A DNA stretch of 64,000 nucleotides from a bacterium (lineage in GTDB: Bacteria > RBG-13-61-14 > DATKZS01): positions 480,001 through 544,000 of the forward strand of contig CAXXFL010000003.1 in assembly GCA_963674965.2 (NCBI GenBank). Direction: 5' to 3'. A program made the translations under genes and the position numbers. Below, in pieces: positions 1 through 64,000 of this stretch (the first letter of the stretch is position 1; each line of letters begins with the position of its first letter). Below the pieces are notes generated by a model. That model did not search any database and was not told the origin of the DNA. It was given only the letters and a program-made list of their open reading frames with translations.

Positions 1-494
1 ATACGCTATCAATAGTTATGACGATCGGTAGCCAAAACGAACCAAACCATATATTGATGATTTAACCATAAAACCAATCCGGACGGAGCGGCAAGCACCT
101 TTTTGTTGCCTTTATGATAGACCTCGCAAGTTCTAAAACGGGCCGTCATCTCGGTACGGGCGGTATTGAAAGCCTGAAAAAACCGCATGCCAAACGAGAG
201 GACTTCCATCACTCGATCCCGTCCGGGGCGGGTTAAGGCGCGCATGGAAGGATATGCCGGCGCAAAATTTGAGACATTACCATTTTTCCGACCCCTGAAA
301 AATTTGCGTAGCGGGTTCTTTCATATAAATATTCAATAAAATTGATAATTTCAAAATTACCAATCCAGGTCGTGCAATACGCCTCCAGGCCTGAATCGAT
401 CGGTTGTCCAGCCGGGAAGACATACCGGTTGAATGGCAAAATAAAATCTTTTAAAAACAATGCCTTAATATTATATCCGCCATAATCGCGCTAT

Positions 495-510
495 TGGCGC
501 TATTTTTGCT
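495..510 (+). promoter_or_regulatory. Putative sigma-54 (-24/-12) promoter upstream of giant surface protein 1
   Basis: TGGCGC-TATTT-TTGCT; GG(496-497)-N10-GC(508-509) matches the TGGCAC-N5-TTGCW consensus; lies in an AT-rich intergenic region ~260 nt upstream of the 769 start. Confidence 0.55.
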
Positions 511-768
511 TGATTATATCCGGGGGTTTATATCCGCTTGGCTTGTAAATTCAGGTCTAATAATTTATAATGACCTGGAAACCAAAGGAAAAGGACAATA
601 CCATGAAAGGTTGAATGTAAGAATCCGGGCAAGTAAAAATTCCGTTTTATCCCTTTACTAAAAGACGCGTTAGAAATTATTCCCCAGACGGCGATTAAGG
701 TTATTGTTCCATTTTGCAAGGCGGTTCCAGCCCATCGGCAACCGCGGCCAGTCGGGAGGTAAGCAGTT

Positions 769-3700
769 TTGAGACAAAGATGGAGTCCTATCGCGTGCGC
801 CATCGTGGTGGCCATTCTCTTTGCGCTGACTTTAAGCGCAAGACCCCGGGCGGCGAAATCCGCCGATGATATCGGGGCGCCCCCCCCGGTTCCCTTTTCC
901 GGCGGCCAGGGCGGCGACGTCCCGGACAAGGCCGGCTCGGGGGACGCCGACGGCGACGGCATGCCCGACTCCTGGGAGAACGCCTATTCCTGCGTCATGG
1001 CCAACACGGTGGACAACCTGGCCAATCCCGACGGGGACCTTTTCAACAACGCCTCCGAGTACGCCAACAACGGGGACCCCTGCGAGGCCAATACCGGCGA
1101 ATGCGCTGACGGCAAGGACAACAACGGCAACGGTTATATCGACCTTCTCGACCCCGGCTGCGACGACCTGATTGATCCCAGCGAGTATCCGTCCAACGCC
1201 TGCGCCAACGGAATTGACGACGACAGGGACGGCTTCACGGACTTGACCGATCCGGACTGCCTCGGCGAGGATGACGTGGCCGAGATGAAGCCCTTTCTCG
1301 CCGGGGAGTTGGAACTTCCCTCGCCCGCGTATGACGTTTTCATCTCCGGCGATTACGCCTTCGCGGCCAGCGGGGAAAGCGGGCTAATAATTCTGGATAT
1401 AAGTGACCCCCAAAGCCCCGCTCTGGCCGGATCGTACGATACCCATTTCGCCCAGGGCGTTTACGTCATGGGCGACCACGCCTACGTGGCCGACCATGAG
1501 GAAGGCCTGAAGATCATCGATATCTCGAACCCGCGAACCCCCAGCCTCGTGGGATCATACTACGCCTCGGGCCCGGCTTACGACGTTCACGTCTCGGGCG
1601 GCCTCGCCCTGGTGGCGGACTGGAATTTCGGCCTCCAGATAATCGACGTCTCCGACCCGGCCAACCCCGAGTTGGCGGGGACCCTCGATACTCCGGGACT
1701 GGCGCGCGGCGTCTTCGTCTCCGGCGGATACGCCTATCTGGCCGACGACGTCCTCGGCCTCCAGATAATCGACTTCTCCGACCCGGCCCACCCAAGGATA
1801 GTGGGAAGTTATAACTCCCCGGGCGCGGCCCACGAGGTCTACGTCTCGGGCGACCTCGCCTATCTGGCCGCCTGGGACTTCGGACTTAAGATACTGAACG
1901 TATCCAATCCGGAAAACCCCGTACCGGTCGGGGAATACCTTACCGAGGGAAACGCCTGGGACGCTTACGCCGCGGGCGGCTACGTCTTCGTGGCGGACGA
2001 CGTTTCAGGACTGAATATTATCGCCGCCGCCAACCCGGCCACGCCGACCCTGGCGGGAAAATTCCCCGCGGACGGGACTTACGGGGTCTTCGTTTCCGGT
2101 GATTTCGCCTATCTGACCGGCGCCTCCCCCGCTTTCCAGGCCGTGGACGTCAACGCCCTGGACGTCGATGGAGATCAGGCGCCCAACCACTGGGAGCTGT
2201 TTTATAAATGCCTTGGCGGCTGGACCGCCGACGGGTCCCTTGACGAGGACTCGGACGGACTGACCAACCTGGAGGAATACCTCGCCAACCTCGACCCTTG
2301 CCATCCCGACACCGACGGAGGGTTCGAGGACGACGGCGGCGAGGTATCCTCCGGCCGCAAACCTCTCGATTCTCGCGACGACCTGTTCATTGACGCCGAC
2401 GCGGACGGCATGGCCGACTCGTGGGAAAACTCCCATCCCTGCGTGGCCGCGGGGGAGGACGACGGCTCGGCCAACCCGGACCAGGACCTCTGGAGCAACC
2501 TGGACGAGTTCCTGCACGACGGCGACCCGTGCGAGCCCAACGCCGGCGAATGCGCGGACGGTCTGGACAACGACGGCGACGGCTTGATCGATTGTCTTGA
2601 TCCCGGATGCGTGGACCTTGGCGACGCCGGCGAAAGGGGAACCAACGCTTGCGACGATGGAATCGATAACGACCATGACGAACTGGTCGATTATCCTTTC
2701 GACCCGGACTGCTCGGGACCCGAGGACGTGGCCGAACTGAAACCCACGCTCGAGGGCGCGCTCGACTCCCATCGGGCGCTGGGCGTGACCGTCTCGGGCG
2801 ATTACGCTTACCTGGCCGACCATGACGGCGGCCTCAAGATCATCGACGTCTCCGACCCAGCCGCCCCCTTCACGGCCGGCCAATACGGGACCGGCGTGGC
2901 CGTCATGGACGTCTTCGTCTCCGGCGGTTACGCGTATTTGGCCGCGGACGACGAGGGACTGCTGATCATCGACGTCTCCAATCCGGCCGTCCCTTCAATG
3001 GTCGGATCACTCGACTCCGGCGGTAGCGCCGGCGGAGTATACGTCGTGGGCGATTACGCCTACCTGGCGGCTGGAGAATCGGGCCTTTTGGTCATGGACG
3101 TCTCCGATCCGGCCGCCCCGCGTCTCGTCGGGCCCCACCAGACGGCGGGGCCAGCGAGCGCGATCCACGCCTCCGGGGCTTACGCTTACGTGACGGACGA
3201 CGAGGGCCTCCGGATTATCGACGTCTCCGACCCGGCCCATCCCATTCTTTTAGGGTCCAGTGAAGCCGATCGGCCTAACGACGTTTTCGTCTCCGGCGAC
3301 TACGCCTACCTGGCCGACCATGAGGCCGGGCTTAAGATTATCGACGTCTCCGACCCGGCCCATCCAGTCCCGGCCGGCTCTTTCGAGACGACCTCGGCCG
3401 CCTATGGGGTCCACCTTTCCGGATACCTGGCGCTGGTGGCGGACGACGAGTCGGGACTCCTCGTCGTCAACGTCTCCGACCCGGAAAATCCCCGCCTCGC
3501 CGGGGCCTACGAGACGAAATGGGCCTCCGCCCGGGCGGTCCACCTGGCCGGCGGGCGCGCCTACGTCGCTTACCGCGGCGAAGGACTTTTCATATTCGAT
3601 CTTAACCTGACCGACACCGATGGAGACGGCCTTCCCAACCATATGGAATCCTTCCGCGACTGCCTTGACCCCTGGACCGCGGACGGCCAGATGGACAATG

Positions 3701-6700
3701 ACGCGGATGGAATCGCCAACCTCGAGGAGTACGCCGCCGGACTCGACCCCTGCGACCCGGACACCGACGGCGGCGGGGAGACCGACGGAAGCGAGAAGGT
3801 ATACGGGCGCGACCCGAAAGACCCCTCCGACGACGAGTCCGACCAGGACGGCGACGGCATGATCGACGCCTGGGAAAACTACCATGCCTGCATGAATTCG
3901 AGCGCCGCCGACGCCGCGGCCGACCATGACGCCGACGGCTTGAATAACCTCATGGAGTACTTTGCCCGTTCCAATCCCTGCGACCCGGACACGGACGGCG
4001 ACGGGATGGACGACGGATGGGAATTCTCGTACCAGTGCGTTGACCTCCTTTTCGGCGATTCCGCTCTGGACGCCGATGAGGACGGTCTTAGCGGGCTCGA
4101 TGAATATAAGGCCGGTACCGACCCCTGCGACCGCGACACCGACGGCGACGATTATGAGGACGGCTTTGACCTGGACCCCCTTGACCCGTTCCTGAACCGA
4201 TACGCGGCCGAGGTGAGGCCGGCCGATGGCCAGAGGCGATGGGTCGAGGTGGGCGACAGCCTGGGCGTGGCCTTCCAGGTTTACGACCAGAAGGGGGCGC
4301 TTTTCGAGGAGGACGACTCGAGCCGGTTCACGCTTTCGGTCGGCGGCTCGGCCATCTTCTCCGATACGGCCCGCGTCGGGAGCGTAGTAAGCGGTGGCGG
4401 CTCGAGCCAGGTCCTGGTCCGGGCCTCGGGCGGAGTGGTGAGCGTGGGCGTTTCCGATCGGGCGGCGGAGCGAGTTCCTCTCACCGCCCTGGACACGGAA
4501 GCACTCGGGTTCTACGCGCCCGCGACCGAGACCCACTCGGATACCATATCGGCCAGCTACTCTAACTCAAGGGGCGGTGAAAGGTTCCGAGGCAACGTGT
4601 TTTCCGTGACCACCTCGACCCCGCTCACGGCGTATTCCATCTATCTGGACAACGAAAACGACAATACCATGCACTTCCTGGTCTACGAGTCCGATAGCGC
4701 CACCGGACCGTGGGACCTGGTCTTCCGCGAGATACGACACTTCCCGGGAGGCGACGAGCACTGGTATTCCATCGAGGACGTCAACGTTATTCTCCGGGCT
4801 GGAAAATATTACGCCGTCGGCGCCTGGTGGGAGAGCGTGGTCAACTACTATATTTCCAGGTCTTCGGCCGCTCCCTCCTTTGGATCGGTCCTCAACGGAT
4901 GCTACCTGGACAGTGAGGTCCCCCTGGCTGAAGACCCGACCTTCAATACTTACGTCAACTATTACTACCAGGTCCTTACCACCTCCAGCCAACTGCAGAT
5001 CGATTTTCTGGACCCCGAGGCCGACGCGGACGGCGACGGCATGGCCGACGGGTGGGAGGACCTGTACGATTGCGTGGACTCCATGGCCGGCGACTCGGCC
5101 CTGGACCCGGACGGCGACGGCGCGAAAAACCTCGAGGAAAGCGAGCTGGGCTCGGACCCTTGCGATCCCGACACGGACGGAGACGATTATGAGGACGGCC
5201 TTGACCTCGATCCTCTTGACCCGGCCGTCAACAAATACGCGGCCGAGGTCAGGCTGGCCGAGGACCAGAGAAGATGGGTCGCGGTCGGCGACTGGCTGGG
5301 CGTTACCTTCGAGGTTTACGACCAGAAGGGCCGGCTTTTCGAGGAGGACGACTCGAGCGCTTTCACCCTGTCGGTGGATGGATCGGCCGTCTTCGCCGGC
5401 GAGGCAAAAGTCGGAAACCTGATAAGCGGGGGCGGCGGGGCTCAGGCACTGGTCCAGGTATCGGGAGGAATGGTTACCATCGAATTGTCCGGCTCGACCG
5501 TGGAGCGCGTAATCCTTTCCGCCATCGACGGCGAGGGCCTGGGCGCGGCCATGCCCGCGGCCGAAATATCGGTCGACGCCATCTCGACCGACAACTCCAA
5601 CTCCCGCGGGGGCGCGAGGTTCAGAGGAAACGTTTTCCACGTGACCGCCTCGACCCTGCTCACGGAGTATTCCATTTACCTGGATAACGAAAACGAAAAT
5701 ACCATGCACTTCCTGGTCTACGAGTCGGACGGGGCCGGCGGGCCATGGAGCGTGGTACTCCGGGAAATAAAAAGCTTCCCGGGAGGAGACGAGCACTGGT
5801 ATTCCTCCGGCCCGGTCCGGGTCATTCTCAAGGCGGGAAAATATTACGCCGTCGGCGCCTGGTGGGAGAGCGTGGTCAATTACTACATCAGCCCATCCTC
5901 GGCCCCGCCCGCCTTCGGTTCGGTCCTGAACGGATGTTACCTTGACGGCGAAACTCCCACCTCGGACAACCCTACCTTCAATACCTACGCGAACTTTTAT
6001 TATCAGGTCCTCACCACGAGCGACGAGATCGTAATCGACGTCATCGACGCCTCATTGGACGGCGACGGCGACGGGCTTTCCGACGCCGAGGAGCGCGAGT
6101 TGGGCACGGACCCCGCGCGCTGGGACACGGACGGGGACGCGCTGCCGGACGGCTTCGAGGAGGACAACTCGATCGGACGCGGCTCCAATGGTCTGGACCC
6201 ACTGTCCGCCGCGGACGGACTCGAGGCCGACTTTGACGGCGATGGGATCGAGAACTCCCACGAGTACTATAACGGGACTGACCTCTGGGAGGCCGACGTC
6301 ACCGGCGGCGCGTCCTGCTACAGTTGGGGAGACTCGGGAAACACCGTCGAGGCGGACGGAATAATTTCGCCCCTCGACGTCAACAGGCTCTCCAACAGAA
6401 TAATAGGAATGAACGTGTCTTATACCGGCGTTCTCCCACCCAACGGCGACAGCCAGAAACTGATGGGAAACCCCGCCGGCGTGTCCCCCCTCGACCTCAA
6501 CCTGATCAAGGCCATGGCCGGAGGAAACGAGACATACACCACTCCCACCATACCGACCGACCTCATCGTGGACGGCTCCACTTTACGGAGCGTGGCCGAC
6601 GGATCGACCACGCGGGTGACCGTGAGCGTTGTCAACTCCTCGGCCATCGGTTACTCGTCCTCCTTCGGCGTGGTCTTCGAGATCGACCCGGCCTCGACCG

Positions 6701-6924
6701 GATCGGCCACCCTCCTCGGCGGGGAGGGCCCGAGCGGGACGGGCCGTTACGACGTGTCCGGCGCCATGGACTCGGGCGGCCTCTCGTCCATCGTCGTCCG
6801 GGTGGATTCTCCCGGCACGATCTACATAAACGCGACGGTCCCGCCTTGCGGCGACCAGTCGGGCAAGGGGAGGTATTGTCCCGAGGTGGCCAGGACCCCG
6901 GCGGTGACCATCGTGGGGCAATAA
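769..6924 (+). CDS. Giant secreted/surface Ca-binding protein 1 (2051 aa): LVIVD repeats, DxDxDG repeats, duplicated beta-rich module, dockerin-like + Ig-like C-terminus
   Basis: GGAGG RBS before TTG start; N-terminal signal peptide; two blocks of YAYLAD..GL.IIDVSDP (LVIVD) repeats; many D-x-D-G-D-G-M-x-D-x-W-E and C-x-D-G-x-D-N-D-x-D-G repeats; C-terminus shared with the next gene. Confidence 0.9.
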   Translation: MRQRWSPIACAIVVAILFALTLSARPRAAKSADDIGAPPPVPFSGGQGGDVPDKAGSGDADGDGMPDSWENAYSCVMANTVDNLANPDGDLFNNASEYANNGDPCEANTGECADGKDNNGNGYIDLLDPGCDDLIDPSEYPSNACANGIDDDRDGFTDLTDPDCLGEDDVAEMKPFLAGELELPSPAYDVFISGDYAFAASGESGLIILDISDPQSPALAGSYDTHFAQGVYVMGDHAYVADHEEGLKIIDISNPRTPSLVGSYYASGPAYDVHVSGGLALVADWNFGLQIIDVSDPANPELAGTLDTPGLARGVFVSGGYAYLADDVLGLQIIDFSDPAHPRIVGSYNSPGAAHEVYVSGDLAYLAAWDFGLKILNVSNPENPVPVGEYLTEGNAWDAYAAGGYVFVADDVSGLNIIAAANPATPTLAGKFPADGTYGVFVSGDFAYLTGASPAFQAVDVNALDVDGDQAPNHWELFYKCLGGWTADGSLDEDSDGLTNLEEYLANLDPCHPDTDGGFEDDGGEVSSGRKPLDSRDDLFIDADADGMADSWENSHPCVAAGEDDGSANPDQDLWSNLDEFLHDGDPCEPNAGECADGLDNDGDGLIDCLDPGCVDLGDAGERGTNACDDGIDNDHDELVDYPFDPDCSGPEDVAELKPTLEGALDSHRALGVTVSGDYAYLADHDGGLKIIDVSDPAAPFTAGQYGTGVAVMDVFVSGGYAYLAADDEGLLIIDVSNPAVPSMVGSLDSGGSAGGVYVVGDYAYLAAGESGLLVMDVSDPAAPRLVGPHQTAGPASAIHASGAYAYVTDDEGLRIIDVSDPAHPILLGSSEADRPNDVFVSGDYAYLADHEAGLKIIDVSDPAHPVPAGSFETTSAAYGVHLSGYLALVADDESGLLVVNVSDPENPRLAGAYETKWASARAVHLAGGRAYVAYRGEGLFIFDLNLTDTDGDGLPNHMESFRDCLDPWTADGQMDNDADGIANLEEYAAGLDPCDPDTDGGGETDGSEKVYGRDPKDPSDDESDQDGDGMIDAWENYHACMNSSAADAAADHDADGLNNLMEYFARSNPCDPDTDGDGMDDGWEFSYQCVDLLFGDSALDADEDGLSGLDEYKAGTDPCDRDTDGDDYEDGFDLDPLDPFLNRYAAEVRPADGQRRWVEVGDSLGVAFQVYDQKGALFEEDDSSRFTLSVGGSAIFSDTARVGSVVSGGGSSQVLVRASGGVVSVGVSDRAAERVPLTALDTEALGFYAPATETHSDTISASYSNSRGGERFRGNVFSVTTSTPLTAYSIYLDNENDNTMHFLVYESDSATGPWDLVFREIRHFPGGDEHWYSIEDVNVILRAGKYYAVGAWWESVVNYYISRSSAAPSFGSVLNGCYLDSEVPLAEDPTFNTYVNYYYQVLTTSSQLQIDFLDPEADADGDGMADGWEDLYDCVDSMAGDSALDPDGDGAKNLEESELGSDPCDPDTDGDDYEDGLDLDPLDPAVNKYAAEVRLAEDQRRWVAVGDWLGVTFEVYDQKGRLFEEDDSSAFTLSVDGSAVFAGEAKVGNLISGGGGAQALVQVSGGMVTIELSGSTVERVILSAIDGEGLGAAMPAAEISVDAISTDNSNSRGGARFRGNVFHVTASTLLTEYSIYLDNENENTMHFLVYESDGAGGPWSVVLREIKSFPGGDEHWYSSGPVRVILKAGKYYAVGAWWESVVNYYISPSSAPPAFGSVLNGCYLDGETPTSDNPTFNTYANFYYQVLTTSDEIVIDVIDASLDGDGDGLSDAEERELGTDPARWDTDGDALPDGFEEDNSIGRGSNGLDPLSAADGLEADFDGDGIENSHEYYNGTDLWEADVTGGASCYSWGDSGNTVEADGIISPLDVNRLSNRIIGMNVSYTGVLPPNGDSQKLMGNPAGVSPLDLNLIKAMAGGNETYTTPTIPTDLIVDGSTLRSVADGSTTRVTVSVVNSSAIGYSSSFGVVFEIDPASTGSATLLGGEGPSGTGRYDVSGAMDSGGLSSIVVRVDSPGTIYINATVPPCGDQSGKGRYCPEVARTPAVTIVGQ
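4126..6018 (+). repeat. Internal duplication of a 345-aa module in giant protein 1
   Basis: CD.DTDGDDYEDG..LDP..N.YAAEVR...YYQVLTTS occurs starting at 4126 and at 5161 (offset 1035 bp). Confidence 0.9.
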
Positions 6925-6942
6925 AATGGGGCAAGAAAATGA

Positions 6943-6971
6943 TTGACTTGATAAAAGGCGTTGAATATTAT
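6943..6971 (+). promoter_or_regulatory. Putative sigma-70 promoter for giant protein 2
   Basis: TTGACT-17 nt-TATTAT in the 100-bp intergenic gap; GGGAGG RBS before ATG 7027. Confidence 0.6.
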
Positions 6972-7026
6972 AAATAGCGTAAACTTCCATTCCAAGACTT
7001 AGCGTGACCCAACGCGGGAGGCAGAA

Positions 7027-10000
7027 ATGAAAAACGGCGCGAGACGAGAATCGGGGCGAAAAGCCTTCGGACTTATTCCCTTACTCCTTACCTTTGCACT
7101 TCTTGTCATACTCTTTCCCCGGGCGGCCCTTTCCCTTCCGCCCTGGCAGGGCCCGAACGTGATCCATCCCGGCGTTTCAGTATGTGACGCGGGCTTTTAT
7201 AAAAACCCGACTATCGGGGTGGCTGAGGATTCGGAAGGGAACCTCCACGCGGTCTGGTATGACTGCGATTCCGAGAGGGAAAATACTCACGTTTACTACT
7301 CGAGGAAGGACGCCGCGGGCTGGAGCGCCCCGGAGGCCGTGACCCCGGCCCCGGCCGACACGGAAGAACTCGCGAACCTCCGGATCGACGTGGATGGAAA
7401 CGGCCGGCCGGTGGTCATGTGGTCGATAGGCAGCGTTTATCAAACGGTGGATAGCAGCGTTTTCCGCGTGAAGACCATTTCCGGATGGACCGCGGGTCCC
7501 GACGAGATAAGTTGCCTTGTTTCAGACTTCGCGGTATCGAACGGAAACACGGTTTACGCCGCGGCGGGAGATTTCTCAATGTACGCGCTTTACTGGAACG
7601 GAAGTCAGTGGGTCCAAATACCAGGACTCGAATTGGCGGCCGGAATGCATCCTTGGTCTGGTACGCCCGCGAGCTATGGGATCGACGTGACCGACGACGG
7701 TTTCCTGCATTTGGCTTATATATACTCGCGTACTCCAAACTATCTTCGTTACTATCGATGGCGTTCGGACACGGGTTGGGAATCCAGTTACGTATTGAGC
7801 GTCGGCGACAGTTCTTGTTTCCCTTTATTGGCTCAAAGCAAGATACAAGTGGATGAGACGGGCATCGCATGGATGTTGTCCTATACTGAATGTACTATGG
7901 GTCTTGGAGGGGATTATTATCACGGCCTCGTCAGCGGCAACTCTCCGGGTATTCCCACGACCTGGACCAATCGGACAACGTCCGTTGGATCCAACATTTG
8001 GGCTTCCGACGTCGCCGTCGGCCCTAACGGGAGCGCCGCGCTTTCGGTGGGCTCGCAGGTCACTTTTTATCTTGAGGACGGGACTCATTCCTCCTCCCCC
8101 GCCTCCGGCCTGCAAGGCACGCAAGCGCTATTCGTCGGAGGCGGCTACCACTTGGTGGCCGGCTCCGGCCAGGGGATCGTGGAGTATTATATGCCCGTAC
8201 TGGACGCTGACGCTGACGGCATGCTCGACGATTGGGAAAATACCTATTCCTGCGTGATGGCCAACACGGTGGACGACGAGGCCAATCCCGACGGGGACGC
8301 CTATACCAACCTCGAGGAATTTATTAATAACGGCGATCCCTGCTCCGTTGCCGAGTGTAGCGACGGAACTGACAACGACGGCGATACGTACGCGGACCTC
8401 CTGGACCCGGGCTGTGACGATCTCTCGGACAATGACGAATTAGGCGCGGTTATGTGCGACAACGGGATCGACGACGATGGGGACGGCTACACCGACTATC
8501 CAGACGATTTTAATTGCACCTCTCCGGCCTACGCTTCCGAACGCGTAAATATTTCTCCCCAGTTCGTGGGGTCCGAAAACACGTCGTATTACGCCTTGGA
8601 CGTGGTCGTCTCGGATGGATACGCCTATGTCGCGGATGGTTCATGGGGCCTCCGCGTCATTGATATATCGAGTCCCGAAAGTCCGTCGCTGGTTGCAACT
8701 TACGACACGGACTACGCGCGAGGCGTCAAAGTCAAAGGCAATTACGCTTACGTGGCTGAGGGGTACGTTGGGCTCCGGATCATCGACGTCAGCGCTCCCG
8801 CAAGTCCGTCACTGGTCGCCACCTACGGAACCGGGGACGCGCGAGGCGTTTACGTAGCTGGTAACTACGCCTACGTGGCCGATTACGACGGCCTGAGGAT
8901 TATCGACGTAACCGACCCGGCAACTCCAAGTCTCGTCGGCGCGTATGAATCTTATTCCGCTAGCTCCGTTCACGTCATGGGCGAATACGCCTACTTGGCC
9001 AAGGATTTCGGCCTCCAAGTCATTGGCGTTTCCAACCCGGCCGGCCCGTCCCTGGTCGGATCCTATAACACTCCCCTTTTTTCTCCAAAGGGGATTTACG
9101 CGTCCGGAAATTACGCCTACCTGGTCTGTGGCTCGAAAGGCCTTCAAATCTTCGACGTATCCAACCCCGCCGCCCCGACCCTCGTCGGCTCCTACGACAC
9201 CAGCGGCGAGGCATATGACGTGCACGTCGAGGAAGGTCTCGCTTTCGTGGCGGACGACTCTTCCGGCCTGCTGATTTTCGACGTATTCAACCCGGCCAAC
9301 CCGGCGTTAGTGGCTTCCTACAATACGCCTGGTCAATCGCGGGGGGTCTATTTCTCGGCCGGCTACGCTTACGTGGCTGACTACCACGAAGGGCTTCAAA
9401 TCATTTTTATCGACGGATGGGATACCGATGGAGACGGCATGCCCGACGATTGGGAGAACGCCTATTCCTGCATGATGGCCTACACGGTGGACGGCGGCGT
9501 TGATTACGACGTGGACGGTCTCACCAACCTCGAGGAGTACCATCTCGACTTCGACCCCTGCGACCCGGACATGGACGAAGACGGAGACCTCGACGGCGCG
9601 GATAATTGCCCTTTAATCTCCAACGCGGGCCAGGAAAACGCCGACGGAGACTCCCTGGGTAACGCCTGCGACGACTGCCCCTACGACCCCGACAATGACG
9701 CGGACGCGGACGGAGTATGCGGAGACGCGGACAACTGCCCGGTACTCTACAATCCGAACCAGTCCAACCTGGACGGAGACTCCCTTGGAGACCTCTGCGA
9801 CGACGACGACGACAATGACGGCGTGAGCGACGGCGCGGACAACTGCCCGGCCCTTTCCAACCCCGGCCAGGAAAACGCCGACGGCGACTCCCTGGGCGAC
9901 GCCTGCGACGATTGCCCCTACGACCCCGACAATGACGCGGACGCGGACGCAGTATGCGGAGACGTGGACAACTGCCCGGTACTCTACAATCCGAACCAGT

Positions 10001-13000
10001 CCAACCTGGACGGAGACTCCCTTGGAGACCTCTGCGACGACGACGACGACAATGACGGCGTGAGCGACGGCGCGGACAACTGCCCGGCCCTTTCCAACCC
10101 CGGCCAGGAAAACGCCGACGGCGACTCCCTGGGCGACGCCTGCGACGACTGCCCCTACGACCCCGACAATGACGCGGACGCGGACGGAGTATGCGGAGAC
10201 GCGGACAACTGCCCGGCCCTCTACAATCCGAACCAGTCCAACCTGGACGGAGACTCCCTTGGAGACCTCTGCGACGACGACGACGACAATGACGGCGTGA
10301 GCGACGGCGTGGACAACTGCCCGGCCCTTTTCAACCCCGGCCAGGAAAACGCCGACGGGGACTCCCTGGGCGACGCCTGCGACGATTGCCCCTACGACCC
10401 CGACAATGACGCGGACGCGGACGCAGTATGCGGAGACGTGGACAACTGCCCGGCCCTTTTCAACACCGGCCAGGAAAACGCCGACGGCGACTCCCTGGGC
10501 GACGCCTGCGACGATTGTCCCTACGACACCGATAATGACGCGGACGAGGACGGAGTATGCGGAGACGCGGACAACTGCCCGGCCCTCTACAATCCGAACC
10601 AGTCCAACCTGGACGGAGACTCTCTTGGAGACCTCTGCGACGACGACGACGACAATGACGGCGTGAGCGACGGCGCGGACAACTGCCCGGCCCTTTCCAA
10701 CCCCGGCCAGGAAAACGCCGACGGCGACTCCCTGGGCGACGCCTGCGACGACTGCCCCTACGACACCGATAATGACTCGGACGAGGACGGAGTATGCGGA
10801 GACGCGGACAACTGCCCGGCCCTCTACAATCCGAACCAGTCCAACCTGGACGGAGACTCTCTTGGAGACCTCTGCGACGACGACGACGACAATGACGGCG
10901 TGAGCGACGGCGTGGACAACTGCCCGGCCCTTTCCAACCCCGGCCAGGAAAACGCCGACGGCGACTCCCTGGGTGACGCCTGCGACGACGACGACGACAA
11001 CGACGGCATGCCCGACGCGTGGGAGAACGCCTATTCCTGCATGATGCCGAACACGGTTGACGACGCGGCCAATCCCGACGGCGACGCCTTTGCCAACCTC
11101 GAGGAATATCAGAATAACGGCGACCCCTGCTCGATCGCCGCCTGCAGCGACGGAGTGGACAACGACGGCGACACATTTATAGACCTTCTCGATCCGGGCT
11201 GCGACGACCTTTCGGACGGCGACGAGTTGAGTACTGCCGCGTGCGACAACGGACTCGACGACGATAGCGACGGCCATACCGATTACCCCGACGACCCCGA
11301 GTGCTCCTCGCCAAGCGACGATTCCGAGTTTACGTTCATCGCGCCGGAACTGGTGGGAACCTACAATTCTTCGGACCATGCCTGGGACGTGTCCGTCTCC
11401 AACGGATACGCCTACATGGCCGGCTATGATACGGGTCTCGCGATAATAGACGTCTCCGATCCCTCGAGTCCTTCCCTGCTAGGCCAATATTACACGAGTC
11501 AGGCCTTTGACGTTCAGGTTATCGGCCAATACGCTTACGTGGCCGATGGAACCTCGGGCCTCCGAATAATCGACGTCTCAAGCCCGGCCAGCCCCGCATT
11601 AACCGGAACTTACGACACGGATTACGCCAGTGGAGCCTTCTTCGCTGGAAATTACGCTTACGTCGCCGACCACTCTTTGGGCCTGCGAATAATAAACGTC
11701 GTCAACCCGGCGCATCCTATACATATAAGCAGTTATAACACTTCCGGCACGTCTTGCGCGGTTCACGTAATTGGCGCATACGCATATCTGGCCGACGGGT
11801 ATCGGGGGCTCCAAATAATAAACGTGGCCAGTCCGGCCAGCCCGACCTTGGTCTCGACCTGCGACACTCCTTCTTACGCTCGGGGAGTTTACGTTTCGGG
11901 AAATTACGCCTACGTGGCGGACAAGGACTCGGGGCTTCAGATCATCGACGTCTCGAACCCGGCCAGCCCGAACCTGGTCGGCTCCTACGACACTCCCGGA
12001 TCTTCATACGACGTCGAGGTTGCCTCGAATCTGGCCTTTGTCGCGGATTACGAATCCGGCCTCCAAATCATCGACGTCTCCACGCCGGCCAATCCAACGT
12101 TGGTCGGCTTCTATGACACTCCTGGAAAGGCGCAGGGGGTCTACTATTTGAAAGGTTACGCTTACGTGGCCGACGGGCAGTCGGGCCTCCAGATCATCCT
12201 TGTCGACGACGCTGATCAAGATGGAGATGGGATGATAGATATATGGGAAAACGCTTATGACTGCATGATGCCCGACACGGTGGACGACGCGGAGGATTAC
12301 GACGCGGACTCCGTGATTAACTCGCAGGAATACTCCCTCGGCCTAGATCCCTGCGACCCGGACACGGATAATGGAGGCGAGAGCGACGGCACGGAAATCT
12401 CCCTGGGCCACAACCCGGTTGATCAAAACGACGACGACCATGACCTTGACGGAATGCCGAGCGTCTGGGAAAACGCTTTTGACTGCATGATGGCCGACAC
12501 GGTGGACGACGCGGAGGATTACGACGCGGACTCCGTGATTAACTCGCAGGAATACTCCCTCGGCCTCGATCCCTGCGACCCGGACACGGACGACGGCGGC
12601 GAAAACGACGGGAGCGAGGTGGCCGCCGGGCGCGACCCGCGCGATCCCGACGACGACGATAACGACGAAGACTCCCTTACCAACGCCTGGGAGTTCGCCT
12701 ATCCCTGCATGATGGCCAACACGGTGGACGCCGAGGTGGACTATGACGGCGATGGCTTATGGAACGTCGAGGAGTCCTACCCCTCCAATAACACCGACCC
12801 CTGCGATCCCGACACGGACGGCGGCGGCGAGAGCGACGGGAGCGAGGTTATAAACGCCCGCGATCCTCTCGACCCATCCGACGACGCGTTCATCGACGGC
12901 GACGGCGACGGCATGCCCGACGGATGGGAATTGACCTTCGCCTGCGTGATGGTTGACGGGGTGGACGACGCGGTGGACGCGGACGGCGACGGGCTGGACA

Positions 13001-13842
13001 ATTACGATGAGTACATTGTTACCACTGATCCTTGTCATTGGGACTCGGACGGCGACGGCTTGCCGGACGGTTTCGAGGTTGACAACTCGGTAGGGCACGG
13101 GGATACGGGGCTGGACCCGCTGTCGGCGGGCGACGGGCTGGGGGCGGACTTTGACGGGGACGGGATCGAGAACGCGCACGAGTACTATAATGGGACTGAT
13201 ATATGGGAGATGGACGTGACGGGCGGGGCGTCATGTTTTAGCTGGGGCGACGCGGGGAATACCGTGTCGGCCGACGGATTGGTGTCTCCTCTTGACATGA
13301 CGGCGCTGAAGAACCGGATCATCGGCAACGACGCGTCCTACTTGGGAGTGTTGCCCCCCAACGGCGACAGCCAGCGCATGATGGGCGACCCGGCGGGAGT
13401 CTCGCCCCTGGACCTCTCCGTGATACAGGCCATAATCAGCGGAAACGACACGGCCTCGAACCCCACCATCCCCACCGACCTGGTGGTGGACGGCGCCACT
13501 TCTCGAAGCGTGGCCGAGGGCGCGACCACGCGGGTGACCGTGAGCGTTATCAACTCCTCGGCCATCGGCTACTCGTCCTCCTTCGGCGTGGTCTTCGAGA
13601 TCGACCCGAGATCGACCGGCGCGGCCACCCTCCTCGGCGGCGAGGGCCCGAGCGGGACGGGACGCTATGACGTCTCCGGCGCCATGGACGCGGGCGGCCT
13701 CGCGTCCATCGTCGTCCGCGTCGATGCCCCCGGCACGATCTATATAAACGCGACTATCCCACCCTGCGGAGACCAGTCGGGCAAGGGTCGCTACTGTCCG
13801 GAAATCGAAAAAGCGCCGGCGGTGACCATAGTGGGTTATTAA
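7027..13842 (+). CDS. Giant secreted/surface Ca-binding protein 2 (2271 aa): N-terminal beta-propeller-like domain, LVIVD repeats, thrombospondin type-3 repeat array, dockerin-like + Ig-like C-terminus
   Basis: Signal peptide (LLLTFALLVILFPRAALS); two LVIVD blocks; DNCP..NP.Q.N.DGDSLGDAC TSP3 repeats; C-terminal ~290 aa paralogous to gene 769-6924. Confidence 0.9.
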   Translation: MKNGARRESGRKAFGLIPLLLTFALLVILFPRAALSLPPWQGPNVIHPGVSVCDAGFYKNPTIGVAEDSEGNLHAVWYDCDSERENTHVYYSRKDAAGWSAPEAVTPAPADTEELANLRIDVDGNGRPVVMWSIGSVYQTVDSSVFRVKTISGWTAGPDEISCLVSDFAVSNGNTVYAAAGDFSMYALYWNGSQWVQIPGLELAAGMHPWSGTPASYGIDVTDDGFLHLAYIYSRTPNYLRYYRWRSDTGWESSYVLSVGDSSCFPLLAQSKIQVDETGIAWMLSYTECTMGLGGDYYHGLVSGNSPGIPTTWTNRTTSVGSNIWASDVAVGPNGSAALSVGSQVTFYLEDGTHSSSPASGLQGTQALFVGGGYHLVAGSGQGIVEYYMPVLDADADGMLDDWENTYSCVMANTVDDEANPDGDAYTNLEEFINNGDPCSVAECSDGTDNDGDTYADLLDPGCDDLSDNDELGAVMCDNGIDDDGDGYTDYPDDFNCTSPAYASERVNISPQFVGSENTSYYALDVVVSDGYAYVADGSWGLRVIDISSPESPSLVATYDTDYARGVKVKGNYAYVAEGYVGLRIIDVSAPASPSLVATYGTGDARGVYVAGNYAYVADYDGLRIIDVTDPATPSLVGAYESYSASSVHVMGEYAYLAKDFGLQVIGVSNPAGPSLVGSYNTPLFSPKGIYASGNYAYLVCGSKGLQIFDVSNPAAPTLVGSYDTSGEAYDVHVEEGLAFVADDSSGLLIFDVFNPANPALVASYNTPGQSRGVYFSAGYAYVADYHEGLQIIFIDGWDTDGDGMPDDWENAYSCMMAYTVDGGVDYDVDGLTNLEEYHLDFDPCDPDMDEDGDLDGADNCPLISNAGQENADGDSLGNACDDCPYDPDNDADADGVCGDADNCPVLYNPNQSNLDGDSLGDLCDDDDDNDGVSDGADNCPALSNPGQENADGDSLGDACDDCPYDPDNDADADAVCGDVDNCPVLYNPNQSNLDGDSLGDLCDDDDDNDGVSDGADNCPALSNPGQENADGDSLGDACDDCPYDPDNDADADGVCGDADNCPALYNPNQSNLDGDSLGDLCDDDDDNDGVSDGVDNCPALFNPGQENADGDSLGDACDDCPYDPDNDADADAVCGDVDNCPALFNTGQENADGDSLGDACDDCPYDTDNDADEDGVCGDADNCPALYNPNQSNLDGDSLGDLCDDDDDNDGVSDGADNCPALSNPGQENADGDSLGDACDDCPYDTDNDSDEDGVCGDADNCPALYNPNQSNLDGDSLGDLCDDDDDNDGVSDGVDNCPALSNPGQENADGDSLGDACDDDDDNDGMPDAWENAYSCMMPNTVDDAANPDGDAFANLEEYQNNGDPCSIAACSDGVDNDGDTFIDLLDPGCDDLSDGDELSTAACDNGLDDDSDGHTDYPDDPECSSPSDDSEFTFIAPELVGTYNSSDHAWDVSVSNGYAYMAGYDTGLAIIDVSDPSSPSLLGQYYTSQAFDVQVIGQYAYVADGTSGLRIIDVSSPASPALTGTYDTDYASGAFFAGNYAYVADHSLGLRIINVVNPAHPIHISSYNTSGTSCAVHVIGAYAYLADGYRGLQIINVASPASPTLVSTCDTPSYARGVYVSGNYAYVADKDSGLQIIDVSNPASPNLVGSYDTPGSSYDVEVASNLAFVADYESGLQIIDVSTPANPTLVGFYDTPGKAQGVYYLKGYAYVADGQSGLQIILVDDADQDGDGMIDIWENAYDCMMPDTVDDAEDYDADSVINSQEYSLGLDPCDPDTDNGGESDGTEISLGHNPVDQNDDDHDLDGMPSVWENAFDCMMADTVDDAEDYDADSVINSQEYSLGLDPCDPDTDDGGENDGSEVAAGRDPRDPDDDDNDEDSLTNAWEFAYPCMMANTVDAEVDYDGDGLWNVEESYPSNNTDPCDPDTDGGGESDGSEVINARDPLDPSDDAFIDGDGDGMPDGWELTFACVMVDGVDDAVDADGDGLDNYDEYIVTTDPCHWDSDGDGLPDGFEVDNSVGHGDTGLDPLSAGDGLGADFDGDGIENAHEYYNGTDIWEMDVTGGASCFSWGDAGNTVSADGLVSPLDMTALKNRIIGNDASYLGVLPPNGDSQRMMGDPAGVSPLDLSVIQAIISGNDTASNPTIPTDLVVDGATSRSVAEGATTRVTVSVINSSAIGYSSSFGVVFEIDPRSTGAATLLGGEGPSGTGRYDVSGAMDAGGLASIVVRVDAPGTIYINATIPPCGDQSGKGRYCPEIEKAPAVTIVGY
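9607..11005 (+). repeat. Tandem 237-bp (79-aa) TSP3 repeat array
   Basis: Near-identical units start at 9607, 9844, 10081, 10318 (129-bp short unit), 10447, 10684 and 10921 (partial). Confidence 0.92.
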
Positions 13843-13886
13843 CGGGGCAAGGGGGAAATAGTACGTCCATTTGCTTTGTGGACATC

Positions 13887-13929
13887 CAGCCCGCGGCTTC
13901 GCCGCCCACGCAATATGCGTGGGGGACCC
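13887..13929 (+). repeat. REP-like repeat family copy (single arm)
   Basis: CAGCCCGCGGCTTCGCCGCCCACGC-AATAT-GCGTGGGGGACCC; the first 30 nt are identical to 53896-53925. Confidence 0.8.
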
Positions 13930-13945
13930 TGCAATAAAACCATGG

Positions 13946-13971
13946 ATGGCGCGGATAGCTATCCGCGCCAT
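13946..13971. terminator. Perfect 26-bp palindrome between convergent genes; possible bidirectional terminator
   Basis: ATGGCGCGGATAG|CTATCCGCGCCAT; no clear U-tract. Confidence 0.5.
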
Positions 13972-14010
13972 AACCCGCCTTCCTCGGGGAAAGCCGTCCG
14001 GCGATGAATT

Positions 14011-15240
14011 CTACTCGTAGACTTTTTCCGACTCGAGGTGGGCGTTGAGCGCGTCGGCCTCCATGTCCCTTTTGTCCTTCATGAGCTCGCCCAGTTCCTG
14101 GTAGTACTCGTGCTGGATGAGGAGGCTCATGATCTCCGAGGTCCCGGTCCATATGAAGCTGAGCCTGATGTCCCGAAGCGCCCGCTCGATGGGATACACG
14201 TCGGTGTAGCCGATGCCGCCCATCATCTGCATGGCGTTGTTCACGACCTCCCAGGCCGTCTCGGTGCAGAACTTCTTGGCCTCGCTGACCATCCGGCGGT
14301 GGGGCTTGCCCTGGTCCACCGTCCTGGCCGCGGCGAAGGCTATGCCCCTGGCCGCGTCGAGCTTGGTGATCGAGTCGGCGAGCATGAAGCTCACGGCCTG
14401 GAACTTGCGGATGGGCTTGCCGAAGGCCTTGCGCTTCATGGTGTAATTGGCGGCCACGTCCAGTGCGGCCTGGGCCCCGCCGATGGCCCCGCCGGCCGAG
14501 GTCATGCGCTCGGGGATCATCATCTGGTTGAACACCAGCGCCCCGCCGTTCTCGGGACCGACCATGTTCTCGCCCGGCACCCGAATCTCGTGGAAGCCTA
14601 TCCGGCCAGTGCCGCCGCCGCGCGTTCCCATCAGCCCGAATATATGCTCGACCTCGACGCCCCGTTCCCTCTCGACGATGAAAACCGAGAGGGACGCGTG
14701 GGGCGGGGCCTCGGGGGCCGTCTTGGCGTAGACCAGGAAAAAGTCCGCGCCCTCGGCGCCCACGATAAAGCGCTTGGCCCCCGTCAGTATCCAGTCGTTT
14801 CCGTCCTTCTTGGCCACGGTGGTGGCGCCGAAGAAGTCCGACCCGCCGCGGGGCTCGGTCAGGGCCTCAGCCGACACCATCTCGCCCTTCAGCATGGGCA
14901 CGAGGAACTTTTGCTTTTGTTCCTCCGTCCCGAAGTTGGTAAGGGCCTCGCCCACGATCGAGGGCATCGAGTACTGGCAGCCCAGGACCATGCCGAGGGG
15001 ACCGATCTCCTGGAGAGCCGCCATCTCGGCGGTCCAGCCCATGCCCTTGCCCCCGTATTCCTTTGGAAAGCGAAGGCCGTAAAGCCCGGCGTCGGCCACC
15101 TTCTTATGGAAGCCGTAAGGAAAGACGACCTTCTCCTGGTCCATGTCCTTCAAAAGCTGAGGGTCGATCTCGTCCTTGACGAACTTTCTCGCCCTGTCCC
15201 TGACCTCCCTCTCCTCCGCCGTCAATAATACGTCCAACAT
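14011..15240 (-). CDS. Acyl-CoA dehydrogenase
   Basis: ALTEPRGGSD, WILTGAKRFI, RKAFGKPI..FQAV, MGGIGYT..YPIERALRD motifs. Confidence 0.93.
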   Translation of the reverse strand: MLDVLLTAEEREVRDRARKFVKDEIDPQLLKDMDQEKVVFPYGFHKKVADAGLYGLRFPKEYGGKGMGWTAEMAALQEIGPLGMVLGCQYSMPSIVGEALTNFGTEEQKQKFLVPMLKGEMVSAEALTEPRGGSDFFGATTVAKKDGNDWILTGAKRFIVGAEGADFFLVYAKTAPEAPPHASLSVFIVERERGVEVEHIFGLMGTRGGGTGRIGFHEIRVPGENMVGPENGGALVFNQMMIPERMTSAGGAIGGAQAALDVAANYTMKRKAFGKPIRKFQAVSFMLADSITKLDAARGIAFAAARTVDQGKPHRRMVSEAKKFCTETAWEVVNNAMQMMGGIGYTDVYPIERALRDIRLSFIWTGTSEIMSLLIQHEYYQELGELMKDKRDMEADALNAHLESEKVYE

Positions 15241-15253
15241 CAGTCATTCCTCC

Positions 15254-16090
15254 CTATTTTTTTTCAGAGCCGATTTCCATGGCCCTTCTTCTCAGGGCCT
15301 CGAGTTCATCCTCGGCGAGCGAGAACTTGCCCAGCTCGCCCTCGCTCCTGTCCTTGCCGTGCCAGTCGGACCCGCCCGAGACTAAAAGCCCCCTCGAGTC
15401 CGCGAACCATCTCAGCCAGGACCGCATGTCCTCATCCAGCTTGGGATGCACCACCTCGACCGCGTCCAGGCCCATGCGCGCCACGCCCTCCACGTGCTCG
15501 CGCTGCGGCCCTCCCACCAGGGGGTGGGCCAGCGCCGCCAGGCCGCCGGCCGAGTGGATCACCTCGATGGCCTCGGCGGGATCGAACTTGAGGCGGGGAA
15601 CGTAGGCGGGCCCGTCCTTGCCGATGTACTTCTGGAAGGCCTCCTTGTAGGTCTTCACCACCCCCGCCTCGATCAGGGCCTTGGCCACGTGCGGACGGCC
15701 CACGCCGCCCTTGCCCTTGGCCGCCAGGACGTCTTCCATGGAAATCCCGAGCCCCAGGGCCTTAAGCTTCTCGACCATCCTCTCGCCCCTTTTATGCCTC
15801 TCCTCCATCACCCGCTCCGTGACCCTATCAAGGGCGGGATGGTCAGGATCGATCCACAGCCCGACCAGGTGGACCTCGACCGACTTGAAGCGGCTCGATA
15901 TCTCGACGCCGGGCACTATATCGAGGCCCAGCCTCTCGCCCTCGATCACGGCTTCTTTCACCCCCGCGGCGGTCTCGTGGTCGGTAATCGCCAGGATCGT
16001 GACTCCCGCGTCCCGAGCGGCCTGGACCAGTTCCGCGGGCGACTGTTTCCCGTCCGAGTAGTGGGTGTGGGAATGAAGGTCGCTGATCAT
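15254..16090 (-). CDS. PHP-domain metallophosphoesterase (TrpH/YciV-like)
   Basis: DLHSHTHYSDG, AITDHET, PGVEIS, GRPHVA, LAHP, GGSDWHG. Confidence 0.92.
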   Translation of the reverse strand: MISDLHSHTHYSDGKQSPAELVQAARDAGVTILAITDHETAAGVKEAVIEGERLGLDIVPGVEISSRFKSVEVHLVGLWIDPDHPALDRVTERVMEERHKRGERMVEKLKALGLGISMEDVLAAKGKGGVGRPHVAKALIEAGVVKTYKEAFQKYIGKDGPAYVPRLKFDPAEAIEVIHSAGGLAALAHPLVGGPQREHVEGVARMGLDAVEVVHPKLDEDMRSWLRWFADSRGLLVSGGSDWHGKDRSEGELGKFSLAEDELEALRRRAMEIGSEKK

Positions 16091-16099
16091 GGGCCCGGC

Positions 16100-17185
16100 C
16101 TAGCCCGCCACCTCGAGCATTCTTCGAAGGGCCAGGGCCGCGTTCTCCTTTACCTCGTCCGTCACCGTCACCCGGTTGACCCGGTTGTCAGGACCCGCCG
16201 CCAGGGAGTCCATTACCCAGGCCATGTTCCTCAGGTTGATCTTGTACATGTTCGGGCACATCGAGCGGGCGAGGGGCACGACCTTCTTGTCGCCCTCGTA
16301 AAGCCTCGTCAGGCGGTCCACCAGGTGGACCTCCGTGCCCACCACCGCCGTGGAGCCGGAGGGAAGGCCGGCCACGTAGTTTATTATGCCCTCGGTGCTG
16401 CCCGAGGCGTCGGCCGCGTCAACCACCGGTTTGGGGCACTCGGGATGCACGATGACCTTGCAGCCGGGAAGCTCGTTCCTCTTCTTCCCGATCATCTCGG
16501 CGGTGAAATTGGTATGGACGTGGCAATATCCCTTCCAGACGATGACCGACGCCTCCCGGACCTTCTCGGCCGCGAGACCGCCGCCGGGCAGGGCCGGGTC
16601 CCACACGGCCGCCGGGCCCAGGCCCAGCTTGCTCGCCGAGTTGGTCCCCAAATGCTCGTCGGGCATGAAGAAGATTTTGCTCTTTTCCTTCAAGGCCCAG
16701 GAAAAGATCTTCTCCGCGTTCGAGCTGGTACAGGTCGCGCCGCCCCTGGCCCCGCAAAAGGCCTTAACCGCTCCCGTCGAGTTGACGTAGGTTATGGGCG
16801 CCACCTCATTGACCTCGACCGTCTCGGCCAGTTCCTTCCACGCTCTCTCGACCTCGGCGATGGGCGCCATGTCGGCCATGGGACAGCCGGCCTCGAGCGC
16901 CGGCGAGAAGACCGCCTGGTCCAGCCGCGCCAGGATGGCCGCGCTCTCCGCCATGAAATGGACCCCGCAGAAGACGATGTACCGCGCCGTCTCGTCCTCG
17001 GCCGCGTCCTTGGACAGCTTGAAGGAGTCGCCGCTCTTGTCGCCCAGATCGACTATCTCCTGTCTCTGGTAGTGGTGGGTCAGGACCAAAAGGTCCCGGC
17101 CCAGGTCGGCCTTGATCCTTTTAATCCGGGAGGCCAGTTCCTCTTCCGGTTCTTCCAGGTATTTGTCGGGCATTACTTCCTTCAT
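16100..17185 (-). CDS. nadA: Quinolinate synthase
   Basis: HHYQR, GDSFKLS, FCGVHFMAESA, AGCPMADMA, YVNS, CTSSNA, PDEHLG, CHVH, VHPEC, CPNM; ATG 17185 with GGAG RBS preferred over 17233. Confidence 0.95.
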   Translation of the reverse strand: MKEVMPDKYLEEPEEELASRIKRIKADLGRDLLVLTHHYQRQEIVDLGDKSGDSFKLSKDAAEDETARYIVFCGVHFMAESAAILARLDQAVFSPALEAGCPMADMAPIAEVERAWKELAETVEVNEVAPITYVNSTGAVKAFCGARGGATCTSSNAEKIFSWALKEKSKIFFMPDEHLGTNSASKLGLGPAAVWDPALPGGGLAAEKVREASVIVWKGYCHVHTNFTAEMIGKKRNELPGCKVIVHPECPKPVVDAADASGSTEGIINYVAGLPSGSTAVVGTEVHLVDRLTRLYEGDKKVVPLARSMCPNMYKINLRNMAWVMDSLAAGPDNRVNRVTVTDEVKENAALALRRMLEVAG

Positions 17186-17377
17186 GATACAACTCCAATC
17201 GGGTGGGAACGGAATTTTTTGGGGATGGAACAAAGCGGCGAAGTCCGCCGCCTCGCGCCAGGATTGAAACCGCTCCTGACCTATTTATAACACAAGCGGG
17301 GGACCGGATAAATCGGCCCGCCTTTGCTCGCCCCCCGCTCCTTTAATCCTTGGCCTCGCGTGTTATATAATGGGCGC

Positions 17378-18313
17378 ATGAATTCGGGAGAAGCGATCAG
17401 CCCGCTCGAGCGGCTCAGGTGTCTCATCGCTGGGCTGGAGGGGACCAGTCCGGAGTTCTGGACCAAGGTCGCGGCCACGGTCCTGGTCGTCCTTTCCCTG
17501 GCCCTCGTTCATCGTCTGATCGTGCATCTGGTCTTTAAGAGGACCGAGAACGTAAGGGCCCGCTATCGGTGGCAGAAGTCCTCGGGCTACATCATCGTCG
17601 TGGCCGGGCTGGCGCTGGCCGGGGCCGTCTGGTTCGCCGAGCTTAGGGCCATCGGCACTTTCCTGGGCCTGGTCTCGGCGGGCATGGCCATCGCCCTCCG
17701 CGACCTGGTGGCCAACTTCGCGGGCTGGACCTTCATCCTCTGGCGCCGGCCCTTCGAGCTGGGAGACAGGGTCGAGATAGCCGGCGTCTCGGGAGACGTT
17801 ATCGACATCAGGCTTTTCGAGTTTACCCTGATGGAGATCGGCAACTGGGTGGCGGCCGACCAGAGCACGGGCCGGGTGTACCATATTCCGAACGGGAAGG
17901 TGCTGGGGGAGCCGCTGGCCAATTACACCAAGGGCTTCAGGTTCCTGTGGAACGAGCTTAAGGTGAGGGTCACCTTCGAGAGCGACTGGGAGAGGGCCAA
18001 GGTCCTGCTCCAGGAGATCGCGGAGAAGCACGCTCACGGGATGACGGACGAGGCGGAAAAGATCATCAAGGAAAGCGCCAGACAATACCTTATCATCTAC
18101 AGCAAGCTCACGCCCATCGTTTACACCAGGGTCACGGACTGGGGCGTTCTTTTGACCGTGAGATACCTTTGCCTTCCCCGCCGGCGGCGCGACACGGAGC
18201 AGGCGATCTGGGAGGACGCGCTCCGCGCCTTCAAGGCGGCCGAGAACATCGAGTTCGCTTATCCCACGGGAAGAATAGTGAGCCAGGGGGCCGAGCTTTG
18301 CGGCGAGGAATGA
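17378..18313 (+). CDS. Small-conductance mechanosensitive channel family protein
   Basis: Three TM segments then AIALRDLVANFAG..ILWRRPFELGDRVEI..GDVIDI, IPNG, IEFAYPT; ATG 17378 directly after a TATAAT box. Confidence 0.9.
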   Translation: MNSGEAISPLERLRCLIAGLEGTSPEFWTKVAATVLVVLSLALVHRLIVHLVFKRTENVRARYRWQKSSGYIIVVAGLALAGAVWFAELRAIGTFLGLVSAGMAIALRDLVANFAGWTFILWRRPFELGDRVEIAGVSGDVIDIRLFEFTLMEIGNWVAADQSTGRVYHIPNGKVLGEPLANYTKGFRFLWNELKVRVTFESDWERAKVLLQEIAEKHAHGMTDEAEKIIKESARQYLIIYSKLTPIVYTRVTDWGVLLTVRYLCLPRRRRDTEQAIWEDALRAFKAAENIEFAYPTGRIVSQGAELCGEE

Positions 18314-18358
18314 CGAGTCGGGAACTGCCCGGGCCGACGGGCGTGCAGAGGCGCTCCA

Positions 18359-20101
18359 TTGGCTGACCGGAAAGCCGGCCTTCCCTGGGACGCCCGGCCC
18401 GGGGCCTGGACGGCCGGGGCGCTGGCGCTGGCCCTGGTTTTGGGGACCGCGGCCCACGTCCTTTCCTGGGCCATGCTCGACCCGGCCTTCCACGAGGACT
18501 TCATCCGCTACTTCTACATGGCCGAGAGTTTCCTCGATCTCGACTGGGACCACGCCCTCCAGTACCATTACCCGCCGCTGTTCTCGATCTACCTGGCCGC
18601 CTTCGCGCTCTTCGCGGAAAACTCCGACCAGGCCGAGACGGCCGGGCGGCTGGCCTGCCTGGTCCTGGCCCTTCTCGCCGCCTTCCCCGTGTATTTTTTG
18701 TCCCTCAAGGTCTACAATCGGACCGTCGCGATCATGGCGGCCGTCATGGTCACGATAAAATTTTCCCAGCCCTTTTACTCGCCCCTCCAGTGCGACGCCG
18801 AGGCGCTCCTTATCCTGCTCGTCTACGCGGCCCTCATCGTCGGGCTTTACGCCCTCGAGCGCGAGAGCCCGCTCCTTTCAGCGGCCGCGGGGGCCCTTTT
18901 CGGCCTGGCCACCCTGGCCAAGATGGAGGGGCAGGCCTTTTCTTTTTTCTGGTTTTTTCTGCTGCTGGTCCACCTTGTCTGGAAGAAGGTCGCCTGGAGG
19001 AAGTCCCTGGCCATGGCGGCCGTCTGGTGGGTCTTTTACGTCGGAGTGCAGACGCCCTACTTGGGGGCTTATTACCGGGACACGGGAGTGGTGAGCCTCA
19101 ATCCCAAGATAGGCATACTCTATTTCAGCCATAACGCCAGGGACTGGTACAAGGACGCTTACGGCCTGAGAAAGGACGACAAGGGTCTTTATACCAATTT
19201 CCAGAGGGTGGTAGCGGAGGGTGACCACAACCCGGCCCGGGTGAGCGCCGGCGGGTACTTCCTCGACAATATTGGCAACATGATCCGGATGTACGTCTCG
19301 CGGGTGGGGGAGACTTTTAAAGACGTCGTGCCCGAGTACCTGAAGGCGCTCATGCCGGCGGGGGCCTTACTGGGAGGTCTCGTGGCGCTGGCCGGCTTTT
19401 TCAGGCGGGACTGGACGAGGGACCAGGCCCGACGCGAGGCCTACCTTGTCAGCTTTGGTCTCATGACCCTTTTCAGCGTTCCTCTTTTCAATCCCTGGTC
19501 GCGCTACTTCGCCCCCATGATACCCATCTGGGTCATGCTTTTCGCCCGGGGCCTCGAGCGGCTCTCCCTCTTGGGCGGGGTCATTCTCGATAAAAAGCTC
19601 TCGCCCACTTCCGCGGGGAGGGCGCGGCTGGCCCTTGTGGCCGGGCTTTTGTTTCTATCCGTCCTGCCCGATTTCATTTTGCCCTTTAAGATGGAGCCCG
19701 ACCGGAGGTACCGGGAGATCGCGGAGGACAGGAAGGTAGTGGCCCGCTGGCTGGGCCGCCATCTTACGCCCGGAAAAAAGATCATGAGCCGGTGGTCGGT
19801 GGCCCCCTTTTGGTACTTGATAGGCGGCCACCCGGAGATGGACGTGTTCGTTCCGGCCAACGACCTGGCCGGCGTGGTGGCCTACGCCCGGCAGGAGGAC
19901 GTCCAGTTCCTGATAATCGAGGGCGGGGATTTCCTGGCCCGGAACCCGGACCTGGTCCCTCTTTTCAGCTCGAGCTTCAAAAGCCCGGACCTGGTCATGG
20001 CGGACGTAATAAAGGGACCCAACAAAAAGGACTACGTCATTTACCTGGTGCGTCCCGGCCCCTACGAGGACTACGAGCCTCCTCCCCTGACGCCTTTTTA
20101 G
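18359..20101 (+). CDS. GT-C fold membrane glycosyltransferase (ArnT/PMT-like)
   Basis: TM1 followed by acidic motif HEDFIRY, YPPLF, multiple TMs, GLATLAKME, RYFAP, C-terminal periplasmic domain. Confidence 0.72.
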   Translation: MADRKAGLPWDARPGAWTAGALALALVLGTAAHVLSWAMLDPAFHEDFIRYFYMAESFLDLDWDHALQYHYPPLFSIYLAAFALFAENSDQAETAGRLACLVLALLAAFPVYFLSLKVYNRTVAIMAAVMVTIKFSQPFYSPLQCDAEALLILLVYAALIVGLYALERESPLLSAAAGALFGLATLAKMEGQAFSFFWFFLLLVHLVWKKVAWRKSLAMAAVWWVFYVGVQTPYLGAYYRDTGVVSLNPKIGILYFSHNARDWYKDAYGLRKDDKGLYTNFQRVVAEGDHNPARVSAGGYFLDNIGNMIRMYVSRVGETFKDVVPEYLKALMPAGALLGGLVALAGFFRRDWTRDQARREAYLVSFGLMTLFSVPLFNPWSRYFAPMIPIWVMLFARGLERLSLLGGVILDKKLSPTSAGRARLALVAGLLFLSVLPDFILPFKMEPDRRYREIAEDRKVVARWLGRHLTPGKKIMSRWSVAPFWYLIGGHPEMDVFVPANDLAGVVAYARQEDVQFLIIEGGDFLARNPDLVPLFSSSFKSPDLVMADVIKGPNKKDYVIYLVRPGPYEDYEPPPLTPF

Positions 20102-20107
20102 CTTCCC

Positions 20108-23100
20108 TTAGGCGTCCTCCTCGTCCACGGAGCACTCGTAAACCTGGGCCGTGGTCGACTGGAGACGGTCGGAAAGCACCTGGGTAATGTTGTAGAAGAC
20201 CTGGGTGGATATCCGGGGATAACGCCTCTGCAGGCGGTGGAGCGTCTGCTCGTCCAAAACGAAAAGCTTGACCCTGCCCTCGGCCCGGGCCGAGGCCGAG
20301 CGAGTGGTGTGGCGCAATAGGGCCATCTCGCCAAAGGCGTCGCCCGGCTGGATGGTGAAAAGGGTCACCTCGTTCTCGCCCTCGCCCTTGACGATCTTGA
20401 CGTAGCCCTTGAGCACGATGAACATCTCATTACCCATCTCGCCCTCGCGTATGATGAGATCCCCGTCCTCGTACTGGTCCGTGTGTCCCATCAGCACGGC
20501 GACCTTGGCCTGGTGGTTGGACAGGCCGTGGAAGATTTTGATGTAATGGGCGGGGTTGTCGCCGATCTCGAGGTCCAGAAGGTCCCACAGCGTTATAATG
20601 GGAACGCTTATCATCAAGGTGGGCAGGATGACCAGGTTCGAGGAAAGGGCGATGAGCATCATGACCGCCGTGAGAATTCCGAACTGGCGGATGGGCACGA
20701 AGTCCGAGGCCAGGAGAATGATAAAGCCGAAGAAGAGGGCCACCGAGGTGAAGATCATGGGCTTGCCCATTTGCTTTAAGGAGTTGATCATGGCCTCGGT
20801 CTGGTCCCGCGTCTTTTGCAGCTCCATGTTGTAGCGGTTGACGTACTGGATGGTGTCGTCCACCCCGATGCCCAGGGCGATGGCCGCGATCAGGCTGGTC
20901 GAGAAGTTGAGGGTAATCCCCGAGTATCCCATGATCCCGAAGAGCATGAAGATGGGAAAGAGGTTGGGCAGCATGGCCATAAGACCGATTTTGGGCGAGA
21001 GGAAAAGAAGGCTCATGATGACGAAGATGGCGATCAGGGCCGTGCCCAGGCCGCTGATCTGTCCCCTTGAGACGGCGTCGGCGCTCCTGTTCATGAGGTG
21101 GATGGTGCCGGTCACGTGAACGGTAACGTGAGGCCAGGGGAACTCATCCTCGCTGGGGGCGGGAAGGCCCAAGAGATCGCCATCTTCCCCGGCCCCGACC
21201 GAGGCCGTGCCCCCCGCCGCCGGAGTCGAGTCCGGCCCGGCCGCGTCCTCGTCCTTTTTCTCGTCCTTGCCGTCGCCCCAGTCCACGGCTTCCTCGGGGC
21301 CCGAGTCCTCGTCCCCCCAGGCGACCTCGTCCTCCTCCGGCGCCTTGGAGTCTCCGTCCCAGTTCACCACGTCCTCGTCCGCGTCGTCCCAGGCGACCAG
21401 CTCCTCGCCCTCGGCCGCCCGCACCGGGGCGGGGGACTGACTCTTGACCGGCGTCGAGCGAATGGTCCTTTTCGGCTGGGCGAAAATCTCCTTGGCCTTT
21501 TGCTCGATCCTGGAGATGGCCTTGTTGGTCTCGGTGCTGCCCACCAGCCGGCTCCGGATCAAAACGTTCGCCGCCGAGTAATCGGTGGTTATGTAGGGCG
21601 CGAAGTCCTGGGGCGAGCCCGAGGTCGAGTAGAGGAACAGTATCTGGCTGACCTCGAGGGGCGTGTCCGGAATGGCGTAATAGGCGGGGTCGTTCTGATG
21701 GAAGGCCTGGGAAAGGAGCTTGACGTAGTCGGCCATGCTCAAGGTCGCGTCTATTCCCTCGACCTCGGTCTCGGCCCATTTCTGCAGTTCCTCGATCCTC
21801 TTGAGCATGGCCGGGTGCTTGAAGACCTCGGCCCGGTCCGCCTCGAGCACGATGTTGAATGGCGCGGCCCCCGCCAGGTGGTCCGCCTGGGCGTACACCG
21901 ACACCATGACGGGGTCGTCCTTGGCGAAAAAGGACAGGAAGTCCGTGTCGATCTTAACGCTGTATATCCCGTACAGGGACAAAAGGACCAGGACGGTCAC
22001 CCCGGCGAAGACCCCGGTTTTATGACGCACGTTGAACTGGGCCAGGCGGTCCAGTATTATCTCGATGGTCTTAGAGCCCGGACCCTCCCCCATCTTGGCC
22101 GCCTTCCTGGGCTTCTTCATCAGCATGAGGGAGCTGGGGATCACGAACAGGGCCACGATGACCGAGAATATTATTCCCACCGTCGCGGCGAAGCCCAGGT
22201 CCTGGATGGCCGGTATCCTGTTGAGGATCAGGGAGGCGAAGCCGACCATGGTGGTGAAGCCGCAGACCACCACCGGCAGGGCTATGTTCTTCAGGCTGGC
22301 CCTCACTATCTCGGGCACGGAAAGCTCCTCCTCCACCTCCGCGTTGTAGTCGCTCATCATGTGGATCGAGTAGGAACTGGAAAGCGCCAGCATCAGCGGC
22401 GGCAATATGATGGAAACCAGAGTGATGGGAATATTGGCCGCCTCCATGAAGCCCACCGCCCAAAGGGTGGTCATGACGATGGCCACAAGGGGAAGAAGAA
22501 CGCCCCGGACCTGCCGGTAGCTTATGACCAGGGTGGTCACGATAAGAAGGAAGGTCATGGGAAGAAGCTTCTTGAGGTCCTTGACCATCCGCTTCTCGAT
22601 CTCGACCCGCGTCTCCGGCACCCCCGCCAGATGAAGGCCGTCCCCCCTCGGGACCTCGAGCTTCTCCTTGGCCACCACCGACTTGATGGCCGTCATGACC
22701 TCCTTGTAGCGCCACCTCTGGCCCGTGAAGTCCTCGATAAAGATAAGGACCGCCGCGGCCCTCTCGTCACCGGAAACGAGGTTGCCAAGGTAAAGGGGGT
22801 TCCGTTTGATCTCCGACTTCAACTCGGACCACTCCGAGTCCGAGCGGGGAATACGAGGGATGAGGCGCTTGACCTCGATCGACTTCTGGTATTTGCCCGT
22901 CACCGGGTCTCGAGGAGCACGGATGGAGGGAACGTTGGTCAGGCTCACCGTCGAGACCACGCCGTCGACCCTGGCCACGTCCCGCGTCAGGGAATCGATT
23001 ATCTCGAGCCTCTTCTCCGTGAAGACCGACTCGCCCGGGCCCGTTACCAGGGCCAGGACCACGACCTGGTCGTTGCCGAAAAGTTCCTTGGCCTTCTCGA

Positions 23101-23260
23101 AGTAGGCCTTGTCGGGGTCGCCCTTGATAAAGAACTCGTCCGTCGAGGAGGAAAACTTGAGCCCGGGTATTTCATAGGCGAAATAAACGCTGATTATCAG
23201 ACTCGATATCAGCACCAGCACGGGGTGTTCCGTAACCAGTCTTTCGTAACGTTTAAACAT
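20108..23260 (-). CDS. MMPL/RND-family exporter fused to a C-terminal cyclic-nucleotide-binding domain
   Basis: Two RND TM repeats (YSIH, TTMVGFASL; ALGIGVDDTI) and C-terminal IIREGE.GNEMFIVLKG.V...FGEMALL..TRSASARA. Confidence 0.9.
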   Translation of the reverse strand: MFKRYERLVTEHPVLVLISSLIISVYFAYEIPGLKFSSSTDEFFIKGDPDKAYFEKAKELFGNDQVVVLALVTGPGESVFTEKRLEIIDSLTRDVARVDGVVSTVSLTNVPSIRAPRDPVTGKYQKSIEVKRLIPRIPRSDSEWSELKSEIKRNPLYLGNLVSGDERAAAVLIFIEDFTGQRWRYKEVMTAIKSVVAKEKLEVPRGDGLHLAGVPETRVEIEKRMVKDLKKLLPMTFLLIVTTLVISYRQVRGVLLPLVAIVMTTLWAVGFMEAANIPITLVSIILPPLMLALSSSYSIHMMSDYNAEVEEELSVPEIVRASLKNIALPVVVCGFTTMVGFASLILNRIPAIQDLGFAATVGIIFSVIVALFVIPSSLMLMKKPRKAAKMGEGPGSKTIEIILDRLAQFNVRHKTGVFAGVTVLVLLSLYGIYSVKIDTDFLSFFAKDDPVMVSVYAQADHLAGAAPFNIVLEADRAEVFKHPAMLKRIEELQKWAETEVEGIDATLSMADYVKLLSQAFHQNDPAYYAIPDTPLEVSQILFLYSTSGSPQDFAPYITTDYSAANVLIRSRLVGSTETNKAISRIEQKAKEIFAQPKRTIRSTPVKSQSPAPVRAAEGEELVAWDDADEDVVNWDGDSKAPEEDEVAWGDEDSGPEEAVDWGDGKDEKKDEDAAGPDSTPAAGGTASVGAGEDGDLLGLPAPSEDEFPWPHVTVHVTGTIHLMNRSADAVSRGQISGLGTALIAIFVIMSLLFLSPKIGLMAMLPNLFPIFMLFGIMGYSGITLNFSTSLIAAIALGIGVDDTIQYVNRYNMELQKTRDQTEAMINSLKQMGKPMIFTSVALFFGFIILLASDFVPIRQFGILTAVMMLIALSSNLVILPTLMISVPIITLWDLLDLEIGDNPAHYIKIFHGLSNHQAKVAVLMGHTDQYEDGDLIIREGEMGNEMFIVLKGYVKIVKGEGENEVTLFTIQPGDAFGEMALLRHTTRSASARAEGRVKLFVLDEQTLHRLQRRYPRISTQVFYNITQVLSDRLQSTTAQVYECSVDEEDA

Positions 23261-23474
23261 TTATGCCCACTTCATGCAAGGCGCTTTTTCGCGTTTGCGC
23301 TCCGGAGTATTGTTTCGCGCGGCTTTTTCAGCCCCTCTTCCCAACTCGCGTCCGGCCTCTTGGACCTCCCGTACTTTCGCGTTTAATCTCTATCACTTCG
23401 GCGTCGCGAAGGCAAGTCCCGGGTGGCCAATGGCCGGTATCCCGCGAAAAATTGCCCGCCCTCGCCCCCCCGGA

Positions 23475-23504
23475 TTGACGCGGACTTGCCTTAGTCCTTA
23501 TAAT
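23475..23504 (+). promoter_or_regulatory. Putative sigma-70 promoter
   Basis: TTGACG-18 nt-TATAAT, 11 nt upstream of ATG 23516. Confidence 0.6.
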
Positions 23505-23515
23505 GGCGTCCTAAC

Positions 23516-26191
23516 ATGGGGAAAAAATCAGACGCCTCGGACAAAAAGAGGAAAAAAGACGAGAAGTCCTCCGGCCTTAAATCCAAGCCGGACGGCCCGG
23601 ATACCGCCCTGGCGGGCGACAAGGAAAAAACAGACGCCGCGCCGGATGAAAGGGGCTTCCTCTCGAGGCATTGGGACGTCTGGCTCCTTTTTATACTCCT
23701 CGTGGTCGGGCTGTTTTTCAGACTGTCGGTCACCCTTTGGGAGCCCATGATATTTCCCGACTCGACCCAGTACGCGAGCCTGGCCAGGGAAATAAGGAGC
23801 GGCGAGTTTTTCTCCTCCTCCTACAGGATCGAGGAGGGATTTCACAAGTCCCGGAGGCTTCCACCCTTGTACCCCGCGCTCCTGGCCCCCTTCGCCTCGG
23901 CCGGAACGGATATTGACCACGTGGGCATAGCCCTGTCCATCGCCATGAGCCTGGCGGCCATGGTCATACTCTATCTGGCCGGCGTCATGTTGTACGGAAA
24001 AAAATCGGCCCTCGCCGCCGCCGGCGTCGCCTCCTTTCACACCTTCACCATATGGTATGCATGGCCCATGCTCACGGAGGCGACCTTTACCGCGCTCTAC
24101 ATGGGCGTCATCCTGGCCTCGGTTTACGCCCTCAAAAAGCCCTCCCTCACGGCCTTCGTCCTCTGCGGGGTAATGGGGGCGCTTTGCTACATGACCAGGG
24201 ACGTGGGAGTCTCCGCGGCCTTCGTCGCCGCGGGAGGGGCCGCCTTCAAGCTGGGCTTTATCGACCGGATCGGATGGAAAAAGACGACCCTTTTCACGGC
24301 GGCCGTGATTTTGGCCTTCCTGGCGGCGGCCTCACCCTACCTCATCCACATACGGGCGAGGACCGGCTCATGGGGACTGACCGTGCAAATGGAGGACACC
24401 AGCGTCACCGAGCAGATGCAGCTTTTCGGCGGCGACCGCTTCGACCGCGACCGGCTCAAGGGCAAGGAAAAACAGACCAAGCTCATCGGCGGCAGGGAAG
24501 CCAGGGGGGGGCTCGACCTCGTCTTCCTGGCGCCGGGCCTTATGAAAAAGCTCGTCCTCAACATGATCAATTACGGGTCCGAGCTCCTCTATAAATGGGA
24601 CCCCACGGTCACGGGATTCATGGCCGTGTCCATTATCGCGACCCTGGCCGCGTTCAAAAGAAAAAAAGACTACGCCGAGCTTATGCTCGGGTTATGGACC
24701 TTCGTCTGGATACTCCAGCTCTGGGCCCTTTACGCCCTTATCACTCCCTACATGGTGGACGACAGGTACATGTATCCCCTTATGGCGCCGGCTATCTTGA
24801 TGGCCGGCCACGGAGCGGCCGCGGGGGCCGAGTGGATGATCGAGACCCTGTCGGGGGAAAGGCCGGCCCGTCCCGAGTTCTGGAGACGAGTCGTTCCTCT
24901 CCTCGCCCTGGCCGCCGTCTTCTCGGCCCTGATGGGAGGCATGACCGAGCCGGACTCGGTCAAGCGCTTCGCCATGTTAACCTCAAGAAGCCCCGAGTAC
25001 GCCTATTACTTCACCATGATCGGGGCAACGTCGCTTTTCTGTCTGGCCGCGGCCGGGCTGGCGCGCTTTTTTCCCGACTCCTGGTATAGGAACGAGAGGT
25101 TCTATATCCTCGCGCCCGCGCTTCTCGCGGCGGGGCTGATACTTTTGGTTTTTCCGGACGTCACCTCCAACTTTAACGAGTCCATATTGGCCCGTCCCGT
25201 GGGCGGCAAAAAAATGGAGGCCCTGGTCCTGGGCCGGGTCCTTTTCAGGAAAGACCTTTACAAGTACGCGCCCGCGCTTTTTTGCCTCGGTCTTTTCGTG
25301 ACCTCCATCTTGCGCTGGTCCCTTAAGGGAGGCAAGGCCGATCCACGGACGGCCTCGGCGTCATTCATCGCCGTTTTCGTCTTAAGCGTCTTCCTGGCCC
25401 ACCTGCCCGATTATATGGACCTTAAAGACCGCATGGACCCCCACTCCCTGGCCAATAAATATTCCGCGGGCCACAAGGAGGCGGCCAACGAGATGAAGAG
25501 TCTGGGGATAGTGCCGCCCGGCAAGATCATATGCTCGAGAAAGACCTTCATGGCCTATTACCTTGAGGGAACGTGGTACATGGACCACGAGAAAAAAGAG
25601 CCCATCCCCAAGACCATGGACGAGGTCAAGGAACTGGTGAAGTCCGGCAAGATAGACTACCTGGTGGCGGACAGCTTCACGCTTAAGAGCGTGCGTCCCG
25701 CCATTGTCCGGCTGGCTTACGGGCTCGATCGTATCCCCGGCGCCAGGGTGGTTTACAGCCGTTTTTTCCCGAACTACCAGCGGGTCATCACCGTCTACGA
25801 GGTGGGGAGCGAGGAAAGCCTCGCCGTCCCCTACGGCCGAAGCAAAAGAGAGCGCCTGGACGCCGCGAGAAGCCTCATGCAAAAGGGATACTACCACTTC
25901 GCCCTCAAAGAGATAAACGCCGCCCTGGCCGAGGACGAAAACGACCGGGAGGCCCTTTTACTGGCCGGCCAGATATTCGCGTCCTATTACGCGACCCTGC
26001 TGGGATCCAGGCTGCCCACCATGGCCCTGGACCCCGAGGTCCTGCCCACCCTGGTGAGCGTCTCCCAGAAGTACGCGGAGGTGGCCCCGGACGATCCTCA
26101 GTCCGCGGAAAAGGCGGCCCACTTCAGGAGAATGTTCGAGGCGGAAAAAAATGAAATTATGGAAAAGGCGCGATCGAGAAACGGAAGGTAA
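23516..26191 (+). CDS. GT-C fold (GT39-like) membrane glycosyltransferase with C-terminal TPR-like helices
   Basis: FPDSTQYASLA, PPLYPALLA, LTEATF, YMTR, DRYMYPL; extra TM block; C-terminal A-rich helical repeats. Confidence 0.75.
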   Translation: MGKKSDASDKKRKKDEKSSGLKSKPDGPDTALAGDKEKTDAAPDERGFLSRHWDVWLLFILLVVGLFFRLSVTLWEPMIFPDSTQYASLAREIRSGEFFSSSYRIEEGFHKSRRLPPLYPALLAPFASAGTDIDHVGIALSIAMSLAAMVILYLAGVMLYGKKSALAAAGVASFHTFTIWYAWPMLTEATFTALYMGVILASVYALKKPSLTAFVLCGVMGALCYMTRDVGVSAAFVAAGGAAFKLGFIDRIGWKKTTLFTAAVILAFLAAASPYLIHIRARTGSWGLTVQMEDTSVTEQMQLFGGDRFDRDRLKGKEKQTKLIGGREARGGLDLVFLAPGLMKKLVLNMINYGSELLYKWDPTVTGFMAVSIIATLAAFKRKKDYAELMLGLWTFVWILQLWALYALITPYMVDDRYMYPLMAPAILMAGHGAAAGAEWMIETLSGERPARPEFWRRVVPLLALAAVFSALMGGMTEPDSVKRFAMLTSRSPEYAYYFTMIGATSLFCLAAAGLARFFPDSWYRNERFYILAPALLAAGLILLVFPDVTSNFNESILARPVGGKKMEALVLGRVLFRKDLYKYAPALFCLGLFVTSILRWSLKGGKADPRTASASFIAVFVLSVFLAHLPDYMDLKDRMDPHSLANKYSAGHKEAANEMKSLGIVPPGKIICSRKTFMAYYLEGTWYMDHEKKEPIPKTMDEVKELVKSGKIDYLVADSFTLKSVRPAIVRLAYGLDRIPGARVVYSRFFPNYQRVITVYEVGSEESLAVPYGRSKRERLDAARSLMQKGYYHFALKEINAALAEDENDREALLLAGQIFASYYATLLGSRLPTMALDPEVLPTLVSVSQKYAEVAPDDPQSAEKAAHFRRMFEAEKNEIMEKARSRNGR

Positions 26192-26263
26192 AGGACGGCC
26201 CCGCCATGACGGCGGAGCGGGGTACGTGGAAATAATAATCGCGACCGGGAAGGAGAGGGAACA

Positions 26264-27910
26264 ATGAGATCGATACTGAAGACGATGGCGTTGGCGGCGG
26301 CCCTGGCCGCTTTGGGGCTCGGCTGGAGCGCGGCCCGGGCGGGCCTTTGCGAGGACCCGGTGGACACGGACCAGGGGGCCTTCATGGGGGCCGAGGACAT
26401 CGAGACGGCGACCTGCTCGTGGAAGGGCGTTCCCTACGCCGCGCCGCCGGTGGGCGAGTTGCGCTTCCGGGCGCCCAGGCTCCCGGAGAAGCGGGAGGGC
26501 GTGACGCCGGCCATTTCCTTCGGTCCCCGCTGCATGCAGACCGGGACCATGGAGGCGGTCAACGCCGACCCCTCCGGCAAGATGAGCGAGGACTGCCTGT
26601 ATCTTAACGTCTGGCGTCCGGCCAAGTCGGGTCAGTTCCCGGTGATGGTCTGGATTCACGGCGGCGGCTACACCGGCGGAACCGGCAACACCCCCATGTA
26701 CTGGGGCGACAGGATGGCCGAGGCGGGCGACGTGGTGGTGGTGACCATCAACTACCGCCTTAACGTCTTCGGCTTCATGGCCCATCCCGGGTTCAGGGAG
26801 GAGGACCCCAACGGGGCCGCGGGAGGATACGGCTCCCTCGACCAGGTGGCCGCCATCGACTGGGTCCACCGCAACATAGAAGGGTTCGGGGGCGACCCCG
26901 GTAACGTGACCATATTCGGCGAAAGCGCCGGGGGATGGAGCGTCTGCACCATGCTGGCCACGCCCCTCAACCAGGGAAGGATACACAAGGCCATCCTGCA
27001 CAGCGGCGGATGCGAGGCCAGCGCCTCACTCGAGAAGGGATACGACCAGGCCAGGAAAATCGCGGAAAAAGTGAGATGCGATTTCAACGACCTCGATTGC
27101 CTCCGCGAAGTCCCCGCCAAAAGACTGCTTCGCGCCACGGGCAACACCATTACCGACGGCTTCGCGTGGGTACCCCATCACGACGGGTACCTGCTTACGG
27201 CCGCCCCCATCGACATGATTAAGGAGGGGGACTATAACCGCGTGCCCTTTATCGCCGGATACAACCATGACGAGGTCTCCAGGCTCCTCAAGCTCATCCC
27301 CAATTTCCAGTACGCCAGGGCCAAAAATTATCCCGGCCAGATGGCGAAGTTCCTGGGCATGGACGAACAAGAAAAACGGGAACTCGATTCACTCTATCCC
27401 CTGTCCGACTACTCGGGCAGGCCGGTCAAGGCCTTCGGCGCCATGGGCACCGAGGGCATCCTCGGCTGCCCCACCTACAACGGGCTGGCCGCCGCCGCCG
27501 AGCATCAGCCCGAAACCTACCTTTACCGGTTCGACTTCGACGACATGAAACTGGGAAGGGGCATCGGCGCGGTGCACGCCATGGAGATTCCCTTCGTGTT
27601 CGACTCCCTGGACAGGGAACCCATAAGCCTTCTTTACGATAAGAACCGCCTCGAGATAGCCGAGCCCCTCTCGAGGGACATGCAGAGCTACTGGCTTAAT
27701 TTCGCCAAGACCGGCGACCCCAACGGCAAGGACGTGAGGGGCAAGGACCTGCCCCAGTGGCCGCGCTTCACCAACGACGACCCCAGCCTGATGGTCTTCG
27801 ACGTTTACGTCCGGGCGGAGGACGCCAAAATGAAGGAGCGCTGCGATTTCTGGCTCGAGTACGGAAAGAAATACGGCGCCATCGCCCAGACCATGGGCAA
27901 CGTGGATTGA
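26264..27910 (+). CDS. Secreted carboxylesterase type B
   Basis: Signal peptide; GVPYAAPPVGELRF, SEDCLYLNVW, WIHGGG, FGESAGG nucleophile elbow, AVHAMEI. Confidence 0.95.
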   Translation: MRSILKTMALAAALAALGLGWSAARAGLCEDPVDTDQGAFMGAEDIETATCSWKGVPYAAPPVGELRFRAPRLPEKREGVTPAISFGPRCMQTGTMEAVNADPSGKMSEDCLYLNVWRPAKSGQFPVMVWIHGGGYTGGTGNTPMYWGDRMAEAGDVVVVTINYRLNVFGFMAHPGFREEDPNGAAGGYGSLDQVAAIDWVHRNIEGFGGDPGNVTIFGESAGGWSVCTMLATPLNQGRIHKAILHSGGCEASASLEKGYDQARKIAEKVRCDFNDLDCLREVPAKRLLRATGNTITDGFAWVPHHDGYLLTAAPIDMIKEGDYNRVPFIAGYNHDEVSRLLKLIPNFQYARAKNYPGQMAKFLGMDEQEKRELDSLYPLSDYSGRPVKAFGAMGTEGILGCPTYNGLAAAAEHQPETYLYRFDFDDMKLGRGIGAVHAMEIPFVFDSLDREPISLLYDKNRLEIAEPLSRDMQSYWLNFAKTGDPNGKDVRGKDLPQWPRFTNDDPSLMVFDVYVRAEDAKMKERCDFWLEYGKKYGAIAQTMGNVD

Positions 27911-27968
27911 TCGGGCCTATTCCCCTGAGCCGGGGCCCGGACCACGCCGGGCCTTGGGCCGGGGGACC

Positions 27969-30900
27969 TTATCGGCGCGGGGCCGCGTCGGGCCGCCAGG
28001 TGATGAGGTCGAAGCCCTCGAGGACCAGGCCCGTCTCGTTTTCCGCCTCGGCTAAAAGGTCCTCGCCGTCCTTCTCGAGGATACCCTCTTCCACCGTCCA
28101 GATCACCACCTTTTTGTCCGAGCCCGCCGAGGCTATCCTGGCGCCGTCCGGAGAATAGACCGCTCGCCGGACGGGCCAGTCGTGACCGCGCATGGTGAGA
28201 AGACACTTGCCGCCGGAGATGGACCATATCTTGACCGCGTTGTCGTTCCCGCCCGAGACGACGTACTTGCCCGACGGTGAGGCAAGGGCCGAGTTCACCA
28301 CCCCCTCGTGGCCGATGAGGGTCTTGAGAGATTTGCCCGTCTTCGCGGACCAAAGCTTGATGAACGAGTCCTCCCCCGCCGAGATCACCGTCCCCGAGTC
28401 GGGAGTAAAGCAAACGCACCTCACCGCGTCCAAGTGGCCCTCCAGGGTCATAAGCTCCTCGCCCGTGGCCGGGTCCCAAAGCTTCACCGTCTTGTCCTCG
28501 CTCCCCGAGGCCGCCATCGAGCCGTCGGGGGCAAAGGCCGCGGAGGTCACGGCCCCCTCGTGGCCGTAAAAGGTGGTCTCGCTGAAAACGTCGTCGGTGG
28601 GCCAGGTCATCAGGGTCCGGTCCGCCCCGCCGGAAAGGATGAGCCTTGCGTCCGGGGAAAAAACGGCCGAGAAGACCGAGTCCAGGTGGTCCCGGTAAGT
28701 GGTCAAGTTAACCAGGGTCTTGGCGTCCCACAGCTTGATCAGGTTGTCGTTGCCGGCCGATAAAAGGAACTTGCCGTTCCTCGAGAAGTCCACCGCCTTG
28801 ACCGTGGCCTGGTGCCCGGTCAGGGTTGCCTTGAGCTCGCCTTGCCTCGACCACAGCTTGACCAGCATGTCCTCACCCGCCGTGGCCAGGGTCTCGCCGT
28901 CCGGAGAAAAAGCCGCCGCCTGGACCTCGCCTTTGTGGGCCTCGATCACCAGGGGAGAAGGGCCGTCCATCATCTCCCAGGCCGTGGCCGCCCCGTCCCA
29001 GCCCGCCGCCGCCGCCAGCCGCGAATCGGAGGAGAAGACCACTTTGGCCACCTCGTCCGAGTGGGCGGTGAAGACGCGAAGAAGCTCGCCCGTCTCGGCC
29101 AGCCACAGCCGCATGGTACGGTCGGCCCCGCTGGAAAGGACCAGGCGCCCATCGGGGGAGAAGACCGCCGAGTTAACCGGGCCCTCGTGCCCCTCGAGGC
29201 TCCGGACCAGCTCGCCCGAGGAGGCGTCGAAAATCCTGATCGCGCCGTCGGCGCATCCCGTGATGGCCAGCTTCCCGTCGCCCGAGAAACCCACCGAGTA
29301 AACCGAGTCCTCATGGCCCCCGAGCTTCAGGAGTTCCTTTTTGCGCGAGACCGACCAGACCCGGGCCGTCTTGTCCACGCCGCCGGAGACGACCTTGCCG
29401 CCGTCGGGTGAGGCCGCCACCGCCAGGACCATGTCCGAGTGTCCCGCCAGGAGGGCCGTTTCCCGGCCGGACTCGGCCGACCAGAGGCGGACCGTCTTGT
29501 CCTCTCCCCCCGAGACCAGGGTCTTCCCGCCGGGCAGAAAAGCCGCCGACCTCACCTGGCCCTCGTGCCCGGCCAGGACGCGAAGCGCCCCGGCCCCGCC
29601 GGAGGGGCTCCAGATAACTATCAGCCCGTCGCTTCCCGCCGTGAGCATGAGAGAGCCGTCGGACGAGAAATCGACCGCCGTGATCGTTCCCTCGTGTCCA
29701 TGGAAGACCCTCTCGCCTCCAGCCGTCTCGACCGCGTAATCGAAGCCCGGAGCGTTTCCCTTTGGCGGCAGGGTCCCGATCTTTTTCGCGGGCGGGATTT
29801 TACCGGCCTGGCTCCCCTTGTCCTTTTGCATGGGGCACAGCCGGACCTCGCCCAGAACGCAACTCAAGTCGCCCTCGGCGCATCCGGCGTGGGCCAGGAA
29901 ATCCGCCCCGGGCGAGAAGGCGACGTCCTCGATCCTGTGCCCCGACCCGGCGAAGGTCCTTTTTAAAATGGGCCTTACCTTGGAGACGGCCTCGCGGAAA
30001 AGACCGTCCCTGACCGGGGCCTCCGAGCCCATCTCCAGGGCCTTGGCGTAATACAGCCTCGCCTCCCCGAGCCGCGTCTCGTTCTCCGCCCGGACGCCGT
30101 ACTGGTAATAGGCCTCGGCCAGGTTGCGCTCGGCCTCCTTTTTCCTCTCCTCGGCCAGGTCCCTTTGCTCCTTGGCGATGGACTCGTTTTTCTCCGCCGC
30201 CAGCCGCATTCGGACCGCCAGGTTGCGCTGCTCCCGTATGGAAAAGTAGGACCAGGTGGCCACGATGAAGAGCACGACGAGGGCCGCCGCGGCCGTGGAC
30301 ATGACCGGCCAGCGCCTCTTGACCCACCTCTTTACCATCTCGCCCATCGAGTACTCGTAGGCCGACACGAGTCCACCGGCCATGAACCTGGTCACGTCCT
30401 CGGCCAGTTCCTCGGCGCTTTGATACCTCTGGCCCGCGTCCTTTTCCAGGCACTTCTCGCAGATGGCCGCCAGCTCGGGAGGGGCCAGGGGCTCCCTTTC
30501 CCGGACCGGCTTCACCGGCTCGCTTATGACCTTGCCCATCACCTCGTAGGGCGTGAAGCCGCCGAACGGAGGCTTGCCCGTGAGTATCTCGTACAGGACC
30601 GCGCCCAGGCTCCAGACGTCGCTTCGCTCGTCCACCTTGTCTATAAGACCGTCGGCCTGCTCGGGACTCATGTAGGCGGGAGTCCCGAGCGGACTGCCCG
30701 CGATGGTCTCGCCCGCGCCCGCCTGCTTGATCAACTCGATGCCGCGCTCGAGGTCCTCGGCCCGCTCGTCCGCCTGGCCCTTGACCTTGGCCAGGCCCCA
30801 GTCGAGCACGACCGTCTCTCCGAACTCGCCCACCATAACGTTCTGCGGCTTAAGGTCGCGGTGGATAACGCTCTTGGAATGGGCGTAGGCCATGGCCTGG

Positions 30901-31796
30901 CAAAGGTGCTGGAAATGGCTGAGAAGCATGAGGCGGTCCTTGACCTCGCCGCTCTCCCGAATCCTGTCCGTAAGCGTCTTGCCCTTCACCAGCTTCATGG
31001 TGTAATAAACCGAACCGTCCGACCGCTGGCCCATCTCATAGACGGGCACGATGCTGGGATGCTCGAGTTGGCCGGTTATGCGGGCCTCCCTGATGAAACG
31101 GACCATGGCCTTTTCCGCCGCCCGGGCGCTGGCCCCCGTCCCCGTGCCGAGTCTCGTCCCCGTCTTGCCCAGAAGCTCCTTGAGCGCCACGTCGCGCCCG
31201 ATGTGCTCGTCAAAGGCGAGTAGGACCCGGCCTATTCCGCCCCGCCCGTATTCCTCCTTGACCGTATAGCGGCCGGGCTGCTCGATGGTCACCTTGCCGA
31301 TGATGGCGAGGTAATCTCCCATCTGGGCTTGCTGGGTCGGCGCGTGGTGAGTCTTGACCTCCTGAGGCTCGGCCCGCCGCTCCGGGGCTTGCCTCGTCCG
31401 GCCGACGGTCTCGGCCGCGTCCCGGTCCTCTGGACCAGGAGGGGCCGCCTGAGCGCCGGGCCAGGACAAGGACGTTGAAGATCCCTCGCCGGGGTCGTAC
31501 CCGCCAAAGGACTCGAGGATCGAGTCCGACCCGCCGAAGGACGCGAGAGTGGCCATGACGTCGCCTCCCCTTTCGGCTATCTCGGCGTCAACCACGGGGT
31601 TGATGATGGCCCGGACCTCCTCCGATATCACCCCCTTCTCGACCAGCTTGAGGCTTAAGTCGTAGGCTCCATCGGGGTCAAGCTCCCGAGTGGCCCTGGC
31701 CAGGGCCTCGTCCGTTACGAAGTTCAGACGGACGGAGATGATGGCGAAAAGAAGGTTTCGCTCACGGGGGGTATGCTCTTTCTTCTCATCGTTCAT
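27969..31796 (-). CDS. Membrane Ser/Thr protein kinase with WD40 repeats
   Basis: GRGGIG, VALK, HRDLKPQN, LDWGLAK, GTPAYMSPEQ; TM segment; over a dozen GH..V..VAFSPDG...D.TV.LW repeats; ATG 31796 with GGAG RBS. Confidence 0.95.
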   Translation of the reverse strand: MNDEKKEHTPRERNLLFAIISVRLNFVTDEALARATRELDPDGAYDLSLKLVEKGVISEEVRAIINPVVDAEIAERGGDVMATLASFGGSDSILESFGGYDPGEGSSTSLSWPGAQAAPPGPEDRDAAETVGRTRQAPERRAEPQEVKTHHAPTQQAQMGDYLAIIGKVTIEQPGRYTVKEEYGRGGIGRVLLAFDEHIGRDVALKELLGKTGTRLGTGTGASARAAEKAMVRFIREARITGQLEHPSIVPVYEMGQRSDGSVYYTMKLVKGKTLTDRIRESGEVKDRLMLLSHFQHLCQAMAYAHSKSVIHRDLKPQNVMVGEFGETVVLDWGLAKVKGQADERAEDLERGIELIKQAGAGETIAGSPLGTPAYMSPEQADGLIDKVDERSDVWSLGAVLYEILTGKPPFGGFTPYEVMGKVISEPVKPVREREPLAPPELAAICEKCLEKDAGQRYQSAEELAEDVTRFMAGGLVSAYEYSMGEMVKRWVKRRWPVMSTAAAALVVLFIVATWSYFSIREQRNLAVRMRLAAEKNESIAKEQRDLAEERKKEAERNLAEAYYQYGVRAENETRLGEARLYYAKALEMGSEAPVRDGLFREAVSKVRPILKRTFAGSGHRIEDVAFSPGADFLAHAGCAEGDLSCVLGEVRLCPMQKDKGSQAGKIPPAKKIGTLPPKGNAPGFDYAVETAGGERVFHGHEGTITAVDFSSDGSLMLTAGSDGLIVIWSPSGGAGALRVLAGHEGQVRSAAFLPGGKTLVSGGEDKTVRLWSAESGRETALLAGHSDMVLAVAASPDGGKVVSGGVDKTARVWSVSRKKELLKLGGHEDSVYSVGFSGDGKLAITGCADGAIRIFDASSGELVRSLEGHEGPVNSAVFSPDGRLVLSSGADRTMRLWLAETGELLRVFTAHSDEVAKVVFSSDSRLAAAAGWDGAATAWEMMDGPSPLVIEAHKGEVQAAAFSPDGETLATAGEDMLVKLWSRQGELKATLTGHQATVKAVDFSRNGKFLLSAGNDNLIKLWDAKTLVNLTTYRDHLDSVFSAVFSPDARLILSGGADRTLMTWPTDDVFSETTFYGHEGAVTSAAFAPDGSMAASGSEDKTVKLWDPATGEELMTLEGHLDAVRCVCFTPDSGTVISAGEDSFIKLWSAKTGKSLKTLIGHEGVVNSALASPSGKYVVSGGNDNAVKIWSISGGKCLLTMRGHDWPVRRAVYSPDGARIASAGSDKKVVIWTVEEGILEKDGEDLLAEAENETGLVLEGFDLITWRPDAAPRR

Positions 31797-32005
31797 GGGC
31801 GACTCCAATTGGCGGATTCTATTGTCCGGCGCCGGGCGAACTAGTCCCCCCGGCCGCCGGGACGCGCCTACTCATAAATGGACGAATAATAATGGTTTTG
31901 CTTCCCGTTCATGGCGCGCCAAAAAAAACTTTTCCCGACTCTTAAGGAATTTGGATGAGTCATTTTACACGGGCGGACTTAAGTTTGGAAGCGGGAGGAA
32001 TCAAA

Positions 32006-33073
32006 TTACAGGCCGCAGGTCTCGAGGCTCCTTTTTAGACGACGCCTCAATTTGCGCGGCCCCGCGATCAAGGCGCCGAGAAGACCCCACCAGAGACCCG
32101 CGAGGTTGACGGCCACGTGAACCGCGTAAGCCGGGACCAGTACGGCCCCGGCCGTCAGGCGCCCGGCAAGCGAGACTTCGCCGTCAGGGCCGTCCCCCCT
32201 TCTTAGGGTCTCCAGCGCGGCCAGGCCGAGGAGCGGGACAAGGCACGCGGCCGCCAACCCAACGATCCCGGCCGTCCCGAGGCGCGCTCCGATATGCGCG
32301 GCCAGGGCCACCGCCGGCAAGGGAGCGGCGAGGGCCAGGAGGAACCCCGCGTTGCCCGCGTACATTCGAGGATGGACCACGAAGAGCTTGGCGCTTTGTT
32401 TCCTGAGATTGAACCGCTGGGCGAAGTAGGCCGGGCCAAAGGGACGCCGCTTATGGAATACCATGAGTCCGGGATCGAACGTGAACCTGGCGCCGAGTTT
32501 TTTGGCCATAAAGATATACTCCGAGTCCTCGCCCCCGTAGCCCAGCGCCTCGTTAAGGCCGCCCACCCGGTCGAACCAGTCGCGCCGGGCGATGAAGTTG
32601 ACCAGATGGACCTCGCCTATCCGGGCCTCGAGGAGGGACCCTCCGCCCCGGTAGGCCCGGCTGCCGCCGCCAATCAGCCTCGAGCAAAGCAGCATGTCCG
32701 TGAGGCGCTCGAGAAAGGGAGAGCCGGGGGGAATGAGGTTGGGCCCGCCCACCCCCGCGAAAATCCCGTTCCTCTCGAGATAGGAGACGCCGCGTACCAG
32801 CCAGCCGGGAGGCGCGTGGGCGTCGTCGTCAATAAAGGCCAGGTACTCGCCCTTCGCCCGGGTGGCCGCCAGGTTCCTCCTGAAAGCGGGGTTTCTGTCC
32901 TCGACGACCAGCGGCCTCAAAAGCGGCGAGCCGGGCAGGTGGGCGGCTTGTTCCTCGTCGCCCACCACGGCGATTATCTCGAGATCGACTCCCTCCTGGG
33001 CCAGAAGGGATGAAAGGCAGGGCTCGAGCTCGCCCCGGTCGAAAATGACGATAATCGAGGCGACGGGGCTCAA
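32006..33073 (-). CDS. Glycosyltransferase family 2 with C-terminal TM helices
   Basis: RRNLAA, LAFIDDDA DxD motif, GGLNE, GEDSE. Confidence 0.88.
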   Translation of the reverse strand: MSPVASIIVIFDRGELEPCLSSLLAQEGVDLEIIAVVGDEEQAAHLPGSPLLRPLVVEDRNPAFRRNLAATRAKGEYLAFIDDDAHAPPGWLVRGVSYLERNGIFAGVGGPNLIPPGSPFLERLTDMLLCSRLIGGGSRAYRGGGSLLEARIGEVHLVNFIARRDWFDRVGGLNEALGYGGEDSEYIFMAKKLGARFTFDPGLMVFHKRRPFGPAYFAQRFNLRKQSAKLFVVHPRMYAGNAGFLLALAAPLPAVALAAHIGARLGTAGIVGLAAACLVPLLGLAALETLRRGDGPDGEVSLAGRLTAGAVLVPAYAVHVAVNLAGLWWGLLGALIAGPRKLRRRLKRSLETCGL

Positions 33074-34491
33074 CGCGGGTCCCCCTTCATGAAGAGCACT
33101 CGAGCGCCCATGGCCGCGCCCTTTATCAGGCCGGAAAGACTCTGGACCCTTCTCAGCCGGCGAGCGATGACCTTGGGCCGGCGGTAGAACTTCCTGTACA
33201 TGGCCGCCAGCCCGGCCAGTATCTCGTCCTTATTAAGCTCCTCCTCCCAGACCGGCGGGGTGAAGTCCGGGGAGGGCGACGAGGCGAACTCGGACCAGTA
33301 GTCGCGCCCGATGACGCCCATCTCGAGTCCGGTCCGGTAGATGGGGGTCCCGGGGAAGGGAATGAGGACGCTGAAGTGTACGTAGTCCGGGTCAAGCTCG
33401 ATGGCCAGCTCGAGGGAGTGCTCCATGGTGGCCGCCGTCTCGCCCGGCAACCCGGCCATGAAATAGGCCAGGGTCTCGAGGCCCGCTTCCCTGGCCGCCT
33501 TGAAGGCCTCTCGCGCCTGGCCGATGGTGATGCCCTTTTGCAGGGACTCGAGGATTTTCGGGTCCCCGCTTTCGACGCCGAAATGGACGCGCCTGAGACC
33601 GGCGCGGGCCGCGAGCTTATAGTCCTCCGGGCCCAGGTCGCTTACCCGGGCCCTTATGTCCCAGGCCACGTCGATTTTTCTCTCGAGCAAAAGCTCGGCG
33701 ATCTCCCGCGCCCTTTTAGGGCTGGCCGTGAAGGTGTCGTCGTAAAACACGATCTCCTTTATGCCCATCTCCGCCGCGGCTTCCATCTCCTCGGCCACGT
33801 TGGCCGCGCTCCGGGCGCGGAAGCGCTTGCCCAGGTGGGGCCGGTCGCAAAAGGCGCAGCGGTGAGGACATCCCCTGCTGCTCATCATGGTGGTAATGGG
33901 ACGAAGGCCCGAGAGCACGGAATGGTAGATCGAGAGGCGGGACAGGTCCCGGGCCGGGAACTCGAGTTTGTCCAGGTCCTCGATAAAGGGAGCCACCTCG
34001 GGGCTACCGGCCCGGCCGTCCTTCCAGCGAAGGCCGGGGGGAACGGGAGCGGCCGGGTCGTTCCAGCCGGAGACCAGGGCCCGAAGGCTCTCTTCACCCT
34101 CTCCCCGCAGGGCCCCGTCAAAGGGACCGAGATCGAGGGTCTCCTTTTGGAAGAGATGCGGGTGTGGACCTCCGGCGATGATCCTGGTCCCGGGCCGGGC
34201 CGCCTTGACGGCCATGGCCACGTCCATGGCGTCCAGCAGGGTGAAGGTCAGGACCGTCAGGCCCACCAGGTCGTGGCCGCCCTCGATCACCCGAAGGGCC
34301 ACGTCATCCGCCGACATCCCCTCCGCGTGGGCGTCGATCACCGAGACCTCGACCCCGGGAAGGTCCCGGATGGAGGCCGCCAGATAGAGAACGCCCAGGG
34401 GAGGAAAGCTTCCCCGCGACCGCTCGACCTCGGGCGGAAGTATGCTCCGCACCGGGCGCCGGGAAGGAGGGTTGACCAGGAGGACCTTCAA
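33070..34491 (-). CDS. Cobalamin-binding radical SAM protein (class B methylase-like)
   Basis: MKVLLVNPP, PPLGVLYLAA, GGPHP, RGEGE, SRGCPHRCAFC (CxxxCxxC), FYDDTF, FGVESG, GLPGET. Confidence 0.93.
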   Translation of the reverse strand: MKVLLVNPPSRRPVRSILPPEVERSRGSFPPLGVLYLAASIRDLPGVEVSVIDAHAEGMSADDVALRVIEGGHDLVGLTVLTFTLLDAMDVAMAVKAARPGTRIIAGGPHPHLFQKETLDLGPFDGALRGEGEESLRALVSGWNDPAAPVPPGLRWKDGRAGSPEVAPFIEDLDKLEFPARDLSRLSIYHSVLSGLRPITTMMSSRGCPHRCAFCDRPHLGKRFRARSAANVAEEMEAAAEMGIKEIVFYDDTFTASPKRAREIAELLLERKIDVAWDIRARVSDLGPEDYKLAARAGLRRVHFGVESGDPKILESLQKGITIGQAREAFKAAREAGLETLAYFMAGLPGETAATMEHSLELAIELDPDYVHFSVLIPFPGTPIYRTGLEMGVIGRDYWSEFASSPSPDFTPPVWEEELNKDEILAGLAAMYRKFYRRPKVIARRLRRVQSLSGLIKGAAMGARVLFMKGDPR

Positions 34492-35378
34492 GAGCGCCTC
34501 TTCGCGATCAGGTCAGCCAACAGTCCAAGCACGAAAACCTGCACCGCCGTCAGCAGGATGACCACGGTGGTCACGTCCATGAACTTGCCCAGGGCGATGG
34601 ACGAAAGCCCCACCGCCAAGGCCGATATGGCCAGCGCTATGGACAAGGGCAAAAAAACCCTGAGAGGGTTGAAGTATAAAAACGTCCGGAGGATCAGGAT
34701 CAAAAGGCCCATGGTGTCCTTAAAAGGATTGAACTTGGACGAGCCCTTGCGAGCGAAGTAATCGATGGGAATGAACTTGATCGAGCGTCCCTCCGAGAGA
34801 AGGATGAGCGTGATGGTGCTGGTAAAGGAAAGGCCGTCGGGCAGGAGATGAAAGTAGCGCCTTACCTCGTCCCTTCTCATGAGACGCAGGCCCGAGTTAA
34901 GGTCCGGCACGTCCACGTCGGCCAGCGACTTGAGCAGCCGGATGATAAGCCGCTTCACCTGCGTCCGGGCCATGGGCTCCTCTAGCACTCCCCCCACCCT
35001 GGCGCCGACCACCATGTCGCTCCCGGCGGACTCGGCCACCAACTCGTCGAAACGGTCCGCCGGATAGGTGCCGTCGCCGTCGATGATGGCCACCAGTTCG
35101 CCCCGCGCCGCCGCGATCCCGGACTTTAGCGCCGCGCCGTAGCCCTTGTTGGTCTCGTGACGCTCGAGCCGTATAAGTCCATCCCGGGCCTTCTCGGACA
35201 GAAGCCTCGAGCACCCGTCATCGCTTCCGTCGTCCACCACGACAATCTCGTGGGCCGCCTCGATTTTGGAGTTGGCGATCGAGTCGAGGACCGCGCATAC
35301 TCCCTCCCGCTCGTTGTAAACGGGAATGACGATCGACAAAAGAGGCTTGTCCGCGTTAGCGTCGGCTTGTTTGGTCAT
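34488..35378 (-). CDS. GT2 polyprenol-phosphate sugar synthase-like (DPM1-like)
   Basis: SIVIPVYNE, VVDDGSDD, NKGYGAALKSG, IDGDGTY, DLNSGLR, RKGSSK, two C-terminal TMs. Confidence 0.9.
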   Translation of the reverse strand: MTKQADANADKPLLSIVIPVYNEREGVCAVLDSIANSKIEAAHEIVVVDDGSDDGCSRLLSEKARDGLIRLERHETNKGYGAALKSGIAAARGELVAIIDGDGTYPADRFDELVAESAGSDMVVGARVGGVLEEPMARTQVKRLIIRLLKSLADVDVPDLNSGLRLMRRDEVRRYFHLLPDGLSFTSTITLILLSEGRSIKFIPIDYFARKGSSKFNPFKDTMGLLILILRTFLYFNPLRVFLPLSIALAISALAVGLSSIALGKFMDVTTVVILLTAVQVFVLGLLADLIAKRRS

Positions 35379-35415
35379 GTCGGTTTCCTCGAGGGCGCCG
35401 GACTCGCGGGACCGG

Positions 35416-37317
35416 TCATCGCCCGTAAAAATATGGTTCCAGCCAGTAGGCGTCGTCGAAATTCAGATTGCCCCTCGGCCCCGGGTCGGTCCTGAATACC
35501 AGCATGGACGACCCTTCCAGGGAGACGGCCGTTTTTCGGACCGCCGCGGCGCCCCCCTCGGGAACGAACCGGGCATAGAGGAGCGAGGTTTTCCCGGGGC
35601 CGCCCTCAATATCATATACCGCGAAGGCGGTGAAGTTAACCCCGTCCGACTCGGCGAAGGGATGGGAGTGAACGATGGCCGGCTTAAACGACGCGAGATC
35701 GAATCCATTGGGAACGCGGGCCTGGGCCCATGCCCCTCCCTCTCGCGGGTGAAGTCCGACGGCGTGGACCGGCTCGACGCATTTTCCCGAGGCCGGGTCC
35801 TCGATCCACGAGGGCTTGCCGCTCTCGAGGCCGGCGGAGACCAGGCACGCCCTTTTACGCCCGGGCAGGATAAACGCGAGGCCCGGACCCGCGCTCGAGG
35901 ACTCGGGAAGGACCATGATCCGGCCCCGGTCCTCGACAAGACCATCCCTCACGTACACGCGCTCGCCGCCGAACTCGGCGGCGAGCCGATAGCCCGGACG
36001 TTCGCGTCCCAGGTCCTTAAGGCCCAGCACCTCCTCGTGCCTTAAGTCCAGGTGAATGAGGTCGGGGTCGTGGGACTCGAGCCACCGCGCCGAGGCCACC
36101 GACATGGGAAACAGGGTCTCGACGCCGCCGTAGAATTTATACGCTCCCACCGCCGCGCTGGAGAAGGCCGTTTTAATCCGGCCCTTGCCGAAATCCATCC
36201 GGGCCAAGGTGAAATAAGCCGGGTTGCGATGTCCGGCGGCGAGATAGTTTTGCGGGAGCAGCATAAGGAATAGCCCGATCAAAGCCAGGTGAAAGGCGCC
36301 GGCCCTCCTTAGCCCGATATGGACGGCCAGGCAAAGGAAAGGGGCAAGGTAGAGAAGATAAACGTAATGACGCGAAACCAGGCCGGGAGCGCTCGCCAGA
36401 AGGACCAGGAAGAAAAGGCCGAAAAAGGCCGCCGCCTTGGCCGCGGGGTCCCCCCACAAGCCCTTCTTCCCGCGGACGGCCGAGACTATCGAACCGGCCG
36501 CGGCGAGGGTCGCGGCCAGGGCGGCGATGGTTCCCGCCGTTCCCATCACCTCGAGGAAATGGAAACCAAGAGACGCGTAAGTCAGGGCACGAAAGAGCGC
36601 GAAGGGGTTGGCCCGCTCCGGAGCGTGAGAGAAAAAGGCGGCCTCCCCCGCCGCGCCGTATTGGTAGGCTTGAAGGGCGAGGAAACAAAACGTCTCCCAC
36701 CCGAAAAGGACAAGCAGCCGCTTTCGGGTCTCTTTGTCGCGCCAATAAAGGACCGCAAGGGAGGGGACGGCCAGGTAAACCGGCCAGTCCACCAGCGTCC
36801 CGGCGGTGACGACCGGAATCAGCGTCTTAAGCCCCGCCCCCTCCGCCATGACCAGATACGCGATGAGGGAGACCATGAAAATCGAGAGGGGCTCGTAATT
36901 CGTGGTCGTGCAGAGAATGAAGGGAAGGGGAAGAAAAAAAGCGGCCGCGAAAACGACCCAGGCCCGCTTTTCATCCGGGCCGAGAAAATTCCTCCAGAGC
37001 GCGGCCGCGCCGAAATAAAGAAGAAGGGAAAAAAGCCTGGTCACCGGCTCGTGGACGCCGAATATTTTATAGAGCGCGGCGTAGACAATATGGAGGAGGG
37101 GAGGATGGGCGGTATGATAAAAATTTTGCCCGTCCATATAGGCGAGGACGGGCAGGAAGCGGTCAGCCATGAAGCCCCGCTCGAGGTGGGTAAGGGCTAT
37201 GGCCTCCTGGAAGGCCGTCTCGAAGGGAAGGATGAACGGGCCCATCAAAGCTTCTCCCCTCCAGGCCGCGTAGGCGGCCAGGACAAAGACGGCTATGGCC
37301 CATTCACTCCTCTTCAT
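35416..37317 (-). CDS. GT-C-like integral membrane protein with C-terminal periplasmic domain
   Basis: TM1, YHTAHPPLL, EPVTRL, many TMs; start 37317 overlaps the epimerase stop. Confidence 0.65.
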   Translation of the reverse strand: MKRSEWAIAVFVLAAYAAWRGEALMGPFILPFETAFQEAIALTHLERGFMADRFLPVLAYMDGQNFYHTAHPPLLHIVYAALYKIFGVHEPVTRLFSLLLYFGAAALWRNFLGPDEKRAWVVFAAAFFLPLPFILCTTTNYEPLSIFMVSLIAYLVMAEGAGLKTLIPVVTAGTLVDWPVYLAVPSLAVLYWRDKETRKRLLVLFGWETFCFLALQAYQYGAAGEAAFFSHAPERANPFALFRALTYASLGFHFLEVMGTAGTIAALAATLAAAGSIVSAVRGKKGLWGDPAAKAAAFFGLFFLVLLASAPGLVSRHYVYLLYLAPFLCLAVHIGLRRAGAFHLALIGLFLMLLPQNYLAAGHRNPAYFTLARMDFGKGRIKTAFSSAAVGAYKFYGGVETLFPMSVASARWLESHDPDLIHLDLRHEEVLGLKDLGRERPGYRLAAEFGGERVYVRDGLVEDRGRIMVLPESSSAGPGLAFILPGRKRACLVSAGLESGKPSWIEDPASGKCVEPVHAVGLHPREGGAWAQARVPNGFDLASFKPAIVHSHPFAESDGVNFTAFAVYDIEGGPGKTSLLYARFVPEGGAAAVRKTAVSLEGSSMLVFRTDPGPRGNLNFDDAYWLEPYFYGR

Positions 37318-38212
37318 GGTCCTTGAAATATTTCCAGGTCCTTTGAAGGCCTTGCGCGAGTCCAACGGACGGCTCGAAGCCGGAGAGCTTTTTCAGGAGA
37401 CTCACGTCGAGCACTATCGAGTCCACGTCACCGGGCCGGATGGGCTCCCGTTCGGTTTCGATCCTCTTGCCCGTGACCTTCTCGACTGCCCGGACAAGGT
37501 CTAAAAGGGAAGTCCCCGCGCCGGAGCCGACGTTCACGGTCGCGTTCCTGGCTCCGCTTTCCACCAGCGCCGCGGCCGCCTCGGAGGCGTCGTCGATAAA
37601 GATATAGTCCCGGACCGTGTTCCCGTAGGCGGTAAAGGACCCGCCGTAAAGCGCGCGTTTCATCAGGGCGGGAATCGCGCCGTGCCGGTTGGTTATTTCC
37701 TGACCCGGCCCGTAAGGGTTGGAGGGGCGGAGGATCAGGTGGTCGAGTCCTTTTCTCGTTTTCGCCAGTCTGGTGAACTGCTCCATGGCCGCCTTGCAGG
37801 CCCCGTATCCCGAGACGGGACGCTCGGGCCTTTTCTCGGACGCCGGGGCTTGGCCCGTGCTCCCGTAAATCTGTCCGCCCGTCGAGTAGTAGACGATCGT
37901 CTCCGCGCCGGCCTCGGCGATGAGGTCGATGAAACGGACGTAGGGGACCAGGTTCTTCTCGAGCTCACCGGCCGGGTCGAGCATGGACTCGCCCGGAATC
38001 GAGGAATGGACAAGGTGGAACACCGCGTCGCCGCGCTCGATGGGGCCGGAGGCCAGGACGGGATCGAAGACGTCGGCCTCGATCCACTCGACGCCCTCCT
38101 CGCGGGGGGGCGACGCGTCCATCGAGACCACCCGCCATCCCCGTTTGATAAGCGACCTGGAAAGGCCCGACCCGAGAAAACCCGAGCCGCCCATGAGAAC
38201 CGCCCGCTTCAC
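37304..38212 (-). CDS. NAD-dependent nucleotide-sugar epimerase/dehydratase
   Basis: GGSGFLG, STGGQIYG, YGACK (YxxxK), RPSNPYGPGQ, RDYIFIDD. Confidence 0.93.
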   Translation of the reverse strand: MKRAVLMGGSGFLGSGLSRSLIKRGWRVVSMDASPPREEGVEWIEADVFDPVLASGPIERGDAVFHLVHSSIPGESMLDPAGELEKNLVPYVRFIDLIAEAGAETIVYYSTGGQIYGSTGQAPASEKRPERPVSGYGACKAAMEQFTRLAKTRKGLDHLILRPSNPYGPGQEITNRHGAIPALMKRALYGGSFTAYGNTVRDYIFIDDASEAAAALVESGARNATVNVGSGAGTSLLDLVRAVEKVTGKRIETEREPIRPGDVDSIVLDVSLLKKLSGFEPSVGLAQGLQRTWKYFKDHEEE

Positions 38213-38240
38213 GCGCGCTCTCCTATCAGTCCTGAAACTA

Positions 38241-39554
38241 TCATTTGGTCTCTCCGTAAAGCTTGAGTAACCGGTACGCCTGGTCGGCCACGTCGATGAC
38301 GGCCCCTTTTTCCCTGGCGCGGGCCAGGACCTCCGACGGGGACCCCGCTCCCGTTTTCCGGTCCTCCTTCAACTGGGCGATGGCCCGGATCAGGGCGCGA
38401 CGCAAATCCGAGGCCGAGCCCGGAGCGAAGAAAAAGGCCCTTTCAAGCGCCTCCTTGGCGAAGACCATGCCCGGCTGGTCGGCCAGCGCCAGGTAAGTCC
38501 CGGTGGCGATCCCGTACTTGACGATGAGCGGACAGTTCTCGTCCCAGGTGGAGGGCACGACGAGAACGTCGATTTCCTCGAGGACCAGGTTCATGTCCTT
38601 GAAGGGAAACGTGCCCTTATACTCGACGTAGTCGGGAAGGGGAAGCGACTGGTAATACTCCCTCGCTCCCGGGTCGTCGAGGGAGCCGTAAACCAGAAGA
38701 CGGTGCTTTAAAGGAACGTCCTTGGCGGCGTGGGCCAGGAGCTCGAGGCCCTTGTGGGGAAGAAGTTGCCCGATAAAGGCCAACCGCGGCCGCTCGGACT
38801 TGCTTTTTACGTGGCCGGAAAAACGGGAGAGGTCCACGCCATAGTCCATTACCTTCTCGTTACCGCCCTTCATCCCCGCCAGGTGGTATCGGGCCAGGGC
38901 GTTGCCGTTAGGATATATCACGGCGTCGGCGCCCTTGAAAGCGTCCCTTGCCGCCTCCAGGCGCCGGCGAAGAAGCTTGAGCCGGGGACCGGGCCTCGCG
39001 GGAACGAGCCTTGTTGGAAAACGCTCGCGCAGTATCTTGTCCAGCCATGGCCACTTCACGAAGGCCGTCGAGTCGAACAGGCAGGGAACGCACCTAATAG
39101 CTTCCCTTGGCCCGGGGCACTTGTTCCCTTGTCCATCCAGGCTCTGGCCCCGGGGACAAAAGCCCGAGAAGTCGGTGACCGTGATAAAGGTCTTTGCCCC
39201 CAGTTCCCCGGCCGCGGCGGGAAGGGTCAAGGACAAGCCGCCGGTGAAGTACAGGAAATGTACCACGTCGGGCTTGAAACGGGCCATGACCTCGCGAAAC
39301 TTTTCCTCCTGCGGCGGGTTGAAGAAGTAGGTTTCCGGGTCGGCGGGGTCCACCTTGTCCCTAACCCTGTTCACCTTGAGTCCGTCGAACTCGACGCTCT
39401 CGAGGGCGGCAAAATCCGCTTTTCGGTCGTCTCTTAAATAGAAAATCTCGGTTTCGGCCGACCTCGAGACGGCCGAGGCCAGTTCCATGGCGTAAACCTC
39501 GGTGCCCCGCCAGTGGAAAGGGGGGAAAGAATGCGCGACGTATAGTATTTTCAT
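38241..39554 (-). CDS. Glycosyltransferase family 4
   Basis: MKILYVAHSFPP..GTEVY, PDVVHF, FIGQLLPHKG, DVLVVPSTWDENCP. Confidence 0.9.
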   Translation of the reverse strand: MKILYVAHSFPPFHWRGTEVYAMELASAVSRSAETEIFYLRDDRKADFAALESVEFDGLKVNRVRDKVDPADPETYFFNPPQEEKFREVMARFKPDVVHFLYFTGGLSLTLPAAAGELGAKTFITVTDFSGFCPRGQSLDGQGNKCPGPREAIRCVPCLFDSTAFVKWPWLDKILRERFPTRLVPARPGPRLKLLRRRLEAARDAFKGADAVIYPNGNALARYHLAGMKGGNEKVMDYGVDLSRFSGHVKSKSERPRLAFIGQLLPHKGLELLAHAAKDVPLKHRLLVYGSLDDPGAREYYQSLPLPDYVEYKGTFPFKDMNLVLEEIDVLVVPSTWDENCPLIVKYGIATGTYLALADQPGMVFAKEALERAFFFAPGSASDLRRALIRAIAQLKEDRKTGAGSPSEVLARAREKGAVIDVADQAYRLLKLYGETK

Positions 39555-39803
39555 TTTCAAAGCCGCCCGCTTAGCCGCGCCTCGGATGGCCGTCCGGGGC
39601 TCTCCGAAAGCCGGGCAAGGCTGGGCGTGATATATTCTAGTTGCGCTCCCCTTACCGTGTCAATCGGGACAGCCGGGTCTTGACTGTGGAGGGGACGCCG
39701 ACTATATTGCCAAAGTGAAGGCGGGACCGGTCCGAGCCGCCGGATTTTGCATTTTTTCTCGAACCGGCGGGGCCGGCGCCGGCAAGCATCTGAGGAGTCT
39801 GAA

Positions 39804-41216
39804 ATGGACGTACCCAATATCGAGATTAACGACAAGCAATACATGACCACCAATCAGGTGGTGCGCGGGGTGATCGAGCGGCTCGAGGCCGACAATACGG
39901 AGGACGCGGCCCACCTTTACAGCCACTGCCAGGAGGACGTGGGTTTCATCCTCATGGCCCGGGCGCCCAAGGACCGGCCCATCCAGGCCCGCCTGGCCAA
40001 GATGTTCTACAAGGCCAAGGACTTCGAGAAGGCGGCCCTCGTGCTCGAGGCCAACAAGGAATATAAAAGGGCCGCCGAGCTTTACGAGCGCACGGACCAG
40101 TACGAGCACGCGGCCGAGATGTGGATGGGGGTGAACGACGAGGATCGGGCCGCCCGCAACTACGAGAAGAACGGCTCCTGGCAGACGGCGGGCGAGCTTT
40201 ACGTGAAGCTTAAAAACTTCGACCGGGCCGCCTATTGCTTCGAGAAGTCCCTTGACCACATCCAGGCGGCCAGGTACTACTACCAGATCAAGAAGTTCCA
40301 GAAGTCCATGGAAATCCTTCAGAAGGTGCGGGAGGAGGAGGAGGGTTTCCTCGAGGCGGCGGTGATGATCGGAAACATCCTGGCCATGAACGGCTACCTG
40401 GACATGGCCGCGGCCAAGTACCGCAACGTTACCAAGACGGTCGAGATATCCCCCGGCACCCTGAGCGTCTACTACAACCTGGCCCAGCTTCTCGAGCGGA
40501 AGGGGGACGTTTTCGAGGCCACAAGCGTTTACGAGCAAGTTGTCTCCGTCGATATGAACTACCGCGACGCCGGGGCCCGGATCAAGGCGCTTAAAGGCAA
40601 AATCGCGGAGTCGGGGGCCAGGCCCGAGGACGTTCAGGTCGAGCTCGAGGAGATCGTCGAGGACCTCCAGGAGATCGAGGAGGACGAGATCACCCTGGTC
40701 CCGGGCGGCCAGTCCCTGATGGACTCGCCCAAGGCCCAGATCGTCAGCGTCATGGACGGCTTCGAGTTCCTAAAGAACACCTCCCTTTTCGACCGGCTCT
40801 CCCTTACCGAGATGAAAAGGATGTGGAACATATGCGAGACGGTCGATTTCCAGCCGGCCGAGATGATCATCGAGCAGGACCAGCCGGGCCAGGCCCTTTT
40901 CATCATCAAGAAGGGAGGGGTGGTGGTGCAACGGGTCAACCCCGGCTCGGTGACCGACCTGGTTTCCCTGCCCGCCGGCTCCCACGTGGGCGAGATGGCG
41001 CTGGTGGACGACGAGTCGCCCACCTCGGCCCGGGTCGTGGCCGGCGGCGACGGGGCCCAGGCCTTCAAGATCACGAGGGAGAAGTTCGAGGAACTGCTCG
41101 CCAGCGACGACAAGATAGCCATCAAGGTCTACCGGGTCTTCATCCGCACCCTTTGCGACCGGCTGCGCAAGACCACCGAGGACCTCTCATGCGCCCGGGC
41201 CATCCTGGAAAAGTGA
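39804..41216 (+). CDS. TPR-like repeat protein with C-terminal cyclic-nucleotide-binding domain
   Basis: GAGGAG RBS; KAA..YE helical repeats, YYNLA, YRDA; IIEQDQPGQALFIIKKG, VGEMALVD, SARV. Confidence 0.85.
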   Translation: MDVPNIEINDKQYMTTNQVVRGVIERLEADNTEDAAHLYSHCQEDVGFILMARAPKDRPIQARLAKMFYKAKDFEKAALVLEANKEYKRAAELYERTDQYEHAAEMWMGVNDEDRAARNYEKNGSWQTAGELYVKLKNFDRAAYCFEKSLDHIQAARYYYQIKKFQKSMEILQKVREEEEGFLEAAVMIGNILAMNGYLDMAAAKYRNVTKTVEISPGTLSVYYNLAQLLERKGDVFEATSVYEQVVSVDMNYRDAGARIKALKGKIAESGARPEDVQVELEEIVEDLQEIEEDEITLVPGGQSLMDSPKAQIVSVMDGFEFLKNTSLFDRLSLTEMKRMWNICETVDFQPAEMIIEQDQPGQALFIIKKGGVVVQRVNPGSVTDLVSLPAGSHVGEMALVDDESPTSARVVAGGDGAQAFKITREKFEELLASDDKIAIKVYRVFIRTLCDRLRKTTEDLSCARAILEK

Positions 41217-41253
41217 CGGGCGCCGAGGCCGAACCTGGGCTATACTCGGTCCC

Positions 41254-41457
41254 ATGAACATGAAATGGACGGGATGGAGATGGATAGCCGGCGCGGCCGG
41301 CTTCGGACTGGGCTGGGCCTACGGGACCTTTATCGGCTGCCATGGCGGGTGAGGACTCCTCTCCAGCCCGCCGTTGGCGGGCGCGATCTTCGCCCTCATG
41401 AGCTACAGCCTGGCCGAGCTTCTAAGGGGCGATCCCCAGGCCCCGGGAAACGAGTAA
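41254..41457 (+). CDS. Small membrane protein with in-frame UGA, candidate selenoprotein (DUF6132-like GCxxxC motif with Sec)
   Basis: MNMKWTGWRWIAGAAGFGLGWAYGTFIGCHGG-U(TGA 41350)-GLLSSPPLAGAIFALMSYSLAELLRGDPQAPGNE-TAA; two hydrophobic helices flank the motif; SECIS-like hairpin downstream. Confidence 0.7.
41366..41382 (+). promoter_or_regulatory. Putative bacterial SECIS hairpin
   Basis: GCCCGCC-GTT-GGCGGGC, a perfect 7-bp stem starting 13 nt after the UGA, loop begins GU. Confidence 0.65.
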
Positions 41458-41656
41458 CGCATAGAAAAAGCCATTGGTTAGGCCGGAGATCACATGTTAA
41501 CGGCGATGGGTTACCCGTTAAGGATATATATATATTGAACGGGTTAACGAGAGCCTTGACGCCTCTATCGGGCGCGAATTATACCTTGGAGAAACACGGC
41601 CTGACGTTATTTGTGTATGCACGCTGATCCCATGCCACATTTGAGAAGGAGGATTG

Positions 41657-41893
41657 ATGAGAAATAATTAATTCGAAACGTCTCCGATTCAATTGATAGT
41701 AGTCGGTTCTCTGTTAATTCTTTTTGCAATATTATTAATTCTAATAAAAGGATATTCATTGTCCACTCTAATCCATATAGGGCATATAATCCTAGGGGTA
41801 TATCTGATAATAATCTCTATATTAATGTATGGAAAGAAATATCGAGAAGCGAGTGACCAGAAGATTTTTCTAAACCGGAGGATGACAGTTTAA
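41657..41893 (+). pseudogene. AT-rich small two-TM membrane protein, interrupted by TAA at codon 5
   Basis: AGGAGG RBS, then ATG AGA AAT AAT TAA continuing in frame FETSPIQLIVVGSLLILF...; low GC. Confidence 0.45.
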
Positions 41894-41949
41894 AAGGGTA
41901 ACCCATGGCTCGCCTATGTGGGCGACTCTGCGATCATTCTTGGCTGGCT

Positions 41950-41993
41950 GGGTCGCCCATGCATCATGCATGGGCGGCGTAAGCCGCGGGCTG
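41950..41993 (-). repeat. REP-like repeat family copy (single arm)
   Basis: Reverse complement CAGCCCGCGGCTTACGCCGCCCATGCATGATGCATGGGCGACCC. Confidence 0.75.
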
Positions 41994-42106
41994 ATTTCCT
42001 CCCGCTATCGGACCCCTCCAATCGCCGGCCGGGACCAGCCGGAAAACGCCTCCAAGCGCCCGTAGCCCCGCAGACTGAAGCCCGTTCGCTCCGCTCACCC
42101 GCGGAA

Positions 42107-42149
42107 ACGAAAAGGGCCGGGACCGCTTGGAAAGGCGCGGTCCCGGCCC
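42107..42149 (-). terminator. Rho-independent terminator of the hydratase gene
   Basis: 13-bp stem GGGCCGGGACCGC/GCGGTCCCGGCCC followed by TTTTCG on the minus strand. Confidence 0.7.
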
Positions 42150-42167
42150 GATCGATCGGCCGTTGTA

Positions 42168-43001
42168 TCAGACCTCGAACTTGGCGGCCGCGTTCATGAT
42201 CACGGCCTTGCCGTCCTGGGTGTCGGCGGCGATGATGCACTTGCCGTCGCCGTCGTTCCAAATCTTGGTAACGACCTTGTCGCCGGGCATGACCGGACTG
42301 CGGAAACGGACCTCGTACTCCATGAGCTTGGACGGGTCGCCGCCGCAGCACTTGTTGATGACGGCCCGGCCCACGAAGCCGAAGGTGCAAAGGCCGTGGA
42401 GGATGGGCTTTTCGAACCCGGCCATCTTGGCGAAGTTGGGGTCGACGTGGAGGGGGTTGATGTCGCCCGACAGCCTGTAGATCAGGTTCTGGATGGGCAT
42501 GGTCTGGTCCTCGACGGTTATGTCGGGGGCACGGTCCGGGGCCTCGTTGCCCGCCGAGGGGCCCTTGTCCCCGCCGAAGCCGCCCGCGCCGCGCACGAAC
42601 ACGCCGAAGTAGTTGTCGAAGAGCGGCTCGCCGCTTTCCTTGATCTTGGTGGTGGTCTTGATGTAATAAAGGGCGCCCTTGCCCTTGTCGAACAGGTCGG
42701 TAATCTGGCCCTCAGTCACCGTCTCGGCCCTGACCGGAAGGGGACGCTTGTGGATGACTATCTTCTGCTCGCCGTGAAGTATCATCATCGGGTTGGCCCC
42801 GGTAAGGGGAATACTGCCGGCCAGGGCGGGGAAAGGCGGCACCACCGCGAAGGTCGGTATGACCTTGAGTTGTCCCTCGTACACGAAAGGCAGCTCGTAG
42901 GCCCCGATGCCAATGTTGTAGAGCACGATGTCCTTCCAGGTCCAGTTAAAATCCACCGGCGGCAGAGACTTGCCGGCGCAATCCGTTTTAATACCTCCCA
43001 T
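42168..43001 (-). CDS. Double hot-dog (R)-specific enoyl-CoA hydratase, MaoC/hydratase-2 family
   Basis: LHGEQ, YRLSGDINPLHVDP, PILHGLCTFG, RFRSPVMPGD; AGGAGG RBS. Confidence 0.93.
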   Translation of the reverse strand: MGGIKTDCAGKSLPPVDFNWTWKDIVLYNIGIGAYELPFVYEGQLKVIPTFAVVPPFPALAGSIPLTGANPMMILHGEQKIVIHKRPLPVRAETVTEGQITDLFDKGKGALYYIKTTTKIKESGEPLFDNYFGVFVRGAGGFGGDKGPSAGNEAPDRAPDITVEDQTMPIQNLIYRLSGDINPLHVDPNFAKMAGFEKPILHGLCTFGFVGRAVINKCCGGDPSKLMEYEVRFRSPVMPGDKVVTKIWNDGDGKCIIAADTQDGKAVIMNAAAKFEV

Positions 43002-43154
43002 TAGACTCCTCCTTGCAAAAGAACTTGAATTTCACGCCCTGGGTGGGCGGCTTGGAAAACCACAGTCGAATAACACCCGTTATATTAACAACGACTCGAG
43101 GATAATTGCAAGCTTAAACTTATCGAGCCGGCCTATAATCTTAAAAACGCGGAC

Positions 43155-43195
43155 AAAAACAAGCCCCGGCCGGGAACTCATATCCCGCCGGGGCC
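43155..43195 (-). terminator. Putative terminator of the fdh operon
   Basis: GCCCCGG..CGGGA/TCCCG.CCGGGGC hairpin followed by TTGTTTTT on the minus strand. Confidence 0.55.
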
Positions 43196-43220
43196 TTATG
43201 CTTTATTTTCTCGGTCGGGT

Positions 43221-43607
43221 TCAATCCCGATCGCTCTCCATGTAATCGCGGCTGAACTTGGCGAAGGTTTCCCGGGCCTCGCTTTCCATGCGGTCGTTAA
43301 GCTCGCGGAAACGTTCTATCAGCGTCTCGGCCAGGGGCGTTAGCACCGTGCCTCCTCCCTTGGCGCCTCCCGGGCTTTTGACCAGGAGCTTTTTTCCCAG
43401 GCGCTTTTCCATGGACTTGAGACGGCCCCACAGGGCCCGGTAGCTCATATTGAGTTCCTTGGCCGCCTGGTTGATCGAGCCGCTCCGTTTTATGGCCTCG
43501 AGCATGGCCACCCGGCCCATGCCGATGACCAGCTCGCCCTCCTCGTTCTCGATCCAGACCTTGAGCCGGACCGAGAAGCTTCCATTATTCTTGCCGCCGG
43601 GGCACAT
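43221..43607 (-). CDS. ModE-type winged-helix regulator (N-terminal domain only)
   Basis: KVWIE..GMGRVAMLEAIKRSGSINQAAKELNMSYRALW..GG.KGGGTVLT; no molybdate-binding TOBE domain. Confidence 0.9.
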   Translation of the reverse strand: MCPGGKNNGSFSVRLKVWIENEEGELVIGMGRVAMLEAIKRSGSINQAAKELNMSYRALWGRLKSMEKRLGKKLLVKSPGGAKGGGTVLTPLAETLIERFRELNDRMESEARETFAKFSRDYMESDRD

Positions 43608-43673
43608 GCTTTCCTTGTCCGCCCGATTATCGGACGGCTACGGGCGGCAAGGCTCCCGCGACGCTCACGATTT

Positions 43674-46370
43674 TTACGCCTTGGCGATCTTAACCGCGCA
43701 GGCCTTGTACTCGGCCGTCTTCGAGACCGGGTCGAAGGCGGGGTTGGTCAGCCAGTTGGCGTTGCCCTCCCGGAAGTGGAAGTCCATCCATACCATGCCC
43801 TCCGGCATTTCCTTGCCGATCCTCGCCTTGACCTTTACCTCGCCGCGGCGGGAGGCCACCTTTATACGGTCGCCGTCCTTGATGCCGTAGCGCTCGGCGT
43901 CGGCCCCTGAAATGTCGGCCACGCTCTCGCCCAGCAGCACGTTCATGCCGTCGCAGCGTCCCGTCTGGGTCCGGGTATGGTAATGGTACAATCTCCGCCC
44001 CGTGCTGAGAACGAGGGGGTATTCATCGTCCGGGACCTCGGCCGGCGGCGTCCAGTCGATGGCGTGGAACTGGCCCAGGCCACAGGAGAACTGTCCGTCC
44101 TTGTGCAGGAAGCAGGTGCCGGGATGGTCCTCGTCCGGGCAGGGCCACTGGAGACCGTCGTTCTCGATGCGGGCGTACTTGATGCCCTTGTAGGCGGGCG
44201 CCAGCTCGGAGACCTCGTTGTCCCAGATTTCACGGGCGCTTTTGGATTCCCACTCGTGCCCGAGCCGCTTGGCGATCTCGCGGAAAATCCACCAGTTGGG
44301 CTTGGCCTGGCCGGGGGGGACCGAGGCGGTCCTTACCCGGTTGACCCGGCGCTCGCTGTTGGTGAAAGTCCCGTCGTTCTCGCTCCAGGCCGCCGCCGGC
44401 AGGACCACGTCGGCGAAGCGGGTGGTCTCGGTGGGAAAGATGTCCTGGCAGACCAGGAACTCGGCCGACTCGAGGCAGTGCTCGACGTGGCGGATGTCCG
44501 GCTCCGAGTTGGCCGGGTTCTCGCCGAAGATGTAGAAGGCCTTGACGCTCCCGTCGATCAGGCCGTCGAACATGTCGGGCATCATGATGCCGTTCTTGTC
44601 GGACATGCCCTCGACGCCCCAGGCCTTCTCGAACTTCTCGCGGGCCGCGGCGTCGATCACCTTCTGGTAGCCGTGGTACACGTTGGGCAGGGCCCCCATG
44701 TCGCAGGCTCCCTGCACGTTGTTCTGTCCCCGCAGGGGGTTGACGCCTCCGCTCTCGACGCCCATGTTGCCAAGGAGCATCTGGAGGTTGGCCGTGCTCA
44801 TGACGTTGTTCACGCCGCAGGTGTGCTCGGTGATGCCCAGGGTATAGCAAAGCATCACTGGCTTCACGCTGGCCAGCTTCCTGGCCACCTCGCGTATCTT
44901 ATCGGGGGCTATGCCGCTTATGTCGGCCACGCGCTCGGGCGGATACTCGGCCACCTTTTTCTTCAAGTCCTCGAAGCCCACGGTGCAGGAATTGACGAAT
45001 TCCTTGTCGTAGAGGTCCTCCTCGATGAGGACGTTCATGATGCCGTTGAGGAAGGCAACGTCGCATCCCACTTTAATTTGAAGATGCATGCAGGCGTGTT
45101 CCGTGAGCTTGTGCGCGCGCGGATCGGCCACTATAAGCTGGGCGCCGTTCTTGACGGCGTTCTTGACGAAGGTCGCGGCCACTGGATGGGCCTCACACAT
45201 ATTGGAGCCGATGACGAAGAACATCTTGGCCTTGGGGAACTCGCGGAAAGAGTTGGTCATCGCGCCGGAACCGAAGCTATTCACCAGACCGGTGACGGTG
45301 GGAGCGTGTCATGTTCGTGCGCAGTGGTCAATGTTGTTGGTCTTGAATACCCCCCTGAACAGCTTCTGCATGTTATAGGAGTCCTCGTTGATGCTGCGGG
45401 CGCAGCTCACGCCGGCCACCGAGTCGGGGCCGTGCTTCTCGATGATCTCCTTAAACCTCGAGGCCACCAGGTCCAGGGCCTCGTCCCAGGAGGCCTCCCG
45501 GAACTCGCCGTTCTCCTTGATAAGGGGAGTGGTCAAGCGCTCGCCCGAGTAAATGAAGTCGAAGCCGAAGCGGCCCTTTACGCAGAGCCGGCCCTGGTTG
45601 GGCTCGGCGTTCTCCACCGCCGTGACCTTCACGACCTTGCCGCGGTTGACGTGCAGCCAAAGCTGGCAGCCCACGCCGCAATAAGGGCAGGTGGTCCTTA
45701 TTTTCTGGAGGTCGAAGACGCGTCCCTTGCCCTTGGACTTCTTCTCGGTCAGGGCGCCCGTGGGACAGGCCTGGACGCACTGGCCGCAGAACACGCAGTC
45801 GGACTCGGGATGGAGCATGGGCCGGTCGTTCATGGTCACGATCTTGGCCTCGAAGCCCCGGTTGCCGAAGCTGATGGCCCCGTTGACCTGGACCTCGTTG
45901 CAGGCCTGAACGCAACGGCCGCAGAGCACGCACTTCCTGGGGTCGCGGATGATGAAGGGGTTGTCCTCGTCGATGGGAAGCGGCTCGGCGTCGTGTTTGA
46001 TCCTGACCGTTTCCACGCCGTACTCGTAGGCCAGCTTCTGGAGGTCGCAGTCGCCGTTGGCCTCGCACAGCATGCAGTCGTGCTCGCCGAAGGCGATCAG
46101 AAGCTCGAGGTTCATGCGCCGGACCTTGTGCACCTTCTCCGTGTCCGTCTCGACCGACATGCCGTCCGTGGCCGGGGTGGTGCAAGCGGGAAGGAGGTTC
46201 CTGGCCCCCTCGACCTCGACCATGCACATGCGGCAAGACCCCGTCGGGCTCACCCCCCGCATGTAACAAAGCGTGGGTATGCGGACCCCGTTTCGAGAGG
46301 CGACCTCCAAAATGGTGTCGCCCTCCTGGAAATCGTACTCCACTCCGTTCAATTTGATTTTTTTACTCAT
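43674..46370 (-). CDS. fdhF: Selenocysteine-containing Mo/W formate dehydrogenase alpha subunit with NuoG-like Fe-S N-terminus (898 aa)
   Basis: The two track ORFs are one frame joined at TGA 45311-45309: [53 protein letters not shown]; N-terminal 2Fe-2S and 4Fe-4S motifs; no Tat signal. Confidence 0.96.
45281..45295 (-). promoter_or_regulatory. SECIS element of formate dehydrogenase
   Basis: UCACCG-GUC-UGGUGA hairpin starting 13 nt after the UGA, resembling the E. coli fdhF GGUCUG apical region. Confidence 0.85.
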
Positions 46371-46448
46371 GGCAACTCCTGAATAAATTCTTCAGCTCCA
46401 ACTCGAGCCGCGCGAGTCCCGCGCGGCTAAAACGCGGCCGTCCGCGTT

Positions 46449-47054
46449 TCACTCCTTGTAATAAGCCTCGCCCTGGCAGTGCAGACAGGAACCTCCGTGC
46501 TTGGACGGATATGGCTCGCCGCAACCCGGACAAATGGCCACCGCCCCGAGCTTGTGCTTGGTCAAAAACTCGGGGGCCACCTTAACGCGTCTCGTCTTGA
46601 AAAGGGCCTGGCCCGCCTTCCTGATCTCGCCGTAAAGGGCCCGGTCGTCCTGCTCCTTTTTCGGTTTGAGCTTGAAAAACCAGGTCTTCACCGCCGGATA
46701 ATCCTCGAGCCGAGAGGGATCGAGGCTGACCCGGACGCCGGCCCCGCTCGCCTTGTCGTAAAGGGTAAGGGCGAAGCGGCCCGAGTCCATGACCCTAAGC
46801 CAGCCGTTACCGAGCGAGCAAAGCGTAAGAAGCTGGACCGCGTCGGGAAGACAAGACCTCGTCTCGCAAACGGCGTCGAACAGAACGCCCTCCCCCAGGC
46901 TCGAGCGGGCCAACTCGACCATGGGGCCGCCTATCATGAGGCCCGGCGCGGGAAAGCCGTGGAAGTCCCGCACCAACTCCATGTATTCCTCATAAGTAAA
47001 GGCCCGGCCCTTGTGGTCCCGGCACCAGAAATCGTCCCTTTTATCGTCCGTCAT
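46449..47054 (-). CDS. FmdE-family protein with C-terminal zinc finger
   Basis: FHGFPAPGLMIG, ETRSCLPDAVQLLT.CSLGNG, CPGCGE..CLHC. Confidence 0.9.
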   Translation of the reverse strand: MTDDKRDDFWCRDHKGRAFTYEEYMELVRDFHGFPAPGLMIGGPMVELARSSLGEGVLFDAVCETRSCLPDAVQLLTLCSLGNGWLRVMDSGRFALTLYDKASGAGVRVSLDPSRLEDYPAVKTWFFKLKPKKEQDDRALYGEIRKAGQALFKTRRVKVAPEFLTKHKLGAVAICPGCGEPYPSKHGGSCLHCQGEAYYKE

Positions 47055-47216
47055 TCAGTACTTCGCTTCCCGAAAAATTTTCAAAAGTTCCGCGACCGGC
47101 CGCGAAAGGTCCCGCCCGCCGGCGAAAATTATCCCGGATTTAATTTTCCCTTTTAAATCCGGCTAACTGTCCGTCTCCCGCGCCCCTTTCAGGGCCGCGA
47201 GACAAAAGACATAAAG

Positions 47217-47245
47217 ATGTTAGCATCCATGGGATAAAAGGTCAA
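47217..47245 (-). promoter_or_regulatory. Putative sigma-70 promoter of the fmdE-fdh-modE operon
   Basis: Minus strand TTGACC-17 nt-TAACAT with TG extended -10. Confidence 0.6.
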
Positions 47246-47296
47246 ACAATAAAGCCCCTTGCGTGGGCCTGGTTTGCCTCCCCCCGAGCCTTGCCC

Positions 47297-47334
47297 GTAG
47301 GGTGCATGATTTTGTTTTAAAAACAAAATCATGC
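47297..47334 (+). repeat. GTAG-led perfect inverted repeat (REP-like)
   Basis: GTAGGGT followed by GCATGATTTTGTTTT-A-AAAACAAAATCATGC (15-bp perfect arms). Confidence 0.7.
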
Positions 47335-47723
47335 GGGATTTCATCGGCGACAATCAGGCGGGAGAAAATAATTGTCCAATGTTAACGCCGGATTTTGCAT
47401 GAATTTGGTCGAGTACTTGCCTTGTCAGGGGGTTGGACCACCGCGTTGGAAATTGAATGATCCAGTGTATCGAGTCGGGAGATGGCGTTGCATTATGACT
47501 CACATAAGGTATACTTTGACGTGGAATCCGGTTTGCCCAAGCGCGCGCGGGGGGGACTTCTTTCAAGATATCACTTTCAAAAAGACGCGAGCCTGGCCGA
47601 CGGTTTTTACCGTTATTAGCGATATGGGGTAATACACGACTCACAAGGGGCCAAGGCGCCCATTAACGTTTTTTTGAGATTACGGCCGCGCGCGGGAACG
47701 ATGACAAAATCCAGATAAGCGAG

Positions 47724-48950
47724 ATGACCATGGAAAGCCCCAATAAGATCCGGCGAAGCAAGGCGCCCAAGACCCGCGGCAAAATAATTAAAAAAATACT
47801 TTTCACGTTCTGCGCCCTTTTCCTGTTCCTTGCCGTTCTTGATTTTAGCTGCTGGATATATCTTCGCCGGAACTGGTATTTCAAGATTTTTCGGCCCGAT
47901 AATGAGTTGATCTATTCCTTACGTCCCGGCGGAAGTTACTCAAGCCCGATTGGAGGAATGACTCCCGGCCACTGGAAACCGGAAGCCCCCAGGGTCACCG
48001 TCAAAGTAAACCAGGACGGGTATCGTGGAAAGCCCGTTCCTCTCGCCAAGCAACCCGGTGAATTCCGCGTTATCTGCATGGGTGACTCGATCACCATGGG
48101 CCTGGACGTGGAAGAGGATAAAACCTATTGTGCCCTGCTCCAGAAAATGCTTTCCGAAAAAATGCCGGGACGCAAGGTTACCACCATAAACGGAGGCGTT
48201 ATCAGCTATACCTCCAGGCAGGGTATTTACCTGTTTATAAAAAAGTTCCTGGCCTATAAGCCGGACATGGTCATATGGGCCTACGGGTTCAACGACCAGA
48301 GTCCCCTCATTGGACATAAAATACGGGACGTGGACCTTATTCCCATCGCTCCCGGGGCCGAGGCGCCAATTGGGGGCCTGAAAAAGAACGCGATCATGTT
48401 CATCATCCACAGGCCAACCCTATGGATGGCGACGCGCGTGATCGGGAGAGTGATATTGCAGGCAAGGGCCGCTAAATTCATGGAGCGACTGGGACAGATA
48501 GATAAAAGCAAGCTGCCCGCCCCCAAGTCTACCGAGAAATCATTCGAAAACTCCAAGACGCCGCCCGGGGATTTCAGAATACAACTGCTCTATATTAACG
48601 ACCTGGCCCGTGAAAACAACTTCCGCATGGTCGTGCTCCACACCTTCGGAACAAGCGACGTCTATGGCCGGATATCCGAGCGGTTCGCCCGTGAAAACGA
48701 TGTCCCCTATATAGATTTCGCCCAGATTTTCATGTCAAAAAGCATCCTCGCCGGCCAGGGGAAATTCGCCGATCAAGAACCCTATAAATCGATGCTCGAA
48801 CGATACGAACCCTTCATGAACCCCGGCATGCTTGAAAAATGGCCCCTCCACTACCTGACGACCGATAACCTCCATCCAAACGACTTAGGTCACCACCTGA
48901 TCGCCACCGAACTGACCAAGACCATATTGGAGCAAACGCCAAGACGATAG
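47724..48950 (+). CDS. Membrane-anchored SGNH/GDSL hydrolase
   Basis: N-terminal TM; NQDGYRG, CMGDSITMG, INGGV, GFND, DNLHPNDLGH. Confidence 0.92.
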   Translation: MTMESPNKIRRSKAPKTRGKIIKKILFTFCALFLFLAVLDFSCWIYLRRNWYFKIFRPDNELIYSLRPGGSYSSPIGGMTPGHWKPEAPRVTVKVNQDGYRGKPVPLAKQPGEFRVICMGDSITMGLDVEEDKTYCALLQKMLSEKMPGRKVTTINGGVISYTSRQGIYLFIKKFLAYKPDMVIWAYGFNDQSPLIGHKIRDVDLIPIAPGAEAPIGGLKKNAIMFIIHRPTLWMATRVIGRVILQARAAKFMERLGQIDKSKLPAPKSTEKSFENSKTPPGDFRIQLLYINDLARENNFRMVVLHTFGTSDVYGRISERFARENDVPYIDFAQIFMSKSILAGQGKFADQEPYKSMLERYEPFMNPGMLEKWPLHYLTTDNLHPNDLGHHLIATELTKTILEQTPRR

Positions 48951-48967
48951 GAGAAGCCATAATCGAC

Positions 48968-49285
48968 TGGGCTTATTTTTATCACTGAGGTGGAGAACCG
49001 GATCAAGGAAGGCAAGAACGCGCTCGATTGGGACAAGACCGGCCGTCACGGTTCCGACGCCAACCTTGCCCGTTTGAAGATGGGCGTGGCGGCCTGCAAC
49101 CTTGTGCAACTGATCCGGGGGTGGGGGGGCTTTCGGCGAGGAGGTCCGCCACTCGATGGAGTGGCTAATCCTTCGTCTAATCAAGGTGGGGTAAGGACGT
49201 CGTATCATGCCCGGCGGTGGCGCTCGCGTCACTTCGGCCTTTCCGCCGGCACATCACCGCCGGGCGGTTTTCGGTTATGGTCATA
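48968..49285 (+). mobile_element. IS1380-family transposase C-terminal remnant (frameshifted)
   Basis: EVENRIKEGKNALDWDKT...ANLARLKMGVAACNL, then in shifted frames FGEEVRHSMEWLILRLIKVG, SYHARRW and TSAFPPAHHRRAVFG; no N-terminal part. Confidence 0.7.
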
Positions 49286-49318
49286 CCGTTCGTGATCGCT
49301 ATGGGGAAATTATTTAAA

Positions 49319-49348
49319 TTGACAGCGGGGATTGCGGGGTGGTATGTT
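49319..49348 (+). promoter_or_regulatory. Putative sigma-70 promoter
   Basis: TTGACA-18 nt-TATGTT with TG extension, upstream of 49436. Confidence 0.45.
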
Positions 49349-49435
49349 CAAACGGCGTTTTAAGGGAATCAACGCCGCCGTTTTTGTCCGCCAGTTGATC
49401 GAGCAAACGTCCGGAAGACGAGGTCGGCGGGCGAG

Positions 49436-50992
49436 ATGGCGGCTTACCGCGTAATCTCAGACAATTTGACCGGGACGGAAACCATCGTGGACTCCGATAC
49501 GATTAAAGATAAAGAGGGCCCGCGGCTTCGGTGGGCGGCGCTTTTGGTTCCGGCGGTGGTCGGGACCGCGGCCAACCTCTGGCACGGGGCCTTCATCATA
49601 GACGACACCTACATCGGACTCCGTTATATCGAGAACCTGGTCCGGGGCCGGGGGTTCGTGTTCAACCAGGGGGAGGCGGTGCTTTCGATTTCCAGCCCGC
49701 TTTACTGCCTCCTTTTGGCGCTCTTGCGCTGGACGGGCCTGGACCTCGAGTGGAGCGCGGTGTTCTTAAACGTGGTCTTTGTGGCGGTGATGCTGGTCCT
49801 GGTCGGGCTGATCGCGCTCCGGAGCCTAAAACCGCCGCTTACTCTGGCGCTGGGCCTTTTGATCGGTCTTTTTCCGTTGACGTGGTTCACGGCCAATTCC
49901 GGGATGGAGACCGGGATGAGCATGGTCGCGGTTTACGGGACGTTCCTGGCCCTTTTCACCGGCCATTGGTTCTGGGCCGGCGTCGCGGCTAGCGTGGCGG
50001 TGCAGGTCCGGCCGGACGGGGTCCTGCTGATCGGGCTGGCCGCGGCGTACGTCGCGCTCAAGGACCGACGCAAGCTGTGGCAATTCCTGCTCCCGCTCGC
50101 GGTCCTGGCCCTGCCCTGGCTGATCTACGCTACGGCGACCTACGGCTCCCCCATCCCGACCTCGATCATGGCCAAGCGCGCCAACCACGCCACCGCCGCC
50201 CCGGTAATTATAAAACGAATCGGCGGACTTCTCCTGCTGATCTTCCCGATCTCGATTTTCTCCCTGGTCGGGATGATCCGGGCGGCTCGGGAGCGGTCCG
50301 AGCTTCTCTTGATCGCGGCCTGGATGGCGCTGTACATGGCGGGGCTGGTCGCGGCCGGGATTGACCTTCTCCAGTTCATCTGGTATTTCAGCCCGCTGGC
50401 GCCGGGCATGGCGCTCATGGCGGCGTACGGGATTGACGGGCTTGCCGAAAAATGGGCGGCGCGGCGGCCGGCGACCGACCAAAGGCGCCGGACCGCGGGC
50501 CGGGCGGCGCTGATATATTTTATCGCGTTGGCGGCCGTCTTCGGTGCCTTGACCGTTCCGCTAAAACATTTCCTCGTCCTGACCGGCCATGACCGGGTCG
50601 TGAAATACCTCATGATCGGAAAGTGGATCAACGACCACGCCCGGCCGGACGACGTGGTGATGGTGGCCGAGTGCGGGGCCTTGGGCTATATGCTGATGGA
50701 TCATTACGTCCTTGACCAGTCCGGGCTCAACAACCCGGAGGTCTATGAAGTCTGCCGGCCCGGGCCCGCGCCCGGACCCAAGGCCCCCCCGGATTTCCGG
50801 CCCCGATTTCTCACCAGGGAATGCGAGCTCGCGCTCATCAGGGAACGGCGGCCCGATTACATCATGACCTTTGAAATGTTCATGCACGTCGGCGAGCTGG
50901 CCCAGGACCCCTGGTTCCGAAATTCCTACCGCCGCGTTGATCTCGGCGACGATAAGCTCAACTCCTATATCCTACTGGAGAAGGTACGATGA
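49436..50992 (+). CDS. GT-C-like membrane glycosyltransferase (DD-motif, arabinofuranosyltransferase-like)
   Basis: IIDDTYIGLRYIENLVRGRGFVFNQGE, SSPLY, SGMET, RPDG, YGSPIP, GALGY, LDQSGL, RPDYI. Confidence 0.75.
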   Translation: MAAYRVISDNLTGTETIVDSDTIKDKEGPRLRWAALLVPAVVGTAANLWHGAFIIDDTYIGLRYIENLVRGRGFVFNQGEAVLSISSPLYCLLLALLRWTGLDLEWSAVFLNVVFVAVMLVLVGLIALRSLKPPLTLALGLLIGLFPLTWFTANSGMETGMSMVAVYGTFLALFTGHWFWAGVAASVAVQVRPDGVLLIGLAAAYVALKDRRKLWQFLLPLAVLALPWLIYATATYGSPIPTSIMAKRANHATAAPVIIKRIGGLLLLIFPISIFSLVGMIRAARERSELLLIAAWMALYMAGLVAAGIDLLQFIWYFSPLAPGMALMAAYGIDGLAEKWAARRPATDQRRRTAGRAALIYFIALAAVFGALTVPLKHFLVLTGHDRVVKYLMIGKWINDHARPDDVVMVAECGALGYMLMDHYVLDQSGLNNPEVYEVCRPGPAPGPKAPPDFRPRFLTRECELALIRERRPDYIMTFEMFMHVGELAQDPWFRNSYRRVDLGDDKLNSYILLEKVR

Positions 50993-51273
50993 GGCTTGAG
51001 GCGCTAGGCGCGTGAGTGGGGGCGCCCGCGTAAAAAAACTTGTCCGAGAACAATTCTTGAAAATCAAATCCAGCCGGTAACGTAACCGCGCAAACCGAGG
51101 TCCGGACCCGATGAATGGAGATAAGATCGCCAAAAACTCAAAAAAGTCCTTGGACTGACGATATCATGCTCCAGGAGGTGGATGAACTCTTCGACATTGT
51201 CGACCCGATGGAAGATGACGGCGACGACTCCCGATCTCCCCGCCATACCCGCCACGCCGTCATTCTTCGCGCC

Positions 51274-51374
51274 GCGCCTTCGGCGCTTGGGTCCTTTCTT
51301 AACCTCATTCCCAGGGTTCCGGACGCTCCCGCGTCCTCCACTCCTGGGCTGTAGACCTTCGCCCCGTTCGGGGC
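51274..51374. repeat. Multi-hairpin miniature element
   Basis: GCGCC-TTC-GGCGC; CCCAGG..CCTGGG enclosing GGACGC/GCGTCC; GCCCC-GTTC-GGGGC. Confidence 0.5.
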
Positions 51375-51459
51375 TTTGCGGGAGCGACAAGTATAGGTGC
51401 TTTGGCTGGGCGGCGCGGGCCGCGAATAAGACACGGCCGCGAGGAGAGGCGTGGCGGCG

Positions 51460-51631
51460 GGGTGGCCCATCGCAATATTGTCTTCAATATTGCGTTGGCG
51501 GCGAAGCCGCAGGCTGATCGCCTCTGACGCCAATCGTATTGAAAGGCCTTTTTCAAGTGGAGAAGCTAAAAACAATCCGCGCGTAATTTAGGAAATAGCA
51601 ATACTCAGCCAGCGGCTACGCCGGGTCACCC
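51460..51631 (-). repeat. REPIN/MITE-like doublet element, copy C
   Basis: Reverse-complement homologue of 53760-53952; two inverted arms around a ~90-bp spacer. Confidence 0.8.
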
Positions 51632-51636
51632 TCCTG

Positions 51637-52497
51637 TCATCCTTGCATGCTATATAATGTCTTGAACTCTTCTGAAATATTTTCCAATTCTTCCGAATAT
51701 CCTGTTTGAAAAACCCTGTCAAACACTTCAATGACAATAATGATGTATGAAGTGGCTAGGTGAATGGCCATTTCGAATTTCTTCTCATCCTCTGTATTTG
51801 GTTCGATGACAATCTTTAATCCTTCCTTATCGCCCTCCTTAATGTAACTATTCCCCGTATTAACTGTTGCATGTGTAAACTGGCACAAATGGGAGTATAT
51901 AAGATGATAGGCGTTTTCATACCCGACTTCCCTTGCCATTTCAAATATCTTCACTGGACTCCATGCTGACTTGACGGGATAGTTATCTTTAACTCTCTTA
52001 TATTCTGCCTCTTGCCAATCGAGTATCAATTGTTTTTCTGAATCCCCATAGCTATTCACATCCATGCCGTATATCTTATTGTACGCCTGGCGCAGACGGT
52101 TCTTGTGTACGAAATAGTACTCTACAAACAACTTTATTCTGCCGCTAACGTCTTTATCTATATACTCTAATGTAATATAACTTTCCAGGAGAGACCTGAT
52201 AAGGCAATATGAATCTTCGAGAAATCCCTTCTCCAATAAATTTTGGGTTGCCAAACTTGTCTTTAAAGCCTTCCATGTAAGATGGGCGGTTGTTCCCTTC
52301 CAAAGTAATATTTCCTCAGCTTCCTCCTGGTCTTTATCGTCAGCTTCAAGAGTCTGGATGGAAGAGGCGATTTCACAGGACTTTGCCCAAACGCGTTCAT
52401 TGAAATCAAAATACTTCTTAAGGCCAGGGAATGTCTTTCTGGCAGAGAAGTTTTTTAATCCTCCCCAATGTTCGCAAAAGTTATTCGATTTTTTCAC
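51637..52497 (-). CDS. Low-GC helical protein, DUF5677/HEPN-like
   Basis: DSYCLIRSLLESYITLEYI and YSHLCQFTHA motifs; AT-rich codon usage. Confidence 0.65.
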   Translation of the reverse strand: MKKSNNFCEHWGGLKNFSARKTFPGLKKYFDFNERVWAKSCEIASSIQTLEADDKDQEEAEEILLWKGTTAHLTWKALKTSLATQNLLEKGFLEDSYCLIRSLLESYITLEYIDKDVSGRIKLFVEYYFVHKNRLRQAYNKIYGMDVNSYGDSEKQLILDWQEAEYKRVKDNYPVKSAWSPVKIFEMAREVGYENAYHLIYSHLCQFTHATVNTGNSYIKEGDKEGLKIVIEPNTEDEKKFEMAIHLATSYIIIVIEVFDRVFQTGYSEELENISEEFKTLYSMQG

Positions 52498-52537
52498 TTA
52501 GATATTTCTCCATAATATTCGGTTGCCATTTTACTTG

Positions 52538-52730
52538 CGCGGCGACCCATTTTCATAAAATGCATGGGTGGCGCGTCGTTATCTGAGCATTGCATATTTA
52601 AAATCAAGCGTGGATTGTTTTTCACTTCTCTACGTAAAAGAGGGGCTATCATTACGATTGTCGTTATAGGCGATTGGATCGCAACTTGCCGCCTATACGA
52701 TATTGAAGACAATATCGCGTGATGGTCCCC
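52538..52730 (+). repeat. REPIN/MITE-like doublet element, copy A (degenerate)
   Basis: ATAAAATGCATGG, GAGCATTGC, GGATTGTTTTT, ATATTGAAGACAATATCGCG shared with copies B and C. Confidence 0.7.
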
Positions 52731-52752
52731 GCACTCAATGTGGAATATCTGT

Positions 52753-53397
52753 CTATTTTTGATCTTCAGCTTTCGCTTTCTCAGCTTCAGCTTTTGCCTT
52801 ATCAGCTTCAGCTTTTGCCTTATCAGCTTCCGCTTCCGCGATTTTTACTGCGGCCTTAGTTTCGGCGACTATCCTAGCTTGTTCAAGAGCCACTTCAATG
52901 AGTTCTGCCATCTGGTCGTCTTTGATATTTTGATTTGCGCCGATCATACAGAGGTTGAACATGGCCACACTAAGATAAGCCGCCGCTTCATCTTTCTCGG
53001 AAATCTTTGTTACGTTTTCTATTAATTTTCCTTTCGTGGATGCGTCCAAGCCATCAATATCGTTAATTGCTTTAATTGTCGCGCTGGAATCGAACTCAGA
53101 ATCAATAGTTTTAAATACGTCGGCGCCGTATATGCATGCCTTGCCGGCCGAGTAATTAACGATATAAGCAGTCACAGAATCTCCATTGGCGGCATTAATT
53201 TGCGAATTGTTCGTGGGATAGATATAAGCGGCTGAAGTGTCGGGGTTCCAAACGTAAATTTTGTCCACTGGTTCTTTATCGCTTCCCGTTAATTTGACGT
53301 AACTTATTTGAGGTTTAGGTGCTCCAGTTACAAACTCTCTCCAACTACATCCAGCCAGCATGGATAAAAAAGGAAGAAGAATGAATAATCTGTACAT
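52753..53397 (-). CDS. Low-GC lipoprotein with C-terminal AEADKAK repeats
   Basis: AGAGGAG RBS; MYRLFILLPFLSMLAG-C lipobox; three 21-bp tandem units at 52765-52827. Confidence 0.75.
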   Translation of the reverse strand: MYRLFILLPFLSMLAGCSWREFVTGAPKPQISYVKLTGSDKEPVDKIYVWNPDTSAAYIYPTNNSQINAANGDSVTAYIVNYSAGKACIYGADVFKTIDSEFDSSATIKAINDIDGLDASTKGKLIENVTKISEKDEAAAYLSVAMFNLCMIGANQNIKDDQMAELIEVALEQARIVAETKAAVKIAEAEADKAKAEADKAKAEAEKAKAEDQK

Positions 53398-53759
53398 ATC
53401 GTGCTCCTCTCTCGTCATGTTTGATTTCACTGATGAAAACCATAGCGCCAAAGTTCCAAATTAAGTATTATAATGTATTTTATATTCAACACAATACATT
53501 GAAAGAAAAGGGTATATCCCTAAAAACGATGCAATTAAAGATGAACCTGATTGAGGCCGCTGCAAAAATATTAAAATAGGAAATATTTAGAATTTACGAG
53601 AAAGTAGTTACTAGAGTTTTCGGCATCCCGTCTGGATGCATATCCGCATAATTATAGCAAAAAGCCAATTTGCAACGTACTTTAATTATACCATATATAT
53701 TTATACCAAATTAATTAAATGCTGTCAAGCAAAAAGTGAATGACAGGCATTAGTAGCGA

Positions 53760-53952
53760 GGCGGCATGCATCTTTATAAAATGCATGGATGACTTAGCTG
53801 CGAGCAGAGCATTGCTTTTTTCAAAGGCAAGCGGGCAATTTTTTTACCTTCCATTTGAACGGCGCGTTTTCATAACTATCGGCGCTGGAGGCGTTCAGCC
53901 CGCGGCTTCGCCGCCCACGCAATATTGAGGACAATATCGCGATGGGCCACCC
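53760..53952 (+). repeat. REPIN/MITE-like doublet element, copy B
   Basis: Left arm ATGCATGGATGACTTAGCTGCGAGCAG, right arm CAGCCCGCGGCTTCGCCGCCCACGCAATATTGAGGACAATATCGCGATGGGCCACCC. Confidence 0.8.
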
Positions 53953-54158
53953 CGAGGAGAACGGTGGAAAGACGGGGTAGCGAGAGAGGCGCGGCCCTCG
54001 ACCCATCCCGCTTTGCGGGACCCGCGCGGTTTCTACGAAACCGGGCGGGTCACCCCCCTTCCTTTCATCCTGGCCCTTTTCGTTCTATAGTCTGAGTATC
54101 CTGACGCTCGCGGCGTTTTCACTCGCCGCGTCCGCGATCCCTCTTCCTGGAGGCTATT

Positions 54159-55502
54159 ATGAAAATGACCTTTGTCTGGCGCTCGGTTTTCCCGGTTATC
54201 CTGGCCCTTGTCTTTACGGGCTGCACGATCAACGTGGGTCTCAAGAAGAAGCCGCTCGATTTTCAGCCCTCCTCGGCGGCCCCGGAGCGGACCCCGATTT
54301 ACGAGAGCGGCGGCTATATTATCGCCCGGGCCTCGATGCACAACCACACGGTATTCAGCGACGGCTGCCGGGCGCCGGAGGACCTTCTGGCCATGGCCAA
54401 GGACCAGGGCATGGCCATCCTGGCTTACACCGACCACCGGGAGGACAAGATATGCCTGGGCAAAAAGGGCCTGGTCTGCGGCAAGGTCGGCGGGGTCGAG
54501 GCCGCGGGTTACGACGTTTACTACGACAAGCTGCGCGAGATGCAGGCCAAGGGCAGGGACGAGGGAATTATCGTTCTCAAGGGGATCGAGGTCATTCCCC
54601 ATTTCTGGAATTACGGCAAGGCCCCGAACCTGGTGCTGGACGGGCTTCAGCATCACTTCACGGTCTACGGTATCGAGGACCCGGAGATTTTCGAGAACAT
54701 GCCCGTCCGCCGTCAGATGACGCTCGATCCCGAGCCCATTCCGGGGGCCACTCCCTGGCAGGAGTTCGTGGATTATATCGTCGATAACGGCGGCATAGTT
54801 CACGCGGTTCACGTCGAGGCGGGGGAGGACCGCTGGATAGGGCCGGCCCACGGCTTTTGCCCCCCTCCCATCGAGAACCTGCACCGGCTGAAAAGGCTGA
54901 CCGGCTTCTCGGTGCTGCCCGAGGCCTGGCACGAGAAGACCGGCGGCCCGGGCGGCTATTGGGACACGACCCTCATCGAGTACATGGCCGGCGTCCGGGA
55001 GAGGCCCATGTGGGCCATGGCCGACGCGGACTACCATTGCGATGGCAGCCTGGCCATCTCGACCACGTTGATGTACATGCGCGAGCTCACGGAGGACGAG
55101 GTCTACAACTGCCTGCGGGAGGGAAGGATGGTGGCCCTGGCCGGCGACGCCTTCCAGGACTCGTACGTTTCCGAGTGGTCCGTTTCCGGCCCGGGCGGCC
55201 CGAGGTCACCCCTCATGTCGGGCGAGGAGATCAAGCTGAAAGGGACGCCTCAAGTCCGGTTCTCCCTCGATCGGCCGGTCGAGGGATGCGTGACCCGGCT
55301 GATACGAAACGGCGTGGTGGTCGAGGAGACCGAGGGCGCCGAGCTGACCTTTGCGGACGCCGAGCTGGCCGCCGTTCCCATGCCCGCCTTTTACCGGGTC
55401 CAGGTGGTGGGACCGGTGGCGGACAGGGGCTACTATGAGGGCGACACCATCAACGCGAGCCTTCTTTTCACCAACCCCATATTCGTCCGCTTCGAAAGGT
55501 AA
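54159..55502 (+). CDS. PHP-domain lipoprotein, paralogue 1
   Basis: GGAGG RBS; LVFTG-C lipobox; HNHTVFSDG, YTDHRE, KGIEV, HAVH, DADYH, FTNPIFV. Confidence 0.82.
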   Translation: MKMTFVWRSVFPVILALVFTGCTINVGLKKKPLDFQPSSAAPERTPIYESGGYIIARASMHNHTVFSDGCRAPEDLLAMAKDQGMAILAYTDHREDKICLGKKGLVCGKVGGVEAAGYDVYYDKLREMQAKGRDEGIIVLKGIEVIPHFWNYGKAPNLVLDGLQHHFTVYGIEDPEIFENMPVRRQMTLDPEPIPGATPWQEFVDYIVDNGGIVHAVHVEAGEDRWIGPAHGFCPPPIENLHRLKRLTGFSVLPEAWHEKTGGPGGYWDTTLIEYMAGVRERPMWAMADADYHCDGSLAISTTLMYMRELTEDEVYNCLREGRMVALAGDAFQDSYVSEWSVSGPGGPRSPLMSGEEIKLKGTPQVRFSLDRPVEGCVTRLIRNGVVVEETEGAELTFADAELAAVPMPAFYRVQVVGPVADRGYYEGDTINASLLFTNPIFVRFER

Positions 55503-55514
55503 GGGGGGATTGAG

Positions 55515-56870
55515 ATGAAGACGGCGGGAAGTCTTGGTTTTAGAGGGGCCGCGATGGCGGCGCTTTGGATTCTGGCGGCGGGCTGCAACCTCGGGGTCTT
55601 CAACAAGGACCCGGTCCCGCTCGGTCCTCCCCCGTCCGAGCCCGAGAGGACGCCGATCTACGAGGACGCGAGCTATATCATCGCCCGGGCGTCCCTTCAC
55701 AACCACACCACCTTCAGCGACGGCTGCCGCGCGCCGGAGGACCTGCTCGAGCTGGCCGAGCGCCAGGGCATGGCCATCCTTTCCTACACGGACCACCGGG
55801 AGGGGACCTTTTGCATGGGCTCGGGCTCGAGGTTTTGCGTAAAGGCCGGCGGGGTCGAGGACGTGGGATACGACGTTTACTACGAGCGTCTTCGGGAGAT
55901 ACAGGGCATGGCCCTTGACCGGGGCATGATCGTGACCAAGGGGGTCGAGGTTTCTCCTCCCTGGATGTACAACCGGGGCAAGGCGCCCGGCTTCATGCTG
56001 GAGGGGCAGAACCGGCACTTCACCGTCTACAACGTGGAGGACCCGGAGATACTGGCCAACATGCCCGTGAGGAACCAGCTCACCTTCAAGCCCGAGCCCA
56101 TGAGCGACGTATGGGGACCGCTCCAGGAGTTCGTGGATTACCTGGACGAGAGGGACGCCATAGTTCACGCGGTCCACGTCGAGTCCGACCAGGACGACTG
56201 GTACGGCCCGGTGCACCTGATTACCCAGGCCCCCGTTTACAGCGCCATGCTCGAGCGCGTCACCTGTTTCTCGGTGCTGCCCGAGGCCTGGGAATACGTG
56301 GGCCGGCCGGGCGGCATATGGGACTCGGTCCTGCTCGAGTACCAGGCCGGAACGCGGGACCGCCCCCTTTGGGCCGCGGCCGACGCGGACTACCACGGAC
56401 CGAGGAGTAGCCTGGCCCGGGCGACAACCTTGTTCTACATGAAGGAGTTCACCGAGGCGGAAGTCTACAACTGCATGAGGGAAGGACGCATGGCGGCCCT
56501 CTCAGGCGACGCCTTCCAGGACGTCTACGTTTCCAGGTGGAACGTCTCGGACGGCGGGGTCCCGGCGGACGATGTCATGCTGGGACGTAGTCTGACCTTG
56601 AGCCGGGCGCCCAGAATCAGGTTCTCCCTGAACAAGCCAGTGGACGGGTGCGTGACCCTACTTGTAAGGAATGGTGTCGTCATTTCCGAGACCCCCGGCG
56701 TGGAGATTGATTACGTGGACGAGGAACGGGGATCGAGCCGGGAGCCGGCCTATTACCGCGTCGAGGTGCGAGGGCCCGCGGCCGGCCGGGAGTACTACGA
56801 GGGAGACACCATACCCGAGAGCGAGCTTTTCGTGAACCCCATCTTCGTCAAGTTCGGTCCAAGACCGTAA
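55515..56870 (+). CDS. PHP-domain lipoprotein, paralogue 2
   Basis: LAAG-C lipobox; HNHTTFSDG, YTDHRE, KGVEV, HAVH, DADYH, FVNPIFV. Confidence 0.82.
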   Translation: MKTAGSLGFRGAAMAALWILAAGCNLGVFNKDPVPLGPPPSEPERTPIYEDASYIIARASLHNHTTFSDGCRAPEDLLELAERQGMAILSYTDHREGTFCMGSGSRFCVKAGGVEDVGYDVYYERLREIQGMALDRGMIVTKGVEVSPPWMYNRGKAPGFMLEGQNRHFTVYNVEDPEILANMPVRNQLTFKPEPMSDVWGPLQEFVDYLDERDAIVHAVHVESDQDDWYGPVHLITQAPVYSAMLERVTCFSVLPEAWEYVGRPGGIWDSVLLEYQAGTRDRPLWAAADADYHGPRSSLARATTLFYMKEFTEAEVYNCMREGRMAALSGDAFQDVYVSRWNVSDGGVPADDVMLGRSLTLSRAPRIRFSLNKPVDGCVTLLVRNGVVISETPGVEIDYVDEERGSSREPAYYRVEVRGPAAGREYYEGDTIPESELFVNPIFVKFGPRP

Positions 56871-56880
56871 GGGAAGAAAA

Positions 56881-58218
56881 ATGTCGAGACCGGCCCGCTC
56901 GTCTATTGTCCTTGGTTTGCTCGCGGCCGCCATTTTGGCGTTTATGGCCGGCTCGTGCGTGGTCCCATATCCCGACCCCAAGAGGATCGAGCTTGAGGCG
57001 GCGGCGGGCGGGCCCGAGCGGACGCCCGTTTACCGGCATGGCGGCTATATCGTGGCCCGGGCGTCCCTTCACAACCACACGACCTTGAGCGACGGCTGCC
57101 GTAGCCCGGAGGACCTGCTCGATCTGGCCCAGGCCCAGGGAATGGCCATCCTGGCCTACACCGACCACCGGGAGGGAAAAATCTGCGTGGGCAAGGCCGT
57201 CTGCCTCCAGATCGGTGGGGTGGAGAAGATCGGTTACGACGCGTATTACAAGCGGCTCCGTTCCATACAGTCCCAAGCCGCCGAGCGGGACATGATCGTC
57301 CTGAAGGGGGTCGAGGTCTCTCCTCCCTGGCTATACAACTACGGCAGGTTCCCGAATATCGTGGTGGGCGGGCAGCATCGGCATTTCACGGTCTACGATA
57401 TCGAGGACCCGTCGATCCTGGCGGACATGCCGGCCCGCCGGGAGGTCAAGATCACACCCGAGCCGTATCCGGGGGACGCGCCGTACCAGGATTTCGTGGA
57501 TTACATAGTCGAGGCCGGCGGTATCGTTCACGCGGTCCACGTCGAGTCCGGCCGCGACCAGTGGATAGCCACGGCGCATTTCGTGACGGCCGCACCCGTG
57601 TATGACCTTCATCTCGATCGCGTCACGGGCTTCTCGGTCCTGCCCTCGGCCTGGCGCGAGAGGACGGGAGGCCCGGGCGGGCTGTGGGACTCGACCCTTC
57701 TCGAGTACCAGGCGGGCATGAGGGACGCCCCTCTTTGGGCCTCGGCGGACGCGGATTACCACGGACCCTCCGGCAGCCTGGCCAACGCCACCACCCTTTT
57801 CTACATGAGGGAGTTCACCGAGAGCGAGGTTTACCGCTGCATGAGGGAGGGCCGCATGGTCGCGCTGCAAGGAGAGGCCTTCCAGGACGTCTTCGTTTCC
57901 AAGTGGTCGGTAAGCGGGGAAGGTGGTCCCGACGAGGCGGTGATGAGCGGACGCTCGATCATTATCACCGGGACGCCCCGGATAGATTTTTCCCTCAACG
58001 TCGAGGTTGGCGGCGTGAAGGCCCGTCTTATTCGTAACGGCGTGGCAATCCGAGAGTTCGAGGGAGTCGGTTTTTCCTATCTTGACGAGGAGGCGGGCGA
58101 GTCGGCCGAGCCGGCCTATTACCGGGTCGAGCTGGTTGGGCCACGGGCAAAAAGCACGGCCACCATGGCGGAAAGCGAGCTTTTCGTGAACCCCATCTTC
58201 ATAAGATTCGAGCGTTGA
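56881..58218 (+). CDS. PHP-domain lipoprotein, paralogue 3
   Basis: MAGS-C lipobox-like; HNHTTLSDG, YTDHRE, KGVEV, HAVH, DADYH, FVNPIFI. Confidence 0.82.
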   Translation: MSRPARSSIVLGLLAAAILAFMAGSCVVPYPDPKRIELEAAAGGPERTPVYRHGGYIVARASLHNHTTLSDGCRSPEDLLDLAQAQGMAILAYTDHREGKICVGKAVCLQIGGVEKIGYDAYYKRLRSIQSQAAERDMIVLKGVEVSPPWLYNYGRFPNIVVGGQHRHFTVYDIEDPSILADMPARREVKITPEPYPGDAPYQDFVDYIVEAGGIVHAVHVESGRDQWIATAHFVTAAPVYDLHLDRVTGFSVLPSAWRERTGGPGGLWDSTLLEYQAGMRDAPLWASADADYHGPSGSLANATTLFYMREFTESEVYRCMREGRMVALQGEAFQDVFVSKWSVSGEGGPDEAVMSGRSIIITGTPRIDFSLNVEVGGVKARLIRNGVAIREFEGVGFSYLDEEAGESAEPAYYRVELVGPRAKSTATMAESELFVNPIFIRFER

Positions 58219-58236
58219 GGCTCGGGCGGTTTGGCG

Positions 58237-60804
58237 TTATTCGGGCTGGTTAAGGACGTCCCTTACGATCCTTAGCAGCTCGATCCGTCCGAAGGGTTTC
58301 TTGAGGGACCCCCTCGCCCTGGGGGGGGCCACCTCGGCCACGGGCCCGTCCGAGATATAACCGCTGGCAAAGACGATCCGGGCCGCCGGGTCGATCTTCC
58401 AAAGTTCCTCCGCGCAGAGCTTGCCGTCCATGCCCGGCATGATGTAATCGAGGACGACCAGGTCCACGGGTTTTTCCCAGGCCTTGTAAATCTCGAGGGC
58501 GGTCTGGCCGTCGGGCGCGGTGAGCACCTCGTATCCGGCGGAGGAAAGCATCCTTCGCGCTATGTCCCGTATATTTTCCTCGTCGTCCACGATAAGGACC
58601 GTTTCCTTTCCTCCCTCGGCCCCGTCCTCGCGGAAAAGGGCCGAGTCGGGCACCTCCCCCAGCGCCTGGATCACGGGAAAGTAAACCTGGAAGGTCGTTC
58701 CAATATCGGGTTCGCTTCGGCAGGTAACGTGGCCGCCGTGGTTCTTCACGATGCCGAAGACCAACGACAGGCCCAGGCCCGTTCCCTTGCCCGGGGCCTT
58801 GGTGGTGAAGAAGGGCTCGAAGATATGCTCGAGCGTCTCAGCCTCCATGCCCGTTCCGTTGTCGGACACGGTAAGGGCCACGTGTTCTCCCACCCCGGCG
58901 TCCACGTGCCTGGCCGCGTACTCGGGCCCGAGGGTCACGTTCTCGGTCGAGACGGTGATGACTCCGCCTCGAGGCAGGGCGTCCTTGGCGTTGACCGTGA
59001 GGTTCATGAGGACCTGCTCGATCTGGGCGGGATCGGCGTTAACGGTCTTGAGGCTCCGGGCCAGGTTGGACTGGAGCTCGATGGACTTGGGCATGGTCCG
59101 AGCCAGCAGCTTCAGGACCTGCTTGGCCGAGTGGTTTAGGTCGATGGGCCTGAACTTGCTCTCGACCCGCCTGGAGAAGGTCAAAAGGGACCGGGTCAAA
59201 TCCTCGCCCCTTTTGGCGGCCCTGATTATCTCCATGGCCTCCCGGTGGCTGGGGCAGGTCTTGTCCAGGTCCATCAGAATAAGGTCGGCGTAGCCATGGA
59301 TGGCCTGGAGAAGGTTGTTGAAGTCATGGGCCACGCCCCCCGCCAGGGTGCCAACCGCCTCCATCTTCTGGGAATGCCTGAGCCGGGTCTCCATGCTCTT
59401 CTGCTCGGTAAGGTCGATAAGGGAGGCGAAAAGAAACCGCGGCCCTCCCCTTTCGTCGGGAATGGCGGCGGCGTTGAACAGGCAGGGAACGGCCGGTCCC
59501 GAAAAGGTCCTGGTCGATATTTCCCTGGCCTTGACGGCCCCCGATACTTTGAGACCGATCATGAGTTTCGAGAAACTCTCCGAGTCTTCCCCCGCGTCGA
59601 GCAGGCCGACGCTCTCGCCCTCGAGCTCGCCCGGCTCGTACCCGTGCATGGAGGAAAAGGCCTCGTTCACGTAGAGGATTTTTCCCGCCAGGTCCGTTAT
59701 CACGTTGCCGTACCCGGCCGCGTCGGAGATGATCTTGAATTTGCGGTGCTCGTCCTCGGCCCTTTCGCGCTCGCCGATCTCGAGCCTTAGCTTCTCGTTG
59801 ACCCTGGTCAACTCCTCGGTCCTGGTCTTGACCAGTTCCTCCAGGTGGGCTTTGTATTTTTCCACCTCCTCCTGGGCCTTTTGCCGCTCGCTTACGTCGC
59901 GGGAGATGCCGAAAAGCACGGTCTCGCCGTCCCACTTGCCCCTGGTCACGATCGTCTCGACGGGAATAAGGTCGCCGCTTTTGGTCATGAGGGGTATGGA
60001 GCAAAGGCTGGTCTTGCCCTCGAGCATGTCCGCCACGACGGCTGCGGCCTCTTGTCTTCTCTCGGGAGGATGCAGGTCGAGGACGTGCATCTTTCCAAGC
60101 TCGCTCTCGGAGTATCCGAGGCGGCGGGCCACGGTCGAGTTGAAATGAATTACTTTTCCGCCCGAGTCGAGGACGGTGATTAGATCGTCGAGGGCGTTGA
60201 AAAGCGACTCGAGGTTTTTTCGCTCTTCCCGGGCCCGCCGCTCCGCCCGGACCCTGGCCACCATTCCGCCGATCTGGCCGGCCACGGACTCGATAATGTG
60301 TCGGGCGTGCTGGGGAATTTCTCCCCTTCCCTTGGAGGCCAGATTGAGAGCGGCCACCACGCGGCCCTCGAAGAGTATGGGAATAACGGCGAGACCCAGA
60401 AGGCCCTCCTCTATACGAACGCCCGTTTTATTCTCGGCCACATCATTGTAAACGCCGTAAACGGGCTTTCCTTCCCGGACCAGGCGCGCCTGGTAAGAGT
60501 CTTTGGCGAAATGCTTTCCTTCCTCGATGAAGGCGCCGGACAACCCGGCGTGGGAGACAAGGTCGAGTTCCCCCGTGGACTCGTGAACGATATATACGCC
60601 GCCGCAGTCGATTCCCTCTATCTTCAGGATCGCCGCCAGGAGACGGTCGAAATATTCCCTGAAGCCCCGGCTCTCTCCCAGCACCCGGCAAATGTCCCGT
60701 TGAATCTCGACCAGGCGCTCGAGTTCCTTCAGGCGGGACGGTTCATCCCCTATATAAAAGTCCTCGGTTTTTTCCGGCCCGGCGCCATCGTATTTTTCGT
60801 CCAT
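58237..60804 (-). CDS. Cytoplasmic hybrid sensor histidine kinase (GAF-PAS-PAS-HisKA-HATPase-REC)
   Basis: [13 protein letters not shown]-box, [39 protein letters not shown]. Confidence 0.95.
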
Positions 60805-60980
60805 ATCGATACTTATCTCATATCAGGTTTCCAAATTCCACCCGGCCGCAGATAAGTTAAGCGGGAAGTCATGGCGGGGTCGTCGTCAAAAGAAGCCTAT
60901 CGGTAAAATGTAGCCGATTTTCGGAAGGGTTGCAGGAAAAAATAATGGCCGGGAATATGTCATGCGCGCCTCGGTTGGAT

Positions 60981-61784
60981 CTACGGCTTTGTTCCAACCA
61001 CGGTCCAGCTATAGCCGTGCCTGTGGCGGGCGACCACCTCGGTGAAACCTCCGTCGCGCAAAAGGTCCAGGGCCTCCTGCTCGGCGTAGTACTTGGCCCA
61101 GGCGGGGTTAAGCTGATCGTAGATAACGAGTCTTCTTACGTCGGCGTCAACTCGGCCCAGCACGTTTCGGGCGTATTCCCGCATTGGCAGCGGCAGATAA
61201 TAGCACGCTCTGATATATAGCCGGAGGGGCACGTCCAGTATCCTGGCGAGGGTCTCGAGCAAGGCGTGGGGAAGACGCGGAGTCAGGAGACGCAATATGC
61301 CGGTGACGAGCATATAGGTCCGGTTCCCTTCCTTGCCGTAAAGCCATATGGCCATCTTGCCGCCAGGCTTCAGGGCCTCGAAGGCCGCCTTGACCGCGGG
61401 AAGTGGATCGGGAATATGATGAAGAACTCCCACCGAGAACACGTAATCCAGGTCCCCGGAGGGGGGAAGCTCGTCGCCTCGGACGTTAAGAAAGGTGACC
61501 CTCTCCTTGTCTTTTTCCAGGTTTTTCTTCAGCACTGAAAAGGCCGCGGAAGGCTCGACGGCGATGACGCTCTTAGCCCCGGCCTCGAGCAGCATGGACA
61601 CGATACGGCCGGTGCCGCTTCCAATGTCCGCCGCTTTCGCGCCTTTTATTTCCTCCAGAAGAAGGGGAGGAGAAAAGAGGTCCCGGAACAACTCCAGCGA
61701 TGCGTAATAGCCTTCATTGTCCTGGTACGCGAGCCATTGCTCCCCAAAATCATTTATCGTTTTATCGCGCAGCGATTCACTCAT
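60981..61784 (-). CDS. Class I SAM-dependent methyltransferase
   Basis: DFGEQW, DIGSGTGR, SVGVLHH, LKPGG. Confidence 0.9.
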   Translation of the reverse strand: MSESLRDKTINDFGEQWLAYQDNEGYYASLELFRDLFSPPLLLEEIKGAKAADIGSGTGRIVSMLLEAGAKSVIAVEPSAAFSVLKKNLEKDKERVTFLNVRGDELPPSGDLDYVFSVGVLHHIPDPLPAVKAAFEALKPGGKMAIWLYGKEGNRTYMLVTGILRLLTPRLPHALLETLARILDVPLRLYIRACYYLPLPMREYARNVLGRVDADVRRLVIYDQLNPAWAKYYAEQEALDLLRDGGFTEVVARHRHGYSWTVVGTKP

Positions 61785-61858
61785 AACGAATTTAATCTCT
61801 TCAACTTACCCGCCGGCCAGTCATGGCCCATACCATTTCCCGGGCGATGAGGGTTTGC

Positions 61859-62425
61859 CTATTCCCATATGATCTCCGGGCATCCCTCGCCGCTTTTGCC
61901 CTCCTCGGCGGCCCAGGCGCAGTCGGAGCAGGTCTGGAAGTCCCCGCTGAAAATCTCCCCGTCCACGCGGACGTACACCTTGTCGATCTTATAGAAAAGA
62001 TCGGAGAGGTTCTTGCAAACCACCAGGGCCATGGCGTCCAGCTTCTCCTCGGCCGACTCGTCCTCGTGGCCGGATTGGTACTGGACCAGCACGTCAGCCA
62101 CGCCGTTGCCGTTCGCGTCCTTGATGATACAGCCGCAATCGTAGCCCTCGGCTCGGAGAAGACCCTTAATCATGTCGGCGTCGAGTTCCATGTCCTTCTC
62201 GGCCGAGCCGGCGGACATGGCCACTTCCTCCTCGTCGTCGTAAGATTCCAGCGGCGACCTGGTCGCGCCGCCCGAGTAACCGCCTCCGCCGCTTCCCAGG
62301 GCGACCGAGCCCGAGCTATCCTCGGCGTATTCCTCCTCCGCGGGGGACGCGGCCTTTTTGGATGCGCAACCGAAAACGGAAAGGGAAAGCGCGAGAATTC
62401 CCACTAGAACGAAAAAACCTTTCAT
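61859..62425 (-). CDS. Acidic lipoprotein of unknown function
   Basis: AGGAGG RBS; LSVFG-C lipobox; Gly/Ser/Glu-rich linker; CxC and CxxC cysteines. Confidence 0.8.
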   Translation of the reverse strand: MKGFFVLVGILALSLSVFGCASKKAASPAEEEYAEDSSGSVALGSGGGGYSGGATRSPLESYDDEEEVAMSAGSAEKDMELDADMIKGLLRAEGYDCGCIIKDANGNGVADVLVQYQSGHEDESAEEKLDAMALVVCKNLSDLFYKIDKVYVRVDGEIFSGDFQTCSDCAWAAEEGKSGEGCPEIIWE

Positions 62426-62557
62426 GGATTACCTCCTTGCCCGGACCATGACAAAGGTATCCAAGAGCGGAAGGATTGTCAATTCTCCTCAAGGCGCCAA
62501 GAGAAAAAGTCCGGCGGACGGGTAAATGGCCCGCCCGCCGGAGAACGGCGAGATATA

Positions 62558-63322
62558 TCACCTGCCGTTGGGATTATGTCCGAAATGCACCTGCATGTTG
62601 ACCGCCACGCCGCCGTCGGGATCGCCGTTGGTCAGGTGGTAGCCGGCCGGCGTGCGCATGGCGTTCTCGTCGATGTCCATGGCCATGAACATGTAGCCCA
62701 CGTCGAACTTGAACCACACCCAGTCAGCCGGTCCCGTCCAGAAGCCCAGGTAAGGATAGGCCATGAAAAAGGGAGTGCTCTCGCTCACCGTGCGGCCGAT
62801 ATCGGCGCCGCCGGCCTGGACCTCAAGGGCGCCCCATCCAAACTGGCTGCCAAGGGCAAGGCCAACGTTGGGCGAAAGGTCGGGGTTCCACTCGGCGAAG
62901 AACCCGCCCGCGCCCATCTCCAACTTCGAGAAACGGCCCTCGGCGCTCTTCTCCTGGGAATGGCCCCAACCGAAGCCGCCGAAGCGAAGCTCGTCGATTA
63001 TCGCTCCTCCCATGCCCCCGAAGAGAACAATGTTCTGATCGAAACCGCCCATGCCCCGGCCGCGGGTCATGGGGTCGAAGGCCTCCCAGTCGATGGTGAT
63101 CGCAGTAAAGGTCGGACCGCCGAAACCGCCCGAACCCCCGAAGCCGCCGAAATTAAGGTCGCCGTCGCCCATGTCCAGCCTCGAGAAATGGCCGCCTCCA
63201 TCCCCCACGATGGCCGGGTCCAGCTTGGAATCCAAGGCCACTCCCGCGCTCGCGGGCGCGCTGAAAAGGACCGTCGCCACCAGCAATAAACTCCCCAATC
63301 CCAAAACAATCTTCCTTTCCAT
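62558..63322 (-). CDS. Secreted protein, probable outer-membrane beta-barrel
   Basis: GGGAGG RBS; signal peptide ending ASA; Gly/aromatic alternating strands; C-terminal MQVHFG. Confidence 0.7.
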   Translation of the reverse strand: MERKIVLGLGSLLLVATVLFSAPASAGVALDSKLDPAIVGDGGGHFSRLDMGDGDLNFGGFGGSGGFGGPTFTAITIDWEAFDPMTRGRGMGGFDQNIVLFGGMGGAIIDELRFGGFGWGHSQEKSAEGRFSKLEMGAGGFFAEWNPDLSPNVGLALGSQFGWGALEVQAGGADIGRTVSESTPFFMAYPYLGFWTGPADWVWFKFDVGYMFMAMDIDENAMRTPAGYHLTNGDPDGGVAVNMQVHFGHNPNGR

Positions 63323-64000
63323 TTTTCATCCTCCCTTTCCAATAAGCTTTTTCTTTTCACCTACCGGACTTTTCCGCAACTAAATTTTTTCCCCGCTTCT
63401 TCAGCCCCGGAAAAACACGCGTCTCGCGGCGCCCATGTTACTCCAATTCAACGCGGCGAGCCGGAATGTGGCTGAAAAGCCGCATCCCCCATCGAGGCTT
63501 TCCGGGAAAGCTTCCTTTAAATTGGCAACTATTACGCCCATTTGTTCCACCTTTCATCGGGCCGCGTCTTCCCGCCATATTATAGACGCGTCCTTTAACT
63601 TTGTCATATTAAGCAACGGCGGCGCCAAAGAGACCGATTTTTTATGGGCCGCCGGTCCGGAAGATAAATGGGGTTTTTTTCCGTCTACGCCGATTGTCAC
63701 GCCGGACATCCTTTAACCACTCCTTTTTTCACCCTCAATTCGAGGTCCTTGTCTACGGAAAAACGTCAGAATAATATTTCTATAATCTCAATAGTTAAGC
63801 GAATATGCAAGCCGCCGTGAACGCCCCTATCCCCTCTTTTTTCCGGGGTCTTATTATTTTACTCACTTTGCTTCTGGCCGCGACAATATTAGGGGGCGTT
63901 AATTATTATTGCCATGGACAATTATTTGTTATATGCTGTTCTGACCGAAAGGTAAAAAAGCAACCTTTGGCGGCGCTGGCCGCAATAAAGAATGACGCCG

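Follow-up and report, generated by a model that had tools for sequence, protein, structure and literature searches.

An unannotated gene for a predicted small membrane selenoprotein of a C-x3-U clade related to DUF6132

The window analysed here is a stretch of 64,000 nucleotides of a bacterial genome (positions 480,001 to 544,000 of contig CAXXFL010000003.1, assembly GCA_963674965.2; G000:C3:480001-544000 in our genome collection). It contains a reading frame that is interrupted at position 41350 by a TGA codon, and the question raised by this locus is whether that codon ends a short peptide or specifies selenocysteine (Sec). The preliminary description of this DNA had proposed a hidden frame for a 67-aa membrane selenoprotein that is absent from the list of open reading frames. 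Both the frame and its absence were confirmed: when the TGA is decoded (written U), translation of positions 41254-41457 on the forward strand gives the 67-aa product MNMKWTGWRWIAGAAGFGLGWAYGTFIGCHGGUGLLSSPPLAGAIFALMSYSLAELLRGDPQAPGNE, and this frame is missing from the table-11 list of the window, which records at the site only an off-frame 120-aa ORF (41265-41627, forward strand) and, on the minus strand, an ORF of 67 aa. As argued below from the comparison of related sequences, the in-frame UGA almost certainly specifies Sec. The features of the locus are the following.

39747 to 41216, forward strand: upstream gene for a 489-aa protein with TPR and cyclic-nucleotide-binding domains, called from its ORF, with the domains taken from the homologue in genome G002.
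41254 to 41457, forward strand: putative selenoprotein coding sequence, from translation and homologues, starting with ATG at 41254 and ending with the stop codon TAA at 41455-41457; predicted helices at residues 4-26 and 39-57, joined by a loop of 12 residues.
41338 to 41340, forward strand: TGC, encoding Cys29, with which the C-x3-U pair begins; invariant in the seven rows of the Sec clade and present in at least 90% of the 97 rows of alignment A5.
41350 to 41352, forward strand: TGA codon, probable Sec (U33); TGA in all homologous loci and Cys in the Cys homologues.
41366 to 41382, forward strand: SECIS-type hairpin, with a stem of 41366-41372 paired to 41376-41382 and the loop GUU at 41373-41375.

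The start codon chosen at 41254 agrees, in the alignment, with the MN(K)W start of a relative, P0002. The 120-aa ORF was considered as the gene of this site and rejected, being Arg-rich and off-frame, and conservation in relatives tracks the Sec frame. The upstream gene, whose homologue in G002 carries Pfam TPR and cNMP_binding domains, is co-directional and ends 37 nt (41217-41253) before the ATG of the small gene; from this context it is a possible operon partner. That gene itself stops at an ordinary TGA (41214-41216), a usage found in the same genome. Of three sequencing runs aligned to the locus, the single RNA run matches parts of the upstream gene only, at 95-99% likeness, with no reads over the small ORF, and it is silent on expression; the run that covers the locus in full is probably the source of the assembly. 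A gene with TPR and cyclic-nucleotide-binding domains lies upstream of the small gene in the genome of the window and in G002 and G003, and a CysG-type sirohaem synthase gene is convergent downstream in G001, G002 and the metagenome loci L041, L042 and L043; in the window an AT-rich island occupies the place of this downstream gene. These neighbours leave the function of the small protein unexplained.

A feature of this kind stands above chance because it is conserved in relatives, and not on the strength of a single sequence. A translated search of 61 genomes matched the protein at seven places in six genomes, each with exactly one in-frame TGA. The profile built from these seven places (A1) matched nine places in seven genomes across the 13 genomes of the phylum, eight of which are real; a place at G011:C11 (E 0.008) without the motif was dropped as spurious. 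All three metagenome loci found carry the TGA as well, although L041 among them hardly differs from the locus of G003 and adds nothing independent, and a scan of the genome collection with profile A2 returned only four relatives already known. In all eight phylum places and the three metagenome loci, similarity runs past the TGA, which falls in the same column, so that homologues spanning the UGA, on which the preliminary description had made its proposal depend, do exist. These loci share the pattern GFGLGW-x7-(I/L)GC-x3-U-x4-NPW(V/F)(A/T)G, followed by a second hydrophobic stretch. The spacing is C-x4-U in G011, which belongs to a different class of the phylum, and G003 has two tandem copies with a TGA in both. 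These relatives are kin rather than independent cases, and the phylum comprises only 13 genomes.

The pattern of substitution is that of a coding sequence on both sides of the UGA. Between G004 and G002, two species of one genus, identity is 75% over the 183-nt coding sequence and 23-28% in the 150-nt flanks by ungapped comparison. The differences at codon positions 1, 2 and 3 number 11, 7 and 27, respectively, and downstream of the UGA there are eight synonymous and seven non-synonymous changed codons, while the seven codons of the hairpin are identical.

Were the UGA an ordinary stop, the locus would encode a 32-residue peptide with one helix, and the conserved downstream part would belong to a second small ORF or would act as RNA, for instance as a terminator or attenuator. 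TGA is, after all, a normal stop in this genome, for example at 41214-41216, and the databases hold the N- and C-terminal halves as separately called proteins. Gene callers break the Sec forms in two, leaving 30-33 aa on the N-terminal side and 32-46 aa on the C-terminal side; the public record P0166, for instance, holds only a 46-aa C-terminal piece named 'hypothetical protein'. However, the two halves stand in a single frame with no indel between them in all 10 distinct loci, and in most of the downstream halves no start codon occupies a conserved position. Full-length Cys homologues, described below, align across the site. No T run follows the hairpin, and a scan of 41000-42300 found no terminator-like site, nor a promoter-like site upstream of the small gene; an Rfam scan of 40800-42400 gave four matches, all far below the gathering score, and hence no known RNA family. 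The gene is, in addition, confined to genomes with a full-length SelA. We regard an ordinary stop as very improbable.

The hairpin described in the preliminary account, with seven base pairs and a GUU loop 13 nt past the UGA, is present as GCCCGCC-GUU-GGCGGGC, and its loop lies 20 nt from the UGA. A 56-nt stretch at this site folds at -29.3 kcal/mol (z = -2.99), a value matched by one of 200 shuffles. According to a 2026 review (PMC13188914), the bacterial SECIS model has a loop of 3-9 nt with G in the first two loop positions, a stem of 4-16 bp, a distance of 16-37 nt from the UGA and a minimum free energy of -7.5 kcal/mol or lower. The window element fits this model as given there, with a 3-nt GUU loop, a 7-bp stem, 20 nt from the UGA and -15.1 kcal/mol for the hairpin alone.

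The expectation that relatives would keep both UGA and hairpin was borne out, with compensatory changes. Across the 10 distinct copies aligned in A8, base pairing holds in 65 of 70 cells, and three of the seven pairs have changed on both sides. Neither the covariation score nor the percentage paired was reached by any of 500 shuffles, with the caveat that related sequences can beat shuffles without structure; sliding the partner by one to three columns lowers the pairing to 19-56%. More telling than the shuffle test is the copy in the window itself, in which CCCGCC/GGCGGG replaces the CCCGUG/C(A/G)CGGG of the others: the encoded NPWV has become SPPL and every pair is kept. With the register held constant, folding energies ranged from -4.3 to -15.1 kcal/mol over nine Sec genes and from 0 to -6.6 kcal/mol over 13 Cys genes, a control that is partial since the Cys genes are mostly of lower G+C than the Sec genes; the four Cys genes with a G+C of at least 0.6 gave -3.2 to -6.6 kcal/mol. 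The hairpin alone reaches -7.5 kcal/mol or lower in six of eight genomic copies, the other two being G003b (-6.2) and G001 (-4.3). The hairpin of G001, one of the 10, is interrupted by an internal mismatch and is more stable in a shifted fold, and the element is partly palindromic through its codon content (CCG UGG).

A likeness to the SECIS of the Sec formate dehydrogenase (FDH) gene in the same window had also been claimed. It holds for the 13-nt offset and the G-led loop, with the FDH element lying on the minus strand: in that gene (46370-43674), the TGA at 45311-45309 is followed after 13 nt by UCACC-GGUCU-GGUGA at 45295-45281.

Sec decoding had been assumed for this organism, with selA, selB, selC and selD named as the genes to look for, and all four are present in its genome. 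SelA scores 479 bits; the SelB winged-helix domain (77.9 bits) lies in a 651-aa frame adjoining selA; a tRNA-SeC with the anticodon tca follows directly after selA/selB; and selD (360.8 bits) has an in-frame TGA of its own. Full-length SelA (471-494 bits) occurs in seven of the 13 phylum genomes, which are exactly the seven with the TGA gene. Of the remaining six, G005 has only a piece of SelA (23.7 bits over 49 of 367 positions) and five gave nothing, and a profile search found in none of the six a homologue of the small protein, with either Sec or Cys. As the genomes are kin, this co-occurrence amounts to one or a few events and not to thirteen.

In a profile search of 1.84 billion representatives, 323 proteins were found at E<=0.001, and the matches listed (150 of the 323) were sorted by regular expression and script and then by eye. 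Among these 150, Cys occupies both positions of the pair in 141, spaced as Cx4C in 105 and as Cx3C in 36. Also among the 150 listed are six truncated proteins of 30-35 aa that break off just before or begin just after the UGA column, which is the expected product of a gene caller from a Sec form, as well as P0121, in which the first Cys is absent, and P0154, with W at the second Cys position. One further match, P0008, is a 932-aa repeat protein and was dropped as spurious.

The preliminary description had predicted that Cys-containing homologues would align a Cys to the UGA, and three comparisons agree with it. The nearest Cys forms, P0009 and P0010, have the C-x3-C spacing and the NPWVTG of the Sec clade, and BLASTP of the window protein (P0001) against P0009 runs ungapped across the site with U on Cys. 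In hhalign, the Sec clade matches 26 Cys homologues at 99.6% (E 1.6e-24) over 61 columns; here too the alignment spans the site, and a one-residue gap puts U on the second Cys, the very residue that had been held to be replaced by Sec. Finally, no column other than the Sec/Cys one is invariant in alignment A5, whose 97 rows were picked by hand and do not include P0154. Two proteins, P0154 and P0158, are exceptions. P0158, encoded on a contig of 913 bases and sharing 71% identity with a Sec form, likewise has W in this column, and the two are counter-examples to a Cys/Sec column, with Trp tolerated there, if their codons are TGG.

These two proteins are also what speaks for a read-through that inserts Trp or Cys instead of Sec, by near-cognate decoding or local recoding, as they have W at the exact column. 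Translation with table 4, however, prints W for TGA, so that a gene caller using it would write a Sec codon in this way, and nearly identical genomic loci carry TGA. The column is Cys, not Trp, in the 141 of the 150 relatives listed (of 323), and such a read-through gives no role to the conserved SECIS-type hairpin or to the co-occurrence with SelA. We consider it at least as improbable as an ordinary stop. Insertion of Sec, which we infer from these comparisons, would proceed by the usual bacterial route, with SelB carrying Sec-tRNA(Sec) and binding the hairpin at 41366-41382 within the coding sequence, upon which the UGA at 41350 would be read as Sec.

To which family does the product belong? 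The preliminary description had noted a resemblance to DUF6132 (PF19628), and this was sustained at the level of profile comparison and not by the Pfam model. The window protein has no match in Pfam even at E<=10, DUF6132 included, and neither it nor its clade reaches the gathering cut-off of PF19628 (23.2 bits): the highest score in the Sec clade is 17.3 bits (P0006), and P0003 scores 10.1 bits. Several Cys homologues, on the other hand, pass PF19628 with up to 40.3 bits, and 22 of the 26 in the hhalign target alignment match it. Membership therefore rests on the profile-profile comparison (99.6%), which relates the clade to members of PF19628, and it agrees with the two hydrophobic helices and the paired-Cys motif in the turn between them, as seen in a low-confidence model and the motif alignment. 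Sec forms nearer to the Pfam model exist. The Cx4U form of G011 scores 21.6 bits, below the cut-off, and a Sec form from another phylum (G267) scores 26.9 bits, above it. Of 301 genomes, 14 gave a match to PF19628, 12 of them over the cut-off, and two of the 15 places (G011 and G267) have a TGA. The window protein thus appears, from these alignments, to be a divergent Sec-bearing branch related to the Cys-containing DUF6132.

The product would be a helical hairpin with two membrane helices, whose short loop bears Cys29 and Sec33 (C-H-G-G-U). AlphaFold2, run with an alignment of 97 rows, places helices at residues 4-26 and 39-57 and both residues of the pair in the 12-residue loop between them, with low confidence (mean pLDDT 63.2). 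Membrane proteins generally follow the positive-inside rule. In 89 Cys forms, the mean number of K+R is 2.6 in the N-terminal tail, 3.0 in the C-terminal tail and 0.19 in the loop, and under that rule this bias would put the two tails on the inner side and the Cys pair on the outer side of the membrane. We infer this orientation for the family taken together, the seven Sec forms showing only a weak bias of this kind.

Sec usually occupies the reactive residue of redox proteins, and its presence here would therefore mark the second Cys of DUF6132 as a functional centre. The neighbours of the wider family suggest a redox link. The flanks of 13 DUF6132 loci outside the phylum were scanned (two of these loci are from one genus, and L026, at a contig end, was left out), and in six of the 13 a thioredoxin-fold gene is adjacent on the same strand or fused. 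At L025, L028 and L029 a canonical thioredoxin gene lies directly upstream on the same strand; at L034 and L036, from one genus, a thioredoxin-like gene lies directly downstream; and at L032, the Sec form of G267, the small protein is fused to a Cys-less thioredoxin-like domain, with a Redoxin gene after it. Several members of the family are translationally coupled or fused to thioredoxin-fold proteins of cytoplasmic look. A pyridine-nucleotide-disulfide oxidoreductase gene occurs within the 1.5-kb flanks of four of the 13 loci, and one has an overlapping or adjacent rhodanese gene. Together these three contexts cover nine of the 13 loci, a figure that does not take in the background rate in random 3-kb windows. 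No thioredoxin-fold gene was seen adjoining the small gene in the loci of the Sec clade, so that for this clade the link to redox chemistry is borrowed from distant relatives.

The reading that we favour, with a probability of roughly 85%, is that the locus encodes a real 67-residue membrane selenoprotein, a branch of DUF6132. As its most likely chemistry, the Cys/Sec pair would cycle between the selenol/thiol and the selenylsulfide state, and a small thiol-redox module of the membrane, with thioredoxin-fold proteins as partners, would have its reactive centre there. By analogy with its relatives, this presumed selenylsulfide-forming C-x3-U centre is probably tied to thioredoxin-type redox chemistry. 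A loop on the outside sits badly with direct reduction by the thioredoxins beside some relatives, which look cytoplasmic.

The main rival to a redox role is a ligand-binding or carrier role. Here too the protein would be a selenoprotein, but the Cys/Sec pair would be a ligand site for a soft metal, a metalloid or a selenium or sulfur species, for example as a mercury, copper, arsenic, persulfide or selenide carrier resembling the small cysteine-bearing mercury transporters. MerT and MerF are small membrane proteins that move Hg(II) with paired Cys, and the glycine-rich first helix of the present family would permit oligomers. Some neighbours would also suit such a function: rhodanese and DUF302 genes at L027, an ArsR-type regulator at L028, and SAM methyltransferases at L023 and L006, the latter also with a TehB-type match. 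Yet Pfam and NCBIfam gave no match to any metal transporter family, and none of the seven Sec-clade proteins matched MerT/MerF (PF02411); no mer, ars or cop genes lie beside the gene in the window or in the loci of the clade; and the commonest neighbours in the wider family are thioredoxin-fold proteins, adjacent or fused at six of the 13 loci. A ligand site is thus possible, and we give it clearly less weight than the redox centre.

One may speculate further that DUF6132 and its Sec forms are minimal two-helix transmembrane thiol/selenol relays, a functional analogue of CcdA/DsbD in about 60 residues. According to this speculation, reducing equivalents, a bound chalcogen or a soft metal would be moved between cytoplasmic thioredoxin-type partners and the outer face, presumably by an oligomer, and the Sec forms would be the version of high reactivity. 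Such a relay would explain the tension between a loop that the charge bias puts outside and coupled or fused thioredoxin partners that look cytoplasmic. We consider this relay rather doubtful.

The preliminary description knew of no report of this family as a selenoprotein, and none came to light in the catalogue texts of open licence that we consulted, in the parts available. In the accessible text of the 2026 review (PMC13188914), none of the catalogue families given with Pfam or NCBIfam accessions matches the seven Sec-clade proteins, and the strings PF19628, CxxxU, CxxxxU and UxxxC are absent. The deep-Sep study (PMC12013277) reports, in its accessible part, new selenoprotein families other than this Cx3U/DUF6132 clade, and the main text and one supplement of BSepDB (PMC13326102) contain neither DUF6132 nor PF19628 nor 'membrane protein'. 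NCBIfam release 20 gave no relevant match for the seven proteins. Within the accessible open-licence literature, DUF6132 is named only in work unrelated to the family of the Sec clade. No paper or catalogue was found for the family, and older catalogues may carry unnamed 'hypothetical' families. If our reading holds, it adds a selenoprotein family that is missing from the catalogue texts checked, as far as these were accessible, and a widespread, uncharacterised family of membrane mini-proteins gains a testable chemistry from the Sec/Cys pair.

How does this gene compare with known systems? The proteins of DUF6132 and those of the window clade are alike in length (55-95 aa), in having two hydrophobic helices, the first of them glycine-rich, and in the motif G-C-x(3-4)-C followed by (I/L)TSNPW at the turn, in which the second Cys of DUF6132 has become Sec in the clade. 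The spacing C-x3-U of the Sec clade is one residue shorter than the common C-x4-C of DUF6132, and thioredoxin neighbours, common in the wider family, were not seen at the loci of the clade. After NPW, the Sec forms have V/F-A/T-G, with codons that make up the 3' arm of the hairpin, whereas the Cys forms of DUF6132 mostly have I-S-T, and the window copy reads SPPL in place of the NPWV of its Sec relatives. The clade is an example of an RNA element that shapes a protein motif, since Sec and Cys forms part ways after NPW, in the stretch that overlaps the 3' arm in the Sec genes. A known membrane protein with a Cys/Sec pair (C/S-x2-U) sets an earlier example of Sec at a ligand or relay site within the membrane; its spacing is unlike C-x3-U, no sequence relationship to it was found, and no mer genes are near the small gene. 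In its decoding the gene resembles those with a SECIS within the ORF, of which E. coli fdhF is the prototype, since here too a UGA is followed by a stem-loop. Compared with the FDH SECIS in the same window, which has a 5-nt GGUCU loop and a 5-bp stem, that of the small gene has a 3-nt loop on a perfect 7-bp stem, and its host is a 67-aa membrane protein where FDH is an enzyme of known function. We therefore regard this locus as a real, previously unannotated gene with strong comparative support, probably for a selenoprotein of a C-x3-U clade related to DUF6132, and otherwise of a known kind, that of bacterial selenoproteins that have Cys homologues and a SECIS inside the reading frame.

The formate dehydrogenase alpha subunit encoded in the window is of the selenocysteine (Sec) type, and an in-frame TGA is also found in selD of the same genome:
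43674-46370, minus strand: Sec formate dehydrogenase alpha subunit, with TGA and hairpin
L038 (G000:C1:1052858-1053775), own genome: selD with an in-frame TGA
Under translation table 11 the alpha subunit is broken into two minus-strand ORFs, 45309-46370 and 43674-45284; its TGA occupies 45311-45309, followed by the hairpin UCACC-GGUCU-GGUGA at 45295-45281. The in-frame TGA marks selD, too, as a Sec or Sec-site form.

Among database relatives of the small selenoprotein, both P0158 and P0154 (protein entries with no locus) carry a tryptophan exactly at the column that holds Sec or Cys in this family, which may reflect translation of TGA under table 4 by the gene caller. The public entry P0166, matching loci L002 and L041, is annotated as 'hypothetical protein', and its annotation covers only the 46-aa C-terminal piece past the UGA.

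Just past the small selenoprotein gene, at 41495-41552, lie short nested repeats around GTTAACGG, CCCGTTAA and AACGGGTTAAC, which flank an (AT)n run. Further downstream is an AT-rich island (41600-41900), with a G+C content of 0.32-0.36 vs 0.62-0.68 on both sides, which contains an ORF:
41693-41893, plus strand: very hydrophobic 66-aa ORF
Since relatives have a convergent CysG-type gene in the place occupied by this island, the island may be an insertion.

In G003, a relative from the same small phylum, the small selenoprotein gene is found as two tandem paralogues, each with its own TGA and its own hairpin, directly preceded by a TPR/cNMP-binding gene:
L007:653-814 and L007:290-529, minus strand: tandem paralogues of the small selenoprotein gene

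In G267, a genome of another phylum, the DUF6132 domain occurs as part of a larger protein:
L032:1129-1671, minus strand: DUF6132 domain with C-x4-U, fused to a thioredoxin-like domain
The thioredoxin-like domain of this fusion is devoid of the CxxC cysteines, and the fusion gene is followed by a Redoxin/AhpC-TSA gene.
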